NCBI RefSeq assembly: GCF_042854845.1
Contig: NZ_AP031498.1
Coordinates: 4,918,600-4,982,599 of the forward strand
Origin: Maricurvus nonylphenolicus
Lineage (GTDB): Bacteria; Pseudomonadota; Gammaproteobacteria; Pseudomonadales; Cellvibrionaceae
Length of the DNA stretch: 64,000 bases
Direction: 5' to 3'
Part shown: one piece after another, positions 1-64,000 of the stretch
How positions within the stretch are numbered: the stretch's first letter is position 1
How the letters are laid out: every line of letters starts with the position of its first letter
Notes under the pieces: generated by a model
Databases searched by the model: none
Told to the model about the DNA's origin: nothing
What the model saw: the letters and a program-made list of their open reading frames with translations, nothing else
Made by a program: the position numbers and the translations under genes

Positions 1-65
1 CTCATCCAGAGCAAGTGTACTGCCCTGGGTTAAGGTCTCGCGCTCAACGAAGTAGTCACGTTTCA

Positions 66-485
66 CTAGGCGGCCGCCTTAGTATTGGATGAGCACTCAC
101 AATCTTTATCGATTTGGCATAGCTTAAAATTTTGGAAGTGGCCGAAGGCAATGATACTGGAACCAACCAACGTCAAAACGCGCTCGCCCATCTCGCCAAA
201 CCAGTCGTGACCAAAGATCGCACTGATAAATAATACGCTAAGGCCTGTCCCGACAAAGAAACCCAACCGATAACGTTGATGCTGCTTACAACCCAGAAAC
301 ATAGCAAAGGCACTGACAGGGATTACCACAACCAGTAACCACAGGTGCAAGGCCTCACCGGTTAACGCAGGCAGCGCCAAGGTCGGTAAGTAGACCACCA
401 ATAAAGGCACAGCCAGACAATGAAGCGCACAGAGGAGTGACAGGCTAATAGCCGCCTTATCAGAATAGGCCTGGATCGTTTTCAT
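66..485 (-). CDS. small polytopic membrane protein, possibly MerC-like (CxxxC in TM1, Cys-rich C-terminus)
   Basis: 139-aa ORF with about 4 hydrophobic helices. Motifs LCALHCLAVP and C-terminal CQIDKDCEC resemble the MerC superfamily. Product call is tentative. Confidence 0.4.
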   Translation of the reverse strand: MKTIQAYSDKAAISLSLLCALHCLAVPLLVVYLPTLALPALTGEALHLWLLVVVIPVSAFAMFLGCKQHQRYRLGFFVGTGLSVLFISAIFGHDWFGEMGERVLTLVGSSIIAFGHFQNFKLCQIDKDCECSSNTKAAA

Positions 486-605
486 ACCGCTGGAAATGCC
501 CTGTAACAGGTTAAGACGTGGAAACGCAAGATGTTATAACATAACAGAAAGAGTGTAAAGAAACCCGCAAGTTACCGGCAATTGGCATACTTTTCATAAG
601 GTTAT

Positions 606-2144
606 CTAGCGATCTTGCCGTGTTGGCAGTCTGACGGTAAACGTAGAGCCCTTGCCAATTTCGCTCTCAACGCTGATTCGGCCATGGTGCAGCTCCACCA
701 ACCGGAAGGACAGCGGCAACCCCAAACCAGTGCTCTGGATCATCACCTCTTTATTTAGGTTGCTGTGGACATGATTGTAGGGGTCGAACAGTTTGGGGAA
801 ATCCTCTTCAGCAATGCCTATACCGGTATCGCGCACGGCAATGGATACGCTGTGTTCACTTCGCTTCACCAGAGAAATCTCAACATGGCCTCGTTCGGTA
901 TACTTAATACTGTTACTGATCAGGTTTAAAAAGACCTGCTGCATTTTTTTCTGGTCGGCCTCAATCAGCAGAGGCTCTTGCAGATGGTTGATCAGTTTCA
1001 AGCCGTGTTGCTCTACGGTTGCTTCGACATTATGGCAACAGGTGGAAACCAACAGGGATAAATCAAAGGTGGTCAAATCCAGTTCGACTTTCTCCGCTTC
1101 AATTTTAGCAATATCCAGCAGCTCGTTAATCAAGTTAAGTAGATACTGGCCATTGTTGAGTACCCGCTCCAACCCTTCTTGAGAGCGCGACGACAGTTGT
1201 TCGGCTTCTTTATCCAATACTCTGCGGGTAAAACCAATCACAGAGTTGAGCGGTGTACGCAGCTCATGGCTCATATTGGACAGAAAAACACTTTTCGCGC
1301 GGTTAGCATTATTCGCTTCTTCCAAAGCAAACTCGACCTTTTCTTTTTCCTTTATTAAGTCCTGAGTTCTTTCGGCAACCTTGTTCTCAAGATCCTGGGT
1401 AAGGTCCAGCAACTCCTTCTCCGCACGCTCTTTTTCGCTGAAGAAGTGCTCCGATGAGGTGATAAACCGGTTGATGCCTTTCGTTAAGGTTTCAATTTCG
1501 TCATCTTTGCCATATCCCTGAATAAGAATACCTTTTGGTGAGTGCGGAGAGACTTTTTGTAATTGCCGGGTAATATTGGATAAACGCCGGGTAATAAGAA
1601 TATGCACAATGCCGTAAACAATTGACATCAATAACAAGGTCCCCAGCAAACCCTGTTTGGCAATATAATTCATGCGGGTGAACAGAGGATCCAGTGAGGT
1701 TTCAATATCTACCTCAAAGATCAGCATACCGTAACTATTAGGCAGGAAACGCTCGTTGCTGAGCTTTCTTTTATAGGTTTTCGTGTGCGGTAAATTTAAG
1801 AGGCGCAAGAAAACCTGGTTCTCAGTATGGGCTTCCTCTCTCAGCGTCACTGACGACAAGATTTTTTTATCATCACTGATAATGGTTGCATGGGTAATAT
1901 AGGGAAACTTACCCAACCCCACGAGAATGTTGTTGGCGTAATCTTTATCCAAATCAAATACCGCCTGCGTGGCCGGACTGGTCAGGCTATCGGCGATTTG
2001 ATCAAGATCATCTTCCAGTTGCTCCACCGCTTGCGGCATCTGAATAAACAGCAACGCCAGCAATAACCCAAGCGTGTAGATAATGCCCGCCGACGCTAGC
2101 GCTATCGCCAAATTTAATGAGAGCTTACTGGAGTTTAAAGACAT
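606..2144 (-). CDS. sensor histidine kinase (two TM helices, periplasmic sensor domain, HisKA + HATPase_c)
   Basis: H-box SHELRTPLNSVIGF. Downstream region carries N, G1 (DTGIGI) and G2 (GLGL) box-like motifs. TM1 is N-terminal and TM2 is near residue 160. Confidence 0.85.
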   Translation of the reverse strand: MSLNSSKLSLNLAIALASAGIIYTLGLLLALLFIQMPQAVEQLEDDLDQIADSLTSPATQAVFDLDKDYANNILVGLGKFPYITHATIISDDKKILSSVTLREEAHTENQVFLRLLNLPHTKTYKRKLSNERFLPNSYGMLIFEVDIETSLDPLFTRMNYIAKQGLLGTLLLMSIVYGIVHILITRRLSNITRQLQKVSPHSPKGILIQGYGKDDEIETLTKGINRFITSSEHFFSEKERAEKELLDLTQDLENKVAERTQDLIKEKEKVEFALEEANNANRAKSVFLSNMSHELRTPLNSVIGFTRRVLDKEAEQLSSRSQEGLERVLNNGQYLLNLINELLDIAKIEAEKVELDLTTFDLSLLVSTCCHNVEATVEQHGLKLINHLQEPLLIEADQKKMQQVFLNLISNSIKYTERGHVEISLVKRSEHSVSIAVRDTGIGIAEEDFPKLFDPYNHVHSNLNKEVMIQSTGLGLPLSFRLVELHHGRISVESEIGKGSTFTVRLPTRQDR

Positions 2145-3021
2145 AGTGACGAATCGCCGCTTCGGATTCAGGAGTCATATTATAGGCTGGCAAATCAATC
2201 CGCTGCCGCTGTTGCAAATTGGCCTGCGCCAAAGCCGTCGCCACGGCACTGTTGGCTTCGAGTAACGTTTGCAATTTGCCCGTGCGATACAGAGCTTGCA
2301 TGCCCTCTGTTAACGCCTGATGAATTTCTGGGTATTTAGGGCTAACAAATATATAAATGGCGAAGGGATAGTAAACCAGTAATGCCTTATCCACAGCCAG
2401 GTTAGGGAATTGCTGGCTAAAAATGCGGTGCTCTTCATAGGCTTCGAACAAGCCACGGGAATATAAATCAAATCGGCCTTTGGCCGCCATACCAAAAAGA
2501 TTCTTGTAGGAACTTTCAATAACGTTAAAGCCCGCATTGCGCCAGATATCAATATCTGACCAGGCGGTCCCCTGCCCGATGCTGTATTGCTGCAACATCT
2601 TGAGATTACGCACCCCATTCAGCTCAGCCTGCAGCTCCGAGCGCATCAATATCAAGCGGTAACCACTGCCCAGCCCCAGGTAAATCGGCACTCGTACCGG
2701 CAAAAAGCGCTCTTCAAACGTCTTACTGGTGCCCTGAATAGCCACATTAAAGCGCTTGCCTTCATCCAGATAACTCATGCGCCGCGCTTGGTTCATAAGG
2801 TCTTCATAGATGCTGAAGGTATAGTCAACGCCACTGGCCTCCAGGGCCTGCCTCATCATCTCAATACGGTATTGGCCCAGGGCATCGCCTTTTTTGGTGC
2901 TGTCCATACCGAACACCACAGCCAGAGGCTGTGCAGCCCCAACGCCCCCGCAAAACAACAGGCAAAGCCATAGAGGAGTAAAAAAACGCTTAATAAACAT
3001 AGTGTTACAGGAAACCATCAT
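2125..3021 (-). CDS. periplasmic solute-binding-like protein (family 3 SBP fold), translationally coupled to the histidine kinase
   Basis: Signal peptide (FFTPLWLCLLFCGGVGAA). Its 20-bp overlap with the kinase start suggests an accessory sensing protein. Confidence 0.55.
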   Translation of the reverse strand: MMVSCNTMFIKRFFTPLWLCLLFCGGVGAAQPLAVVFGMDSTKKGDALGQYRIEMMRQALEASGVDYTFSIYEDLMNQARRMSYLDEGKRFNVAIQGTSKTFEERFLPVRVPIYLGLGSGYRLILMRSELQAELNGVRNLKMLQQYSIGQGTAWSDIDIWRNAGFNVIESSYKNLFGMAAKGRFDLYSRGLFEAYEEHRIFSQQFPNLAVDKALLVYYPFAIYIFVSPKYPEIHQALTEGMQALYRTGKLQTLLEANSAVATALAQANLQQRQRIDLPAYNMTPESEAAIRHYVFKLQ

Positions 3022-3217
3022 TGCTAGATAGCTTAGCAGACTTGGACAGCTTTGGGAGCGGGCTTAGGCGCAGATTTAGCGGCAGAAAAATAAGCCCAGA
3101 GCGCTTTATAGGGACAGGCATGTAAACCGCCAGAACGGCGGTAGAGGGGGATAACGATATTTATATACCGCGCCAATCACAACTTTCGATCAACGCGGTT
3201 TGTATGCAGGTAAAGAA

Positions 3218-3766
3218 TTACTCGCCAATAACAATAACGTTATCGCAAGATTCACCTTTTAACTCACACAATGCTCGGTAAACTTTCAGAATCGTTCGAG
3301 CATCAACCATGCTGGTCACATCACCATTCTCATCAACATTAACATTACTGCCAAATACAGCAAACCAGGCTACAGCGTCTTCTTTTGCGTCTTCAGCAAC
3401 CGTCAAGGTGTGCAGGGAGTGAGCCGGCTCAAACAGATAGGAACCGGCTTTGTTAATTTTGTCCGGGTATTCCTTATAAAACCACTCACCGGATTGCGTC
3501 ACCGCAAATACAGGCCCGGTATGGTAATGGGTATCAATACAGAAACCCGGCTTAAAGCGATTTCTTACCACCCATAAGTTCTGGTTGATATCCACATGCA
3601 GCAGCTGTAACTGCGAGCCATCGGGCAGGTCTACCCAGGGGAGATCTTCTTCCAACAATAAAATAGCTTCAGTAGCGTGGTCTTTGGATACCACACCGCC
3701 AGATTGCATGCTGGCCAATAATTCCAGTATAGGTGTTTGATTGTCGGTCATGGCTATATCTCCCAT
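3218..3766 (-). CDS. cupin-fold dioxygenase, 2,4'-dihydroxyacetophenone dioxygenase (DAD)-like, paralog 1
   Basis: 182 aa. Conserved block GFCIDTHYHTGPVFAVTQSGEWFYKEY...YLFEPAHSLHTL with His ligands typical of the DAD cupin family. About 80% identical to the ORF at 10407-10943. Confidence 0.6.
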   Translation of the reverse strand: MGDIAMTDNQTPILELLASMQSGGVVSKDHATEAILLLEEDLPWVDLPDGSQLQLLHVDINQNLWVVRNRFKPGFCIDTHYHTGPVFAVTQSGEWFYKEYPDKINKAGSYLFEPAHSLHTLTVAEDAKEDAVAWFAVFGSNVNVDENGDVTSMVDARTILKVYRALCELKGESCDNVIVIGE

Positions 3767-3976
3767 ATGTATACCTTATGTTGTAGAGATTCTTAGCCAA
3801 ACCCAGACGGTAATCCATGACCGCCGAGGTCATAGTAATGAGGTATGTCGATGCCCTATGCTTGAACCCTGCCAATATTTAATTAGCTAACCGATTGTTT
3901 CTCTGGAAGAGAAAATCACCAACTCTCTCTTGTCGGGATAGGATTAACGTAGATTGATACTTTGATCATTGCCGAT

Positions 3977-3999
3977 CCCTTTGCAGTCACTGCAAAGGG
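3977..3999. promoter_or_regulatory. perfect 23-bp palindrome CCCTTTGCAGTCACTGCAAAGGG in the divergent cupin/MBL promoter region
   Basis: Two 11-bp arms around a central C. Lies between the 3766 (-) and 4067 (+) starts. Candidate operator. Confidence 0.3.
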
Positions 4000-4066
4000 A
4001 GCTTTTCTTGGTTATAAGGGACCATTATCCAGAGCATAGAAAAGCTGCTAGCATTACCCTGAGTAA

Positions 4067-4843
4067 GTGCTTTTAGAAGATGATGTAATCAGTACCATGA
4101 AGATCCACCAAGTCAAAACCCGCCTGGTTAACAGCTATATTGTCGAATACCCGGATCGCCTGCTGGTGGTGGATGTAGCCATTAAGTGCCACCGCTATGT
4201 ACTGGGTTTTATTGAGCAACACTTAAACCGCCCGATTAGCGATGTCGACCTGGTGATCTGCACCCACGATGATGCGGACCATATGGGTGGCATTGCCGCA
4301 CTGGCCAAACTCTGCGGCGCCGACGTTGCCCTGCCCCATGCCTCCGGCAGGGGTCATCACAAGCTGGCCAACAACCCAACCGGTTTTTTAACCCGTTTTC
4401 GTACCAGCTTCCGCGAAAGCTTTCGGGCCCGAGCCTGGGATATGTATTTCAATAAAGATCGCTCCCGCGCGGCCGCCAAACAGCCCAAGCTGGAGAAAAC
4501 CGCTGAAGATTCCAGCGCAAACACCAAGCTTGCAGCCGATTACCGCCTTATCGGTGGTCAATCTCTACCGGGGTTTGATGAATGGCAGGTACTGCACACA
4601 CCCGGCCATACCTGGGATAGCTGCTGTTACTTCCACCCGCACAGCAATAGCCTGATTACCGGGGATACCTTGTTGGGCAGCGGTAAGATCAACCGTTTGG
4701 TTGTACCGTCAATCTATTCCAGCCGCCGCCAGACACTGCGCACCCTCAACAAACTGTCCAAGCTGGAGATCAATACCGTCTATCCCGGCCATGGCAGTAT
4801 TATCTCTGGCTCAGGGCTGATAGGTCGTCATAACATGCCCTGA
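4067..4843 (+). CDS. MBL-fold metallo-hydrolase
   Basis: THDDADHMGG (HxHxDH zinc motif), with downstream His and Asp ligands (HTPGHT, GDTL). True start is probably the internal MKIHQV. Confidence 0.75.
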   Translation: MLLEDDVISTMKIHQVKTRLVNSYIVEYPDRLLVVDVAIKCHRYVLGFIEQHLNRPISDVDLVICTHDDADHMGGIAALAKLCGADVALPHASGRGHHKLANNPTGFLTRFRTSFRESFRARAWDMYFNKDRSRAAAKQPKLEKTAEDSSANTKLAADYRLIGGQSLPGFDEWQVLHTPGHTWDSCCYFHPHSNSLITGDTLLGSGKINRLVVPSIYSSRRQTLRTLNKLSKLEINTVYPGHGSIISGSGLIGRHNMP

Positions 4844-4998
4844 TTAGGCAAACGTAACATTCTTAACAGTGTTTCCGCCGCCACTCTCTACACTGCTATA
4901 GCTGGAGAGAAACGTTAATTAGAAGCGAATAAAAATTCGCCAAACACCGTTTCAATCAACTATTTGCAAGCACTAACCTCAGTGCCAGAGAGAGACCA

Positions 4999-6225
4999 AT
5001 GAGACAAACCCAAGCCACCCTGGCGGAGAAACTCCGCTTTAAAGTCCATGGTATAGAGCTTAAAGCCATGGGTCAGTTTATGAAGCTGATGAAAATGCGC
5101 GATACCGACGTTTTTGTCGGTAGCAACGCCGTTGCTTCACTGGCTGATAAAATTGCCCAAGCCAAGCGCCAAAAGGTTTTAATCGTTACCACGGCCGGTG
5201 CGGTTAAACGTGGACAAATTCAATCTTTGATTGATGCCCTTACCGCCAAAGATATTGGTAGCGCGGTTTACGACGGCATTATTCCCGACCCCACCTACGA
5301 AACCGTAAGACAGGGGTTAAAAGCACAGCAACAGCACAGCTGTGATTGCGTGGTTGCCTTTGGCGGTGGTTCAGCCATGGACGCCGCTAAAGCCATTGTG
5401 ATTGCCGCCACCAATGAAAAACCGGTAGAAAAACTGATTGGCATTCGTAAAGGCAAAAATAAACCCTTACCACTGTATGCCGTGCCCACGACATCGGGAA
5501 CTGCTTCAGAAGTTACGCCTGCGGCCGTGATCTCGGAAGACCATACCCATACCAAACGTTTTATTATCGACAGCCGCACCATTGCCCACGCTGCTGCACT
5601 TGATCCAACCCTTAGTGCTTCACTACCTGCAAGCATTACCGCGGAAACAGGTATGGATGCATTAACCCATGCGATCGAAGCTTATCTCAGCAAACTGGGG
5701 ACTGCCGAAACCGATGCCCACGCACTGGATGCGATCACGACTATTTTTAAACACTTGCCGATCGTTGTAGAAGATGGCGGCAACCTGGAATCCCGCGAAG
5801 CCATGGCCAAAGCATCGCTGATTGCGGGTAAAGCATTCCGCAAAGCGCCGCTGGGTTATGTGCATGCAATTTCGCATCAGCTGGGTGCAATTTATGGCAC
5901 GCCTCACGGTTTAGGCAATGCCATATTGTTGCCGCTGGTGGTGGAATATTCCAAAGATGCCATAACTGAAAAACTGGCAGAGTTGGCCAAGGCATTAAAT
6001 CTTAGCAGCGCCAATCAAAGCGAAGAGGTGTTGGCAAATCTGGTTGTGGATGCGTTAAAAGAACTTAATCAACGTATTCATATTCCGGCCAAAGCAGAAG
6101 CCTTAAAGGCTGAAGACTTACCCACAATCGCCAAACGCGCCTATGCAGAGGCTCTGGATATCCATGCGGCACCAAAATATATGGGCAAAAAGGATATCGT
6201 TAGCCTACTGGAAAAACTGTTATAA
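4999..6225 (+). CDS. iron-containing (group III) alcohol dehydrogenase
   Basis: GGGSAMDAAKA NAD-binding motif plus a His-rich metal site (HAISHQLG, YGTPHG). Confidence 0.85.
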   Translation: MRQTQATLAEKLRFKVHGIELKAMGQFMKLMKMRDTDVFVGSNAVASLADKIAQAKRQKVLIVTTAGAVKRGQIQSLIDALTAKDIGSAVYDGIIPDPTYETVRQGLKAQQQHSCDCVVAFGGGSAMDAAKAIVIAATNEKPVEKLIGIRKGKNKPLPLYAVPTTSGTASEVTPAAVISEDHTHTKRFIIDSRTIAHAAALDPTLSASLPASITAETGMDALTHAIEAYLSKLGTAETDAHALDAITTIFKHLPIVVEDGGNLESREAMAKASLIAGKAFRKAPLGYVHAISHQLGAIYGTPHGLGNAILLPLVVEYSKDAITEKLAELAKALNLSSANQSEEVLANLVVDALKELNQRIHIPAKAEALKAEDLPTIAKRAYAEALDIHAAPKYMGKKDIVSLLEKLL

Positions 6226-6275
6226 ACCGTTAATAAATAGCCAGCCGATGTGACACAGGCTGGCTATTTATATTT

Positions 6276-7841
6276 TTACAGTTCCCTGCGGGTCATACGT
6301 TCTGCGATATGTTCTGCCTGCCGAATTGCCAGGGCGACAATGGTTAACGTCGGATTAGCCGCGGCACTGGTGGAGAACAAACTGCCATCAGAGACAAACA
6401 GGTTGGGGATTTCATGCACTTGCCCCCAGCGATTGGTCACACCGTCTTTAGGTTTAGCACTCATGCGTGCTACCCCCATATTGTGACTGCCTGCACCTTC
6501 ACCGGTTGATGACCAGAATTTCTTCGCCCCCACTGCTTCCAAAATCCGTTTCATTTGTCGATTGCCATGGCGCTGCATAGCAATACTGTTATCGTGCAGA
6601 TTATATTTCACCATCGGTATAGGCACGCCGAACTGATCTTTTTCCGTTGCATGCAATTCAATGGCATTAGACAATTGTGGTGGATCCTCACCGCTGATAT
6701 TCAGGCCCGCGAGATATTTATAATTCTCCATCATCTCGGCGGCTTCCTCGCCCCAGGGTGCAGCTATGCCCTTGCCTATACTTCTGAGTGTGACCGGATC
6801 ACTGGCAATGGGCTCGATATAATAACCACCGGCAAAACCTCGGCTGGCATCATGATGTAGTTCATCTTCAATATGGCCGGTTTGGCGTGCGCCGCGGTGA
6901 AAGTTAACTTCGCCGGGCATCACCCCCATAGCAAACGTCATCACATGACGCATATAGTTGCGCCCCAAATGTCCGGAGTGATTACCCAAGCCCTGAGGAA
7001 ACAGAGCAGAAGCGGAATGCTGCAATAAACGCGCTGTCTCAACTGCATTTCCCGCTACGGCTACGGCTCTGGCTTTTTGCTCCTGAATATTACCCTCAGC
7101 ATCGGCATAAATAACACCAGTCACTTTACCCGCGTTGTTATGCAATACCTGCAAAACTCTACAGCCAGCTCGCAGTTCAAAATTGCCCGTCGCCTGAGCC
7201 TTGGGGATTTCTGTATACAGGGTTGACCACTTTGCGCCTATTTTGCAGCCCGAAAAACAAAAGCCGATTTGCATACAGGGAGGGCGGCCATCCCGCGGAG
7301 CGGAATTGATAGCCATACCTTGGTGGGTGATATGCGTGTAACCAATCTTACGCGCACCTGCAGCCATAACCTTGTAATTACTGTGCGGAAAAGAAGCTGG
7401 TTGGCCATTAGTACCACTGACACTCATTTTGTCTTCGGCCCGCGCGTAGTATGGCTCAAGCTCCTGCAAATTTATGGGCCAATCAATCAATGAGGTGCCT
7501 TCCAGCTCTCCATAGGTGGTACGCGCCCGGAATTCATGCTCAGCAAAACGCGCAGCAATACCCGACCAGCGCATGGTTGTGCCGCCCACCGTTTTGCAAT
7601 TCCAGGTGCTTGATCCTAAACGCTTATCAAGCCAACCCATACGCTGGTTCATTAATACAGGATCATTTTCAACATCGGCCAGGCTCATATGATTACCCGC
7701 CTCCAGGCAGACTACACGGATACCCTTTTGCGCCAACTCGTTTGACAGGGTACCGCCACCAGCGCCAGAACCAATAACCACAACAACGCTGTCATCTGCT
7801 AAATCGAATTGTTTATTTTCCATCATGCACGCTCCAACCAA
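6276..7841 (-). CDS. GMC-family FAD oxidoreductase (large flavoprotein subunit)
   Basis: N-terminal VVVIGSGAGGGTLSNELAQKGIRVVCLEAG Rossmann/FAD motif. C-terminal GMC signature region (HxxG.aRM). Confidence 0.85.
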   Translation of the reverse strand: MVGACMMENKQFDLADDSVVVVIGSGAGGGTLSNELAQKGIRVVCLEAGNHMSLADVENDPVLMNQRMGWLDKRLGSSTWNCKTVGGTTMRWSGIAARFAEHEFRARTTYGELEGTSLIDWPINLQELEPYYARAEDKMSVSGTNGQPASFPHSNYKVMAAGARKIGYTHITHQGMAINSAPRDGRPPCMQIGFCFSGCKIGAKWSTLYTEIPKAQATGNFELRAGCRVLQVLHNNAGKVTGVIYADAEGNIQEQKARAVAVAGNAVETARLLQHSASALFPQGLGNHSGHLGRNYMRHVMTFAMGVMPGEVNFHRGARQTGHIEDELHHDASRGFAGGYYIEPIASDPVTLRSIGKGIAAPWGEEAAEMMENYKYLAGLNISGEDPPQLSNAIELHATEKDQFGVPIPMVKYNLHDNSIAMQRHGNRQMKRILEAVGAKKFWSSTGEGAGSHNMGVARMSAKPKDGVTNRWGQVHEIPNLFVSDGSLFSTSAAANPTLTIVALAIRQAEHIAERMTRREL

Positions 7842-8347
7842 TCAATAACCCCGGCCCCACGATGCAGGTAACCGCCGTGCATATACGAGGGCCCCTCATA
7901 ACCTATCAGGTTCCATACGGCTGGATGCATATAAAGTGCAACGGTGACTGCGCTAAGGATGGCGCCGAAGAAGGCTTCACCCTGCACGCTTTGCAACGCC
8001 GCTATTTGCGCTTGCTCATCCAATGCCAGGAAAGGTTTATCCTGCATAGCATCAAGCTGTATTTGCGCATGGGTCACTAGCTGTGAGAATTGGGCAGAAT
8101 CTGCCACGTAGGCTAAAGCATGATTCAGTGCTTGATGATAAACATCATCCGGTAAACTGTCGTGCGGGTATAGCAAGCGCGCCACCTTGACGAGCGTTGC
8201 GTTATCAGCGGGACTGGCAGCGCCACCTGCCGCCCAGGCCTGGCTAGATTGCAGAACGGCAGGCGTAAGCGTTCCAGCGGCGGCCACTCCGGTAAACGTT
8301 AGAGCACTCACCAAAAAGCGGCGCCGATTAAAATCTGTATGATTCAT
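7823..8347 (-). CDS. small Tat-exported subunit, gluconate 2-dehydrogenase subunit-3-like, partner of the GMC oxidoreductase
   Basis: Twin-arginine signal NRRRFLVSALTFTGVAAAG. Its 19-bp overlap with the GMC gene start indicates coupled translation. Confidence 0.6.
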   Translation of the reverse strand: MNHTDFNRRRFLVSALTFTGVAAAGTLTPAVLQSSQAWAAGGAASPADNATLVKVARLLYPHDSLPDDVYHQALNHALAYVADSAQFSQLVTHAQIQLDAMQDKPFLALDEQAQIAALQSVQGEAFFGAILSAVTVALYMHPAVWNLIGYEGPSYMHGGYLHRGAGVIDWLERA

Positions 8348-8561
8348 ACATTTTTATCCCTTTATGAATCGCTGCTTCACCATGTTCTTTTTTAATGTGG
8401 TGAACTCGCGATATCAGATAAATAGCGGTTACATGCCGCTGTGATGGCTATCACTCTGAAGTAATATCAGATTTATCAAACGGGTCGATAAAAATGCTGG
8501 CTTATTTATCCCCAGCTAAACGCATGAGGCATAACAAGCCTTGCTTGGTACAACATATGAA

Positions 8562-10391
8562 TTACGCGTTTGTGCGACGAATTTTCTCCAGGTTTTTTAC
8601 ACCGCGTTTGGCCATAAGCTGATAGACACGAGAACTCACATCAGGACTTATACCTAACAAACGCACAAAGAAACCTTTAACTTTCGGTACCGCAACCTGA
8701 ATAGGCTGCTTGTGCCACACTTCTCCTAACACCACTGCCGCAACTTCTTCAGTCGTTAAGGGTCGCGAGCCGCTAAACACCAAGCGAGAATGATCACCAA
8801 AACCAACCTGATGATCTAGCATAGGCGTGGCGATTAAATCCGGACATACGCAGGACACCTTGATAGGTGAGCCCGCCATATTTAAATCCAGGGCCAAGCC
8901 ATTGGAAAAACTTCGAATCGCAGCCTTGGAGGCCGCATAACCCACAACACCAGGAACAGGGCCAAATCCTGCGTAGGATGCAATATTAATAATATGACCG
9001 CGTTGCAACTTTTCGAAATGTGGCAGTAAGGTGTCACAACCGTTGACACTGCCCATAACATTAACATCTATCTGCAAGCCAACTTCGCGGGCGGTATTTT
9101 CAAAGCTGTAGCCAGGACGAATAATGCCCGCCACATTGAGTAGATGAGAAAAGCTAACGCCCTGTTCATCATATTTTTTGAACAGCTGCTGCCAGGCATC
9201 AAGATCCGTAACGTTTAACACTTCCAGCTGTACACGGTCCAGATCCCAAGCTTCGTCTTTGGCGGCATTATCCAAACCATCCTGGGTCAAATCCGTTGCC
9301 AATACGCGATGACCTTTTTGCAATAACTGTCCGGTCAGATAGCGCCCCAAACCGCTGGCACTACCCGTAACCCACACCCAGTCTGCTTCGCTTTGGGCTA
9401 TGTGATTGTAGTGGTCCGCCAGTTCTTGCATGGCCTGTTCGAATGACACCACCGGCTGATAACCCAATTGCGCCTTTGCTTTATCAATACAAAATTCATT
9501 GGCACCACCGACCAGGCGATAGGACTGGGTGGTAACCGCTGGGCGCTCTTCCTGTTTACGCCAGCGACCGATAGTTTCCAATACCGGAGCGGCTAGCTTG
9601 GCAACCATATTGGGAATGGATTTAGGTGCAGGCGCACCCGCTACGATACTGAGACGCTCAAGGTAGGTTTTCCAGGTAACACCAAAGCCATCGGCGGCGT
9701 TATAGATCTCACACTTTTGTTCTTGTGCTCGAGCGGCCGCCAACATCAACGCCACCAAATTGTTTACATGGCACAGACCCGCATCCCATTCACCGGAACC
9801 CATCAGGCAAGGTTTACCCTGCTGCATCATCTCCAGCATCATATTAACCCAAGGGCCACTGCCAACACCGAAAACATTACCCGGGCGGACAATGGTGGCT
9901 TTAAGCTGCTGTTGTTTCACCGCCTCTAAGGTGACTCGCTCCTGCTCTTGCTTACAAAAGTCATAAGGAGAAGAGACAGTACCCACAGGCATGTCTTCCG
10001 TCAGCTTGCCTTTGGCTAACGCCGAACCATAGGCACATACACTGGTGGTCACAATAAACGCGGCGTCCATTTGCAACGCCAACGCAATAGCCTGCTCGGT
10101 ACCGGCGACAGTAATGTCCACATGGTGCTGCATAGCGCCCCAATCACTGACCACAGCAGCCAAGTGGAAAATGGTATCCACCTGACCTATGTCGTCGGCC
10201 AGATCAACGAGCTTGCGCACATCGCCAATCACGATACTGACCCGATCGCCCCACTCTTCCGGTACCGGCTCATTGGGTACCATCAAGGCAACAACCTCTA
10301 CCTGTTGCGCTAATAATTCCCGCACCAGATGACGGCCGATAAAACCACCGGCCCCGGTTACAAATGCAGACTTCAGATCAGCCATGGGCAC
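8562..10391 (-). CDS. didomain oxidoreductase: N-terminal NAD-dependent epimerase/3-beta-HSD-like domain fused to a C-terminal classical SDR domain
   Basis: Two separate Rossmann motifs: VTGAGGFIGRHL near residue 12 and VTGSASGLGRYL near residue 342. SDR catalytic YxxxK (YAASK) lies in the C-terminal half. Confidence 0.7.
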   Translation of the reverse strand: MPMADLKSAFVTGAGGFIGRHLVRELLAQQVEVVALMVPNEPVPEEWGDRVSIVIGDVRKLVDLADDIGQVDTIFHLAAVVSDWGAMQHHVDITVAGTEQAIALALQMDAAFIVTTSVCAYGSALAKGKLTEDMPVGTVSSPYDFCKQEQERVTLEAVKQQQLKATIVRPGNVFGVGSGPWVNMMLEMMQQGKPCLMGSGEWDAGLCHVNNLVALMLAAARAQEQKCEIYNAADGFGVTWKTYLERLSIVAGAPAPKSIPNMVAKLAAPVLETIGRWRKQEERPAVTTQSYRLVGGANEFCIDKAKAQLGYQPVVSFEQAMQELADHYNHIAQSEADWVWVTGSASGLGRYLTGQLLQKGHRVLATDLTQDGLDNAAKDEAWDLDRVQLEVLNVTDLDAWQQLFKKYDEQGVSFSHLLNVAGIIRPGYSFENTAREVGLQIDVNVMGSVNGCDTLLPHFEKLQRGHIINIASYAGFGPVPGVVGYAASKAAIRSFSNGLALDLNMAGSPIKVSCVCPDLIATPMLDHQVGFGDHSRLVFSGSRPLTTEEVAAVVLGEVWHKQPIQVAVPKVKGFFVRLLGISPDVSSRVYQLMAKRGVKNLEKIRRTNA

Positions 10392-10406
10392 TCTCCCAGT
10401 TTTCTA

Positions 10407-10943
10407 TTAGTCTTCGCCAATCACAATGACTTTGTCACAGTTTTGCCCACTGACTTCACACAGGGCGCGATAGGCCTTCAGTACAGTTTGGGCATCCAAA
10501 ATACTGGTGACATTACCTTCGTCATCGACGTTGACGTTGCTGCCAAAGATGGCAAACCACACCACGGCTTCCTCTGTTGCATCCTCTGCAACGGTCAGGG
10601 TGTGATGGGAGTGGGCAGGTTCAAACAAGTAGGAACCGGCTTTATTGACCTTGTCCGGATACTCCTTATAGAACCATTCACCGGATTGGGTCACAGCGAA
10701 TACCGGGCCTGTGTGGTAGTGGGTATCAATGCAGAAGCCCGGCTTAAAGCGGTTACGCACAACCCACAGGTTTTGGTTTAAGTCCACGTGCAGCAACTGC
10801 AGGGTGGAGCCATCGGGCAGCTCGACATGGGGCAGGTCTTCATCGTGAATCAGAATGGCTTCTTTGGTGTGCTCTTTGGAGACCACAGGGCCATCCATCA
10901 TGGCCATTAACATCTCTAAAGCGGGGGTATTGGTATCAGTCAT
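10407..10943 (-). CDS. cupin-fold dioxygenase, DAD-like, paralog 2
   Basis: 178 aa, about 80% identical to 3218-3766 over the conserved core. Confidence 0.6.
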   Translation of the reverse strand: MTDTNTPALEMLMAMMDGPVVSKEHTKEAILIHDEDLPHVELPDGSTLQLLHVDLNQNLWVVRNRFKPGFCIDTHYHTGPVFAVTQSGEWFYKEYPDKVNKAGSYLFEPAHSHHTLTVAEDATEEAVVWFAIFGSNVNVDDEGNVTSILDAQTVLKAYRALCEVSGQNCDKVIVIGED

Positions 10944-11003
10944 ATCAGGCTCCGGCTGGTTATTATGTTATTCAGTGTAGGCCAGGCTTTAACCCACCTC
11001 TTG

Positions 11004-11037
11004 ACTATTTACGACACCAAGTTGATTATTTACGACA
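11004..11037. promoter_or_regulatory. two direct repeats (G)A(C/T)TATTTACGACA spaced 20 bp apart between cupin paralog 2 and the AraC gene
   Basis: gactatttacgaca at 11004-11017 and gattatttacgaca at 11024-11037. This direct-repeat geometry is typical of AraC/XylS binding sites. Confidence 0.35.
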
Positions 11038-11057
11038 GCTTCCTCTAGGCTATAGCC

Positions 11058-12080
11058 ATGTATTTAATTCGCAGCGGGGCCATTGAAGGTTACTGGTCCC
11101 TGGTCAGCCGCTATCAACAAAACCCTACTGCCATCCTCGAACAGGTGGGGTTAAGTGCTGCGCAGCTACAGGAGCCGGACGCCCTGGTTTCCTATCAGCG
11201 CCTGGCAGATTTGCTGGATATCAGTAGTGAGGTGTGTAACGCGCCCCTCTTTAGCCTGCAACTGACCACCACCCAAAGTCCGATGATTTTTGGTGACCTG
11301 TCCATTCTCAGCGTACAGCAAGAATCCTTACGCGAAGTGCTCGAGGTGAGCCAACGTCATATCCATCTGCACGCTATGGGCGTGAGCGTCGATATTCTCA
11401 GCGATGAGCAATACACAGAATTTGTGTTGGACTTTGCATTCACCAACGCCTATGGCCTGCAACAACTGATTCAGCTCAGTGTCGGCCATATGTTTATTAC
11501 GGTGTGTACCGTATTGGGCGGCTACCAACCGGGCCTGCAGATACACGTGCGACAGGCGGCGCCAGATAAAAGCAAGCAGACCGAGATACCGGGGCAGTAC
11601 CAGCAGAAGATCGTTTTTAACAGCCACTTCGACGGTGTCCGCTTCCCCACGCAATGGCTGCAACGCAAACCCGCCTCGCACGAAGAAGAGTTACGGGAGT
11701 ACTTTCAGCGCCGCGTGCAATTTCTGGAACGTGCCTACCCGGATAACCTGCAAGCCCAGGCCCGCTATATCATCAGTAACCTGCTGGCCAGTGGCGAATG
11801 CACCTTGGAGCGGGTCAGCGCCGGGCTGAACCTGCACCCGCGTACCCTACAACGTAAACTGACCGATGAAGGCACCAGCTTTCGCGAACTGCTCCAAAAG
11901 AATCGCCGCGATACCGCCGAGCACTATTTGCGCTATACCAATATCAGTATTACCGATCTGGCCCTGAATCTGGGGTATGCGGAAGTGGCGGTGTTTAGTC
12001 GCCACTTTAAACAGTGGACGGGGCAGTCACCCCGGGCCTGGCAACAGGCCGCGAAACAAGGCGTTAATCCAACCGCCTAG
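11058..12080 (+). CDS. AraC-family transcriptional regulator (N-terminal effector-binding domain, C-terminal dual HTH)
   Basis: C-terminal HTH_18 signature ...DLALNLGYAEVAVFSRHFKQWTGQSPRAW. Confidence 0.8.
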   Translation: MYLIRSGAIEGYWSLVSRYQQNPTAILEQVGLSAAQLQEPDALVSYQRLADLLDISSEVCNAPLFSLQLTTTQSPMIFGDLSILSVQQESLREVLEVSQRHIHLHAMGVSVDILSDEQYTEFVLDFAFTNAYGLQQLIQLSVGHMFITVCTVLGGYQPGLQIHVRQAAPDKSKQTEIPGQYQQKIVFNSHFDGVRFPTQWLQRKPASHEEELREYFQRRVQFLERAYPDNLQAQARYIISNLLASGECTLERVSAGLNLHPRTLQRKLTDEGTSFRELLQKNRRDTAEHYLRYTNISITDLALNLGYAEVAVFSRHFKQWTGQSPRAWQQAAKQGVNPTA

Positions 12081-12183
12081 GCCTTAAGCTATAACCTCCC
12101 AGGTAATGGCAATCCGGCTGGCTCAATGGACAATGACGCCTAAGAGAGAAACTTCCTAATTTGGACAGACAACAACAGGAAAG

Positions 12184-12960
12184 ATGATGAAATCACTATT
12201 TAATGTTGAAGGTAAGGTCGCAGTGATTACCGGCGGCTCCCGCGGTATTGGCGCCATGATGGCTCGCGGTTTTGTAGAAAACGGCGTACGCACCTATATC
12301 ACCGCCCGTAAAGTAGAAGAGCTGAATGCGACCGCCGAAGAGCTGTCTGAATTTGGCGAATGTATTGCCATCCCTTCCGACCTATCCACCCTGGAAGGCA
12401 TTACCGCCTTCTGTGATGACATCAAATCACGTGAAGACAAGGTACACATCCTGATCAATAACGCCGGTGCCACCTGGGGTGCGCCGATTGATGAATTCCC
12501 TGAAGATGGCTGGGACAAGGTGATGGACTTAAACGTTAAGTCGCCTTTCTTCCTGGTCCAAGCACTACTGCCCAGCCTGCGCGCCGCCGGTACCAAAGAA
12601 GATCCCGCCCGTGTGATCAATATCGCCTCCATCAATGCCTACACCACACCGGCGATGGATAACTTCTCCTACTCCGCCAGTAAAGCAGCCATTAAACACC
12701 TGACCCAGCACCTGGCGGCCAAGCTGGTTAAAGACAATATCAACGTTAACGGTATTGCACCGGGCTTGTTCCCGAGCAAGATGACCGCGTATATGCTGGA
12801 TGAATATGAAGAGCAGATGGCGGCAGCGATTCCGCGTGGACGTATTGGTAATCCGGAAGATGCAGCGGGTACCGCGATTTATCTTTCCTCGCAGGCGTCT
12901 GCCTGGGTGACCGGTAATACCATTGTGCTGGATGGTGGCCAGGTGGCTAACGCGGGCTAA
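12184..12960 (+). CDS. short-chain dehydrogenase/reductase (SDR)
   Basis: VAVITGGSRGIG Rossmann motif, NNAG, and catalytic S...YSASK. Confidence 0.85.
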   Translation: MMKSLFNVEGKVAVITGGSRGIGAMMARGFVENGVRTYITARKVEELNATAEELSEFGECIAIPSDLSTLEGITAFCDDIKSREDKVHILINNAGATWGAPIDEFPEDGWDKVMDLNVKSPFFLVQALLPSLRAAGTKEDPARVINIASINAYTTPAMDNFSYSASKAAIKHLTQHLAAKLVKDNINVNGIAPGLFPSKMTAYMLDEYEEQMAAAIPRGRIGNPEDAAGTAIYLSSQASAWVTGNTIVLDGGQVANAG

Positions 12961-13017
12961 GTGCTCACGCTACCGAGATTCCTGACTCACGGAATTTCGG
13001 TAGCAACCATTCCAACG

Positions 13018-13764
13018 CTAATCAAAAGCCAACATCAAGCGCGTCGGAAGAATAGGCATCAACCAACGCGCGATATTCCAAAGCAGCCCGGTGATAACAA
13101 CACTGCGTTTTCGTGTCTCAATGGCTTTAACAATCGCCTTCGCCGCCACCGTGACTGACATTCCCTTATCTTCCATTGGCGTTATAACATGACCCGGCAT
13201 TATGGTGCCCGTCGTGATTGATTTGTGCAGACCGTCGCGCATTAATTCCGCATAGAGTGATTCCATATAACGGTTAATACCGCTTTTCGAAGCCGAGTAA
13301 CCCGCGTAACCATTACCCGCCATACCTCGTATAGCGGAGAGGGAAGAGGTTACTGCGATATGACCATGGCCCTGTTTTTTAAACAGTGAGATAGCCTTGT
13401 CAATACAGGCAATGGCTCCCAGCAGATTGACTTCGATCGTTTTACGCACGTCGGGGAAATTATCAGCATCGCCAACTTCGCTACCCAGATCGATACCGGC
13501 ATTGGCAAAGACAATATCCAGCCCACCAAGCCGCTGGGCCAGCTCATCAAAAACCGGGCCGACGCGATAATAGTCGGTAATATTCAAAACCTCAGTTTCA
13601 ACCCTGACACCGGGATAGCGACTGCCAAGCAGGGCCTTCATCTCAACCAGGGCTTGCCCATTCATATCTACCAGTGCCAATTGATAACCTTTGGCTGCTA
13701 ACTGCAGGCTGACCTCTTTACCGATACCGGAAGCTGCACCGACAATTAATATTCGCTTTGTCAT
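13018..13764 (-). CDS. short-chain dehydrogenase/reductase (SDR)
   Basis: ILIVGAASGIGKEV Rossmann motif, NAG, and S...YSASK. Confidence 0.85.
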   Translation of the reverse strand: MTKRILIVGAASGIGKEVSLQLAAKGYQLALVDMNGQALVEMKALLGSRYPGVRVETEVLNITDYYRVGPVFDELAQRLGGLDIVFANAGIDLGSEVGDADNFPDVRKTIEVNLLGAIACIDKAISLFKKQGHGHIAVTSSLSAIRGMAGNGYAGYSASKSGINRYMESLYAELMRDGLHKSITTGTIMPGHVITPMEDKGMSVTVAAKAIVKAIETRKRSVVITGLLWNIARWLMPILPTRLMLAFD

Positions 13765-13771
13765 TTAGGAA

Positions 13772-14947
13772 TCACTCCATAAGTAAATTAATTTTTGCTT
13801 TGAATTTGCGTTGCGAGTAACACAGCAACATAACCAGCGAAAGACTGCCGATTAACATTATATCGCTCAACACCCAGCCACGAACCAACAACCAACCCGA
13901 TGCTGCAGGCCCAAGGGCTGTGCCAACAGCCTGAAAGGCGGGCACCAGCGCTACTCGTCGGCCACAGTGATCAATTTCACTTAATGTACCCAACTGAAAG
14001 ATATCGATAAAATTCCACAGCAGGAAAAATGACAGCATGCCCAGCAAATAGATCTGCGCATTAAGCTCGACACTTAAAAAAGCAAAAGTCAGTGCCATAG
14101 CGATAAGCCCCAGCATTAATGGTTTAGATTGCCCCACACGCTCACTGAGCCAATAGGCAATCACACAGCCTGACAGTGCCAAGAAATTCCCTATGGTTAA
14201 AAAGCGGGAAACTGTCTCCCCACCGAGTCCAGCCCCCACGCCCAAGCGTTCAACATAGGTCCAGAAAGAACCCACCGCCAAATAAAAGAAAAAGATAGAC
14301 ACCAGACAAAACCAGGGGGCTAACCCACGGGAGCTAGAACCCGAATCAGCCAAAACCGGTTCTGGCTCCGATTGATAATAGCGAGATACCAGCAGGCTCA
14401 ATGGCATGACCATTAAAAAGGCTAACGTGAGTGAGACGAACACCCCCTGAGCGGAGTATTCAGCTGCAATCTTCGGCAGACAATAAAGCTCCAAGCCACC
14501 GAAAACACCTTGTGAAAACATCAGCAGGCTGAAGTTTTTTCCGGTGTGATGTGTTCCAGCCAATAGGGCAATGCCCAACGCGTAAACAATTCCGCCTCCC
14601 AAGCCCGTTAAAAAAGCCAACCCCAAGAGCACATAAAAATCTTGGGCAAAAACAACGCTTCCATTAGCCGCGCCCCCTATCAATAACCCCAACAGCAACA
14701 GAGCTTGACGGTTTACCCGTGTAACCAGTACAGATACAAGTACGGATGCCAGGATGCCACCTGCAACACCAATTGCGGCGTGATAACCCAATTGGGATTG
14801 TGTGAGGCCATAGCCGTCAGCCAAGGCGCCAGCAATGACCGGCATACCTAAAAAATGCGACAAACCCACAACGCCCATAACAATAGCCGCCACAATTTCT
14901 CTGGGATTATCTTTTTCGATGCACTGAAGGGTGTCGGAATGATTCAT
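13772..14947 (-). CDS. MFS transporter
   Basis: About 12 predicted TM helices. Start moved to the internal ATG (MNHSDTLQ...) because the track's 5' extension overlaps a conserved upstream element. Confidence 0.7.
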   Translation of the reverse strand: MNHSDTLQCIEKDNPREIVAAIVMGVVGLSHFLGMPVIAGALADGYGLTQSQLGYHAAIGVAGGILASVLVSVLVTRVNRQALLLLGLLIGGAANGSVVFAQDFYVLLGLAFLTGLGGGIVYALGIALLAGTHHTGKNFSLLMFSQGVFGGLELYCLPKIAAEYSAQGVFVSLTLAFLMVMPLSLLVSRYYQSEPEPVLADSGSSSRGLAPWFCLVSIFFFYLAVGSFWTYVERLGVGAGLGGETVSRFLTIGNFLALSGCVIAYWLSERVGQSKPLMLGLIAMALTFAFLSVELNAQIYLLGMLSFFLLWNFIDIFQLGTLSEIDHCGRRVALVPAFQAVGTALGPAASGWLLVRGWVLSDIMLIGSLSLVMLLCYSQRKFKAKINLLME

Positions 14948-15000
14948 GCTGTAACTTTCTCGGCAGGGATACACCGAGGTTACAGGTGGTTAGATAGACC

Positions 15001-15042
15001 GACTATAACGATTCTGGCCCAAGCATTGATATTTTTGGCCAG
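15001..15042. promoter_or_regulatory. conserved ~45-bp upstream element, copy A. Gene orientation: cTGGCCAAAAATATCAATGCTTGGGCCAGAATCGTTATAGTCG
   Basis: About 88% identical to copy B at 18410-18451. Contains TGGCC...GGCCA inverted arms and a TATAGT -10-like hexamer. Lies 54-95 bp upstream of the MFS ATG. Confidence 0.4.
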
Positions 15043-15072
15043 TGAGGAACTGTTAAGATTTGAATTTACAGC

Positions 15073-16158
15073 TCACGGATTACAGCCAGCTTCACGAAAT
15101 TCACCCGGGGTTTGCTGGCTCCACTTTTTAAAGGCACGCTGAAAACTGGTGACATCGGAATAGGCTAACAGATAGGCGATTTCCTGGATGGATAATTCGG
15201 TTTGCAGTAAACATTCCGAAGCCATCCCCATACGTATTTCGTTGCTGATTTCCTTGAAAGTAGTTCCCTCTTCACCCAAGCGCCGCCGCAGGGTGCGATA
15301 ACTCATATTCAGTTGCTTGGCGACTAGCTCCGGATTTTGAAGTCGGCTAGGCTGCTGTACAAGCAAGCGGCGCACCTGCTCTACCAAGCCGCTCTGCTGC
15401 TTTAAGTGTTTGAGAACCGCCTGACATTGTTGCTCGTAAAAATCCGCCTGAACAGATCCTGCTGCACTAAAATTCATGCGCATATTCAAATATTCTGCCG
15501 GAAAATAAATTTTATTTTCAGGCTGCTCATAGAAAATAGGGCAGTGTAATGCCTCTTCATACAGCTCGGCATAATCTGGTCGGGCGTAAGTCACATCAAC
15601 GCGAGAAAAGTGTACCTGCTTGCCTTCCATATTTATGTTTGTCGCATTACTGACCCACTCACCCAGCGCCACCTCGGTACAATAACGATAGAGTTTACCC
15701 GGTGGCTGGTGACAACGAATATTGATGCTCATCATTTCCTCGTCTACGTCAAAGGTTTCCTCATACAATGAATCTGCGCCCGTGATCGACTGATAGCGAA
15801 AAAACATCTGCAGCCCCTGCAACAGGGTCTCACAGGACAGGGTGGCATAACCCAAAACACCGAAATCGAGCAGTGAATTTTTGCGCCCAACTTTTAACCC
15901 AAGTGCCGGGATATCAATATTGTTTAAGCAGCGCTCCAGTAGGGCATCATAGCTTTTTTTTGATATAGCGTCGTTGGGGTCAACCAGTTGCGGCAGACTT
16001 ATACTGGCCTCTTCCAAATAAGGGCCCGCATCCTTACCATGCTCCAGCATAACTTCCATAAGGCGGGAAAGATAAACCAATGGAATACTATCGGGCTGAC
16101 TGATAACCCCTGCACTAGTTCTGAAGTTTTGCATTCTCGATACCCGCACGACTGTCAT
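15073..16158 (-). CDS. AraC-family transcriptional regulator
   Basis: C-terminal HTH (SFQRAFKKWSQQTPGEFR) and an N-terminal AraC-type binding domain. Confidence 0.8.
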   Translation of the reverse strand: MTVVRVSRMQNFRTSAGVISQPDSIPLVYLSRLMEVMLEHGKDAGPYLEEASISLPQLVDPNDAISKKSYDALLERCLNNIDIPALGLKVGRKNSLLDFGVLGYATLSCETLLQGLQMFFRYQSITGADSLYEETFDVDEEMMSINIRCHQPPGKLYRYCTEVALGEWVSNATNINMEGKQVHFSRVDVTYARPDYAELYEEALHCPIFYEQPENKIYFPAEYLNMRMNFSAAGSVQADFYEQQCQAVLKHLKQQSGLVEQVRRLLVQQPSRLQNPELVAKQLNMSYRTLRRRLGEEGTTFKEISNEIRMGMASECLLQTELSIQEIAYLLAYSDVTSFQRAFKKWSQQTPGEFREAGCNP

Positions 16159-16268
16159 TCCTGGCCAAGAATGACAGTAGCACAGTTAGGCAGACGGGAA
16201 AACCTGAACGCCTCCCTGGTAAAGGCTATCTATTGTGACGGCTGCAGCTACATGATCTTACAGATTTG

Positions 16269-16667
16269 TTATATAAACTGGTTAATAATCGTAAGTGCTA
16301 CTACTGCCAGGGAGATGGTCCCCATAAAGTCCCCCATACTGGCCCGAGGCGCTTTGTACATATCATTGGCGTACTCATAGGCAATATCGATAACCCCGAG
16401 AAATAACATCATGCCACCGGCAACCAGCGATAGTCGCTCACCCAACGGGTTACCTATCCACAATAAAGCCGCGGAAGCAAACAACAGCACCACGATAATC
16501 GCATCAGGCCAAACAAATGACTTTTCATGCAGCAGGTAGCCCTCCGGCATATGCGAAAAATCTTTATCCTTTAGGGTTGAGAAAAAGTTGATCCAGAAGT
16601 AGGCGATAAAACTACCGTAGAATAGCTCCAGTCCAATCACAACATTTAAGGGTATAAAATCAAACAT
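16269..16667 (-). CDS. small integral membrane protein (about 4 TM), function unknown
   Basis: Hydrophobicity pattern only. Confidence 0.45.
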   Translation of the reverse strand: MFDFIPLNVVIGLELFYGSFIAYFWINFFSTLKDKDFSHMPEGYLLHEKSFVWPDAIIVVLLFASAALLWIGNPLGERLSLVAGGMMLFLGVIDIAYEYANDMYKAPRASMGDFMGTISLAVVALTIINQFI

Positions 16668-16764
16668 ACTTATTCCAAATAACTAGCGGATCGTAAACCT
16701 CTCGCCTATAACCTCGGGCTAAGCCGAGGTTTGCTATCGGTGTTATCAATACAGCCTCAACGAG

Positions 16765-18306
16765 TTAGCATTCTGTTTCACTCTCAAATCGCGCTGGAAC
16801 CAAATCACGCTTGAAGACATCTTCGTAGGTTTCCCGACGTTTGATCACTTCGGCATGCTTTCCGTTAACCAGCACAGTGGCCGGACGAGGCATGGCATTA
16901 AAATTACTGGCAGAAGAGTCCTGATAGGCACCGGTGTCTAAAAAGGCCACCACATCACCACTTTCCACACTGGCAGGTAATTTGGCATTGCTGATAATGC
17001 GATCTGTATTACAACTGCATCCCACCAGATCAGCTGTCATCACCTGGTCCGGACTTAAATTATCGATGGGCTTGTCAGCCAGCATATAGCGGAAACGGGA
17101 ATGCTCCGCGACACTGTCATTCAGGAAAGAATCCGTCGTATCGGTATTCACCCAGTTAAGCTTGAGTGGTTTGGTTTGGCGTTTAATAAAAGTAACCTTG
17201 CTTAGATGTAAGCCTGCCCCGCCATAAAGCCCACGGCCCGGCTCAATTTCCAATTTTTTACCCTGCGGGTTTAAACCATTCTTGATCAGTTCAGTTCGCA
17301 GGGTGTCGGTAACGACCTGGGCGTATTCATCAATGGTTGGCGCCAGGTCGGCAAGTGGATCTGTACCAACGGGGTCAGTTGATCGGTCTAGGTTCATCAT
17401 GCTTTCAACCACTTTGTTGCGAGCATCAAACAGGCCACCAATCTTTACTCCGGCTTGCAATACGCGCGTGGTAAACCAGGCCGAGCGATCCACTTCACGG
17501 GCCGTTGGATCGCGAGGCGGTGGAAAGCCCCCACCCAAATCAATCTCCTGCGGCTCCCAACCTTCCCACTCACGCTTGAGCTGACCTAACGCACAGGCCA
17601 AGCCTTCCATTGTGCCTTTCCAGAACTCCAGATTACGTGAATGGCGCCCCTGGTGGATATGGATACCGACAAAATCTACATGCTCAGATGCCAACACTTT
17701 TTTACCCAAAGGAATCACATCTTCCATCGGCATGCCGCTTTTATACACTTGCGTCGCCACTTCGGTGGGAACGGTTTCTACCAGAAAATCTGTGGGTGCT
17801 GTCAGGGCCGGGTATTCTGGGCGCAGGCGGATACGAACGACTGCCTTTTTGCCCAAGGACTTGGCAACTTCTTCAATCAGTGGAAATTCGCTGGCATCGT
17901 CCATGGTGATCTTCACCCCATGTTCAATTGCGGTTTTCAATATATTATTACTAAAACCCACTTTGCTATTACCGTTGAGAGAGGTTTTAGCAGGATCAAC
18001 CCCGGCCTTCAGTGCTGCCCACAACTCCCCCTCACTAAACAGATCACAGCCGCATCCCTCTTCGGTAAGAATGTAACGCAAAGCCAAGGTATAGTTTGCC
18101 TTAATTGCGGGTAAAATATTTACCTCGCCTTCAGGCCAGCGATCACCAAATGCGCGCTGAAAGCCACGCGCATTTTCTCGCAGCTGGCTTTCAGAAATCA
18201 CGTACAGCGGGGTTCCAAACTTTTCAGCAAGTTCGCTGGCTACGCAGTCCTCTATCTTTAATTGGCCATTATTAATCGACAAACTGTGATCTATCTGTTT
18301 ATTCAT
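16765..18306 (-). CDS. PLP-dependent decarboxylase, Orn/DAP/Arg decarboxylase family 2 (alanine-racemase-like TIM barrel), unusually long
   Basis: N-terminal ...GTPLYVISESQLRENARGF...ILPAIKAN (PLP lysine), and a C-terminal beta-sandwich region. About 510 aa versus about 420 aa for DapDC. Start set to the internal ATG. Confidence 0.7.
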   Translation of the reverse strand: MNKQIDHSLSINNGQLKIEDCVASELAEKFGTPLYVISESQLRENARGFQRAFGDRWPEGEVNILPAIKANYTLALRYILTEEGCGCDLFSEGELWAALKAGVDPAKTSLNGNSKVGFSNNILKTAIEHGVKITMDDASEFPLIEEVAKSLGKKAVVRIRLRPEYPALTAPTDFLVETVPTEVATQVYKSGMPMEDVIPLGKKVLASEHVDFVGIHIHQGRHSRNLEFWKGTMEGLACALGQLKREWEGWEPQEIDLGGGFPPPRDPTAREVDRSAWFTTRVLQAGVKIGGLFDARNKVVESMMNLDRSTDPVGTDPLADLAPTIDEYAQVVTDTLRTELIKNGLNPQGKKLEIEPGRGLYGGAGLHLSKVTFIKRQTKPLKLNWVNTDTTDSFLNDSVAEHSRFRYMLADKPIDNLSPDQVMTADLVGCSCNTDRIISNAKLPASVESGDVVAFLDTGAYQDSSASNFNAMPRPATVLVNGKHAEVIKRRETYEDVFKRDLVPARFESETEC

Positions 18307-18409
18307 TTCGACTCCTAACACATCTCGTGATAACGAATATCGGATTTATCTGCAGGGAAGCGGCTATCCCGCAATGTTAAGACCTAGGTTACGGCCAGAA
18401 CGGCTATTC

Positions 18410-18451
18410 AGCTATAACGCTTCTGGCCCGATCATTGATCTTTTTGGCCAA
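18410..18451. promoter_or_regulatory. conserved ~45-bp upstream element, copy B
   Basis: cagctataacgcttctggcccgatcattgatctttttggccaa. It is 104-145 bp upstream of the decarboxylase ATG. A shorter CTGGCCAAAAACGAGGCCA variant sits at 21048-21066, upstream of the Fe-ADH. Confidence 0.4.
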
Positions 18452-18486
18452 CGTACGACGTAAGCTAGCCCCCAGTAAAAACTATA

Positions 18487-18515
18487 AAAAAGCCGGGCAA
18501 GCCCGGCATAAAACT
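18487..18515 (-). terminator. rho-independent terminator downstream of the TonB-dependent receptor gene
   Basis: Stem GCCGGGC/GCCCGGC with a 2-nt loop. On the minus-strand transcript it is followed by a UUUUUUAU run. Confidence 0.6.
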
Positions 18516-18536
18516 CACAGGGAGAGATTGGAGGTA

Positions 18537-20810
18537 TTAGAAGTAGAGATTAAACTCAGCCCTCACCAGGCGTGGCATGCCGCGGTTCATTTGCTGGCCG
18601 GCACCCAGCCCAATATCCTGGCGGTAGACGGCGTATTCTTCGTCGGTAAGATTATCCACCCCCAGAGCCAGATCCCACGCTTCACCGTCCGGAATAAAGG
18701 TCACCTTGGCGCTGGTCAAACCATAGTCTCCTTCAGCTTGTGTATTGGGAACATCAAAGTAAAAATCATCCTGCCAGTTATACATGGCAAACCAATTCAG
18801 AGTACCTGCGCCAATAGCCATCTCGTAGTTTGCACTGACAGAAAATGTGTTTTCCGGAGCATAGGTCAACACCTTGCCTTTCAGATCGACGGGATTACCC
18901 GATACATCTGTGGTTTCGCCCTCCTGGAAATCTGCATCCAGATAGGTGTAATTGGCCATCAAGGTAAGTCCCTGCACCGGCATATAGGTTAATTCCAGCT
19001 CCAGGCCTTGCGTTTCTGCCGCTGCGGCATTGGAAATAACGACGCTACCGAGACTCTCTTTTTGAATCTGCAGATCTTCATAATCGTTAAAGTAAGCAGA
19101 AGCATTGAACTGCATACGTCCATCCAACAGGGTAGACTTTAAGCCAAGCTCATAGGCGGTATTGGTTTCCGGCTCGAAACTGGCAACCGACGTCGCCAAG
19201 GTATTAGCGCCTGTCGGGTCGATGGCTGTGGCATTAAAGCCGCCGCCCTTGTAACCCTTGGAGACACTGGCAAACAACATAACGTCTTCACTCAATGCGT
19301 AATCAACGATAAGACGCGGCGTGACCTCACTCCATGTCTCGCTGCTGCAAACCTCACCGTTAGTCGGGGCCGGGATAAAACCAGCGTCTGTCTCAAGACT
19401 ATTGGTACACCAGTCTTTCTTATCCTGAGACCAACGCAGACCCGCGGTCACTGACCACTCCTCATTGATCATCCACTTCGCATCACCGTAAACACCAAGT
19501 GACCGAGTCTCTCCATCATAAGCACTATGATCACGGGCCATCACATCCGTACCAAAACCCGCCAGGTACGTGCCTGTGGTGTCCCGCAAGTAGACGGTGG
19601 TTTCAGAGCTGACATCTTCACTGAAATAGCTGGCACCAACAAACCAATCGAGACTGTCCGTGCTGCCATTTAAACGAAATTCCTGGGAGATACTTCTTTG
19701 CTTTGTCGGTGTCAAATCCAACTCAATGGTTACGCCACCGGTGCCAAGTGTATAAGGGAACATTGGATCAAATGCAGGGCCTCCAGCTGCTGCCGCTGCC
19801 ATAGCTTGGCCTGCCGCCAGAATGTAATCGACAGTGGCATCGGCAGTACCGCCGTCCAAATCCTGGTTATAGGTATTTGTAAAACTGCGGGTATCGGTAA
19901 TAGAAGTTAACGTCAGATCATCATTCAGATCCCAGGTTAGGCGTAAGTTAACACCGTCAGTTCGATTGGTTTCACGCTCTTTGGTATTCAGCGCAACCTT
20001 ATCCGGAAATTCTTCGCCAGGCTCCTCTGATGATAACGAAGGATTGTAGGCACCGTGCATATTGGTGTCGGCCTCGCTGTAGCTCAGCGTCAACAGCGCC
20101 TCCAGATCATCAGCGGGGGTCCACAGTGCCATAAGGCGAACACTGTCGTTATCACTGAAACCTTCTTCATCAACGGTGACATTGTCCCAGACACCCTCAA
20201 GCCGTGACCCATGGTAGGCCGCGCGCAGGGCAAGCTGTTCACTGACTTCCAAATTGGCCACAACATCGTATTCACGCTGGCCTTCATTACCCAGGCTCAC
20301 ACCGAGCTTATAGTTAGTGTCAAACTCAGGCTTATTGGAAACTATACTGATCGCCCCGACTGAGGCATTGCGGCCAAACAGTGTCCCTTGCGGGCCCTTG
20401 ACCACCTCGATGCGGTCGATATCAAAGAAGGCTCCGGTGGCCAAACCGTTGCGACCTATATAAGCATCGTCAAAAAATACGCCGACACTGGGCTCGGAAC
20501 CCACGCTCCAGTCATTGGTACTGATGCCGCGAATGGCCCAGGTATTGGTCGCAATGCCGTAGGTCGAACCCGTCAGGCCGGGAATCATAGGGATAATGTC
20601 GGTCAGGGTATCCACCCCGGTATTGGTCACCATGTCCTCATTAAACGCCGAAATAGCGACAGGTACTTCCTGGGCGCTCTCCGCACGCTTTTGGGCGGTA
20701 ACGACAATCTCTTCAATGCCGAAACTTTCAGCATTCGCAACAGGTGATAGAAGAACGGCAGCAGACACTGCAGCCACTTCACGGGCAAGCTGTTTCTTTG
20801 AAAACATCAC
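18537..20810 (-). CDS. TonB-dependent outer-membrane receptor
   Basis: Signal peptide, TonB-box-like EEIVVTAQKR, plug plus a 22-strand barrel length, and a C-terminal aromatic residue (…FNLYF). Confidence 0.85.
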   Translation of the reverse strand: MMFSKKQLAREVAAVSAAVLLSPVANAESFGIEEIVVTAQKRAESAQEVPVAISAFNEDMVTNTGVDTLTDIIPMIPGLTGSTYGIATNTWAIRGISTNDWSVGSEPSVGVFFDDAYIGRNGLATGAFFDIDRIEVVKGPQGTLFGRNASVGAISIVSNKPEFDTNYKLGVSLGNEGQREYDVVANLEVSEQLALRAAYHGSRLEGVWDNVTVDEEGFSDNDSVRLMALWTPADDLEALLTLSYSEADTNMHGAYNPSLSSEEPGEEFPDKVALNTKERETNRTDGVNLRLTWDLNDDLTLTSITDTRSFTNTYNQDLDGGTADATVDYILAAGQAMAAAAAGGPAFDPMFPYTLGTGGVTIELDLTPTKQRSISQEFRLNGSTDSLDWFVGASYFSEDVSSETTVYLRDTTGTYLAGFGTDVMARDHSAYDGETRSLGVYGDAKWMINEEWSVTAGLRWSQDKKDWCTNSLETDAGFIPAPTNGEVCSSETWSEVTPRLIVDYALSEDVMLFASVSKGYKGGGFNATAIDPTGANTLATSVASFEPETNTAYELGLKSTLLDGRMQFNASAYFNDYEDLQIQKESLGSVVISNAAAAETQGLELELTYMPVQGLTLMANYTYLDADFQEGETTDVSGNPVDLKGKVLTYAPENTFSVSANYEMAIGAGTLNWFAMYNWQDDFYFDVPNTQAEGDYGLTSAKVTFIPDGEAWDLALGVDNLTDEEYAVYRQDIGLGAGQQMNRGMPRLVRAEFNLYF

Positions 20811-21073
20811 TCTCTCCTCTATAGGGATCTATTGTTATAACGGGGCGCTCTCAAAGTACCGGTACGACATCAGTACCCATATCGCCCTCTCCTATAGCAT
20901 CACGAATTTTAGAGCGTTCGACATTAACCACTCTGGCCAGAGGATTAACATTATTGGCCACAGTAGATGCACACATGACCTCCATTAAAATTGGGAGTAA
21001 GGGATTGAAATCAGATTAAAAGAATTGGCCTGTCAGACAGATCTGCTAGACTGGCCAAAAACGAGGCCACACT

Positions 21074-22234
21074 ATGACAAGTACCATCGTATTACCCAAA
21101 GTAATGGAAGTCGGTGCCGGAGCCATTAATAAACTCGCAGATACCCTTCACAATCTGGGCTATACAACGCCCTGCATTATCACCGACCCCATGATGCAAC
21201 AACTGGGTTATGTTGATCGCATCAGTGGCCTTTTATCATCAGCAGGCATAGAAGCTGGTGTTTTCGCAGACTGTATTCCGGAGCCCACCGATAGCTCAAT
21301 TCGAGCGGCAGTAGAACTCGTTGTCGACGGTAATTTTGACAGCCTGATTGCACTGGGTGGAGGCAGCGCAATTGATAGCGCCAAGGCCATTGGGATTTTA
21401 GCGAAACACGGCGGCGATATGCGAGAATACAAGGTGCCCAATCAGGTAACCGCAGCCGGCATTCCCGTCATTGCCATTCCTACAACTGCCGGCACCGGCT
21501 CAGAAGCTACCCGGGCAACGATTATTACCGATGCCGCCAGCGATGAAAAAATGTTGTGCATGGGTATCGGCTTAATGCCTATTGCCGCCATCATTGATTA
21601 CGAACTCACCTTAAGTCTGCCTCCACGAGTGACAGCCGATACCGGCATAGATGCGTTGACCCATGCCATCGAAGCCTATGTCAGCCGAAAAGCCAATCCG
21701 TTTAGTGATCAGCAAGCGATAGCCGCGATTAAATTATTAGCCCCTAATCTGCGTACCGCATTTAACGAACCGGAGAATCGACCCGCACGAGAAGCCATGA
21801 TGCTAGGCGCCACATTGGCCGGCATTGCCTTTTCCAATGCCTCCGTTGCCTTGGTACACGGCATGAGTCGACCAATCGGCGCCCACTTCCATGTACCGCA
21901 TGGATTAAGCAATGCCATGCTGTTACCCGCCGTGACCGAGTACTCTATTCCCGGTGCTCCGGAACGTTATGCTGATTGTGCGCGTTTGATGGGAGTAGCC
22001 GATGTTCAAGATGATACTGAAACGGCCAACCGCAAGTTGTTAATCGAATTGCAGGCTTTGAATAAGGAGTTGCAGGTGCCAACCCTCAGCGAGTTCGGTG
22101 CAGACAAAGACAAATTCTTTACCAATCTCCAACTGATGGCAGAGCAGGCACTTGCGTCAGGCTCACCCGGTAATAACCCTCGGGTGCCCAGCGCTGAAGA
22201 TGTGATTGAGCTTTATACACAGGTGTGGGGCTAA
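21074..22234 (+). CDS. iron-containing (group III) alcohol dehydrogenase
   Basis: GGGSAIDSAKA motif and a His-rich metal site (HAIEAY, HGMSRPIGAHFHVPHG). Confidence 0.85.
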   Translation: MTSTIVLPKVMEVGAGAINKLADTLHNLGYTTPCIITDPMMQQLGYVDRISGLLSSAGIEAGVFADCIPEPTDSSIRAAVELVVDGNFDSLIALGGGSAIDSAKAIGILAKHGGDMREYKVPNQVTAAGIPVIAIPTTAGTGSEATRATIITDAASDEKMLCMGIGLMPIAAIIDYELTLSLPPRVTADTGIDALTHAIEAYVSRKANPFSDQQAIAAIKLLAPNLRTAFNEPENRPAREAMMLGATLAGIAFSNASVALVHGMSRPIGAHFHVPHGLSNAMLLPAVTEYSIPGAPERYADCARLMGVADVQDDTETANRKLLIELQALNKELQVPTLSEFGADKDKFFTNLQLMAEQALASGSPGNNPRVPSAEDVIELYTQVWG

Positions 22235-22351
22235 CGCCCCATAAACTCTAGCCGTAAATCCTGATCTACTGCTAGGTATGGCATTCCAGTTTTGAGTGTA
22301 GTATGAATCGTCGAAGCAACTGTGATGCTTTAGCTTTGCTTGCTCATTCCC

Positions 22352-22900
22352 TTAAATCTCAAGAATCCCATAAGACAAGCGATAACAGCCATTATCTCCA
22401 GCATCAAACTCTATTTCATTAGATTTAGAAATATTCAACGCATATGTAAGAGGGTTAATCTCCTCTCTAAAGTCACCTTTATAAACAGACACTGAAGAGT
22501 TTTGGTGAAAAGCAGCCAACCCGATTGGGTCATGGGGATCCAATAGAATAGGAGCATCTTCCTCATACACCATGAAGCAAAATGTAGCCTTATTAGAATC
22601 ACAAGTTAAAGGGATACTGAGGTTCATGCTGAAAACTTCACCTTCTTCGCTGAACTCATTACCAAGGTGAATAATCCCATCAATAACAATAGAGTCATTA
22701 TCCTCAAATAGCCAAAATCCTAGAATAACTACCTCATCCTTTGAAGCCTCATTCTTTCTAACACAAGAAAGGCTTTTTAATTGCAGACTAACATCTTTAC
22801 TCTCATGAACGGCCCTAGATGCCGAAGAGATAACAGGAGTAGAAATAAATTTTCTAGGATTTACCAACCACTTCTCTATTCGATTTTTCAACTCACTCAT
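22352..22900 (-). CDS. hypothetical protein, last gene of the 12-gene cluster
   Basis: 182-aa ORF in an AT-rich segment. Co-directional with the cluster, 49 bp from the upstream gene. No motif recognised. Confidence 0.45.
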   Translation of the reverse strand: MSELKNRIEKWLVNPRKFISTPVISSASRAVHESKDVSLQLKSLSCVRKNEASKDEVVILGFWLFEDNDSIVIDGIIHLGNEFSEEGEVFSMNLSIPLTCDSNKATFCFMVYEEDAPILLDPHDPIGLAAFHQNSSVSVYKGDFREEINPLTYALNISKSNEIEFDAGDNGCYRLSYGILEI

Positions 22901-22949
22901 TGATCACCCTTTAATCACACTAAAAATTCTGAATGGCACTCAATCCAGC

Positions 22950-23540
22950 CTAAAGATTGCTTAGCCCCTGCTTGAAGATATAGGTTTTGAAATCCAGATC
23001 AACACTGTATTCGGGAATATATTCTAGATAATGCTCTTCAAAGGCCAAGATCATTTCCTCTTGGCCATGACCTGTTGCCTCAAAAATGTATTTACGTCCT
23101 TCATGTTCATAGACTAGCCAGGCATGACCTTCCAAATGGTTTTCGTGATCAGATTCTAAATAGCCAACAACAAATTCTGCTTTTACTCCCAAAAGAGCCA
23201 TCTTTCTCCAAGCCCAGAGAGCCTGATCTTCGCAATCGCCCTTTCGGGTATGCTCAAGGGTTACGGGGTGCTGCCAAAAGTCTTCCTGATTAAATAAGTC
23301 ACGATCTAAAATATACTCACAACCACTTAACCAATGGCATATCTCTTCCAGAGAATTCACCGTGACGCTACTTTCACCTTCGAAGTACCAGTCCCAACTA
23401 TTGTCATTGCCGTTACCAAAACAGTTACGGCTTATATAGAGCTCCCTTCTATCCCAAGCGTGCTCCAGAATTAGAGCATCATCTGGATACTTTTCCTGTA
23501 AATAGGGGCGAGCCATTTCCTTTAAGACATTTATGACCAT
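22950..23540 (-). CDS. transglutaminase-like / papain-fold Cys-His-Asp domain protein (tentative)
   Basis: GDCEDQALWAWRKM (Cys), then ~35 aa, then GHAWLVYEHEGRKYIFEATG (His and acidic residue). This matches the transglutaminase-like core spacing. Confidence 0.45.
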   Translation of the reverse strand: MVINVLKEMARPYLQEKYPDDALILEHAWDRRELYISRNCFGNGNDNSWDWYFEGESSVTVNSLEEICHWLSGCEYILDRDLFNQEDFWQHPVTLEHTRKGDCEDQALWAWRKMALLGVKAEFVVGYLESDHENHLEGHAWLVYEHEGRKYIFEATGHGQEEMILAFEEHYLEYIPEYSVDLDFKTYIFKQGLSNL

Positions 23541-23549
23541 AACAAGAAG

Positions 23550-24461
23550 CTATTTAGCTCTGAAATTTTCGAATATTGTTTTCAACCATCTCAGATCCTC
23601 AGGCCCTAACTTTGCCTTCTGATGCTGAGAATCATCCTCATAAACGTCTTTATAAGCATGAAAAATTGCGGTCTCAGTTAATTCTCGCCATCTTTCATTA
23701 GGCAGCTCAGATATACTGCCATTCGCCAGATTAGGATCAGTTAATGGGTCATGCTCTCTTTCATTAGTACGTAGAGCAAGCTCTAGCTCTTGAAGAATAG
23801 GGTTCACAACACGCAAGGTATCAGAGCTCTCAAACTGCTTTGTAATATTGACTTCTGCTTGACGTACTTCTTTTTCTAGCTGAATTTTACTTATCTTTTC
23901 TCCAGCAGGCCTTAAACCATACTTGGTTAAGATTTCAGCAACACCAGGAAGTATTGCTTTAGCCGCTATACCTGCACCGACAACTGGATTAACAATAGCC
24001 GCAGCAGCTCCGACCAAAAGCATGCCATAGGTCAGTTTAGCATCTAAAGCATCGATATCATTAGCGAGAGACTCTAAAGTACTTGGGGTATTCTGATACT
24101 TATCCTCAACAACTTCTTTCGCGCTCTCCAACATATAATGCTTAAGAGCAATTTCCGCATGCTCATTAGCAAAGTGGAACACTCTTCTTTTTGGTAGATT
24201 ATTTATCTCTGGGACATCATCAGGAAGGCACCTCATTGTATGCAGGGCAAACTTATATTCTGAGAGTTCGTAGGGGATTATAAAATAGTGCTTTTCATCA
24301 TATTCTGTATCTTGGTATTTATCAGACTTTTCTAAAGAAACAAACACAGGCAAGCCATTTACTATCTCTTTAACAGATGAGATGTTGGCAGTAATTTCTT
24401 CAACAGCCCTATCGAACAGAGGACTTACTGCATCAATTCCTTTTTTCAAATAGTGTTTCAT
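23550..24461 (-). CDS. hypothetical protein with a central glycine-zipper membrane segment
   Basis: 303 aa. GMLLVGAAAAIVNPVVGAGIAAKAILPGVAEIL is flanked by charged soluble regions. Confidence 0.5.
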   Translation of the reverse strand: MKHYLKKGIDAVSPLFDRAVEEITANISSVKEIVNGLPVFVSLEKSDKYQDTEYDEKHYFIIPYELSEYKFALHTMRCLPDDVPEINNLPKRRVFHFANEHAEIALKHYMLESAKEVVEDKYQNTPSTLESLANDIDALDAKLTYGMLLVGAAAAIVNPVVGAGIAAKAILPGVAEILTKYGLRPAGEKISKIQLEKEVRQAEVNITKQFESSDTLRVVNPILQELELALRTNEREHDPLTDPNLANGSISELPNERWRELTETAIFHAYKDVYEDDSQHQKAKLGPEDLRWLKTIFENFRAK

Positions 24462-24466
24462 AACCG

Positions 24467-24751
24467 CTAGATATCAATCCCTATATCGCCATCACCTCCC
24501 TTTATAGCTCTACCTATCCCTCTGACACATAGGGCTATACATCGATATGGGAGATCAAAAATAAGCTCTAGCACATCGTACCAAGCACTATCGCCGTCTC
24601 GCTTTCGCGGCCAAAGTATATGGACTATGATAAATCCAAGAATGGCCGCGATAAGCAAGCCCCACGAAAATCCATTCGCTATCAAATCAAATACCAGGTA
24701 TCCGCTAATACATGAAATAAAAATCGCGATTACAGCCCTTACATCATCCAT
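24467..24751 (-). CDS. small two-TM membrane protein (DUF350/YjfL-like?)
   Basis: 94 aa with two hydrophobic helices. Lies 5 bp from the upstream gene. Confidence 0.4.
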   Translation of the reverse strand: MDDVRAVIAIFISCISGYLVFDLIANGFSWGLLIAAILGFIIVHILWPRKRDGDSAWYDVLELIFDLPYRCIALCVRGIGRAIKGGDGDIGIDI

Positions 24752-24773
24752 TACCAGTTCCTCATCAATTTAA

Positions 24774-25010
24774 TTAGCAGACAGTTTCCTCAATTTTCTT
24801 GAGAGTGGACTTCATTTCTTCGGTAAGCTCACTGGTTTTGATGCGTTTGATGATATTACGAAGTACTCGGGTTTCGTTGGCATCCACTACGCCATCACGT
24901 AACGCGATATCGAAGATTGCCTGCAACTCTGAAGCTTGTAATGTCCCATCATCAGCAAAGCAATTGATTGAGCGGAAGGTCATTTCCAAATAATCTCTAT
25001 TTTCACTCAT
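24774..25010 (-). CDS. small helical protein, TerB-like / DjlA-N-like (tentative)
   Basis: 78 aa. Pattern ...DGTLQASELQAIFDIALRDGVVDANETRVLRNIIKRI resembles a TerB-type helical bundle. Confidence 0.3.
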   Translation of the reverse strand: MSENRDYLEMTFRSINCFADDGTLQASELQAIFDIALRDGVVDANETRVLRNIIKRIKTSELTEEMKSTLKKIEETVC

Positions 25011-25059
25011 ATTCCCTATTCCTTGTGTAGTTTTTTAGTGATTATGTTTTCCTAACAGA

Positions 25060-25593
25060 TTAATTATTAAAATTCATCTGTAAAAACAGCCTGATTTGAT
25101 GTTTCTCTGGGTGCTGATCTAACCACTGCTTAAAGTCATCCACCTTACTGAAATCAGATTCTCCTAATAGCTCCTGAAAACGCTCTTTCTGCGTATTTTC
25201 CTGCTTTTTCAGACGAATATTACGCTGCCAGGCATCGGTAAATATCTTGGGTAAGCGATCATGTAAATCCAGCTGCTTTAGGAGCTGCCATTCGCCTTTA
25301 TCCAGCCAGGCCTCGTCGCAGCCAGTACACATATCAATGCGGTTGGCAGTATCGACGCCCACCTGAAAACGGCTCATAAACCTGGAACACTTGGGACAGG
25401 TTTTAGCCTGCTCACTATCCTCGATAACAATATCTTCAAAAATATTATCAACAACCGGATTCTGATCCTGCCAATAGCGATAGTTCATCAGCGGCAGCAT
25501 TACGCCTTCACACTTATTACATCCCGCCCCCAATAAACCTGCTTCGAGCTCCTTTGGCTCCAGTCGATATCCCTTACACTGTGGACAATCCAT
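25060..25593 (-). CDS. double zinc-ribbon protein (zf-TFIIB-like CxxC pairs)
   Basis: CPQCKG...CNKCEG and CPKCSRF...CTGCDEAW, two Cys4 ribbons. Confidence 0.55.
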   Translation of the reverse strand: MDCPQCKGYRLEPKELEAGLLGAGCNKCEGVMLPLMNYRYWQDQNPVVDNIFEDIVIEDSEQAKTCPKCSRFMSRFQVGVDTANRIDMCTGCDEAWLDKGEWQLLKQLDLHDRLPKIFTDAWQRNIRLKKQENTQKERFQELLGESDFSKVDDFKQWLDQHPEKHQIRLFLQMNFNN

Positions 25594-25610
25594 TGGTATT
25601 CCCTCAATGA

Positions 25611-28600
25611 TTAACTTGGTTTGGCGATAGAGGCTTCAAGTTCACGTAACTGATTAGATATATTTTTCATTTTATCGTGAGTCTTGAGATCAATTTCCAG
25701 CTTCTTATCCATACTACGCACCAGAGGGAAAATACTGTGCTCAATGGTTTCTGCCAGTACTGACAGCATTTTATCCATTCCCGGTACCGGCTGATTGACA
25801 ACCTTCACATCAGGCTTGGCAGACTCGACGGCGGAGATAAGCTTTTCTAACAGCTGCGGCAAAGCTTCTGCCTCAGACTCTGCTGGCTTCTCGTCATTCT
25901 CAGCTTGGAGCTTTTGAGTAGCAGCACTACCTAATACCTGAATACCATCAACCAAATCAGCCAATTGTGCGACCACTTTGCCACCGGTATCAGCATCATC
26001 ACCGCCCATGGCCTTGTTACGCATAAAATCCTTTTTAATTTGCTGCCAACGCTGTTCCTGCTCGGCATCCATATTGCCGCGTAATTCCGCCAGTTTTAAC
26101 AGGTTATCCTCGGCACCGGTGGTTAGCAGCTGGGCTTCACCCAAGTAGTGATCGGCAATCATCTGCATCAGCTCATCCTGATTCATAACCGCCGAGATTT
26201 TTTCCGTCATCTTGTTCATATTGCGGTAACTACCCTGCAATTTGAATGACGGCTCTGTACGGTATTTATCATCTTGCGCGGCAGAAGCGATATATTGCTG
26301 ATTAATTTTCAGTACAACATCGCGAATCACCATCATCTTTTTAAAAATTTCGGTAATTTCATTGATTTCAGCACCGCTGTACTGATGGGATAGATCAGTC
26401 GTGGCCACACTTGCACCACCCGCCATATCAATCAGCTTGTAAACATCTCCCATTTCACGCACCGCCAATGGGGCCAACACCTGATTAGACGTCAGCGCAT
26501 TTTCGATATAACTCAGGGCAAACTGTTCATCCATGCCACCCAAAATATCACCCAAGTTATAAATATCAGCCCGGTTGGCCAACATGTCAGGGATTTTGAA
26601 GGCTTCACCGGATTCGGTGTAGGGGTTACCCGCCATCACCACGCAGAACTTGCGACCACGCATATCATAGGTTTTGGTTTTCTCTTTCCAAACACCTTCA
26701 ATACGGCGGGTACCATCACAGAGTGAAATAAACTTCTGCAAGAACTCGGGATCGGTATGCTGGATATCATCCAGATACAGCATAACGTTATTACCCATCT
26801 CCAAAGCCAGATTGAGTTTTTCCAATTCCTGCCTGGCCGTAGCATTAGGCGCTTGCTGAGGATCAAGGGATACCACCTCATGACCCAATGAAGGACAGTT
26901 GATCTTCATAAAGATCAAGCCCAACCGGTTAGCCACATATTCCATCAAGGTGGTTTTACCGTAGCCAGGTGGCGAGATCATCATTAACAGGCCCATTAGG
27001 TCTGTTCGCTTGTTTTCACCTACCGTACCCATTTGCTTGGCGAGGTTGTCACCAATCAAAGGCAGGTAGGATTCGTTAATCAAACGGTTGCGGACAAATG
27101 AACTGAGCGGACGGGCTTTAAATTCATTTAGCCGCAAAGACTCTTTCTCTGAGGTAATGATATCCTGACGCACCTGCAGGTATTTGTGGTACGCGGGAAC
27201 AACCTCATAACGGTGATATTCCAGTCTCTGCAGGAATTCATCCAGCGCGAAATTCAGGGTGCGATCATTAATGGTTTCATGATCCCCCAACAACCCATCA
27301 ACACTCAGCTCCAGATCGACTTCGGTAAAACGCCGCTCCAGACGGGCATCGGCATTAATCAACGCCGTTGCCTCGGGAATATAACGACTAAGATGAGTCA
27401 GAGATTTTTCATCCACCAACGCCTGCAACCAGGCAGTCGTTAAATTCCAACGTTCAGCAGGCCAACCCAGCATTTTTTCCAGAGACATCAAGTAACGCCG
27501 CCAGGTTGAATCATCCACAGAACGCTTCAGCTCTTCTACCAGCTGAGTTGCATATTTACTGCCGATAAATTCGACACGCTCACGCCCTAATTCCGCCACC
27601 AGGTAATCTGCCGCCCGGCGAATATCCAATGGCTTAACAGGCAAGGGATGCAACTCAACAAAGTGCTGCATGGCCAAACGAATCTCCCCGGCCAGTAGCT
27701 CAACAGCATCATTGCTGGCAAAAAGGGATTGCATCTGTAATGCCGACTGCGCCCTTTCCGGCCAGGTTTCATAGGAAATCTTTGCTCGCTCGCCATTGTC
27801 ACTGGCAAGCTTGGCTGTAGCCTGTGCGATATTTTTAATATTGGCCCAATAAATCTGTGCCAGGCCACGACTTAGGGGATCGTATTGCAGCAAGTCTGCT
27901 CGATCAAAGGCCGGTACAAGTTCTCGCAACAACGCGACGGCATCAGCATCGTGGATACCCTTCTCATATCCTTCTTTATAACGTGGCGCCGCAAATTCTC
28001 GAACCAACTGATTGATACGTTTATCGTCACGCAGGGCGTCACGCAACATATCCATACTCAGCTCTTGGCGCTGATGTTGTGCGGCATCCAGAATGAGCGA
28101 TGCCAAATACTCTGATCGATAAACCTTCGGTGTTTCTGATTCGAGGGTGATATCCCAGTATTGCCTCAGCGCTAACAAATCCGGATGGGTAATAGGCTCA
28201 AAATAATTCGTACCGGTGAGGTGCACATTCAATGCACCGTCACGGGGAATAATGGTTAGATCCAATTCCTGAGTATTGACTGAGAATTTATGTCTTGGCC
28301 CCAACTTAATGATATTGCCTCCATCTTCATAGATGTCGGATTTATCCCGCAAACTACGCAAGGCTTGCTCTTTAATCGCTTTATAGCGGGATTCAATATC
28401 ATCAGCTTTGACGGCACTGTCGAGTTCGCGCAGCTGCTCGACCAGCTCGCGGATTTTCATTGCTAGAGCGTCGGAGGCGAAGTAAGTGTTAAGCTCATCA
28501 GCCTCGGTAAATTTCAACGAGCGCTTTTCAATACTCCCCAAAATTCGTCCCGCCGCATCCGCCACGTTCTGGGCTTTTCGCTGGCGTTCATCTAGCAGCT

Positions 28601-30920
28601 TTTGCTTGTGCGTTTCGAAGGACTCATAGACCTCTTCACGCTTATCCATAATATCGGCAAGGAACTGGTCGAAGTCACTAAACTGACTTTCCAGCTCTTC
28701 CAATTGAACTAACAGTCGGGATAGCTGCTCGTCACATCTCTCAGGGGTAGAAGACATCCCCAGCGCATTGGTAATACTCTGTGAGAAGAGTTTGAACTGG
28801 GCACCGAATTGCGCCACAGCTTCAGCAGAGCCCAGGTCTTTTTGTTTATGCTTGGCACCCGCCTTGCTCTGATTAAGTTGTGAGTAGACCAGTGAAATAG
28901 CATCAATAATACGTGTTCTTACGGTAGCATCCTGGACTTTTAGGGTCGCCATTAATTCCGATAGGATATCCAACCCAGAGGCAGTATCCTCGATTAATTC
29001 AATCAAAGGCTCCAAAACAGCTATGGTTTTGGCATCTTCTACCTGCTGATTAATGTCCTTAATTTTGACCTGATAGGGCTCTAACGCCTTCTCATCGGAG
29101 AGAAACGCTACTGTTTGCTCACTTAAGGTATCCTCCAAGCCTCGTAATTGCTGATCCATTTCATCAATCCGAGCTATATTGATATAACGATACTCTCGAA
29201 TCGTTACCAAGTGACCGCGTTGACGCCTTAACTTGCCCAAAGCATCAACAAACTCTTCTGTCGTATCCCAGCTGTCCGGACGAACAGACTGCACAAGATC
29301 AGTTTGTACCTGCTCAGCTTCCTGCATGGTTTTCGCAGATTGCTGACGAATACTCTCTACTTTTTCAAATTCATCAATAACCAGATCGGCAGTATTCGCG
29401 ACCTCCCTGATGATTTCCGGCAGGCCTTCAAGCTCTGGTGCTTCTGTACCCTTTTCTTCCAGCCAATAGTGATCGTCGAATAATTTCTTTGCAGATTTAA
29501 CCAACTCTTCATATAAACGTGACGAGACCGACTGATTATCGATCATTCGACAAACGCTGTAGAGATCCGAAACGCCGCGCACCAATTCGGCATTACCAAT
29601 ACGACCGAAGAAGGTCTGACTGGCTGGCTGCTGACTGGCATATTCAGCGGAGACGTAAGGCGTCTGCCATATCTGCATAGGATGAACCCGAGTAGGTTCT
29701 CCTTCCGCAGAGAAGATTACCAGCTGACCATTTTCGGCTAACGCATAGCCATGACCATAAATAGGGTTCTGCAGCTGTTTTTCAATCAGGTTATAGGCAA
29801 ACAGCCCAATGACACCCTGCTCTGGCTCGTAGAAAACATAGAGTACATCTTCACCATTAGGAGAGCGAATGGCACGCTTAAACTTTAAACCCTCGACCTC
29901 TTCATCAAATGATTTGAATTCTCCCGTCTGCAGGTAATAGCCGCCAGGGAAAATAATACCGTGGTCTTCGGGGAGCTGGACACAGGATTCACCAATCGCA
30001 TCGACACGTAATACGGACTCGGTGAGCTTATTGAAGATATAGTATCGCCACTCCTCTTCCCGATAAGGACGAACCTTTAGCAGAATCAAATCGCCAACAT
30101 CGGAGAATGCGATCTGGGCATCATCAAGAGACTGGGTTTTATCCTCGACAGACTCACTAAAGATACCCAAACCATCTTCGGTATTATTTTCAACTTTAAT
30201 GGTTAGATCGCCACCGATGGTATCGATAAAGACGGTATCAAGAATATTAATGTGGGGATGCCGACCATGGACACTGTCTTCACGGGTAACATCTGTCCAC
30301 TCGAAGTCATAGGCCGGCGGCAGCTGGATGTCCCGCTCACCACGGTTATCGATATAGTTAATCGTTTTACCGTCGGCAGAAATAGACCAGCGGAAGACTC
30401 TGATATCTTCCATGCGCTCACCGATTTGAAAGCCCGCCAATAGCTTGCCGTTTTTAACGGTTAACTCAATCAGCTTGGTGTGCTTGTAGTAACGGTACAG
30501 TTCTTCAAAGTCGTTAACAAAACTGGTTTGCGTGAGAAAACTCTCTGTTGGGCTAGCAGGCTGCATATCATAGCCGGACTCACCGGACTGCAGAGAAAAC
30601 AAGGCAAAGACGTCTTCAACCCTGGTTTCCTTTTTTAAGCCGATAAAGACGTTGTAGCCAAACAGCAAGTGATCACCCACTTGCACAATATCCCTGGCAA
30701 TACAGTTATTGTCTGTACGTACCCGAACACGACCAACAACATTCATATCGGAGCTGCCAAACTCCTCTAGCCTTGCGCTGTTTAGCTCAGCTGCTTTGCC
30801 GCTCAGTTGTCGCCCCTGCTCAATCAGGCGCTTGCGAATAATTTCGTAAGCACCACCTTCCGCAACAGCGTTATCAACAATGCTCTCATCAACAGGTTTG
30901 GCGTTTTCTTGCTGCACCAT
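25611..30920 (-). CDS. giant (1769 aa) cytoplasmic protein: N-terminal ~450-aa beta-rich domain, long helical/coiled-coil middle, C-proximal AAA_5 (MoxR/dynein/McrB-type) ATPase module
   Basis: Walker A ISPPGYGKTTL near residue 1230, Walker B VMLYLDDIQ, and sensor region GNPYTESGEAFKIPDMLANRADIYNL. No signal peptide or TM segment. Tightly linked (92 bp) downstream of the flotillin gene. Confidence 0.8.
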   Translation of the reverse strand: MVQQENAKPVDESIVDNAVAEGGAYEIIRKRLIEQGRQLSGKAAELNSARLEEFGSSDMNVVGRVRVRTDNNCIARDIVQVGDHLLFGYNVFIGLKKETRVEDVFALFSLQSGESGYDMQPASPTESFLTQTSFVNDFEELYRYYKHTKLIELTVKNGKLLAGFQIGERMEDIRVFRWSISADGKTINYIDNRGERDIQLPPAYDFEWTDVTREDSVHGRHPHINILDTVFIDTIGGDLTIKVENNTEDGLGIFSESVEDKTQSLDDAQIAFSDVGDLILLKVRPYREEEWRYYIFNKLTESVLRVDAIGESCVQLPEDHGIIFPGGYYLQTGEFKSFDEEVEGLKFKRAIRSPNGEDVLYVFYEPEQGVIGLFAYNLIEKQLQNPIYGHGYALAENGQLVIFSAEGEPTRVHPMQIWQTPYVSAEYASQQPASQTFFGRIGNAELVRGVSDLYSVCRMIDNQSVSSRLYEELVKSAKKLFDDHYWLEEKGTEAPELEGLPEIIREVANTADLVIDEFEKVESIRQQSAKTMQEAEQVQTDLVQSVRPDSWDTTEEFVDALGKLRRQRGHLVTIREYRYINIARIDEMDQQLRGLEDTLSEQTVAFLSDEKALEPYQVKIKDINQQVEDAKTIAVLEPLIELIEDTASGLDILSELMATLKVQDATVRTRIIDAISLVYSQLNQSKAGAKHKQKDLGSAEAVAQFGAQFKLFSQSITNALGMSSTPERCDEQLSRLLVQLEELESQFSDFDQFLADIMDKREEVYESFETHKQKLLDERQRKAQNVADAAGRILGSIEKRSLKFTEADELNTYFASDALAMKIRELVEQLRELDSAVKADDIESRYKAIKEQALRSLRDKSDIYEDGGNIIKLGPRHKFSVNTQELDLTIIPRDGALNVHLTGTNYFEPITHPDLLALRQYWDITLESETPKVYRSEYLASLILDAAQHQRQELSMDMLRDALRDDKRINQLVREFAAPRYKEGYEKGIHDADAVALLRELVPAFDRADLLQYDPLSRGLAQIYWANIKNIAQATAKLASDNGERAKISYETWPERAQSALQMQSLFASNDAVELLAGEIRLAMQHFVELHPLPVKPLDIRRAADYLVAELGRERVEFIGSKYATQLVEELKRSVDDSTWRRYLMSLEKMLGWPAERWNLTTAWLQALVDEKSLTHLSRYIPEATALINADARLERRFTEVDLELSVDGLLGDHETINDRTLNFALDEFLQRLEYHRYEVVPAYHKYLQVRQDIITSEKESLRLNEFKARPLSSFVRNRLINESYLPLIGDNLAKQMGTVGENKRTDLMGLLMMISPPGYGKTTLMEYVANRLGLIFMKINCPSLGHEVVSLDPQQAPNATARQELEKLNLALEMGNNVMLYLDDIQHTDPEFLQKFISLCDGTRRIEGVWKEKTKTYDMRGRKFCVVMAGNPYTESGEAFKIPDMLANRADIYNLGDILGGMDEQFALSYIENALTSNQVLAPLAVREMGDVYKLIDMAGGASVATTDLSHQYSGAEINEITEIFKKMMVIRDVVLKINQQYIASAAQDDKYRTEPSFKLQGSYRNMNKMTEKISAVMNQDELMQMIADHYLGEAQLLTTGAEDNLLKLAELRGNMDAEQEQRWQQIKKDFMRNKAMGGDDADTGGKVVAQLADLVDGIQVLGSAATQKLQAENDEKPAESEAEALPQLLEKLISAVESAKPDVKVVNQPVPGMDKMLSVLAETIEHSIFPLVRSMDKKLEIDLKTHDKMKNISNQLRELEASIAKPS

Positions 30921-31012
30921 TTTTGTCTTCCCTTAACTACACAATCCCATGAAAGATCTTATGGCTGGCGCCAGGCGCCAGCTCGAACTAAACCAGAACA
31001 CTCAATGCTGCA

Positions 31013-32989
31013 CTAGTCTACTTCAGCAGTTTCTTCCTTCATGGAACTGAGGATTGAAGGGTCCAACAATGGCTTACCGTGTACAACGCGATCGATAAGG
31101 GTTTGAATGGTACCGCTCTTATCGGCCAGCCCATCTACGGCCTTACCAATAGACAGCGACTTGGCGAAATTATTAAAGAAGTGATCTTCGCCACCCACGA
31201 TATCGATCTTGGCTTTCTGCAGAGCAGTAGCCAGCACTTCAGCATTTTCTTTGGCGATATCCTTACCGGCGTCAATGGAGGCCAGCGCTTCTTTAAGCGC
31301 AGTCTCAAGGCCCATGCGGTATTCTTCGTGAGAGCGAGCTTGATCGCTCATGCTATTCATGGCATCAAACTTCTCAACCAAACCATCGGCTTCAGCTTTA
31401 AATTGCTCTCGAGTCACTTCGGCATTGGCCAAACCAAGCTCACGTTCAGCCTTCGCATCAGCATCACCTTGAGATTCAGTCACCTCCGCCTGTGCTTTAC
31501 CAACACCCAGTAATGCCTCAGCTTCTGCATTACCTTTAGCCTTAATGACATGGGCTTCTGCCACTCCTTCTTTTTCCAAGGCATCTGCTTTAGCTTCCTG
31601 TACTTTGGCATCCGCCAAACCAGGGGCAGCACGCTCAGCCTGAACACCTTCAGCCAATTTCTTCTTGGCATCGGCCTCTTTTGCCGCGGCCTCCAGTTCA
31701 GCCTGCGCCAGGGTAGTCACCTCAACAGCCTTATGCTTGGCGGATAGCTCTTCAGCTTCAGCCGCTTTCACCTGCTTAACCTTATCTTCTTCCGCAACCG
31801 CTTCAGCTGCCAATACCTGAGTTTGCTTGGCGCGATCAGCTTCAGAGACTTCACGCACCTCTTTGATACGCTCCTCTTCAATCGCAACCGTTTTATCAAC
31901 TGCTACACGCTCACGAATCACATTGGCAATTTCTTTCTTCTCAACCTCAACCGCCTTTTCTGCTTCAATCTTCTGCAGCTCAACCTCACGTTCACGGGAA
32001 ACAACTTCCAGATCGCGTGCGCGCGTTACTTTTTCTACCTCAATCACTACAGCACGCTGACGATTTTGCTCAGCAACCTCAATTTCGCGTTTCTGATTTT
32101 CAGTTTGAACAGCCAGATTCTGATCAGCCTCAATCGTAGCTGCCTCAGCCTTTTGACGCTCTTCTTCCTGAACCTTTTTGGTCTCAGCTTCTTCACGGGC
32201 TCGAATGGTAGCAACCTCACGCTCCTGCTTGGCCTCGGCGTCAGCCTGCTGACGCTCCAATTCCAACATAGCCTCAACGGTTTCTACATTTTTCTTCTTA
32301 ATTGCCAGCTCTTCGTCACGCTCCAAAATATTGGTACGAACATTTTGCTCTGCGGTCAGCTCAGTAATCTTTTTGATACCTTCGGCATCAAGAATATTAC
32401 TAGGATCCAGGGATGCTTTCGGCGTTTGCTCCAGATAATCAATGGCAACATCTTCCAACACATAACCATTTAAATCGTCGCCAATCACTTCTATGATCTT
32501 ATCACGAAATTGTTGACGATTTTCAAACAGCTGAACAAAGTCGATTTGCTTACCGACCGTTTTGAGTGCTTCAGAGAATTTAGCGTTGAACAACTCATTA
32601 ACTGCATCGCGATCAGAAGCGCGACTTGCACCGATGGACTTAGCCACTTTGAGAACATCCTCTGGAGTCTCATTAACACGCAAGTAAAATGCGACTGTAA
32701 TATCTGCACGCATATTATCAGCACAGATCAACCCATCTTTACCACGCCTATCAACTTCCATGGTAATCAAAGAGATACGCATCAATTCTTTCTTGTGAAT
32801 CACAGGTATGATCCAGGCCCCGGTAAAAAACACTTTAGGCCGACTACTTAGATCATTTTTGATTAAAGCTATACCCTGCTCCACCTTGACATAGAAGGAT
32901 TTAAAAAGAGCAGCCAATACCACCATAAACAAAAAGAAGCCACCAACAAATGTGACAACCCCACCCAATGTCGCTATTTCCTGAGACAT
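31013..32989 (-). CDS. flotillin-family SPFH/band-7 membrane protein (YqiK-like) with a long EA-rich coiled coil
   Basis: N-terminal TM helix, an SPFH domain, then about 300 aa of E/A/K/Q-rich heptad repeats. Confidence 0.8.
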   Translation of the reverse strand: MSQEIATLGGVVTFVGGFFLFMVVLAALFKSFYVKVEQGIALIKNDLSSRPKVFFTGAWIIPVIHKKELMRISLITMEVDRRGKDGLICADNMRADITVAFYLRVNETPEDVLKVAKSIGASRASDRDAVNELFNAKFSEALKTVGKQIDFVQLFENRQQFRDKIIEVIGDDLNGYVLEDVAIDYLEQTPKASLDPSNILDAEGIKKITELTAEQNVRTNILERDEELAIKKKNVETVEAMLELERQQADAEAKQEREVATIRAREEAETKKVQEEERQKAEAATIEADQNLAVQTENQKREIEVAEQNRQRAVVIEVEKVTRARDLEVVSREREVELQKIEAEKAVEVEKKEIANVIRERVAVDKTVAIEEERIKEVREVSEADRAKQTQVLAAEAVAEEDKVKQVKAAEAEELSAKHKAVEVTTLAQAELEAAAKEADAKKKLAEGVQAERAAPGLADAKVQEAKADALEKEGVAEAHVIKAKGNAEAEALLGVGKAQAEVTESQGDADAKAERELGLANAEVTREQFKAEADGLVEKFDAMNSMSDQARSHEEYRMGLETALKEALASIDAGKDIAKENAEVLATALQKAKIDIVGGEDHFFNNFAKSLSIGKAVDGLADKSGTIQTLIDRVVHGKPLLDPSILSSMKEETAEVD

Positions 32990-33106
32990 ATCATCTCTCC
33001 TTGAACTACCGTTTTAACACTGACCCAACCAATTTTTGACTAAGCCTTAAGAATCTACACTGCCCTGACATCAATATGTGTAAGAACAGCCCTTTAATCG
33101 AGAAAT

Positions 33107-33784
33107 CTAAGCATTAAACTCCTGCTCCGAAATAACTCGATAAACATGCTCTGCTTCAACATACTCAAGCAGAACCACTCTATCACCACGTTTGAATTCT
33201 TCGTCATTGTACGAGCGCACCTTGACGATCAAGCCAGCACCACCGTCCTCAACACTCGCCTCACCAAATGTCTTGCTCACCGTTGTAGTTCTAACCACTC
33301 CAACACGACCAATTACTTTTTTTTCCACTTCCTGATCCATTGCTTGAAACACCGGCCGAAGTGGCTTAAGGATCAGACCAGTCAAAAAAGCCGACACAAA
33401 TAGAGAGATAAAAAAGATCGGAACACCAAACAAATATTTCGTGAACGCAACGGGATCATAGCCTATAAAAAAGTAAACACCGTAATAGCTGAGAAACCAT
33501 CCAAATAGTGATATCAAAACCACTATAATCGGCAAAGGTACGCCGTTTAACCCTAAACGCAATAACAACCCGCCCAACACACTGGCAGCCGATAACCCAT
33601 CAGCAGGGCTGTATTCAGCCTCCGGCACATCAATGTCAATCACACTGAGATCCAGCAAGCCTAATACAGCAAAGAGCCCATAAAAAACGCTCAACAACAA
33701 GAAAAAAGTAAAAAACACCGTAGGAAAGGAAGTGATATTTTGATAGAAAGGATCCATCTGATCACTCAACAAAATTGCAAACAT
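33107..33784 (-). CDS. NfeD-like membrane protein (YqiJ-like) with a C-terminal OB-fold
   Basis: Several TM helices followed by a C-terminal block GRVGVVRTTTVSKTFGEASVEDGGAGLIVKVRSYNDEEFKRGDRVVLLEYV consistent with the NfeD C-terminal OB domain (the 117-bp gap to the flotillin gene is read from coordinates). Confidence 0.6.
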   Translation of the reverse strand: MFAILLSDQMDPFYQNITSFPTVFFTFFLLLSVFYGLFAVLGLLDLSVIDIDVPEAEYSPADGLSAASVLGGLLLRLGLNGVPLPIIVVLISLFGWFLSYYGVYFFIGYDPVAFTKYLFGVPIFFISLFVSAFLTGLILKPLRPVFQAMDQEVEKKVIGRVGVVRTTTVSKTFGEASVEDGGAGLIVKVRSYNDEEFKRGDRVVLLEYVEAEHVYRVISEQEFNA

Positions 33785-33849
33785 GCCCTACTCCTTAGTG
33801 CTTTACTTTCTTCTTATATAGATGCCCGCATTAGACGGACGACTTACTT

Positions 33850-34539
33850 CTAGCTTTTCTTACTTTTAATACGCTCTAAGATATCATCAGCGCTTTTTCC
33901 CGCCGGAGCTATACCAGCCTCCCGCAACTTAGCCTGCAGCGAAGAACCCGTAGTCTCCCCAGCTAATTCTTCAGCAGCTTTCATCTGCGCGGATTTCAGA
34001 GCCTGTTTCTCTTTAATTCGTTCAAGAGAATCCATTGCCGTGCGCATTTTTGACTGCGAACCACTGTGTCGCTCAGCAACAGCAGCCTGAGCACGCTGTA
34101 CATTCTCAGTAGCCTTCACCGTATCCACCTGCTGCTTTAAGCGTTTCAGGTTTTGCTCGGTTTGCTTGATAGCTGTTCGTAAATTACTCGCACTGGTAGC
34201 ATATCCCTGCTCAGCTTCCGACTCCTGTGTTAGCTGATTTTCCAAATCAGCAATCTTTTCAGCCACCTCGTGAGCCAGCGATTCATCACCTTTTTCCAGT
34301 GCTTTGAGCGCATAACCCTCATGCTCTTCAACTTGCTTGTGAATATCAGCACACTTCTTTTCTGCCAGTTTCTGTCTGGCCATAATATCAGCCAGACTGT
34401 CTTTCGAGTGCTTTAAATCTTCGGCTGCTTCGCGCACCTCCTGATCGAGAATACGCAACGCCTGAGTATCAACAATGGCTTCGCCAGCTTCATTAACACC
34501 ACCGCGCAAGGCCGTCATCATTTTGGACCAAATATTCAT
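33850..34539 (-). CDS. PspA/IM30-family protein (ESCRT-III-like; YjfJ-like paralog)
   Basis: The N-terminus MNIWSKMMTALRGGVNEAGEAIVDTQALRILDQEVREAAEDL aligns with E. coli PspA [40 protein letters not shown]. All-helical coiled coil, 229 aa. Confidence 0.8.
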   Translation of the reverse strand: MNIWSKMMTALRGGVNEAGEAIVDTQALRILDQEVREAAEDLKHSKDSLADIMARQKLAEKKCADIHKQVEEHEGYALKALEKGDESLAHEVAEKIADLENQLTQESEAEQGYATSASNLRTAIKQTEQNLKRLKQQVDTVKATENVQRAQAAVAERHSGSQSKMRTAMDSLERIKEKQALKSAQMKAAEELAGETTGSSLQAKLREAGIAPAGKSADDILERIKSKKS

Positions 34540-34551
34540 AACAATTTCCCT

Positions 34552-35181
34552 CTAGCTAGCCGCAACCTGGAATGTAAGAAAATCAGCATAGGCTTCCGTC
34601 GCCTGAATCACATTGCTGGCCAACACTTCGATTTCAAAAACCACATTCTCAAGAATGGAAGACGAACTCAACGCACCGAACATATGGTAGTAATCGGCAT
34701 CGGGGCCCACGTGATCCAAACTAATGGTGGAGAGCGGGAAGTATTTATGAGTACGCAATACCGCATCGTTAAAGGCCGCCACATCACTCACTTCATTAAC
34801 GGACCACAAAACCGCCTCAACAATAATTTGCTCACCGGACACAGTCAGAAACACCGGCAAATCGCCGTACTCATTCATTACCAGGTGTAACGCGGGCTCA
34901 ACCCCGTCAATTAATTCAACACTCGCCTTACCAGAACTAAATAACTCAACATCCTTGAGCGCCTCATACAAACCCGTGGTTGTCCACGCTTGATTACCTA
35001 CTGTCATAGCACTTACTCCTTTTAACCAATCTTCATCCACCTCCTGCCGCAACTGCTTTTCCATCACGGACAGCTGCTTGGCATTCTCTGGGCGGATCCA
35101 TACCTCTTTTTTCACCAGCCCCTGCTCACGCAGGCGCTTGCGGTATTCACGTTGATAATGTGCAGATGATTTTGCTTTCAT
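34552..35181 (-). CDS. YjfI-like (DUF2170?) protein, first gene of the cluster. It has a basic N-terminal extension and is translationally coupled to the PspA-like gene
   Basis: 12-bp gap to the pspA-like gene. The conserved yjfI-yjfJ pairing in enterobacteria suggests a DUF2170 assignment, which is not verified here. Confidence 0.4.
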   Translation of the reverse strand: MKAKSSAHYQREYRKRLREQGLVKKEVWIRPENAKQLSVMEKQLRQEVDEDWLKGVSAMTVGNQAWTTTGLYEALKDVELFSSGKASVELIDGVEPALHLVMNEYGDLPVFLTVSGEQIIVEAVLWSVNEVSDVAAFNDAVLRTHKYFPLSTISLDHVGPDADYYHMFGALSSSSILENVVFEIEVLASNVIQATEAYADFLTFQVAAS

Positions 35182-35197
35182 GAATTTAGACTAAACC

Positions 35198-35233
35198 ATT
35201 ACATGTAATACGGTCAAGAAATATTACATGTAA
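35198..35233. promoter_or_regulatory. two copies of the palindrome (A)TTACATGTAA(T), centres about 25 bp apart, immediately upstream of the cluster's first gene
   Basis: ATTACATGTAAT at 35198-35209 is a perfect 12-mer. TTACATGTAA sits at 35224-35233. Both lie in a 337-bp AT-rich intergenic region. Confidence 0.35.
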
Positions 35234-35518
35234 CAATTATTTATGCGTAACATATTGATAAATAAGGATTTTTTGGAAAACAAACACACACAAAAAGCTA
35301 TAAGCGCATCATTTTCCGAAGAAAAGAAGGTCTAGCGAGAGAAATACGAGTAAGCCGTCAGCCTCCGTAAGGCGACAGAACAAAGCAGAAGGGTAGAGTA
35401 GAAATATGACATATCATCCATGACCAAGAGAGGTAAAGTTCCAGTAGCGCTAGTTGAACATACAGGGCGCCCCACAAGCAAGCCACCCCCAACAAAAAAC
35501 AATAGTGCTGCTGATTGA

Positions 35519-36379
35519 TTAATAAGGCAACAAAGGATGCTGAAGCGCGTCTGACACCTCCAGCACCAACGACTCATCCTCAGGATACAGCGTATTTATC
35601 ACCAACCGCGGCTCAGAGATATAACCCGTTGGCCCCATCTCCCCCACGTTCTGATTGACACTGAAAAAGGACTGCTCCTTGCCATCAATCACTACCGGAA
35701 TACGGAAGCTGGCCATAGGTTCGAGTTTGGCAGCGCGCTTCTGCCAGTCTTTGGGGATTTGCGGCAAAGCGGACAGACGATCAACAAGTGTCTGTACGCG
35801 TTTATCCTGATTGAGAATGGCTTCTTGCTGCAATGACATCAGCATTAATACCAGTGCATTTTCTTTAACTGGCATCAGCTCTTGTTTAGAAGGGTTGAGG
35901 AAAATTAAATCGTAATGATTAATGACACTGTCGAGCTCAATATCCGGGCAGGCGTTTTGAAAGAACTGCACCCAACCTTTGTTGACCATTAATAACTTGC
36001 CATAACTATCCATTAAAGTAGCCGGATAGGGATCCTGCGCTTTTAACGACAGCATCATGGCTTTGCGCAGCCATTTATATTCAGGCGCATAAAAGTCGAC
36101 AGGTTTGGCGACGGGTTTATAACCGGCTGACAATAACAGGTGGCAGCGGTCTCGCTCACCCAACTCGAGCACCTCCGCAATAGATTCTACCATCGCCTTA
36201 CTGGGGCTGGCCCGACCATTTTCCAAAAAGCTGATATGTCGGGTGGAGGCATCCAGGCTTAATGCCAGGGACTCCTGGCTTAGCCCATGCACTCCACGCC
36301 AGAACTTTAATAACTGGCCAAAGACCACATCCGGTTTATCAGAGCCGTTTTGTCCTGTTTTTACATCTGTCATAAGCAT
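35519..36379 (-). CDS. XRE-family HTH regulator with a C-terminal MmyB-like ligand-binding domain
   Basis: N-terminal HTH_3 (FGQLLKFWRGVHGLSQESLALSLDASTRHISFLENGR), a ~200-aa C-terminal domain, and divergence from an acyl-CoA dehydrogenase gene are all typical of MmyB-like regulators. Confidence 0.6.
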   Translation of the reverse strand: MLMTDVKTGQNGSDKPDVVFGQLLKFWRGVHGLSQESLALSLDASTRHISFLENGRASPSKAMVESIAEVLELGERDRCHLLLSAGYKPVAKPVDFYAPEYKWLRKAMMLSLKAQDPYPATLMDSYGKLLMVNKGWVQFFQNACPDIELDSVINHYDLIFLNPSKQELMPVKENALVLMLMSLQQEAILNQDKRVQTLVDRLSALPQIPKDWQKRAAKLEPMASFRIPVVIDGKEQSFFSVNQNVGEMGPTGYISEPRLVINTLYPEDESLVLEVSDALQHPLLPY

Positions 36380-36460
36380 CCGTTATAGCCACTCATCACC
36401 CATGTTAATAGCGAACTTTACGCTGGAGGTAATGGCGATATCGCACCCGGCTAGCCACAA

Positions 36461-38311
36461 TTGAGCTTATATACTATCAAAGCACTGACTCCGAAGGAAA
36501 ATCCTATGGCAGCTCCAATACTCAGCGAACGCGATCTGGAATTTATGCTCTATGAGCTGTTTGACGCCGAAGGCCTGACTGAGCGTCCTCGCTACGCCGA
36601 CCATAGCCGCGAGACCTTTGCCGCGGCCATGAAAACCTCACAAACCGTGGCCGAAAAGTACCTGCTGCCAATTCGCTCGCTGCTCGATAACAGCCAACCC
36701 ACCTTTGATGGCGAAAAAGTCCATCAGCCAGAGGAGCTAAAAACGGCCATTGATGCGGTAATTGAATCCGGCCTGGCTTCCACCACCGCCGACTTCGAAC
36801 TGGGTGGCATGCAGTTACCCGGTATTGTTGCCAGCGCCGTAAACGCTTACTTGAGTGCCGCCGGTGGTGTTGCCATGGGTTATACCGGCTTGACCAATGC
36901 TAACGCCAACCTGATTCAAGCCCACGGCACCCCTGAGCAAATCGAAAAATGGGTAGTACCCATGCGTGAAGGTCGCTTTGCCGGCACCATGGCTATGACT
37001 GAACCCGGTGCCGGTTCAGGTCTCGCCGACCTGACCACCACCGCCGTTAAAGATGACGATGGCAGCTACCGTATTTCCGGCAACAAAATTTTTATCTCCG
37101 GCGGCGACCAGAACCTTAACGAGAACATCGTACACCTGGTATTGGCACGCGTGAAAGGCGCCCCTAAAGGCGTTAAGGGTATCTCCCTGTTTATCGTGCC
37201 AAAAATTATGGTCAATGAAGACGGTTCACTGGGTGAAGCCAATGATGTTGCCCTGGCCGGCCTGTTCCACAAAATGGGTGGCCGCGCACAGACCTCTACC
37301 GCATTGAGCTTTGGAGAAAATAACGGCGCCATCGGTTATTTGGTAGGTGAAGAAAACAAAGGCTTGACCTACATGTTCCACATGATGAACGAAGCACGCA
37401 TCATGGTAGGTACTGCCGCGGCGTTAAATGGACTGACCGGCTATCAGTATTCTCTGGATTACGCCAAAGAACGCCCACAAGGCCGTCTTCTTTCTAACAA
37501 AGATCCGTTATCCCCACCCGTAAATATTATTCAGCATACAGATGTTCGCCGCATGCTGTTGACTCAAAAAGCCTACTCCGAAGGTGCATACGCCCTGTGT
37601 TTATTGGGCTCCCAGTTGGATGATGATTACCGCACAGCGCCCACCAAAGAAGAACGTGAGGCCGCCCATACCCTGCTGGATTTCCTGACACCCATTATTA
37701 AAACCTGGCCATCCGAGTACGGCCCTAAAGCCAATTACCTGGCCATTCAGGTACTCGGCGGCCACGGTTATATCAATGAGCACCCGGTGGAACAACTCTA
37801 CCGCGACAACCGCCTAAACCCGATTCACGAAGGCACCACCGGCGTTCAGTCGCTGGATCTGCTGGGCCGTAAAGTACCGATGAATAACTTTGCCGGTTAT
37901 ACCGCCTGCCTGACGGAAATGGCAAAAACTATCGAGATCGCCAAACAGTCCGATGCCTTGAGCGGTTATGCCGATCAACTGGCTGAAGCCATTGTCACAC
38001 TGAAGAAAACTACTGAAACCGTGCTGGGCGCAACTCAGTCCATGAACCTCGATGCAGCCTTCTCCAACTCAGTGAAATACCTGGATCTGTTTGGTCATGT
38101 AGTGATTGCCTGGTTGTGGTTAAAGCAGGGTATCGTTGCTGACAATGCACTGGCCAAGCAGCCACATGAAAGTGATGAGCACTTCTACCGTGGCAAGCTG
38201 CACGCACTGCAGTATTTCTTCCGTGCTGAGCTGCCAGAGATTTATCATTGGGCCAAGCTGATTTCGGATTTGGATACTACCAACTTTGATATGCAGGAAG
38301 AGTGGTTCTAA
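36461..38311 (+). CDS. acyl-CoA dehydrogenase, long (~600 aa) class with a C-terminal extension
   Basis: ACAD N/M/C domains (…GTMAMTEPGAGSGL…, catalytic-region YRDNRLNPIHEGTTGVQ). Confidence 0.8.
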   Translation: MSLYTIKALTPKENPMAAPILSERDLEFMLYELFDAEGLTERPRYADHSRETFAAAMKTSQTVAEKYLLPIRSLLDNSQPTFDGEKVHQPEELKTAIDAVIESGLASTTADFELGGMQLPGIVASAVNAYLSAAGGVAMGYTGLTNANANLIQAHGTPEQIEKWVVPMREGRFAGTMAMTEPGAGSGLADLTTTAVKDDDGSYRISGNKIFISGGDQNLNENIVHLVLARVKGAPKGVKGISLFIVPKIMVNEDGSLGEANDVALAGLFHKMGGRAQTSTALSFGENNGAIGYLVGEENKGLTYMFHMMNEARIMVGTAAALNGLTGYQYSLDYAKERPQGRLLSNKDPLSPPVNIIQHTDVRRMLLTQKAYSEGAYALCLLGSQLDDDYRTAPTKEEREAAHTLLDFLTPIIKTWPSEYGPKANYLAIQVLGGHGYINEHPVEQLYRDNRLNPIHEGTTGVQSLDLLGRKVPMNNFAGYTACLTEMAKTIEIAKQSDALSGYADQLAEAIVTLKKTTETVLGATQSMNLDAAFSNSVKYLDLFGHVVIAWLWLKQGIVADNALAKQPHESDEHFYRGKLHALQYFFRAELPEIYHWAKLISDLDTTNFDMQEEWF

Positions 38312-38336
38312 CAACCCTTGCACAAACTTTATTACC

Positions 38337-38448
38337 GCCATTCCCGCGAACGCGGGAATCCAGTTTGATGGCACTTAGTTTGATCTCAATGCTTTAGCTG
38401 AGAAGTACGACTTCGTAGCCCTGGATTCCCGCGTTCGCGGGAATGGCG
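38337..38448. repeat. REP/MITE-like element: 26-bp terminal inverted repeats CGCCATTCCCGCGAACGCGGGAATCC / GGATTCCCGCGTTCGCGGGAATGGCG flanking a ~60-bp core
   Basis: Each arm is itself palindromic. Related single or double units occur at 51066-51093 and 62235-62339. Confidence 0.5.
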
Positions 38449-38471
38449 AATACCAAAAAGGAGAGAGAGCA

Positions 38472-38930
38472 ATGAAAATAGTATCCCGAGAGGAAGTTTT
38501 AAACAGCGTTGGCCAACAACTGGAAACCAGTGACTGGTTCACGGTCACCCAAGATCAAATCAACCAGTTCGCCGACTGCACCCGGGATCACCAGTTTATT
38601 CACGTGGATCCAGAGAAAGCCAAAGAAACCCCATTTGGCTCCACCATTGCCCACGGTTTCTTAACGCTGTCCATGCTGTCACACTTCTCTGAAGCCTTTA
38701 ACCTAGTGATTGAAGGTGTCTACATGGGCGTTAACTACGGCTTCGATAAGGTTCGCTTTATCGCGCCAGTAAAAGTAGGTAGCCGTATTCGCTGCCACGC
38801 CAAACTGATTGCTGCGGTTGAGAAAAACCCTGGCCAGTTTATGCTGACCAATGAGGTAGAAGTAGAAATCGAAGGCAGCGACAAACCAGCCCTGAAAGCC
38901 GAGTGGATCGGCATGCAGATGGTTAAATAA
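38472..38930 (+). CDS. MaoC-like (R)-specific enoyl-CoA hydratase (hot-dog fold)
   Basis: 152 aa. MaoC dehydratase pattern …DCTRDHQFIHVDPEKAKETPFGSTIAHGFLTLS…. Confidence 0.8.
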   Translation: MKIVSREEVLNSVGQQLETSDWFTVTQDQINQFADCTRDHQFIHVDPEKAKETPFGSTIAHGFLTLSMLSHFSEAFNLVIEGVYMGVNYGFDKVRFIAPVKVGSRIRCHAKLIAAVEKNPGQFMLTNEVEVEIEGSDKPALKAEWIGMQMVK

Positions 38931-38960
38931 TTTTTTACACACTGATTTGCGAGAAACATT

Positions 38961-39878
38961 ATGACAATTTCATATGAAGGCCAGGTGGCCATTGTTACAG
39001 GTGCCGGTAATGGCCTGGGTCGTTCACACGCACTGGAGCTGGCCAAGCGCGGCGCCAAGGTTGTGGTTAACGATTTGGGCGGTGCCCGTGACGGTAGTGG
39101 CGCTTCTTCCGACGCAGCTCAGGAAGTTGTACGCCTGATTGAAGAAGCCGGTGGCGAAGCTTTCGCTCACGGCGCTAACGTTGCCAAGTTTGACGAAGTA
39201 CAAGACATGGTTCAGCAGGCCATGGACAAGTGGGGTCGTGTAGATATTCTGATCAATAATGCCGGTATTCTGCGCGATAAATCTTTCGCCAAGATGGATC
39301 TGGCTGACTTCCAACTGGTGATGGATGTTCACGTAATGGGTACGGTTAACTGCACGAAAGCTGTGTGGGATATCATGCGCGAACAGAACTACGGCCGTAT
39401 TGTGGTAACCACCTCGTCCAGCGGTATGTACGGTAACTTCGGTCAGTCCAACTACGGTGCAGCCAAAATGGCGGTACTGGGCTTTATGAACACGCTGGTA
39501 CTGGAAGGCGCCAAGAACAATATTCACGTTAATGCCCTGGCACCAACCGCTGGTACCCGCATGACCGAAGATCTGATGCCTCCGGAAATTTACAACATGC
39601 TGACCGCAGAATCTGTCACCGCAGGCGCCTTAACCCTGTGCCACAAAGATTCCCCAACCCGCATGATTCTGTGTGCCGGTGCCGGTGGTTACGCCAGCAC
39701 CCGCCTGTTTGAAACCGACGGTATCTTCCTGCCAGAAGCTCAGCAAACCCCTGAGCAGGTTCTGGAAAACTGGGAAGGCGTTTGCGATACCAGCAATCAG
39801 TCCGAGCTGGAATCTGGTGCCAAGCAGAGTGAGAAATTCCTGACCAAAGCCATGGCTTACGTTCAGTCACAGCAGTAA
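38961..39878 (+). CDS. SDR of the MFE-2 / HSD17B4-type (3R)-hydroxyacyl-CoA dehydrogenase class
   Basis: VAIVTGAGNGLG and SSSGMYGNFGQSNYGAAK closely match the MFE-2 dehydrogenase-domain signature. Confidence 0.75.
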   Translation: MTISYEGQVAIVTGAGNGLGRSHALELAKRGAKVVVNDLGGARDGSGASSDAAQEVVRLIEEAGGEAFAHGANVAKFDEVQDMVQQAMDKWGRVDILINNAGILRDKSFAKMDLADFQLVMDVHVMGTVNCTKAVWDIMREQNYGRIVVTTSSSGMYGNFGQSNYGAAKMAVLGFMNTLVLEGAKNNIHVNALAPTAGTRMTEDLMPPEIYNMLTAESVTAGALTLCHKDSPTRMILCAGAGGYASTRLFETDGIFLPEAQQTPEQVLENWEGVCDTSNQSELESGAKQSEKFLTKAMAYVQSQQ

Positions 39879-40000
39879 TTTCTTAAACCGAATTTTCGAT
39901 TGCTTTGTCTAGCCCGGCTATGCTCTCTCGCATTTGCACTATAGCCGGGCTTTTTTATGCCCAGCCTTTTTAGGCCATTAAAACAATGTAAGGATTCACT

Positions 40001-41182
40001 ATGAAAGAAGCCGTAATTGTATCAGCCGCTCGTACGCCCATCGGTAAAGCCTACCGTGGAGCCTTTAATAATCTGGAAGCGCCTTCCCTGTCTTCTGTAG
40101 CTGTAAAAGCCGCCGTTGAACGCGCTGGTGTTGATCCTGCCGAGATCGACGATTGTATTTTTGGAGCCTCTATCCAACAGGGCACACAGTTTGCCAACCT
40201 GGGTCGCCAAGTCGCTATCGCCTCTGGCCTGCCTGCCAGCGTTTCTGGCATGACCATTGATCGTCAGTGTTCCTCCGGCCTGATGACCATTGCTACTGGT
40301 GCCAAACAAATTATGTTCGACGGTGCCCCGATTCTGGTGGCCGGTGGATGTGAGTCCATCAGTCTGGTGCAGAACGAACACATGAATATTCACCGCATGG
40401 TGGATCCACTGGCGATTGCCAATTCACCCAATATTCATATGCCAATGCTGGATACCGCTGAAGTGGTAGCCAAGCGCTACAACATCTCCCGTGAAGCCCA
40501 GGACGAATACTCCCTGCAATCCCAGCAGCGTACTGCTGCCGCTCAGGAAGCCGGATTGTTTGCAGATGAGATTGTGCCGGTTACCGCCACCAAACTGGTG
40601 ATGAATAAAGAAACCGGCGAGACCAGTGAAGAGCAAGTGACCCTGAGCAAAGACGAAGGTAACCGCCCTTCCACCACCCTGGAAGGCCTGTCCGGTTTGA
40701 ATGCTGTACGTGAAGGTGGCTGCATTACCGGCGGTAACGCGTCTCAGCTATCTGACGGTGCCGCTGCGGTTGTGATGATGGACAGCAAACTGGCCGAGCA
40801 ACGCAACCTGGAGCCATTAGGTGTTTACCGCGGTATGGCGGTTGCCGGTTGTGAACCAGACGAAATGGGTATTGGCCCTGTATTCGCCATTCCTAAACTG
40901 CTGCAACGCACTGGTTTAAAAATGGACGATATCGGCCTGTGGGAATTAAACGAAGCCTTCGCCGTTCAGGTACTCTACTGTCGTGATCAGCTGGGCATTC
41001 CTAACGAGCGCCTGAACGTTAACGGTGGTGCAATTTCTATCGGTCACCCTTACGGTATGAGTGGCACGCGTATGGTAATGCACGCGTTGATGGAAGCTAA
41101 ACGTCGCGGTGAAAAATACGTTGTTATCACCATGTGCGTTGGTGGTGGTATGGGTGCTGCAGGTCTGTTTGAAGTACTGTAA
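40001..41182 (+). CDS. acetyl-CoA C-acyltransferase (thiolase)
   Basis: Active-site Cys in RQCSSGL, C-terminal [17 protein letters not shown] and CVGGGMG motifs. Confidence 0.9.
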
Positions 41183-41194
41183 GTAATCCGCCTT

Positions 41195-41233
41195 AGGGTA
41201 TTTCAGAGTGCTTGTGGCGCCTTGAAATACCCT
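41195..41233 (+). terminator. hairpin (11-bp stem AGGGTATTTCA/TGAAATACCCT) followed by a T-rich tract, 3' of the thiolase
   Basis: Long 17-nt loop, so only a moderate terminator candidate. Confidence 0.35.
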
Positions 41234-41257
41234 TACCCCTTTCTCTCTTTTCCTTTC

Positions 41258-41301
41258 TCCACAAAAACACTGAATCACTCCTTGGGCAAGCTGTGGATAA
41301 G
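41258..41301. repeat. DnaA-box-containing repeat, copy 1 (…TGAATCACTCCTTGGGCAAGCTGTGGATAAG)
   Basis: Contains a perfect TTATCCACA (reverse strand) at 41292-41300. Confidence 0.45.
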
Positions 41302-41470
41302 GCTCCGGATCCCTTATCAGCCGTGACCTTGCCAATCCCGCTTAATAAATAACCCGCCGCAAATGTGAAAAAATCAGCAGGGTTTTGCCAAAAAATTGCA
41401 ACCCGATTCTGAACAAAACGACAGAAGAATTTTCTCATTTGGGGTGTGGATAGAATAACGTTTCTGTAAC

Positions 41471-41515
41471 ATCCACAGAAACCGTGAATCGTTACCGTGA
41501 CAAGCTGTGGATAAG
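41471..41515. repeat. DnaA-box-containing repeat, copy 2 (ATCCACAGAAACCGTGAATCGTTACCGTGACAAGCTGTGGATAAG)
   Basis: Inverted CCACAG/CTGTGG ends. Perfect TTATCCACA at 41506-41514. An additional GTGTGGATAG sits at 41445-41454. Confidence 0.45.
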
Positions 41516-41583
41516 GATCGCAAAGACAGAGATAGCGGGACTTTACGGTTCCCGCTTAATAATCAATCAGTAGAAAAATACGC

Positions 41584-42111
41584 CTAGTTTTTCAGCGCTT
41601 TGATGCCATTTAATACCAGGGCTACCGCGGAAACAACGATCAATCCCACGGACATAGACAGCAGGCTTTCCGACATACTCAACCCCCAAATCATATCCGG
41701 GGTGAAACCACACAAGTTGCGCACTTCAAAAATAAACGGGAACCACTTATCCAGCGCAAACCATTCCGGGAATCCCAAAAAGAATTCACAGCTGCCATCA
41801 CCGCGGCCCATTTCCACATCGTATAAATATTTACTGCGCTCGAAGAAACCGATCATGCAACCGAGCATGGCACTGTGGCCTAACAGATTCAGCAACTTAT
41901 TCTTTGGCAGGATCAGCATCAGTGCCGCCAGTAAGGTAAATGCCGCGACCCAGATACGAATATGAATACACACCTGACAAGGTTCATCACCTAATACATA
42001 TTGGTAATAGAGAGCGACCGCTTCCATAGCCACACCTAACAGTGCCAGGCAGCCCCAGTACCATTTACTGGTCAACAGGGTTTCTAAGGTAGACTTCATC
42101 TGAACACTCAT
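41584..42111 (-). CDS. dsbB: disulfide bond formation protein B
   Basis: 175 aa, 4 TM. First periplasmic loop CQVC aligns with E. coli DsbB KPCVLCIYERCA. A second Cys pair lies in loop 2 (C…C). Confidence 0.7.
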   Translation of the reverse strand: MSVQMKSTLETLLTSKWYWGCLALLGVAMEAVALYYQYVLGDEPCQVCIHIRIWVAAFTLLAALMLILPKNKLLNLLGHSAMLGCMIGFFERSKYLYDVEMGRGDGSCEFFLGFPEWFALDKWFPFIFEVRNLCGFTPDMIWGLSMSESLLSMSVGLIVVSAVALVLNGIKALKN

Positions 42112-42198
42112 ATCGCGCGACTAATTCCTCTTTGGGCTCCTCTGTGGGTAAGTCACGATAGCGCAAAATTCCGGATCATTGAAGTGCACGGGTTAGAA

Positions 42199-42244
42199 AT
42201 CCACAGATTCAGTGAATCAGTGGCGGGAGAAGCTGTGGATAAAC
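42199..42244. repeat. DnaA-box-containing repeat, copy 3 (ATCCACAGATTCAGTGAATCAGTGGCGGGAGAAGCTGTGGATAAA)
   Basis: Perfect TTATCCACA at 42234-42242. Upstream of dsbB. Confidence 0.45.
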
Positions 42245-42321
42245 AAGGGGAGGCCAGATACAGCAAGGCGGGAGAAAGCCTGATCAATAATCAGGCTTGT
42301 GTAAAGTAGCCGTTTAGTGGA

Positions 42322-43791
42322 TTAAATAAAGGAGGTTACTACCGACTGACAACCTTCAGCAATGAGCTGTTTGTGCCAATCAATAACCTGAGCAACAAGA
42401 TCGGGAAGCTCTTTATCCAAGCCGGAAAAGATGCTTTCCACAGCCAATACATTAGGCACTAACTGAGCAGATCCTGAAACGCGAAGTGTCATGGCCGTCA
42501 GTTGATCAGCAGCAGGATCAATAATGGTATAAGTTTCGCCATTATCACGCTGCCCCTGTAAATAACGAATCCAGCCAGCCAGTGCTAATGCCAGTATTGA
42601 TATATCTCGCCCAGCAGCCCCATTCTCACGCAAACTAGCCAACCAGCGCTGGGGAATCTTTTGCGAACCATCCTGAGCGATTTGAGAGGTTTTATGATTT
42701 AAGGATGCATTGGCAAAACGTGCCAACAACTGATCTTTATAAGCTTCCACATCAAAGCCATCGGGCATGGACAAAGTTGGGGTAGCGATATTATCCATAT
42801 AGGCACGAATAAAAGCCGCAAAGTCTTTATCTGCCACCACCTGATGTACGTAATCGTAACCGGCCAAATACCCCAGATAAGCGATAATGGAGTGACTGCC
42901 GTTAAGCAAGCGCAACTTCATATCTTCAAAGGGTTCGACATCGTCGACAAACAGAGCACCGACTTTATCCCAGGCGGGTACCGGGGTTTTAAAGTTGCTT
43001 TCTACTACCCACTGAGCAAAGGGCTCAGTAGCCACGGCGGCTAAATCTTCCATACCAAGCACTTCTCGCACACTGGCAATATCTTCTGGCGTTGTTGCTG
43101 GCACAATACGATCAACCATACTGCAAGGGAAGGCAACCGAGGTTTTTATCCAATGCGCCAGTGTGGTATCGATTTTCTCTGCAAAGGCTAACACCACTTT
43201 TTCGAGAATACGGCCATTGGCTGGCAGGTTGTCACAGCTGATCACGGTTAACGGCAGTTTGTTTTTGCGGCGTGTACGCAGGGCTGCCACTAAATAAGCC
43301 ACTGCAGTTTTAAGCTGAAATGGAAAATACTCCAGATCGTGAAGAATATCCGGATTTTTTTCATCCAGACTGTCCGCGGCAAAATCGTAGCAATAACCTT
43401 TTTCGGTAATTGTCAGGGTAACTACCTGGGTAGCCTCATCACTTAACAGGGACAAGAGTGCACCGGGGTTTTCCGGTGCCACAATCACATCTTTAATTGC
43501 ACCGATGACTTGCAGACGTTGCTCTTCTCCCTGTTTCTCTAGCAACGTGTAAAGGCCATCCTGGGGTTGCAGCTGTTGTTGCACTGTTGCACTGCGCAAA
43601 CTGACACCGGTAATGCCCCAATCACCGCCTTCGTTATTCAACACCTGTTCGGTATACCAGGCTTGGTGACCACGGTGAAAAGCGCCGATACCCAAATGAA
43701 CGATAGCGCTTTTTATCGCGCGGCGAACATATTGCGGAACAGCAACCGCTTCTGGTAACTGCGCCAGCGCTTTAGCGTTTAGACGGCTCAT
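42322..43791 (-). CDS. uxuB: mannitol-dehydrogenase-family oxidoreductase (fructuronate reductase UxuB / altronate oxidoreductase-like)
   Basis: 489 aa. N-terminal Rossmann VHLGIGAFHRGHQA. Operon context with uxuA and no uxaA favours UxuB. Confidence 0.65.
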   Translation of the reverse strand: MSRLNAKALAQLPEAVAVPQYVRRAIKSAIVHLGIGAFHRGHQAWYTEQVLNNEGGDWGITGVSLRSATVQQQLQPQDGLYTLLEKQGEEQRLQVIGAIKDVIVAPENPGALLSLLSDEATQVVTLTITEKGYCYDFAADSLDEKNPDILHDLEYFPFQLKTAVAYLVAALRTRRKNKLPLTVISCDNLPANGRILEKVVLAFAEKIDTTLAHWIKTSVAFPCSMVDRIVPATTPEDIASVREVLGMEDLAAVATEPFAQWVVESNFKTPVPAWDKVGALFVDDVEPFEDMKLRLLNGSHSIIAYLGYLAGYDYVHQVVADKDFAAFIRAYMDNIATPTLSMPDGFDVEAYKDQLLARFANASLNHKTSQIAQDGSQKIPQRWLASLRENGAAGRDISILALALAGWIRYLQGQRDNGETYTIIDPAADQLTAMTLRVSGSAQLVPNVLAVESIFSGLDKELPDLVAQVIDWHKQLIAEGCQSVVTSFI

Positions 43792-45197
43792 AACTTATAC
43801 GCCTGTTTCGCCAAGCGATAGGTGAGATCGTAGGCAATTTCCGCAGCCTCTTCTTCAGTAATGCGATGCTCTGCTACCAATTGTGCCAGGAAGGTACAAT
43901 CCATACGTCGCGCCACATCATGTCGGGCCGGGATGGACAAAAACGCACGGGTGTCGTCATTAAAACCTACGGTGTTATAGAAGCCGGCGGTTTCGGTGAT
44001 CTGCTCACGGTAACGGCGCATACCTTCCGGGCTATCATGGAACCACCAGGCTGGTCCCACTTTCATCGCCGGATAGTGACCAGCCAGTGGCGCCAACTCA
44101 CGACTATAGGCTGTTTCATCCAGGGTAAAGACAATCAAGTTGAAGCGCGGATCATTACCCAGTTTATTTAATAGCGGTTTTAACGCACTGATATATTCGG
44201 TGGCCACCGGTAGATCAGCGCCTTTATCGCGGCCAAAGTTTTCAAATAGGGATTGGTTATGGTTGCGGTGACAACCCGGGTGAATTTGCATTATCAAGCC
44301 GTCATCCAAACTCATCAGCGCCATTTCGGTAAGCATTTGGCCACGGAACAATTCTGCTTGTTGTGGGGTTAACTCACCTTTTAGGGCACCGGCAAAAAGC
44401 TGTTCGCTTTCAGCCCGGGTTAAGTCAGCCGTTACTGCGGTTGGATGGCCATGATCAGTTGAGGTGGCGCCCATGGATTTAAAGAATTCACGACGTTTTT
44501 TTAAAGCCGCCAGATAACCACTGAAGGTTTGGGTATCTTCACCGGTAATATTGGCCAGCTGTTTCAGATTGCTTACAAAACCATCGTGCTCTGGATCCAT
44601 CACCGGATCAGGACGGAAGGCGGTAATCACGCGACCCTGCCAACCACTGTCTTTAATCGCCTGATGGTGACGCAAATCATCCAGGGGAGATTCGGTGGTG
44701 GCGATCACTTCGATATTAAAGCGCTCAAACAACGCACGCGGTAAAAACTCGGGCTGCTGCAAACAACTATTGATATGCTCGTAATAGCTCTCTGCCGTAT
44801 CAGCGGTTAAAGCTTCATCCAGATTAAACACTTCAGAGAAGACATGATCCAGCCACATGCGGGTAGGGGTACCACGGAACAGATAATAGTGCTCCGCAAA
44901 CAACTGCCAGATTTTTTTGGGGTCGCTTTCAACATCTCCGCCATCACGGCGACGAATACCCATGGCCTCAAGCGGTATGCCCTGACTGTAGAGCATACGC
45001 AATAGGTAATGATCCGGTTGCAGCAACAACGCCGATGGGTTCTCAAAGGGTTTGTTCTCGGCAAACCAGCTCGGGTCGGTATGGCCGTGGGGACTGATAA
45101 TCGGCAGATCTTTAATCTGGCCATACAGGCGACGGGCAATATCACGGGTGGTGGTATCAGCGGGAAATAAACGGTCCGGGTGCATAACTAACTTCAC
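43788..45197 (-). CDS. uxaC: glucuronate isomerase
   Basis: 469 aa. N-terminal …LPIISPHGHTDP… and overall colinearity with E. coli UxaC (470 aa). 4-bp overlap with uxuB. Confidence 0.85.
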   Translation of the reverse strand: MKLVMHPDRLFPADTTTRDIARRLYGQIKDLPIISPHGHTDPSWFAENKPFENPSALLLQPDHYLLRMLYSQGIPLEAMGIRRRDGGDVESDPKKIWQLFAEHYYLFRGTPTRMWLDHVFSEVFNLDEALTADTAESYYEHINSCLQQPEFLPRALFERFNIEVIATTESPLDDLRHHQAIKDSGWQGRVITAFRPDPVMDPEHDGFVSNLKQLANITGEDTQTFSGYLAALKKRREFFKSMGATSTDHGHPTAVTADLTRAESEQLFAGALKGELTPQQAELFRGQMLTEMALMSLDDGLIMQIHPGCHRNHNQSLFENFGRDKGADLPVATEYISALKPLLNKLGNDPRFNLIVFTLDETAYSRELAPLAGHYPAMKVGPAWWFHDSPEGMRRYREQITETAGFYNTVGFNDDTRAFLSIPARHDVARRMDCTFLAQLVAEHRITEEEAAEIAYDLTYRLAKQAYKL

Positions 45198-45208
45198 AAT
45201 AGTCGCCT

Positions 45209-46390
45209 CTAAACATTGCGCTGATATTCAAGAGCATGGATCACACCATGCAACTCTGCCAGTCCTTTCAGACGGCCGACATAGGAATAACCTGGATTGA
45301 CGCCCTCTTTACCGATTTCATCACCCATCAGGTGACCATGGTCCGGGCGCATAGGAATCATATCGGTACGGCCGGTTTCGATACGGCGCTCTTCTTCGTC
45401 GAGCAGGGCATCAATCAGCCCCACCATATCGTTATCACCCCCGAGGTGATCGGCCTCATAGAAGGAGCCGTCTTCTTCGCGGGTGACATTACGCAGGTGC
45501 ACAAAGTGAATCACATTACCAAACTCGCGGGCCATATCGGTCAGATTGTTATCACCGCGGGCCCCAAAAGAGCCAGCGCACAACGTTAGACCGTTGGATT
45601 CACTGGGCACGGCGGTACGCAGTTTACGCACATCATCAGAGGTAGAAACAATACGTGGTAGGCCAAACAGTGAGAAGGGAGGATCATCTGGGTGGATGCA
45701 CATCTTCACGCCGCACTCTTCCGCCACAGGAATGACTTCTTGCAGGAAGGCAATCAGGTTATTGCGGAAACCTTCCACACCTAACGCGATAAAGGCTTCA
45801 ATTTCTTCGCGTATGGAGCTGCGATCGTAGCTACCTTCACCACCAGGCAAACCGGCAATAATATTCTTTTCCAGCAGCTCACGCTCTTCCTGGCTCATTG
45901 CTGTCAAACGTTCTTCAGCCCGCATAAGCACTTCCTTGTCATAACTTTGGTAGGCGTTATTGCGCTCCAGGATATGGACATCGTAGGCCGCAAAATCAGC
46001 CAAATCAAAGCGCAGGGCTTCGGCATTATTCGCCAAGCGGTAACTCAGGCTGGTGCGCGTCCAATCTACCACAGGCATAAAGTTGTAACAGACTACCTTA
46101 ATGCCAGCTTGCGCCACATTGCGGATAGACTGTTTATAGTTTTCCAGCTGCTCTTTATAGTTACCGGTACGCTTTTTCAGGTCATTGTGTAGCGGAATAC
46201 TTTCAATCACGCTCCACTCAAGGCCAGCGGCTTCAATTTCTGCTTTACGGGCATAGATATCTTCCAACTGCCAGACATTGCCCGTTGGCACATGGTGTAA
46301 CGAAGTCACCACCCCTGTGGCTCCAGCCTGCGCAATCTTTTCCAGGCTGACACTGTCTTTTGGCCCAAACCACCGCCAAGTACTTTTCAT
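45209..46390 (-). CDS. uxuA: mannonate dehydratase
   Basis: 393 aa. N-terminal MKSTWRWFGPKD is characteristic of UxuA. Confidence 0.85.
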   Translation of the reverse strand: MKSTWRWFGPKDSVSLEKIAQAGATGVVTSLHHVPTGNVWQLEDIYARKAEIEAAGLEWSVIESIPLHNDLKKRTGNYKEQLENYKQSIRNVAQAGIKVVCYNFMPVVDWTRTSLSYRLANNAEALRFDLADFAAYDVHILERNNAYQSYDKEVLMRAEERLTAMSQEERELLEKNIIAGLPGGEGSYDRSSIREEIEAFIALGVEGFRNNLIAFLQEVIPVAEECGVKMCIHPDDPPFSLFGLPRIVSTSDDVRKLRTAVPSESNGLTLCAGSFGARGDNNLTDMAREFGNVIHFVHLRNVTREEDGSFYEADHLGGDNDMVGLIDALLDEEERRIETGRTDMIPMRPDHGHLMGDEIGKEGVNPGYSYVGRLKGLAELHGVIHALEYQRNV

Positions 46391-46405
46391 AGTTCCACTC
46401 TCTTG

Positions 46406-47344
46406 CTAAACCTTTGCCCAATATTCCTCTGGCAATATTGCGCCTTTATGACCAACCACATCGGCCGCCAATTGCATGCCACATTTGACCGCATCCTGCG
46501 CCGACGCCCCGCTTAAACGGGCCGCCAAGTAACCACCATTAAAACCATCCCCGGCACCGGTGGTATCAGCCACCTGATTCGCCGCGATGACATCAATTAA
46601 CTCTGTCGTGCCATTCACCATCAGGGTAAGTGGTTGTACACCATCGCTGACCACGACTTCCGGTACATCGCGAGCAACAATCCAAGCCATCGCCGCCGGT
46701 TTGTCGACAAGCCCCAAACTCAACATGACATCATCCAAGCTGGGCAGAAAAATATCTGTTCTAGACAATACCCACTCACAGGCCTTCAGGTAGGCATCAG
46801 CGGAGGGCCATAGCGCTGGACGATAGTTGTTATCAAAAACGACCAGGCCACCTGAACGTCTAAAATTATCCAACCAGGCAACAAAAGCCGTACGGCTTGC
46901 TTCTGTCATCAGTGCCAGGGTAATGCCCGAAAAATAGATATGGCTAACGGCTTCAAGTTTGTTCAGCGCAGTCAAAAGCTGATCACTATCGCCAAAAAAA
47001 TGTTTAGCGGCAGAATTGTCACGCTTGTAAGTAAATGTGCGTTCACCCAAGGCATCATTGTTGATAAAGTACATGCCCGCCTTATGGGCATGATCAATAA
47101 CGACCGCTTCGGTATTCACGTCATGATCGCGTGCAAACTGTAATATTTTGTCACTGCCAGAATCCAGGCCTAGCGCCGCTAATAAATGCGCTTCACCGTA
47201 CAAATGGGATACCACTACGGCGACATTGAGCACATCGCCAGCAACTCCCATGTTGTAGCTTTGGCCACTGATTGGAGTCAGCTCCAATAAGGGTTCACCT
47301 AACAAAACTATTTTGTTTTCATTCTGGCTTTTCATTACAACCAC
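46406..47344 (-). CDS. kdgK: PfkB-family sugar kinase, 2-dehydro-3-deoxygluconokinase-like
   Basis: PfkB signatures (…GDVLNVA…, C-terminal DTTGAGDGFNGG). Confidence 0.7.
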   Translation of the reverse strand: MVVMKSQNENKIVLLGEPLLELTPISGQSYNMGVAGDVLNVAVVVSHLYGEAHLLAALGLDSGSDKILQFARDHDVNTEAVVIDHAHKAGMYFINNDALGERTFTYKRDNSAAKHFFGDSDQLLTALNKLEAVSHIYFSGITLALMTEASRTAFVAWLDNFRRSGGLVVFDNNYRPALWPSADAYLKACEWVLSRTDIFLPSLDDVMLSLGLVDKPAAMAWIVARDVPEVVVSDGVQPLTLMVNGTTELIDVIAANQVADTTGAGDGFNGGYLAARLSGASAQDAVKCGMQLAADVVGHKGAILPEEYWAKV

Positions 47345-47359
47345 TTTTACAACTCTTTT

Positions 47360-48688
47360 TTACAACAACCCAAACCAGCGGGGTAAAAACTCACTGATTG
47401 CCGGGAAGAAGGTCACCAGCACCAGGGCAACCAACATGGCGCCATACAGTGGCAACAGTGGTTTGATCAAATCAGCAATACGGGTTTGGCCTACACCACA
47501 ACCGACAAACAACACAGTACCTACCGGTGGTGTACACAGACCAATACAGAGATTCAAAATCATCATAATGCCGAAGTGCAGCGGCGAGATGCCCATTTCG
47601 GCCGCTACGGGCAAAAAGATCGGGGTAAAGATCAATACTGCCGGAGTCATATCCATAAAAGTACCCACCAACAGCAAGATCAAATTGATCATCAATAAAA
47701 CCATCAACGGGTTTTCAGACATCGCTAATAAGGCTTCACTCAACAACTGAGGGATCTGTTCATAGGACAGCATCCACGACATAGCCGCCGAGGTAGCAAT
47801 CAGAAACATTACGATAGCAGTAGTTTCTACCGTCTTGATCAGAATTGCCGGTAGATCACGAATCGCTACCTGGCGATAAACCACCACCGATAAAAACAGC
47901 GCATAGAGTACCGCCAACACACTGGCCTCTGTCGCCGTAAAAATACCACCGACAATGCCGCCAATAATCAGCACAATCATTAACAGGCTGGGCACCGCAT
48001 CCAGCACTTTAAAAAAACTGGCTTTTACGCCATAACGCTCAGCTCGCGGGTATTTATGCCAAATGGCATAGGCCATACAGCTGACCATAATCATCAAGCC
48101 TATCAATACCCCCGGCAGATAACCGGCAACAAACAAAGCACCAATGGATACGCCACCACTGGCCAGGGAATAGATAATTAAAATATTGCTGGGCGGAATT
48201 AATAAACCGGTGGTAGAGGATGCAACGGTAACGGCGGTATTAAATTCTTTTTTATAACCCTGTTTGTTCATCTCCGGAATCATAAAGCCACCGATGGCAG
48301 AGGTCGCCGCCACCGCCGAACCGGAAATAGAACCGAACAACATCGAAGACATCACATTGACCAGCGCCAAACCACCGGGTAAACGGCCAATTAATACCTT
48401 AGCCATTTCAATCAAACGATGAGCAATACCACCCTGCCCCATTAATTGCCCCGCCAGAATAAAGAAGGGAATCGCCAACAAAGCAAAGCTGTTAACACCA
48501 CCGGCCATTTGTTGGGCCAGGGTTGTTAAGGCAGCTGTGGATTCAATGGTAAATAACATGGCAACCATGGTTGCCATGCCAATACAGATGGCAATGGGGA
48601 CATGCAGCGCCATCAGAATGATAAAAATCAGGATCATCGCCAACGCAGAAAATTCCATACTAGCAATCTCCCCTGCGCACTTCTGCAA
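47360..48688 (-). CDS. TRAP transporter large permease (DctM family)
   Basis: 442 aa with about 12 TM helices. Fits the DctM family. Confidence 0.85.
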   Translation of the reverse strand: MQKCAGEIASMEFSALAMILIFIILMALHVPIAICIGMATMVAMLFTIESTAALTTLAQQMAGGVNSFALLAIPFFILAGQLMGQGGIAHRLIEMAKVLIGRLPGGLALVNVMSSMLFGSISGSAVAATSAIGGFMIPEMNKQGYKKEFNTAVTVASSTTGLLIPPSNILIIYSLASGGVSIGALFVAGYLPGVLIGLMIMVSCMAYAIWHKYPRAERYGVKASFFKVLDAVPSLLMIVLIIGGIVGGIFTATEASVLAVLYALFLSVVVYRQVAIRDLPAILIKTVETTAIVMFLIATSAAMSWMLSYEQIPQLLSEALLAMSENPLMVLLMINLILLLVGTFMDMTPAVLIFTPIFLPVAAEMGISPLHFGIMMILNLCIGLCTPPVGTVLFVGCGVGQTRIADLIKPLLPLYGAMLVALVLVTFFPAISEFLPRWFGLL

Positions 48689-49138
48689 TCATAAATTCCA
48701 GGCTGTAACAAACGATCAATAAACCACTCATCGGAATTACGCTATAGACGTAAGCCATGGGCAATCCTAAAGCGCCGGAGACCTGCTCCAGCTCCCAGGT
48801 TAATAAGGTCAGTTGACTGCCACCAAAGACCAACACCAACAAGGCAAACAAACCAGAGACAACATAACTAAACAGATTGGCAATGCGTTGCTTATCCACG
48901 GAGAGTTTCTCCGTCAGCAGATCAATACCCAAATGCATTTTTTTGCGGAAGGCGTAAGCACCACCCAGAAAGCTGATCCAAATTAACAGGAAGCGGGCAA
49001 TCTCTTCGGTGTAGGAGCTGGGGCGCATAAAGACATAACGACTGGCTACCTGCCAGGTTACATCCACCACCATAGCGAGCATTAAAAAGAACAATGTCCA
49101 CTTCACCAAGTTGTCGACCCTTGTCATGAAGGCATACA

Positions 49139-49139
<1 letters not shown>
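48660..49139 (-). CDS. TRAP transporter small permease (DctQ family)
   Basis: 159 aa with 4 TM helices, overlapping dctM. Confidence 0.8.
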
Positions 49140-50122
<983 letters not shown>

Positions 50123-50176
50123 AGACTATTACCTAGCTATTTGAACCACCCGCTACACGGGTGTTTTACCAATTCC

Positions 50177-50194
50177 ATATTGGTATTACCAATT
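50177..50194. promoter_or_regulatory. operator candidate ATATTGGTATTACCAATT (palindrome TGGTATTACCA), TRAP-uxu / gntR divergent region
   Basis: Near-match to the UxuR/ExuR-type box TTGGTATACCAA. Copy 1 of 3 in the window. Confidence 0.45.
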
Positions 50195-50286
50195 CTATAG
50201 AAGCTAATCTAAAATGCAATATAGCTGTGCTCATAAGATCAAATCCCACTAAATAAGGTAGTACACATAACTTGAGGCCAGTATAA

Positions 50287-51054
50287 TTGGCTCAACCAAT
50301 CGACCAGTTAACAGTAAGCGATTTCATGCCTAAAGCAGCGACCGATGAGATTCAGGTTCAACGCCTGTATCTGCAGATCTATAAAAAGATCAGTACCATG
50401 ATCCACAATGGGGATTTTCAGCCCGGAGAACGTCTGCCCTCAGAGCGTGCCCTGGCGGAGCAATTCAACGTTAGCCGCCCGCCGCTGCGTGAAGCGATTA
50501 TTGCCTTGGAGGTAATGGGACTGGTTGAAGTTAAACCAGGTTCAGGCGTGTACGTTCGCGAACAGGCAGAAGAAACAGAAACCAATACCACCCAGGAACC
50601 GGAAGACTTGCCAGGGCCGTTTGAGATTCTGGAAGCGCGAATGCACTTTGAAGCCGCTGCCGCCGCACTGGCTGCCGAACGTATTGGCAATAATGAATTG
50701 CAGCTACTGTCTCAACTATTGGGTCAGCTTAAGCAATTCAATGAAGATAAAGATGCAGACGCCGCCGAGAAGGTTGACCAACAGTTTCATATGGTAATTG
50801 CCGATGCCTGTCGTAATAGTGCGATTACCTCCACTATACGCTGGTTGTGGGAACTGCGTAATCAATCGGAAATTAGTGCCCAGTTCCACCAGGATCTGCG
50901 TACCGAAGGGTCTCTGCCTACCATTCAGGATCATGAAGATATTCTGTCAGCCTTAATGCAACGTGACAGTCAACTGGCACGTGAAGCCATGCAGAAGCAT
51001 TTGCAGCGAGTCATTACTAATTTGACGCAGCACAGTGCTGCGCGATTTAAGTAA
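50287..51054 (+). CDS. GntR-family (FadR/FCD subfamily) transcriptional regulator, UxuR/ExuR-like
   Basis: N-terminal wHTH (…GERLPSERALAEQFNVSRPPLREAI…), C-terminal FCD domain. Confidence 0.8.
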   Translation: MAQPIDQLTVSDFMPKAATDEIQVQRLYLQIYKKISTMIHNGDFQPGERLPSERALAEQFNVSRPPLREAIIALEVMGLVEVKPGSGVYVREQAEETETNTTQEPEDLPGPFEILEARMHFEAAAAALAAERIGNNELQLLSQLLGQLKQFNEDKDADAAEKVDQQFHMVIADACRNSAITSTIRWLWELRNQSEISAQFHQDLRTEGSLPTIQDHEDILSALMQRDSQLAREAMQKHLQRVITNLTQHSAARFK

Positions 51055-51065
51055 CAATACTGATT

Positions 51066-51093
51066 CGCCAGACCCGCTTTCGCGGGGATGGCA
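51066..51093. repeat. REP-like palindromic unit CGCCAGACCCGCTTTCGCGGGGATGGCA between convergent genes
   Basis: Same family as 38337-38448. Confidence 0.4.
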
Positions 51094-51131
51094 AGACTTA
51101 TGGTTACATCGATTGATTGGTGAATAAATCT

Positions 51132-53039
51132 TTAACGCGGGCTATACCAGATCGGTGATGTCCAGGCTCGCTCTTGCAGGGTTTTGGGCACAGAGGCATC
51201 ACAGCAAGATTGCAGGTGCTCAGGTACTGATTCCGGGTTACTGCAATCCACCTGATTGTTCATGCACACATGAGCATTCCAACGGCAACTGGGATTTTCT
51301 ACTACACGGGCGTAATAGTAAGCCTGCTGTTTTGAATTAAACATCGGGTCATCCCATACCGCACAGAGTTTCTGGAAACCCACCCCCTGCGACTCACACG
51401 TAGCCAAGTCGACACTGGCACCGTTATCGGGATTCCCCGCAACATCCATCACCTTTTCTTGTGAGCGCCCTTCGGCATCAACCCAACCTTTTATGATTTG
51501 TAGACGCTGTAACGGCGTACCGGGATTTTTTAAGGTTCCGCTATCAGCTTGGGCTAAAACCACAAAGCGCGGACTGGCGTCCGTCGATTCAAGACGTAAA
51601 TCTCCCCCCATGGGCACACCGTGTTGATAGCCCTGTTTCGCCAGAGTTTCCGCGTCAAAGGAACAGGCATCTTGCGGTATGTTCTCCCCACCAAAAAAGC
51701 GCACACCAATACGTGGTCCCGTGGTGCCATAAGCTTCACGACGTTTCATTGCAGCAAATAATGACTCGCGGGTATTTTGCTCGGCATAAACCACCGCCAA
51801 GCCACCCGGGCCTGACTCGACAAAATCCGGCAACTGTTTTTCCACCGGCAACTCTTTGGAAAAGTTCTGATCACCGTGATGACCGGCATAGTTGGACTCT
51901 TCGACTGCACCTGGTGCGGTGATATGGGTATCGGTGCCGCCAATAAAACCGGTTTTGAATGGATTGATGCCGTGCAGCTGCTCCTGCCGTAAACCTTCCC
52001 GTAGGGCCTCACGCATATAGCGGGTATCGTTAGCCGGCGGCTTGCGCATAAACTCGACATATTTACCCAGAAATGAACTGTAAGGTAACTTTTCGAAATT
52101 ACACAGTTCATCTTCACCAAGGCCTGAACCATAGAAGCATTCAGAGTCACCCTTGTGCTGCATAATTTCCGCCAGGGTTTCGTAGGACTGTCGCTGAGCG
52201 GCCACCTCCGGTGTCATCAACTCACCATTACCCATTAACGGCGAGAACATCATCCCTTTACTCAAGTTCATATTGTGGGGAATGGTAATCGCATCACAGC
52301 CTTTACCGGTGTTGCGACAATTGGTATCCAGCCCCTGCCACAACTGTTCAGCCGTGGTTGCATCATTGGCACTGATGGGTGTGTGCACCACTTCAGAATT
52401 ACGAAAAATCACATTGCGGTGCATATTGGCACCGTTTTGTGTCGCACTCCATTCGTACCCCACAAATGCGGTAAATTCACAGGGTTTATTATAGGCTTCA
52501 GCGGATTGAATGGTGTCTTGCCAGACACTTTTTTTGGCCTCAACACAAACGCCCTCTTCAGCCTGGCATGAACTCTTATCTCGAAATTTAGCGGCTGCCA
52601 TATCGTAAAAGGCTTTCCACATACCATCGAGACCGCAGGACAAGCTACCGCTCTCCCCCCAACTTGGATCACTACACAATCTGACATCAGCCAGATCTTC
52701 GGCATGATCCGTAACTGCGGCAAAATCCAGAGGACGATCAATACTTAAAAACCGGGCGCTATTACCTTCGGCATCGAAAGGCGGCAAGGGAATAGACTGG
52801 CCTAACGCGAAGCGATACGCATCATCCGGCGTTGTTCGAGATCCCATCCGAAAGTAAGAATCGGCGGAATAACTGGAATGCACATGCAAATCGCCAAAGA
52901 ACGCTTGGCGAGCCTCAGAATAATGACTGCATGTATCTTCAGCTTGAACTTGGGCTTCACTGTGGTTTGGCACAGGGATGCCTAACAGAAGCGACGCGAG
53001 TAACAGCCCAGAGCCATTACCCGTGATAGATCTAGTCAT
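51132..53039 (-). CDS. DUF3604-like secreted protein (PHP-like His motif)
   Basis: Signal peptide, then FGDLHVHSSYSADSY. Start set at the internal Met (MTRSIT…) so that the gene abuts the GH2 stop with a 2-bp gap. Confidence 0.5.
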   Translation of the reverse strand: MTRSITGNGSGLLLASLLLGIPVPNHSEAQVQAEDTCSHYSEARQAFFGDLHVHSSYSADSYFRMGSRTTPDDAYRFALGQSIPLPPFDAEGNSARFLSIDRPLDFAAVTDHAEDLADVRLCSDPSWGESGSLSCGLDGMWKAFYDMAAAKFRDKSSCQAEEGVCVEAKKSVWQDTIQSAEAYNKPCEFTAFVGYEWSATQNGANMHRNVIFRNSEVVHTPISANDATTAEQLWQGLDTNCRNTGKGCDAITIPHNMNLSKGMMFSPLMGNGELMTPEVAAQRQSYETLAEIMQHKGDSECFYGSGLGEDELCNFEKLPYSSFLGKYVEFMRKPPANDTRYMREALREGLRQEQLHGINPFKTGFIGGTDTHITAPGAVEESNYAGHHGDQNFSKELPVEKQLPDFVESGPGGLAVVYAEQNTRESLFAAMKRREAYGTTGPRIGVRFFGGENIPQDACSFDAETLAKQGYQHGVPMGGDLRLESTDASPRFVVLAQADSGTLKNPGTPLQRLQIIKGWVDAEGRSQEKVMDVAGNPDNGASVDLATCESQGVGFQKLCAVWDDPMFNSKQQAYYYARVVENPSCRWNAHVCMNNQVDCSNPESVPEHLQSCCDASVPKTLQERAWTSPIWYSPR

Positions 53040-56000
53040 TGTTAGCAATCGCCTTTGCCGGATCCGTAAACAGCAATGCATAGCGCTCTTTTCGTGCCTC
53101 TACAGCATCTTTGGACGCCACCACAACATACTGCTGCTCGGTTAGCGGCTGCCCCTCATCAATGATCTGACCATCCTGCTTAAGTAGCAATTGATATTCA
53201 TCACTCACCAGCTGCAGATTTTCTGTTAGCTCCACCATGGTCATGCCACGAGGAATAGAAATCACATGACTGCCATAATCCACATCCAGCGCATGCGAGA
53301 ACAACAAACCACCATCAACAGATAACTCCGTGGCTCCCACCAATTTAAACTTACCGATGAGCGGAATTTCAAAGAAATACGTTGAGTCCAGAATATTAAT
53401 ACGAACATAACGCGCTATTTTTTGAATATCATCCTGAGTACGGTGAGAGATCTCGTTATCTGATTTATCAACAACGGTCTCATAAGTTTCCACAAATACC
53501 GTTTCGTCCAGGGCAACATCTTTGGCAAGCTCAATGGTGTAAAGCATTTTACCATTTTCACTCATTTCTCCTGATAGCCAGGTTGCCTCCAAACTGTCGA
53601 TGTAATAGTTAGCCCCTAAATCGATTTTGAACTGGCCACCGCGATTACCACTGGGATCACCGGTTAACCAGACGGGGGAAACCTCGAGTTCCTTTGCGGC
53701 GTCCATATCCACAGAAGCAACAGCTTCACCATCAACGGCTTTATACGCCGGTGCCGCTGGATACCCCATCATACCGTGAGCCAATTCTGCATTGACTTTG
53801 ATGGGCCTGGCTACAGATAGAGCCCCCTCGGCAATTTGATAGGCCTGACGATCACCGTTGCTAGCAACCACTTCAAATTTATCGCCAACCGCAACCAGGG
53901 TAGAGCCTTCGCCCGTCTGGGACATATCCAGTGAAGCACCGTAAGGCAATTTGATCAATGATTTCAGGCTCTCGACCGTTGTGCCATAGGGAACATGGAA
54001 AACGCGATGCTCTTGTAAATCGATGCCTAAAACACCATCAACAGCGGCGATACGGGTATCGTCATTTTCTACTCGAGTCCACTGAACTTTATCACGCTGC
54101 AATTTACCCTCTGCATCACGACCAACAACTTCAATAGTGTTTTCACCCATGGAGAGTTCTATATCGCTCCAGATGATTTTGTACTCACCAGTTTGAGACT
54201 TGGAGCCAATAGACTGGCCATTTACCTGCAACTCAACATCTCTCAGGTTGGTATAGATTTTCACATCGGTTTCTGCACGCTTACGCTCAGTGAAACGTCG
54301 ACTGGTGACATACAGGACCGGTTCTTTACTCCAGTTAGCCTTATACCAGTAGAAGCTGTCTTTATAGGTTTTGCGATCGTAAGTCACCAGGCCTTTATCA
54401 TTCATACCCGGACGCTCACCTTCATCACGGCCATCAACCGCAAAATCAAACATATTCCAAATAAACTTCGACCACACAAAAGGACGTTGCTTCAGCTCTT
54501 CCCAGTTACCTTCGTGATACAGGTTTTGGAATTCTTCAGAGTGATCACCTTTTTTCGGCTCTGCCGTATGAATACTGGGGCCAGCACCTGCGCCATACTC
54601 ACTGACACCAAAGGCGCGATTAGGGAACGCGGCCCTTGATTCATCCGCCCATTTACCGATATCGGCGATTTTTTCGTAATACCAACCGTAATACACGTTC
54701 TGGGCAACGATATCGTTTACATACCAAATATCATCGCCTTGATGATGCCCCAGAACTGCTGCAGTGGTTACACGACTATCATCTTCTTGCTTGGCCAATA
54801 CATTAAGTCGTTTAAGGATTTCCACTCCGCCCGGAGTTAAACCGGTCATGCTCACTTCATTGGAAATCCCCCAGAACAAAATTGAAGGATGATTAAAGTT
54901 TTGACGAATCAGTTCTTTTAACTGCTCGGCAGCATTATCTTCAAACGCTTGCGACTCAGGCACTTCGTTAATCACCGGAATTTCAGCCCAGGTCACAAAC
55001 CCCATTTCATTCATCAATTGATAAACATAGGGGTCATGCTGATAGTGAGCCAGACGTACTCCGGTTGTACCCATATCGGCAATAATCTCGAAATCACGCT
55101 TGTGATCTTCGTCGCTTATCGCCCAGCCTTTACCCTCGAGATCCTGATGGCGGTTAACACCTTTAACATCGTAGTACTCACCATTGAGCAGCAGACCTTT
55201 TTCAGGGTCAACCTCAAAGGTACGCAAACCCAATGGTTGGGTAATGCTATCCACAACGCGATCAGTGTCTTTTAACTGAACAGCCACCTGATACAGGTAA
55301 GGGTCAATAACACCATTCCAGCGGCGCGGGTTATCAATCGCCAGCTCAACGAGCTCAGATACTTTGCCAGCAGCAGGAATACTTACCGCTTGGCTTTTAC
55401 GTTGCAGGGTTTCACCTTCAGCATTAACAATACTGACTTCCAGTACTCGCTCAACGGCTTGATCTTGTTTGTTAACCAGATTGATATCGGCACGAACTTC
55501 AGCTCGCTCATCACTCAGCGATTGCTGATGCAGAAATACACCGGCAGAGGCGTAGTCCATCAGTTCGATATGATCCTGATCAGTTACGATCAAAGACAAA
55601 TCACGGTAGATTCCCCCAAAGAAGGTGTAGTCCGCACTTAATGGGGCAATATCATTATTGCGCTCATTATTTACCTTAATGGCCAGCTCGTGCTCCGCAC
55701 CTGGAGTCATGTAATCCGTAAGATCAAAACGGAATGCTGCGTAACCACCGCGGTGTTCACCAACATGCTGACCATCCACATAGACATCAGTAATCAAATT
55801 GGCCGCATCAAAATGCAGATAAAAGCGTTTACCAGCCAGTGAGTCCGACACCTTAATCTGCTTGCGGTACCAGCCATCGCCACGGAAGTAGTTATTGCCA
55901 CCGTCATAGCCGTCTTCGGCATTCCAGGTATGAGGCAGATTTATTGGCTCCCACTCCTTATCAGAAGCCGTTAAAAAACTGACCTCTTCCAATGATAAGC

Positions 56001-56166
56001 TGCCTTTATAAAACTCCCACTTTTCATTTAGCGAGACCTCAGCACGCCCCACAGAAAGCTGATTATCAGCTAATTTCACCACCTGAGTACCGTCAGAACA
56101 GGCAATCAGAAGGAAAGCAAAGACGGGAACACACAAACGCATGACAAACCGGGGCATAACTCTCAC
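53032..56166 (-). CDS. glycoside hydrolase family 2 (beta-galactosidase/beta-glucuronidase-like) with extra C-terminal beta-sandwich domains, probable lipoprotein
   Basis: GH2 sugar-binding N-domain (…WYRKQIKV…YLHFDAANLITDVYVDGQHVGEHRGGY…) and TIM barrel with NHPSILFWGISNEV (acid/base Glu). Lipobox LLIAC. True start is probably MRLCV (~56142). Confidence 0.8.
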   Translation of the reverse strand: MRVMPRFVMRLCVPVFAFLLIACSDGTQVVKLADNQLSVGRAEVSLNEKWEFYKGSLSLEEVSFLTASDKEWEPINLPHTWNAEDGYDGGNNYFRGDGWYRKQIKVSDSLAGKRFYLHFDAANLITDVYVDGQHVGEHRGGYAAFRFDLTDYMTPGAEHELAIKVNNERNNDIAPLSADYTFFGGIYRDLSLIVTDQDHIELMDYASAGVFLHQQSLSDERAEVRADINLVNKQDQAVERVLEVSIVNAEGETLQRKSQAVSIPAAGKVSELVELAIDNPRRWNGVIDPYLYQVAVQLKDTDRVVDSITQPLGLRTFEVDPEKGLLLNGEYYDVKGVNRHQDLEGKGWAISDEDHKRDFEIIADMGTTGVRLAHYQHDPYVYQLMNEMGFVTWAEIPVINEVPESQAFEDNAAEQLKELIRQNFNHPSILFWGISNEVSMTGLTPGGVEILKRLNVLAKQEDDSRVTTAAVLGHHQGDDIWYVNDIVAQNVYYGWYYEKIADIGKWADESRAAFPNRAFGVSEYGAGAGPSIHTAEPKKGDHSEEFQNLYHEGNWEELKQRPFVWSKFIWNMFDFAVDGRDEGERPGMNDKGLVTYDRKTYKDSFYWYKANWSKEPVLYVTSRRFTERKRAETDVKIYTNLRDVELQVNGQSIGSKSQTGEYKIIWSDIELSMGENTIEVVGRDAEGKLQRDKVQWTRVENDDTRIAAVDGVLGIDLQEHRVFHVPYGTTVESLKSLIKLPYGASLDMSQTGEGSTLVAVGDKFEVVASNGDRQAYQIAEGALSVARPIKVNAELAHGMMGYPAAPAYKAVDGEAVASVDMDAAKELEVSPVWLTGDPSGNRGGQFKIDLGANYYIDSLEATWLSGEMSENGKMLYTIELAKDVALDETVFVETYETVVDKSDNEISHRTQDDIQKIARYVRINILDSTYFFEIPLIGKFKLVGATELSVDGGLLFSHALDVDYGSHVISIPRGMTMVELTENLQLVSDEYQLLLKQDGQIIDEGQPLTEQQYVVVASKDAVEARKERYALLFTDPAKAIANND

Positions 56167-56185
56167 TCTTTCTATCTTTATATAT

Positions 56186-56196
56186 TGGTATTACCA
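56186..56196. promoter_or_regulatory. operator candidate TGGTATTACCA upstream of the GH2 gene
   Basis: Copy 2 of 3. Confidence 0.4.
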
Positions 56197-56275
56197 GTGA
56201 ACCAATATAATACCTAGCCCCAACCTGATCAAGGGGCTTTACGCTCCTTAACCTGGTTATAATTTTAGCTGCTCA

Positions 56276-57985
56276 CTACATCTTCCATAACACTTCATCA
56301 CTTTCTTGCCAGCCATAACGCACTGCTTTAGCTACCACTTTTTCGGCGTCTAGAATCTTTAGCGGTTTTTTGTAAATCAACCAGGGACCACCATCGATCT
56401 GGTAGCCAATCGAAGCGCCCTCGGTAGGAGAATTAATGGTTAATAAGGATTTAGCCCTATTGAACGTCATGTCGGGCACCGGGGTAATCGGCTGCTTCGC
56501 ATTGGGCCAATAGCGTTGCGCCATTGCAGACTCAGGCATGTCGGCTTGTAGTTCAGTTTTAGCTAACCACTGATCCAGAGCAGCTCGTAGACGCACAAGT
56601 TCATCAACATAGCCTGGGGTATCCGCCAGATTGTTTAGCTCATGGGGATCACTCTGTATATCGTACAGCTCTTCCTCTGGCCTAAGCGTGAACCACTTTT
56701 CCTGCTCGGCGGTTAACTCGCCAGCAGTCTGTAAACGCCAGAGTTCCTGCATAATATCCAGGTTATCGCGGAATGCGAGATGCATAGCGCCCGGCGTGCC
56801 CGCATGATAATTGCGAATATATTTAAATTGTTTATCTCGTATCGCACGCTGGCGGTCTTCAGCTTCGTCCAGGCGATCCCTGGCGGCATAGATATAACGA
56901 GGCTCTTCGGAAAGCGCTTCACCTGCGAAAATATTGCCCGTCATAAACGCTGGGACATCTACTCCTGCAAGTTTTAGGATGGTTGGCGCAAGATCCTGGA
57001 AGCTCACCAGGCGTTGGTCCATGGAGCCTGCTTTTACATAAGCAGGGAGATAACGCTCTGGCCAGCGGATTATCAACGGTACTTTTATTCCTGAATCAAA
57101 CAGCTCACGTTTCGCTCTTGGCAAGCCATCACCATGATCAGTTGTCCAGATGACGATCGTGTTATCTGCCAACCCATCTTCATCCAGTACCTGTAAAATT
57201 TCACCCACCTGTTTATCCATAAGGTGGATATTGTTGTAGTGGCGGGCGATATCTTTACGCACCACAGGCGTGTCCGGGTAATAGGGTGGCAGCAACACGT
57301 CTTCAGGCTTAACAACAAGCTCTTCACCCCAACGGTAATAGCTGTGCAACAGGCCAAGCATTAGATGGGCAGCACTTTTGGGAAAATGCCACTCGGGAAA
57401 TAAACCACTTTCATGGGTGACTATAAAGTTGATCATGCCAAAGAAGGGCTGCTCGCCTTCCCTGTTGCGCCAATGGGTTCCAAAGCCCTCGTCATTCCAT
57501 ACTGTGAAGGGCCCAGAGCTACTGCCACTACCACTGAATTGATAATCCAGTTTCTTATCGGTATAGGTGTAATAACCTTCTCGGCGTAACAGTTCAGGAA
57601 AGGCCTTAACCTCGGCAGGTGGAACGCTGCGATACGCGGGGCCGGGGTAGGAAGAGGTTCTCATATGCTGAGCACCAATCGCGATTTGCGAGACACCGGT
57701 AATCAACGCTGCACGGCTGGGGGCGCACACGCCAGCGGTAGTAAAGACATTGGTATAGCGAACACCGGCTTGTGCCAAACGATCCAGATTCGGAGTGATG
57801 GCGACCGGGTCTCCAAAGGCGCCGACACGGGAACTCATATCTTCGGCGACGAGTAGAAGTATATTGGGACGAACTAGGTCCCCATCTTCTGCCACAACGC
57901 AGAAAGGCAATAAAAGCACTGCAGCACAAACTGTCTTTAGCTTCCTCAGCCAACGAATATTGAAACCTGCCTTAGACGGGAACAC
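56276..57985 (-). CDS. formylglycine-dependent sulfatase (arylsulfatase family)
   Basis: CAPSRAALITG (C-x-P-x-R). The track start is TTG at 58006. A GTG 21 nt downstream gives a clean signal peptide and is the start used here. Confidence 0.85.
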   Translation of the reverse strand: MFPSKAGFNIRWLRKLKTVCAAVLLLPFCVVAEDGDLVRPNILLLVAEDMSSRVGAFGDPVAITPNLDRLAQAGVRYTNVFTTAGVCAPSRAALITGVSQIAIGAQHMRTSSYPGPAYRSVPPAEVKAFPELLRREGYYTYTDKKLDYQFSGSGSSSGPFTVWNDEGFGTHWRNREGEQPFFGMINFIVTHESGLFPEWHFPKSAAHLMLGLLHSYYRWGEELVVKPEDVLLPPYYPDTPVVRKDIARHYNNIHLMDKQVGEILQVLDEDGLADNTIVIWTTDHGDGLPRAKRELFDSGIKVPLIIRWPERYLPAYVKAGSMDQRLVSFQDLAPTILKLAGVDVPAFMTGNIFAGEALSEEPRYIYAARDRLDEAEDRQRAIRDKQFKYIRNYHAGTPGAMHLAFRDNLDIMQELWRLQTAGELTAEQEKWFTLRPEEELYDIQSDPHELNNLADTPGYVDELVRLRAALDQWLAKTELQADMPESAMAQRYWPNAKQPITPVPDMTFNRAKSLLTINSPTEGASIGYQIDGGPWLIYKKPLKILDAEKVVAKAVRYGWQESDEVLWKM

Positions 57986-58013
57986 ATCTACCTCAAATCG
58001 CCACAAATCAAAC

Positions 58014-58024
58014 TGGTATTACCA
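58014..58024. promoter_or_regulatory. operator candidate TGGTATTACCA upstream of the sulfatase gene
   Basis: Copy 3 of 3. Confidence 0.4.
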
Positions 58025-58071
58025 ATTTAACCAAACGACCAAAAGGATGCAATAGGCGAATCTAAGCCGAC

Positions 58072-58839
58072 TTAACGCTGAAGGCTCTCACCAAGCCGAA
58101 CGGGACGGTAGCTAGTATTGTCCACCCCTTTCTCTCGATAGACCTCAGCCAGCGCCTCGGATAAGGGCTCGGCCAGTGCCTGATTTTGCTCACTGAGATA
58201 CATATATACCGGCAGCTTTATCTCCGAGGCCCCTAAGCGATAGAACTGCTTGTCTACATGAGCGTTTAGAAAAGGCTCCATCACGACAGGAGCCAGGAAC
58301 CAATCCAGCTGCTCAGACTTTAACATCATCAACATCTTTTTCATGTAATGCCCATAATGTGGCGTCACCGGTTTCGGGCATTGGAAGAGTTCCTGCAGAC
58401 GGACAGAAAACTCGTCAAAGCCCATCAGCATTCCTATACGTTGTTCGCAAATAGAGTCTAACTCTCGCTCTTTCATGCCATAAAGGTAAATAGGCACAAC
58501 AGCGAGTTGAAATTCCACTCTGACCAGACTTGGGAATAATTCCTTAAGCATGGGAGACTGAAACAACAAACCATCTGATTGCCCACTCAAGGCGTGATGA
58601 ATGGCCTGCTTACCGGGTTCGAAACGAACATCAAAGTCATGACCGAGTCGCTTTAACGCTTCCTGTATATTGTCATACCAAAGCTGATCCTCGGGCGCCC
58701 CTAACCGGCCAATAAAATCATATTCGGTAAAAACCAATTTCTCTGCATAAGCGAGAGGCGCCCATAGTAGCAAGCAAAGATAAAAGCAAATTGATTTTTG
58801 CATATAAAGCAGCCTGGATATACCCAAGAAAAAAATCAC
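58072..58839 (-). CDS. periplasmic substrate-binding-domain protein (family-3 SBP-like), function unknown
   Basis: Signal peptide, about 230-aa mature alpha/beta protein. Confidence 0.4.
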   Translation of the reverse strand: MIFFLGISRLLYMQKSICFYLCLLLWAPLAYAEKLVFTEYDFIGRLGAPEDQLWYDNIQEALKRLGHDFDVRFEPGKQAIHHALSGQSDGLLFQSPMLKELFPSLVRVEFQLAVVPIYLYGMKERELDSICEQRIGMLMGFDEFSVRLQELFQCPKPVTPHYGHYMKKMLMMLKSEQLDWFLAPVVMEPFLNAHVDKQFYRLGASEIKLPVYMYLSEQNQALAEPLSEALAEVYREKGVDNTSYRPVRLGESLQR

Positions 58840-58874
58840 ACGTATAAATAACCATAGCAGATACCATGCGAGCT

Positions 58875-58911
58875 CGATTTATCCTGGGTAATTATTTACC
58901 AGGATAAATCG
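58875..58911. promoter_or_regulatory. near-perfect 37-bp palindrome CGATTTATCCTGGGTAA-TTAT-TTACCAGGATAAATCG
   Basis: Lies between the hmp stop and the SBP-like gene. No U-tract, so it is more likely a protein-binding site than a terminator. Confidence 0.3.
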
Positions 58912-58931
58912 AGACGTTATCCATAGAGACG

Positions 58932-60131
58932 TTACACCTCAGCGACCAACTCCTCCTCGCTCAAATCCTCCAACGGCCCAAAGAACTCAAAATGCGTTTG
59001 CTCTGCCGGAATCCCAAGATCAGGCGCTGCGTTATACACAAGTTTCATAAAAGGTTTTGGCCCCAGGAAATACAAATCCAGATCACGAGCTTCAGGTAAT
59101 AACTGATCCAACTTTTGCTGATCAATAAAACCTGTCAGATCACAATTATCCTTAGCTAAGGGCTCACTGTAGATCGTCGTCAGTTTAAGATTCGTGAACT
59201 CACTGGCGAGATATTCCAACCAGGATTTAAACGCATGGTGACGACTGTTAATCGCCGCATGAATAAAATGCACATCGCGCCCAGTTTGCAGCGCAGGCAA
59301 TAACATACTGATCGTAGGTGTAATACCGACACCACCGGTTAGTAAGACCAACGGCTTTTGACTACTGCTCAAGGTGAAATCACCACAGGGCTGTGTAAGC
59401 TTAACAATATCCCCCACGATCAAATCATCATGAAGATAATTCGATACCAAACCGTCGACTTCGCGTTTTACACTTAAGCGGTAGAAGTCTTCACCCGGTG
59501 AATTCGACAGAGAGTAGTTACGTCTTACGGTTTTATCGGCAATGGTTAGGGTAATCGCCGTGTATTGCCCCGGTTCAAATACAGCCAATTCACCACCATC
59601 TACGGGCTCAAAGTAAAACGAAGTAATCACATCACTTTCTACCTGCTTGCGTACCAGTACAAACTCACGCTCACCGCGCCAGCCGCCTGGCAGTGTTTCA
59701 TGTTGCTTATAAACACTCTCTTCCGCAGCAATCAGAATATCAGCCAGTTGTTGGTAAGCTTCGCCCCAGGCAGCAATCACTTCATCGGTCGCAGGCTCGC
59801 CCAGCACTTCGCGAATCGCAGCCAATAAGCACTCACCAACAATCGGGTAGTGTTCTGGCAAGATGTTGAGTGAAGCGTGTTTTTGTACGATAAGGGAAAC
59901 CGCATCGCCCAGCGCCTCCAACCGATCCAGATTTTCAGCATAGGCAATAACCGCATTGGCCAGTGCTTTACGCTGACTACCTTCCAGTTGGTGCGCCTCA
60001 TTAAAGTAGGCTTTTACTTCTGGGTAACGCTCAAACATTAACGGGTAAAACACGGAAGTAATGGCTACCGAGTTGGGCTTTACAACGGGTAGCGTCGCAT
60101 TGACGATATCTTTGGCTTTTTGGGATAACAT
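58932..60131 (-). CDS. hmp: flavohemoprotein (nitric oxide dioxygenase)
   Basis: N-terminal globin, then an FAD-binding domain (RNYSLSN), then an NAD-binding domain (GGVGITP). Confidence 0.9.
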   Translation of the reverse strand: MLSQKAKDIVNATLPVVKPNSVAITSVFYPLMFERYPEVKAYFNEAHQLEGSQRKALANAVIAYAENLDRLEALGDAVSLIVQKHASLNILPEHYPIVGECLLAAIREVLGEPATDEVIAAWGEAYQQLADILIAAEESVYKQHETLPGGWRGEREFVLVRKQVESDVITSFYFEPVDGGELAVFEPGQYTAITLTIADKTVRRNYSLSNSPGEDFYRLSVKREVDGLVSNYLHDDLIVGDIVKLTQPCGDFTLSSSQKPLVLLTGGVGITPTISMLLPALQTGRDVHFIHAAINSRHHAFKSWLEYLASEFTNLKLTTIYSEPLAKDNCDLTGFIDQQKLDQLLPEARDLDLYFLGPKPFMKLVYNAAPDLGIPAEQTHFEFFGPLEDLSEEELVAEV

Positions 60132-60162
60132 ATTTATTCCTTTCTATTTTATTTAGCGTCTA

Positions 60163-60525
60163 TCACTGTTGGGCAACCAGGCGATTACCCTTTACCGCAA
60201 CTGCATCACCGGTTTGCCATTGGCGATTCGGCGAGCGAATCACCACTTGCTCGCCATCAGCGAGCTCGACTTCATAGGCATCACCAGCCAGGCCGGCAGA
60301 TTCCTGCACCTCTCCGCCCATCCATAGTCCGGCTAACCCCATCGCAATGGCACCTGCGATTCCACCGGCGGCACCGCCGACTAAAAAACCACTCCAGCCG
60401 CCGAGCATGCGCCCTGATGTCTGATCAGGTACTCGACCTTTTACGTGGCCATTGGAATCTGCTGCAGCCACCATGCTGCCGTAGAGTAAAAGGGTGCTCA
60501 GTAGTCCAGCTTTAACTATTTTCAT
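60163..60525 (-). CDS. small secreted glycine-zipper protein co-transcribed upstream of hmp
   Basis: Signal peptide MKIVKAGLLSTLLLYGSMVAA. GGWSGFLVGGAAGGIAGAIAMGLAGLWMGG Gly-zipper. Start trimmed to the internal ATG. Confidence 0.5.
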   Translation of the reverse strand: MKIVKAGLLSTLLLYGSMVAAADSNGHVKGRVPDQTSGRMLGGWSGFLVGGAAGGIAGAIAMGLAGLWMGGEVQESAGLAGDAYEVELADGEQVVIRSPNRQWQTGDAVAVKGNRLVAQQ

Positions 60526-60560
60526 AAGGATTCTCCTTTCTTTGGCTATCACCCTCCTTA

Positions 60561-60578
60561 TTCCAAAAGCCGTGCCAA
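60561..60578 (-). promoter_or_regulatory. candidate sigma-54 promoter, TTGGCACGGCTTTTGGAA on the minus strand, with a non-consensus -12 (TTGG instead of TTGC)
   Basis: GG/−24 region is perfect (TGGCAC). Spacing to the Gly-zipper gene start is about 35 nt. Confidence 0.3.
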
Positions 60579-60618
60579 TATGTAACCCACTGATATTTAT
60601 AGACTTTTAATTAAAGTT

Positions 60619-60655
60619 GTCTTTTTGACACCAAAGACTAAAATGTCAAAAGGAC
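60619..60655. promoter_or_regulatory. NorR-type binding sites (GT-N7-AC): GTCTTTTTGAC and GTCAAAAGGAC
   Basis: Two sites 26 bp apart, immediately upstream of the norR ATG and upstream of the divergent sigma-54 promoter. Confidence 0.5.
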
Positions 60656-60669
60656 AACATGAGGTCATT

Positions 60670-62211
60670 ATGACAACTCCTGCATTTACCCAGGCGATGG
60701 TGAATATCGTTGCTGATTTATCCCTGCCACTGTCGCCCAGCCAGCGTTATTTACGCCTGCTGGCTGCGTTTAGAAATACCTTCCCCTGTGATGCCACTGC
60801 ACTGCTGCAACTACAGGGACCAAGTCTGGTACCACTGGCGACAGAAGGTTTAAGCGTTGACACCCTGGGAAGATCATTTGAGGTAAGCGAACATCCACGG
60901 CTGGCAAAAATTCTGCAAAGCCGCGAGCCGGTACGTTTTGAACAGGATTGCGCCCTGCCCGACCCTTACGACGGATTGGTGGAAGATGCTCCAGGAGAAT
61001 TGCCGGTACACGACTGCATGGGTGTGGCGCTGTTTATTGATGATACGCCTTGGGGAGTGATTACTCTGGATGCCATGCAACCGGGTACTTTTGATGATAT
61101 TGATCCACTGGAACTGCGTGGCTTTATTCATGTGGCTGAAGCCAGTGTGAAAGTGGCACAACAAATTCAGCGTCTGGAAAATAAGCTCGACCAGGAACAC
61201 AAAATTACCCAGGCGGTGATTAATGAACATCAACAGCCGATCATTGGTAAAAGCAGCGCCATCAAACAATTAAACCGCGAAATTGAAACCGTTAGCCAAT
61301 CGGATCTGGCGGTTTTAATTTGTGGTGAAACCGGTGTTGGTAAGGAACTTGTCGCACGCGAGATTCATCAGCATTCCAGTCGTGCCGATCAACCGCTGAT
61401 TTATGTTAACTGTGCGGCACTACCTGAGAACCTGATTGAAAGTGAAATGTTTGGACATGTTAAGGGGGCGTTTTCCGGTGCCACTCAATCTCGTGCGGGC
61501 AAGTTTGAACTGGCAGATGGCGGCACACTGTTTTTGGATGAGGTCGGGGAAATTCCCCTGCTATTACAGGCGAAGTTATTACGCGCGCTGCAAAGCGGAG
61601 AAATACAGCGAGTGGGCAGCGATGCTTACCTCACAGTGAATGTGCGCATAGTCGCAGCAACCAATCGGGATTTACAAAAAGAAGTCTCTGCTGGTAAGTT
61701 TCGCGCCGACCTTTATCACCGCTTAAGTGTTTACCCCATTAATGTGCCTGATCTGCAAAGTCGGGGCAAAGATATTCTGCTGTTAGCCGGTCATTTTCTG
61801 GAAGCCAATCGTCGGCGCCTTGGGCTTCGTAATGTTCGTCTTGCGCCTGAAAGTAAAAGCCTGCTGTTACAGCATAATTGGCCGGGTAATGTGCGGGAGC
61901 TGGAACACACAATCAACCGGGCACTGCTTAAGGCACGTTATCAGAATGATGATGCCCAGCGGATTACGACGATTGAACCTGAGCATTTGGATATTGAAAC
62001 GCGCCCTGCTACTGAAACCTTTCGGAAAGTTACATTACCGGTCTTAGAAGCGGATCAATTGACACTTAAACAAGCTACTGAGAATTATCAGCGCCAGTTA
62101 ATTGAGGAATCCCTGAAAGATTGTCAGGGTAATCAAGCGCAAGCGGCGAAGGCTTTGGGTGTGGATAGGAGTAATTTTTATCGGTTGTTGAAGCGGTTGG
62201 AGATTAGTTAG
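60670..62211 (+). CDS. norR: nitric-oxide-responsive sigma-54 activator (GAF + AAA + HTH)
   Basis: GAF N-domain. GETGVGKE Walker A, GAFSGA (GAFTGA-like), C-terminal Fis-type HTH. Start set at the ATG that aligns with E. coli NorR. The track start is TTG at 60625. Confidence 0.85.
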   Translation: MTTPAFTQAMVNIVADLSLPLSPSQRYLRLLAAFRNTFPCDATALLQLQGPSLVPLATEGLSVDTLGRSFEVSEHPRLAKILQSREPVRFEQDCALPDPYDGLVEDAPGELPVHDCMGVALFIDDTPWGVITLDAMQPGTFDDIDPLELRGFIHVAEASVKVAQQIQRLENKLDQEHKITQAVINEHQQPIIGKSSAIKQLNREIETVSQSDLAVLICGETGVGKELVAREIHQHSSRADQPLIYVNCAALPENLIESEMFGHVKGAFSGATQSRAGKFELADGGTLFLDEVGEIPLLLQAKLLRALQSGEIQRVGSDAYLTVNVRIVAATNRDLQKEVSAGKFRADLYHRLSVYPINVPDLQSRGKDILLLAGHFLEANRRRLGLRNVRLAPESKSLLLQHNWPGNVRELEHTINRALLKARYQNDDAQRITTIEPEHLDIETRPATETFRKVTLPVLEADQLTLKQATENYQRQLIEESLKDCQGNQAQAAKALGVDRSNFYRLLKRLEIS

Positions 62212-62234
62212 TTTTTCACAGTAGTGATGTTTAG

Positions 62235-62339
62235 TGGATCCCCGTTTTCACGGGGATGGCGAGCAAAAATACATATCAAGCCAACAATAAGTGACAGAGT
62301 TCTTAAGCCACTGGATTCCTGCCTACGCAGGAATGACGG
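62235..62339. repeat. REP-like composite: GGATCCCCGTTTTCACGGGGATGGCG … GGATTCCTGCCTACGCAGGAATGACGG
   Basis: Two palindromic units in direct orientation, between convergent norR and the TonB-dependent receptor. Confidence 0.4.
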
Positions 62340-62485
62340 TGATCAGATTTTTACTTCGGCATAGGTGCTAAAAATACTCTCAAATCAAATACAAAAAAGG
62401 CCCACCTATCCACTTACCGATAAGCAGGCCACCCTAATGCTACGAGAGAGTAGCGTTCTCCATAAATATGGAGAGAGAGAGAAGG

Positions 62486-63994
62486 TTAGAAATTAAACTT
62501 CACTGAACCACCGAAGTAACGATCTGCGGCTTTTGGTACAAACTGAACCACACTTTCATTTGCACCGGTGGCATCTTCGAAGGCTACCAGGTTCGACACA
62601 TAATCCTGATCGGTCAGGTTGCGAACATAGAAAGTTACTTCGTAACGGCCTGCCTGGTCTTCCAGACCAAAACTTAAATCAAACACACCGTATTCGTCTT
62701 GCAGAGTCAGTGGGTTCTGGTCAGCCTGGTACTGAGTCTCTGACTGCCAGCGATAGTTTAACTGCAGGAAGCCATCAACCTCGGTTCCTGGAATGGCTTT
62801 GGTATAACGGCCACCCAATACAATTTTCCAGTCAGGCGAATAAGGTGTTACCTCGCCAGCAACATCTTTGGAACCGTCAATAGCACAGTTAGCATCGGTA
62901 TCCCCAACATAACAGGCGGTTTCAAATTCCTTATACTCGCCATCGAGATAGGTCACACTGGCATTCAGGTTTAGCTCCTGAGTTGCAGCAAACATGGCAT
63001 CAACTTCCAAACCACGCTGGCGGGTTTCACCGGCATTGGTTGGGCGGAAGGCACTATCAACTACGTCATAGTAGGATACCTGTGTATCGGTAAAGTCTTG
63101 CCAGAACAACGCGGCATTAATGCCCAGGCGACCATCCATCAAGCGGCCTTTGTAACCCAGTTCGAAAGCATCAACAATTTCCGGTTCCAGGGGCTCGGTA
63201 AACGCGCTGCCAATTTGCGCACCCGGGCCTTTATAACCACGGGCATAGCTGGCGTAGACATTGGACTCTTCGTTCAACATATACTGCACACCCAGCTTAC
63301 CGGTCCACTCGGTATTGCTAACATCACCGCTGCCTTCATAGTCTGCTATGGGCAAATCACCGGCGGCAAGCACTCCTAATCGTTTCTTGTCCCATTCGAA
63401 CTTGTCGTGCTGCACACGCAAGCCCGCGGTTATCATCCACTCATCCGTCAATGCATAGTCCGCTTGACCAAACAGCGCGTAGTATTGGGTATCGATTTCC
63501 GTTTCATCTGAATCGGATAGATTAACTAGACTGGCAAATGGAGCACTGGCCAAACAATCAGCACCTATACTCACGAATGGAGCACCGAAACATACCGTAC
63601 GCCTTTCCTGAGCGTCAGCTTCATAGGTAGTAGCCCAGAAGAGTGCACCAACAACATACTGCAAATCAGAAGCATCGGTAGACTGTAAACGAATTTCCTG
63701 TGAATACTGTTTGGACAGTTTATTGCCTGTGATAATGCCGCGGAAATAGGGGGTGCCCACACCCATATGGGAAACTGATGGAACATCCTGACCACCGGAA
63801 TCGATATCGATATCGTTATCAAAATCCCAGGAGCGCATGGCGGTGATGGACGTTAACGCATGAGTATCCAGATCCCAATTTACCTCGGCGCTTATGCCCC
63901 ACTCTTCCGCTTCATATTCATTACTGTCATTGATATTAACCTGGCGGTTATCTTCATCAATGCTAAGGGCTTCAGTGCCATTATCATTGACCAC
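62486..63994 (-). CDS. TonB-dependent receptor, C-terminal portion (gene continues beyond the window end)
   Basis: Beta-barrel strand pattern and C-terminal …SVKFNF. Confidence 0.8.
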   Translation of the reverse strand: MVNDNGTEALSIDEDNRQVNINDSNEYEAEEWGISAEVNWDLDTHALTSITAMRSWDFDNDIDIDSGGQDVPSVSHMGVGTPYFRGIITGNKLSKQYSQEIRLQSTDASDLQYVVGALFWATTYEADAQERRTVCFGAPFVSIGADCLASAPFASLVNLSDSDETEIDTQYYALFGQADYALTDEWMITAGLRVQHDKFEWDKKRLGVLAAGDLPIADYEGSGDVSNTEWTGKLGVQYMLNEESNVYASYARGYKGPGAQIGSAFTEPLEPEIVDAFELGYKGRLMDGRLGINAALFWQDFTDTQVSYYDVVDSAFRPTNAGETRQRGLEVDAMFAATQELNLNASVTYLDGEYKEFETACYVGDTDANCAIDGSKDVAGEVTPYSPDWKIVLGGRYTKAIPGTEVDGFLQLNYRWQSETQYQADQNPLTLQDEYGVFDLSFGLEDQAGRYEVTFYVRNLTDQDYVSNLVAFEDATGANESVVQFVPKAADRYFGGSVKFNF

Positions 63995-64000
63995 GGTGGC

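Follow-up and report, generated by a model that had tools for sequence, protein, structure and literature searches.

Organisation of the locus

The window analysed, 64 kb of Maricurvus nonylphenolicus DNA, carries at 22352–35233 an operon of 11 co-directional genes, all on the minus strand (Table 1). An earlier note had counted twelve genes, but the ORF listing gives 11, as does that note's own list of products. The intergenic gaps of 5–117 bp that it described were confirmed (12, 65, 117, 92, 17, 49, 22, 5, 9 and 49 bp, from g1 to g11), and the operon is real. Its end, given previously as 35233, is not the end of a gene: two palindromes lie upstream of g1, and the farther one ends there. At the other side, g11 is the final gene and is adjoined by a convergent Fe-ADH gene. 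The GC content is 0.41–0.42 over 22–26 kb (g6 to g11 and the 3′ end of g5) and 0.47–0.49 over 26–32 kb (most of g5, and g4), with flanks of about 0.50.

Table 1. Genes and candidate operator of the M. nonylphenolicus operon, in transcription order.
Feature	Description	Position	Strand	Basis
g1	BacA/YjfI-like, 209 aa	34552..35181	-	DUF2170 Pfam and NCBIfam BacA equivalog
g2	PspA/IM30 family, 229 aa, BacB equivalent	33850..34539	-	Pfam PspA_IM30
g3	YqiJ/YuaF-like (NfeD-type) inner-membrane protein, 225 aa, BacC equivalent	33107..33784	-	hhalign against YqiJ, TM segments
g4	YqiK-type flotillin (SPFH), 658 aa, BacD/PaFlo3 equivalent	31013..32989	-	profile against YqiK
g5	giant cytoplasmic ATPase, 1769 aa, BacE/PA3728 equivalent	25611..30920	-	DUF3686, DUF7902 and AAA/AAA_5
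g6	double zinc-ribbon protein, 177 aa	25060..25593	-	Pfam Zn_ribbon_TFIIB
g7	acidic TerB-like/EF-hand-like protein, 78 aa	24774..25010	-	sub-cut-off TerB, family matches
g8	two-TM peptide, 94 aa, lineage-specific	24467..24751	-	TM segments
g9	protein with central Gly/Ala-rich hydrophobic segment, 303 aa	23550..24461	-	325 homologues
g10	cytoplasmic transglutaminase-like/BTLCP (LapG-like) cysteine-peptidase-fold protein, 196 aa, lineage-specific	22950..23540	-	sub-cut-off matches
g11	hypothetical protein, 182 aa, lineage-specific	22352..22900	-	no family match
Palindrome pair	TTACATGTAA, candidate operator	35199-35208 and 35224-35233	.	motif scan

Predicted proteins

Most domain assignments proposed earlier stood, with weaker support for the YqiJ-like, TerB-like and transglutaminase-like calls. 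PspA/IM30 proteins are ESCRT-III-like bacterial proteins of membrane repair, and g2 matches Pfam PspA_IM30 over its full length (E = 1.6e-49; 168.9 bits, cut-off 33.9). Neither g3 nor g4 has a Pfam match. The family profile of g4 aligns with E. coli YqiK over 416 columns (probability 99.9, E = 4.3e-33), which confirms it as a flotillin, and the protein has an N-terminal TM segment (residues 11–29) and a long Glu/Ala-rich coiled coil. The corresponding alignment of g3 with E. coli YqiJ is weaker (hhalign probability 82.5, E = 1e-5); this protein has three TM segments followed by a soluble C-terminal domain.

The N-terminal part of g5 consists of a beta-propeller (residues ~60–420, DUF3686) and spectrin-like helical repeats (~570–860) that include DUF7902. 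These are followed by a helical domain (~870–1260), a single MoxR/AAA_5-type AAA+ domain (~1280–1620) and a C-terminal helical tail. The nucleotide site is invariant in the family, but all members have DD instead of DE as Walker B, so the kinetics of ATP hydrolysis are uncertain. MoxR ATPases usually act together with a VWA protein, for which the Maricurvus operon has no gene. In lacking this partner and in its Walker B motif, g5 differs from the MoxR-class remodellers (CbbQ, NorQ, RavA, and the AAA_5 modules of midasin and dynein); unlike them, it also carries its single AAA+ domain on the same chain as a propeller and some 700 residues of helical repeats.

Two stretches of g6 match Zn_ribbon_TFIIB, with conserved cysteine pairs (C3/C6/C25/C28 and C66/C69/C89/C92) and a WLD.GEW motif. 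The TerB match of g7 is below the cut-off (E = 0.0028), but 8 of the 12 members of its family match TerB (best E = 5.8e-5) and four match EF-hand; they share the motif F..DG.L...EL...A.RDG..D..E.R.L. In g8 the two predicted TM segments were found, and the Gly-rich membrane segment of g9 corresponds to a Gly/Ala-rich hydrophobic stretch at 143–171. The transglutaminase-like call on g10 is less secure, as its matches (Peptidase_C93, Transglut_core and LapG) are all sub-cut-off (E ~7e-4), but the Cys of GDCED and the His of GHAW are readable in the sequence. No family match was found for g11.

Conservation of the gene neighbourhood

Homologues of g5 occur in 588 species or more and form 593 clusters (50% identity, E ≤ 1e-30); proteins from different genera are about 70% identical over 1769 aa. 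Linkage was scored in 85 related loci, those with enough upstream sequence being evaluable (76 for g3 and g4; 75 for g1 and g2). The linkage is not unique to this genome: g3 and g4 immediately precede g5 in all 76 loci, which span the Gamma-, Beta- and Zetaproteobacteria, Myxococcota, Actinobacteria and one Clostridia MAG. BacA and PspA precede them in 40 of 75. The earlier note had asked whether the ATPase always follows flotillin plus PspA, and only the flotillin part held. The ATPase is thus primarily a partner of flotillin. The invariable core is the pair of YqiJ/NfeD-like 3-TM protein and YqiK-type flotillin followed by the giant g5, while BacA and PspA form an optional upstream module.

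In other genomes, genes for Zn-ribbon, TerB-like, rhomboid, PLD and TelA proteins are interchangeable accessories. Those for Zn-ribbon and TerB-like proteins were seen in some 20 loci, g6 lying inside the operon in 14 (after g5, or between g4 and g5) and g7 in 13; a rhomboid gene is present in 14, and the Maricurvus window has none. The PspA module was found in 17 of 18 evaluable loci with g6/g7 compared with 23 of 57 without (Fisher p = 3.6e-5, ignoring kinship), and g6 and g7 may be small adaptor or metal-binding subunits tied to that module. The Teredinibacter locus adjoins dnaA-dnaN-recF-gyrB, and has an integrase and a transposase downstream.

The last four genes, described earlier as effector-like, are not a conserved part of the system but lineage-specific additions. 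The only homologues of g8, g10 and g11 in the related loci are in a 94%-identical relative, and g10 gave no relatives in a metagenome scan. The g9 protein, identical to M. nonylphenolicus R50073_42790, belongs to a family of marine Gammaproteobacteria with 325 homologues, which in Colwellia, Microbulbifer and Psychromonas are solitary and in unrelated contexts.

A candidate operator upstream of g1

The g1 protein matches Pfam DUF2170 (E = 2e-52) and the NCBIfam BacA equivalog (320.9 bits, cut-off 300). Its DUF2170 domain (CesT/Tir-like chaperone fold) is preceded by a MazE-like domain of about 55 aa, a candidate DNA-binding domain judging from sub-threshold matches (MazE-like PF11455, E = 0.006–0.06; UrfF) and its co-occurrence with the sites described below. 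This N-terminal domain is absent from the solved BacA structure, and PDB 8q8o (a P. aeruginosa DUF2170 protein) matches residues 64–203 only (E = 4e-42).

Two TTACATGTAA palindromes lie 18 and 43 nt upstream of the g1 ATG, with a TTGACC hexamer between them, and they are the only TYACATGTRA sites in the window. Of the loci where g1 has the N-terminal domain, 26/30 have the same palindrome near positions −31 and −55 relative to the start, compared with 0/8 of those with a true short-form g1. Across 1.92 Mb of loci there are 52 sites, nearly all at these two positions; Pseudomonas loci carry the same operator as TYACATGTGA. The conserved N-terminal domain and fixed-position palindromes are apparently unreported; together they predict direct autorepression. 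BacA would bind both TTACATGTAA copies through its MazE-like domain; these copies lie no more than 55 nt ahead of the start codon, in the stretch that must hold the promoter. The CesT-like domain of BacA would bind another protein, for which PspA or a further Bac protein is the most plausible candidate, such that stress relieves repression. This logic would parallel that of PspA-PspF.

In P. aeruginosa, BacB-F are de-repressed 6- to 13-fold in bacA mutants (Wallart et al. 2024, PMC10948618), for which the authors proposed a different scheme, a sigma-54 promoter with protein-protein control. No sigma-54 site was found in the 64-kb window.

Relationship to described operons

The earlier note regarded the operon as an undescribed system, but the class had already been reported. 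Ravi, Anantharaman, Aravind and Gennaro (mSystems 2024, PMC11237479) described, with Dokdonia donghaensis as an example, an operon of CesT/Tir(YjfI)-PspA, YqiJ/YuaF, TM-band-7-flotillin and beta-propeller-coiled-coil-AAA+ proteins, identical in domain architecture and order to g1–g5; they found abbreviated flotillin-YqiJ-AAA+ operons to be more widespread, some with PLD. For this class they do not mention the Zn-ribbon/TerB-like accessories, the BacA N-terminal domain and operator, or a MoxR-type assignment. The P. aeruginosa counterpart is the bac cluster (PMC2587700), extended by RT-PCR and proteomics to the co-transcribed bacABCDEF (PMC10948618). The order BacA(DUF2170), PspA-like, YqiJ-like, flotillin (PaFlo3) and giant ATPase is common to bacABCDEF (PA3732-PA3727; Mace 2008, Wallart 2024) and the Maricurvus locus. 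The primers with which the P. aeruginosa bacD/bacE junction was probed by RT-PCR encode EGDFFN and PKNNCI; the first is the C-terminal motif of g4, and the second corresponds to TENNCIARD near residue 70 of g5. The operon is identified as bac-type from its domain architecture, which is that of the published class, from the g1 score above the BacA equivalog threshold, from the g4 and g5 motifs encoded by these primers, and from the listing of PA3728 as 'ATPase'.

The Pseudomonas species loci surveyed, P. aeruginosa not among them, have rhomboid and/or PLD genes after the ATPase, and sometimes a 78-aa gene before it; Maricurvus has no rhomboid or PLD gene but the Zn-ribbon, 78-aa and four lineage-specific genes. 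In E. coli, yqiJ-yqiK are homologous to g3/g4, and g1/g2 fall in the families of yjfI (DUF2170) and yjfJ (PspA). These pairs are described as unlinked, and no giant-ATPase gene comes after yqiJK in K-12. For g2, g4 and g6, pspA-ydjGHI of B. subtilis offers a functional precedent, in which SPFH and double-Zn-ribbon proteins are hard-wired to membrane recruitment of PspA (YdjI and YdjG being required for its placement), although it has no giant ATPase, and YdjG is membrane-anchored where g6 is soluble.

Proposed function and alternative explanations

The locus is probably the M. nonylphenolicus member of the bac / CesT-like-PspA-YqiJ-flotillin-propeller-AAA+ family of envelope-stress operons, with a probability of roughly 0.6 for this identity and the following mechanism jointly. 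Judging from gene linkage and folds, the flotillin/YqiJ pair would oligomerise into a scaffold on the cytoplasmic side of the inner membrane, and g5 would dock on this scaffold through its propeller and helical arm. Oligomerised via its AAA+ domain, g5 would draw on ATP to build, remodel or clear away both scaffold and clients under membrane stress, PspA polymer being one client where PspA is present. SPFH scaffolds are paired with AAA+ machines in HflK/C-FtsH and the mitochondrial SLP2-PARL-YME1L. With these, as with ESCRT-III/Vps4, the likeness is by analogy only; g5 has no protease domain and belongs to a different AAA+ clade. The earlier note was right on the anatomy and in its membrane-remodelling or stress reading. 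In P. aeruginosa, PA3731 builds up on osmotic shock and influences biofilm formation and virulence; on the other side of the balance, deletion of paFlo3 (bacD) gave marginal phenotypes only.

The earlier suggestion that g5 is a dedicated Vps4-like motor for disassembly of the PspA polymer is weakened and now seems rather unlikely. PspA is co-resident in Maricurvus and in the 40 loci counted above, Ravi et al. suggested ATP-dependent membrane remodelling for PspA-AAA+ associations, and a 2025 review finds Vps4-like ATPases apparently absent from bacteria, leaving the niche open; however, linkage to flotillin is universal whereas that to PspA holds in about half of loci, and the AAA+ domain is of MoxR/AAA_5 type. 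Database names would make g5 a DNA-repair ATPase, which is hardly credible: they derive from the wording used in Pfam for DUF3686 ('ATPase involved in DNA repair'), but domain and profile searches of g5 revealed no domain of a nuclease, helicase or DNA-binding kind, the genes that always accompany it encode membrane proteins, and the literature searched does not mention the accessions of the family.

A role in anti-phage defence or conflict had also been considered, in which a sensor at the membrane would be accompanied by variable effectors encoded at the 3′ end (PLD, rhomboid, transglutaminase-like peptidase, TerB, Zn ribbon); this is improbable. Induction of PA3728-PA3732 in all phage-infected P. 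aeruginosa samples would fit, but is equally expected of a phage-shock type stress response. Hydrolase-type genes do vary at the 3′ end between genomes, TelA- and TerB-like partners occur, and the Teredinibacter copy has mobile-element genes downstream; yet that copy sits next to dnaA, the core is highly conserved and broadly spread, unlike typical defence genes, and a PADLOC search matched no known defence family meaningfully. The supposed effectors g8–g11 are themselves not conserved, and that they are functional, system-specific effectors rather than passengers is doubtful. They are tightly spaced (5–49 bp) on one strand, and the six-gene series downstream of the ATPase recurs in L001, the 94%-identical relative, but g8–g11 are missing from the other 83 related loci, g10 has no detectable metagenomic relatives, g9 occurs in three other genera without g5, g8, g10 or g11, and the four genes lie within the GC dip.

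Gene content of the operon

The operon consists of eleven genes, g1 to g11 in order of transcription, with intergenic gaps of 12, 65, 117, 92, 17, 49, 22, 5, 9 and 49 bp from g1 to g11 in the ORF listing. All are on the minus strand, confirming that they are co-directional, but the ORF listing does not bear out the count of twelve in the earlier note. The gene considered as the twelfth, encoding an MmyB-like HTH regulator, is on the same strand yet is not conserved alongside the operon; it is also found near the operon in the closest relative.

Main features of the operon and its upstream region, with positions counted within the window
Feature	Position	Strand	Remarks
MmyB-like HTH regulator (HTH_31 + MLTR_LBD)	35519–36379	−	337 bp upstream of the operon
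Palindrome pair, TYACATGTRA	35199–35208 and 35224–35233		flanks a TTGACC hexamer; only two copies in the 64-kb window
g1 (BacA-like)	34552–35181	−	N-terminal domain of ~55 residues in the region of residues 1–60
g5, giant ATPase, 1769 aa	25611–30920	−	DUF3686, DUF7902 and AAA/AAA_5 P-loop domain
g9, unannotated family of ~302 aa	23550–24461	−	central Gly/Ala-rich hydrophobic hairpin

The GC content is 0.41–0.42 at 22–26 kb (window 22000–26000), covering g6–g11 and the 3′ end of g5, and 0.47–0.49 at 26–32 kb, which carries most of g5 and the flotillin gene, with flanks of about 0.50. The low GC over g6–g11 and the end of g5 is consistent with a later gain of the 3′ genes. In a scan for promoter consensus sequences, promoter-like sites were scarcer than in shuffled sequence, and scanning downstream of g11 revealed no obvious terminator.

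Conservation of gene linkage

Eighty-five loci carrying a g5 homologue were studied (5 via protein look-ups, 80 via a genome scan), spanning Gamma-, Beta- and Zetaproteobacteria, Myxococcota, Actinobacteria, one Clostridia MAG and one Acidobacteria MAG; neighbouring genes were identified by iterative HMM searches, using the 11 proteins of the operon as queries. The giant ATPase gene is directly preceded by g3 and g4 (YqiJ-like protein and YqiK-type flotillin), on the same strand, in all 76 loci with enough upstream sequence, so the linkage is not unique to this genome. As to whether the ATPase always follows flotillin plus PspA, this holds for the flotillin only, since g1 and g2 (BacA and PspA) are found upstream of the core in 40 of 75 loci. 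Among this sample, the PspA-BacA module was seen only in proteobacterial loci. Genes for the Zn-ribbon protein (g6) and/or the TerB-like protein (g7) lie within the operon in 20 loci, either 3′ of g5 or between g4 and g5. The PspA module is present in 17/18 evaluable loci with g6/g7 versus 23/57 without them (p 3.6e-5, phylogeny not accounted for). Other recurrent 3′ genes encode rhomboid (14 loci), PLD (13 loci), TelA and alpha/beta hydrolase proteins. These counts indicate three layers: a universal flotillin-YqiJ-ATPase core, an optional PspA-BacA module and a swappable 3′ accessory zone.

The rhomboid protease gene is directly 3′ of the giant ATPase gene (L002–L006, L012, L014, L015, L017, L020, L035, L038, L044 and L075). 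Four of these loci have gene calls: in L003–L005 the rhomboid gene overlaps the ATPase stop codon, and in L002 the two genes are 9 nt apart. There is no rhomboid gene after the giant ATPase in the window. By analogy, the combination of SPFH, AAA+ and rhomboid proteins resembles the mitochondrial SLP2-PARL-YME1L complex. In Xanthomonadales (L032, 16035–17129; L066), the ATPase gene is followed by genes for TelA (toxic anion resistance) and an unknown protein of ~250 aa, TelA providing a further link to Ter-type stress genes. A conserved gene of ~116 aa, without a Pfam match, separates g2 from g3 in several Betaproteobacteria and Thiodiazotropha (L039, L064, L068, L079, L080), and follows the ATPase gene in Methylomonas (L042).

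Relationship to described systems

The earlier note was essentially right in its observation of the operon, but its proposal that the system may be undescribed does not hold. Ravi, Anantharaman, Aravind and Gennaro (mSystems 2024, PMC11237479; preprint 2020) described an operon class with four elements, including the CesT/Tir(YjfI)-PspA pair and a YqiJ/YuaF 3-TM protein. The window operon has the gene order of this class: DUF2170/CesT-like, PspA, YqiJ/YuaF-like TM, TM-band-7-flotillin and beta-propeller-coiled-coil-AAA+. According to the same study, PLD is sometimes part of the class, abbreviated flotillin-YqiJ-AAA+ operons are more widespread, and Dokdonia is tabulated with exactly this architecture (PMC11237479).

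The operon also matches bacABCDEF of P. aeruginosa. The first four genes correspond to PA3732–PA3729, the 'biofilm-associated cluster' (PMC2587700), which Wallart et al. 2024 (PMC10948618) widened to bacABCDEF by RT-PCR, finding that BacB–F increase 6- to 13-fold when bacA is mutated. Only in P. aeruginosa have co-transcription, repression dependent on BacA and an effect on biofilm or virulence been shown. PA3728–PA3732 are induced by phage infection, and deletion of paFlo3 (bacD) gives only marginal phenotypes. PA3728 is listed as 'ATPase'. The bacD/bacE junction primers of Wallart et al. encode EGDFFN, a motif conserved at the C-terminus of the flotillin, and PKNNCI, the counterpart of 'TENNCIARD' near residue 70 of the giant protein; the size of the amplicon is consistent with this. 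The primers therefore carry motifs of both g4 and g5, indirect evidence that BacE is the giant ATPase and the probable orthologue of g5. The locus, with its lineage-specific tail, is thus a further member of an operon family that has been described computationally and characterised in part.

Identity of the first four genes

The g1 product matches DUF2170 (E 2e-52), PDB entry 8q8o (E 4e-42) and the NCBIfam equivalog model NF050185 ('biofilm formation regulator BacA'; 320.9 bits, cut-off 300, positions 1–203 of 206), and by these matches is classified as a BacA equivalog. The g2 protein matches PF04012 (PspA/IM30, ESCRT-III superfamily) over its full length, with 168.9 bits against a gathering score of 33.9. 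No Pfam match was found for g3 or g4, and Band_7 was not detected in g4. At the profile level, g3 orthologues align with E. coli YqiJ (DUF1449; hhalign probability 82.5, E 1e-5) and g4 orthologues with E. coli YqiK (probability 99.9, E 4e-33). The g3 protein has three TM segments and that of g4 a single N-terminal one (residues 11–29), and g4 is assigned to the YqiK-type flotillin/SPFH proteins. Direct sequence searches of g3, g4 and g5 against the PDB gave nothing useful, and profile searches returned only Walker-A-level matches plus a non-significant match to flotillin-1.

The giant ATPase

Two AlphaFold models of the giant protein (pLDDT 85 and 80) begin with a helix at the N-terminus and a beta-propeller (about residues 60–420). 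Long helices and a helical domain come next, then a single AAA+ domain in which a beta-hairpin precedes the sensor-1 strand, and finally a helical tail modelled with low confidence. Matches to the propeller are confined to generic propellers of the WD40 and prolyl-oligopeptidase types. Judged by its motifs (Walker A, Walker B, sensor-1, arginine finger), the giant protein is an AAA+ ATPase. Its AAA/AAA_5 domain may place it in the MoxR/AAA_5 class, but the operon encodes no VWA-domain protein, the usual partner of MoxR ATPases. All 84 g5 homologues carry PPGYGKTT, DDIQH and PDMLANRAD unchanged, and sensor-1, AGNPYT, was found by pattern in 73/84. The Walker B motif is DDIQH, with Asp where the catalytic Glu is usual; despite this, the invariance of the motifs indicates a nucleotide site under strong selection. 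The family is large, with more than 6000 clusters at 90% identity and, at E <= 1e-30, 593 clusters at 50% identity; in the genome scan it occurs in at least 588 species, with ~70% identity across genera. Literature searches for DUF3686, PF12458 and DUF7902 returned no papers.

A candidate BacA operator

Long-form g1 proteins carry a highly conserved N-terminal segment of ~55 residues (KSSAHYQREYRKRLREQGLVKKEVWI.PE), which has sub-threshold matches to the MazE-like antitoxin family and to a plasmid repressor model. The crystal structure of P. aeruginosa BacA (8q8o, 146 aa) spans the DUF2170 part only, without the N-terminal MazE-like domain, and PA3732 was given as 16 kDa (Mace 2008), suggesting that the annotated P. 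aeruginosa start may sit too far downstream.

The related loci, 1.92 Mb in all, contain 52 copies of the palindrome TYACATGTRA, nearly always ~31 and ~55 nt before the start codon of a long-form g1. Of the 30 loci with a long-form g1, 26 have one site or more, versus 0/8 true short forms. Palindromes near −31/−55 were seen in L001, L003, L005–L009, L011–L013, L015, L016, L020, L022, L024, L025, L027, L029, L031, L038, L045, L046, L055, L073 and L081. Relative to the bac literature, the palindrome pair and the N-terminal domain of BacA are apparently unreported. We predict from this sequence pattern that BacA is a direct autorepressor acting via the candidate operator pair, which would account for the published de-repression in bacA mutants, and the predicted operator offers a simple handle on regulation. 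A sigma-54 promoter had been proposed for the P. aeruginosa bac operon (Wallart et al. 2024, PMC10948618); a search of the window upstream of g1 turned up no such site.

Proposed function and alternatives

The locus bears on how flotillins and PspA polymers of bacteria are put together and dismantled; according to a 2025 review, bacteria have no known Vps4-like ATPase. A very large and strongly conserved ATPase family, universally linked to flotillin and mislabelled, is an obvious candidate remodeller. From the observed linkage, folds and motifs, we infer that the flotillin/YqiJ pair would form a membrane scaffold. The giant, putatively MoxR-type ATPase would dock on it via its propeller and arm and remodel both this scaffold and clients that include PspA. 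BacA would tie expression to stress, and g6 and g7 may act as adaptors, for which the Zn-ribbon protein YdjG, the SPFH protein YdjI and PspA of B. subtilis are a functional precedent. In its complete form the proposal is tentative, with a probability of roughly 0.3: g5 would supply the missing ATP-driven remodelling activity for the flotillin cages and PspA (ESCRT-III-like) polymers of bacteria, docking via the propeller and a spectrin-like arm, and the module would be switched on by an unrecognised BacA DNA-binding domain that sits on the conserved TTACATGTAA pair until stress titrates BacA away.

A dedicated Vps4-like motor for PspA is unlikely, as roughly half of the loci lack PspA beside the ATPase and the AAA+ class differs; an MIT domain together with a classical-clade AAA protein as nearest relative, the marks of Vps4-type classical AAA proteins, was not found for the giant protein. 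That g8–g11 are the true effectors is somewhat less probable again, given that they are not conserved with the system. A defence system is more doubtful than either: PADLOC v2 defence models gave no significant match, only PspA coiled-coil noise and a Walker-A-only match to IetA, and the conservation pattern is unlike that of defence genes. A role in DNA repair is scarcely credible. It comes from the label alone, NCBI and UniRef naming the giant family 'DNA repair ATPase' after the Pfam description of DUF3686, and no DNA-processing domain or DNA-repair gene context was found for the giant protein. The name looks like a propagated misnomer, backed by neither context nor fold. The window locus contributes no more than a lineage-specific tail to what others had already flagged; for the giant ATPase, remodelling of flotillin and PspA assemblies is the favoured, testable proposal.

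Accessory genes and the lineage-specific tail

Conserved Cys pairs mark the two zinc ribbons of the g6 protein. The acidic, 78-aa g7 protein scores 18.3 bits against TerB (PF05099), below the cut-off of 24.4; 8 of 12 relatives match TerB (best 5.8e-5), and EF-hand matches are also seen. No family match was found for g11, and g8 encodes a two-TM peptide. The g10 protein has transglutaminase/BTLCP/LapG matches, all below cut-offs, with Cys (GDCED) and His (GHAW) readable in its sequence; no relatives were found in the metagenome scan. The g9 family has 325 members in marine Gammaproteobacteria, usually solitary and in unrelated contexts in Colwellia, Microbulbifer and Psychromonas. Among the 85 loci, homologues of g8, g9 and g11 occur only in the 94%-identical relative (L001), and g8–g11 are a lineage-specific tail. 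In Teredinibacter (L002, 17604–21915), an integrase gene and an IS110 transposase gene lie just 3′ of the 78-aa gene, and dnaA-dnaN-recF-gyrB are immediately upstream of the operon.
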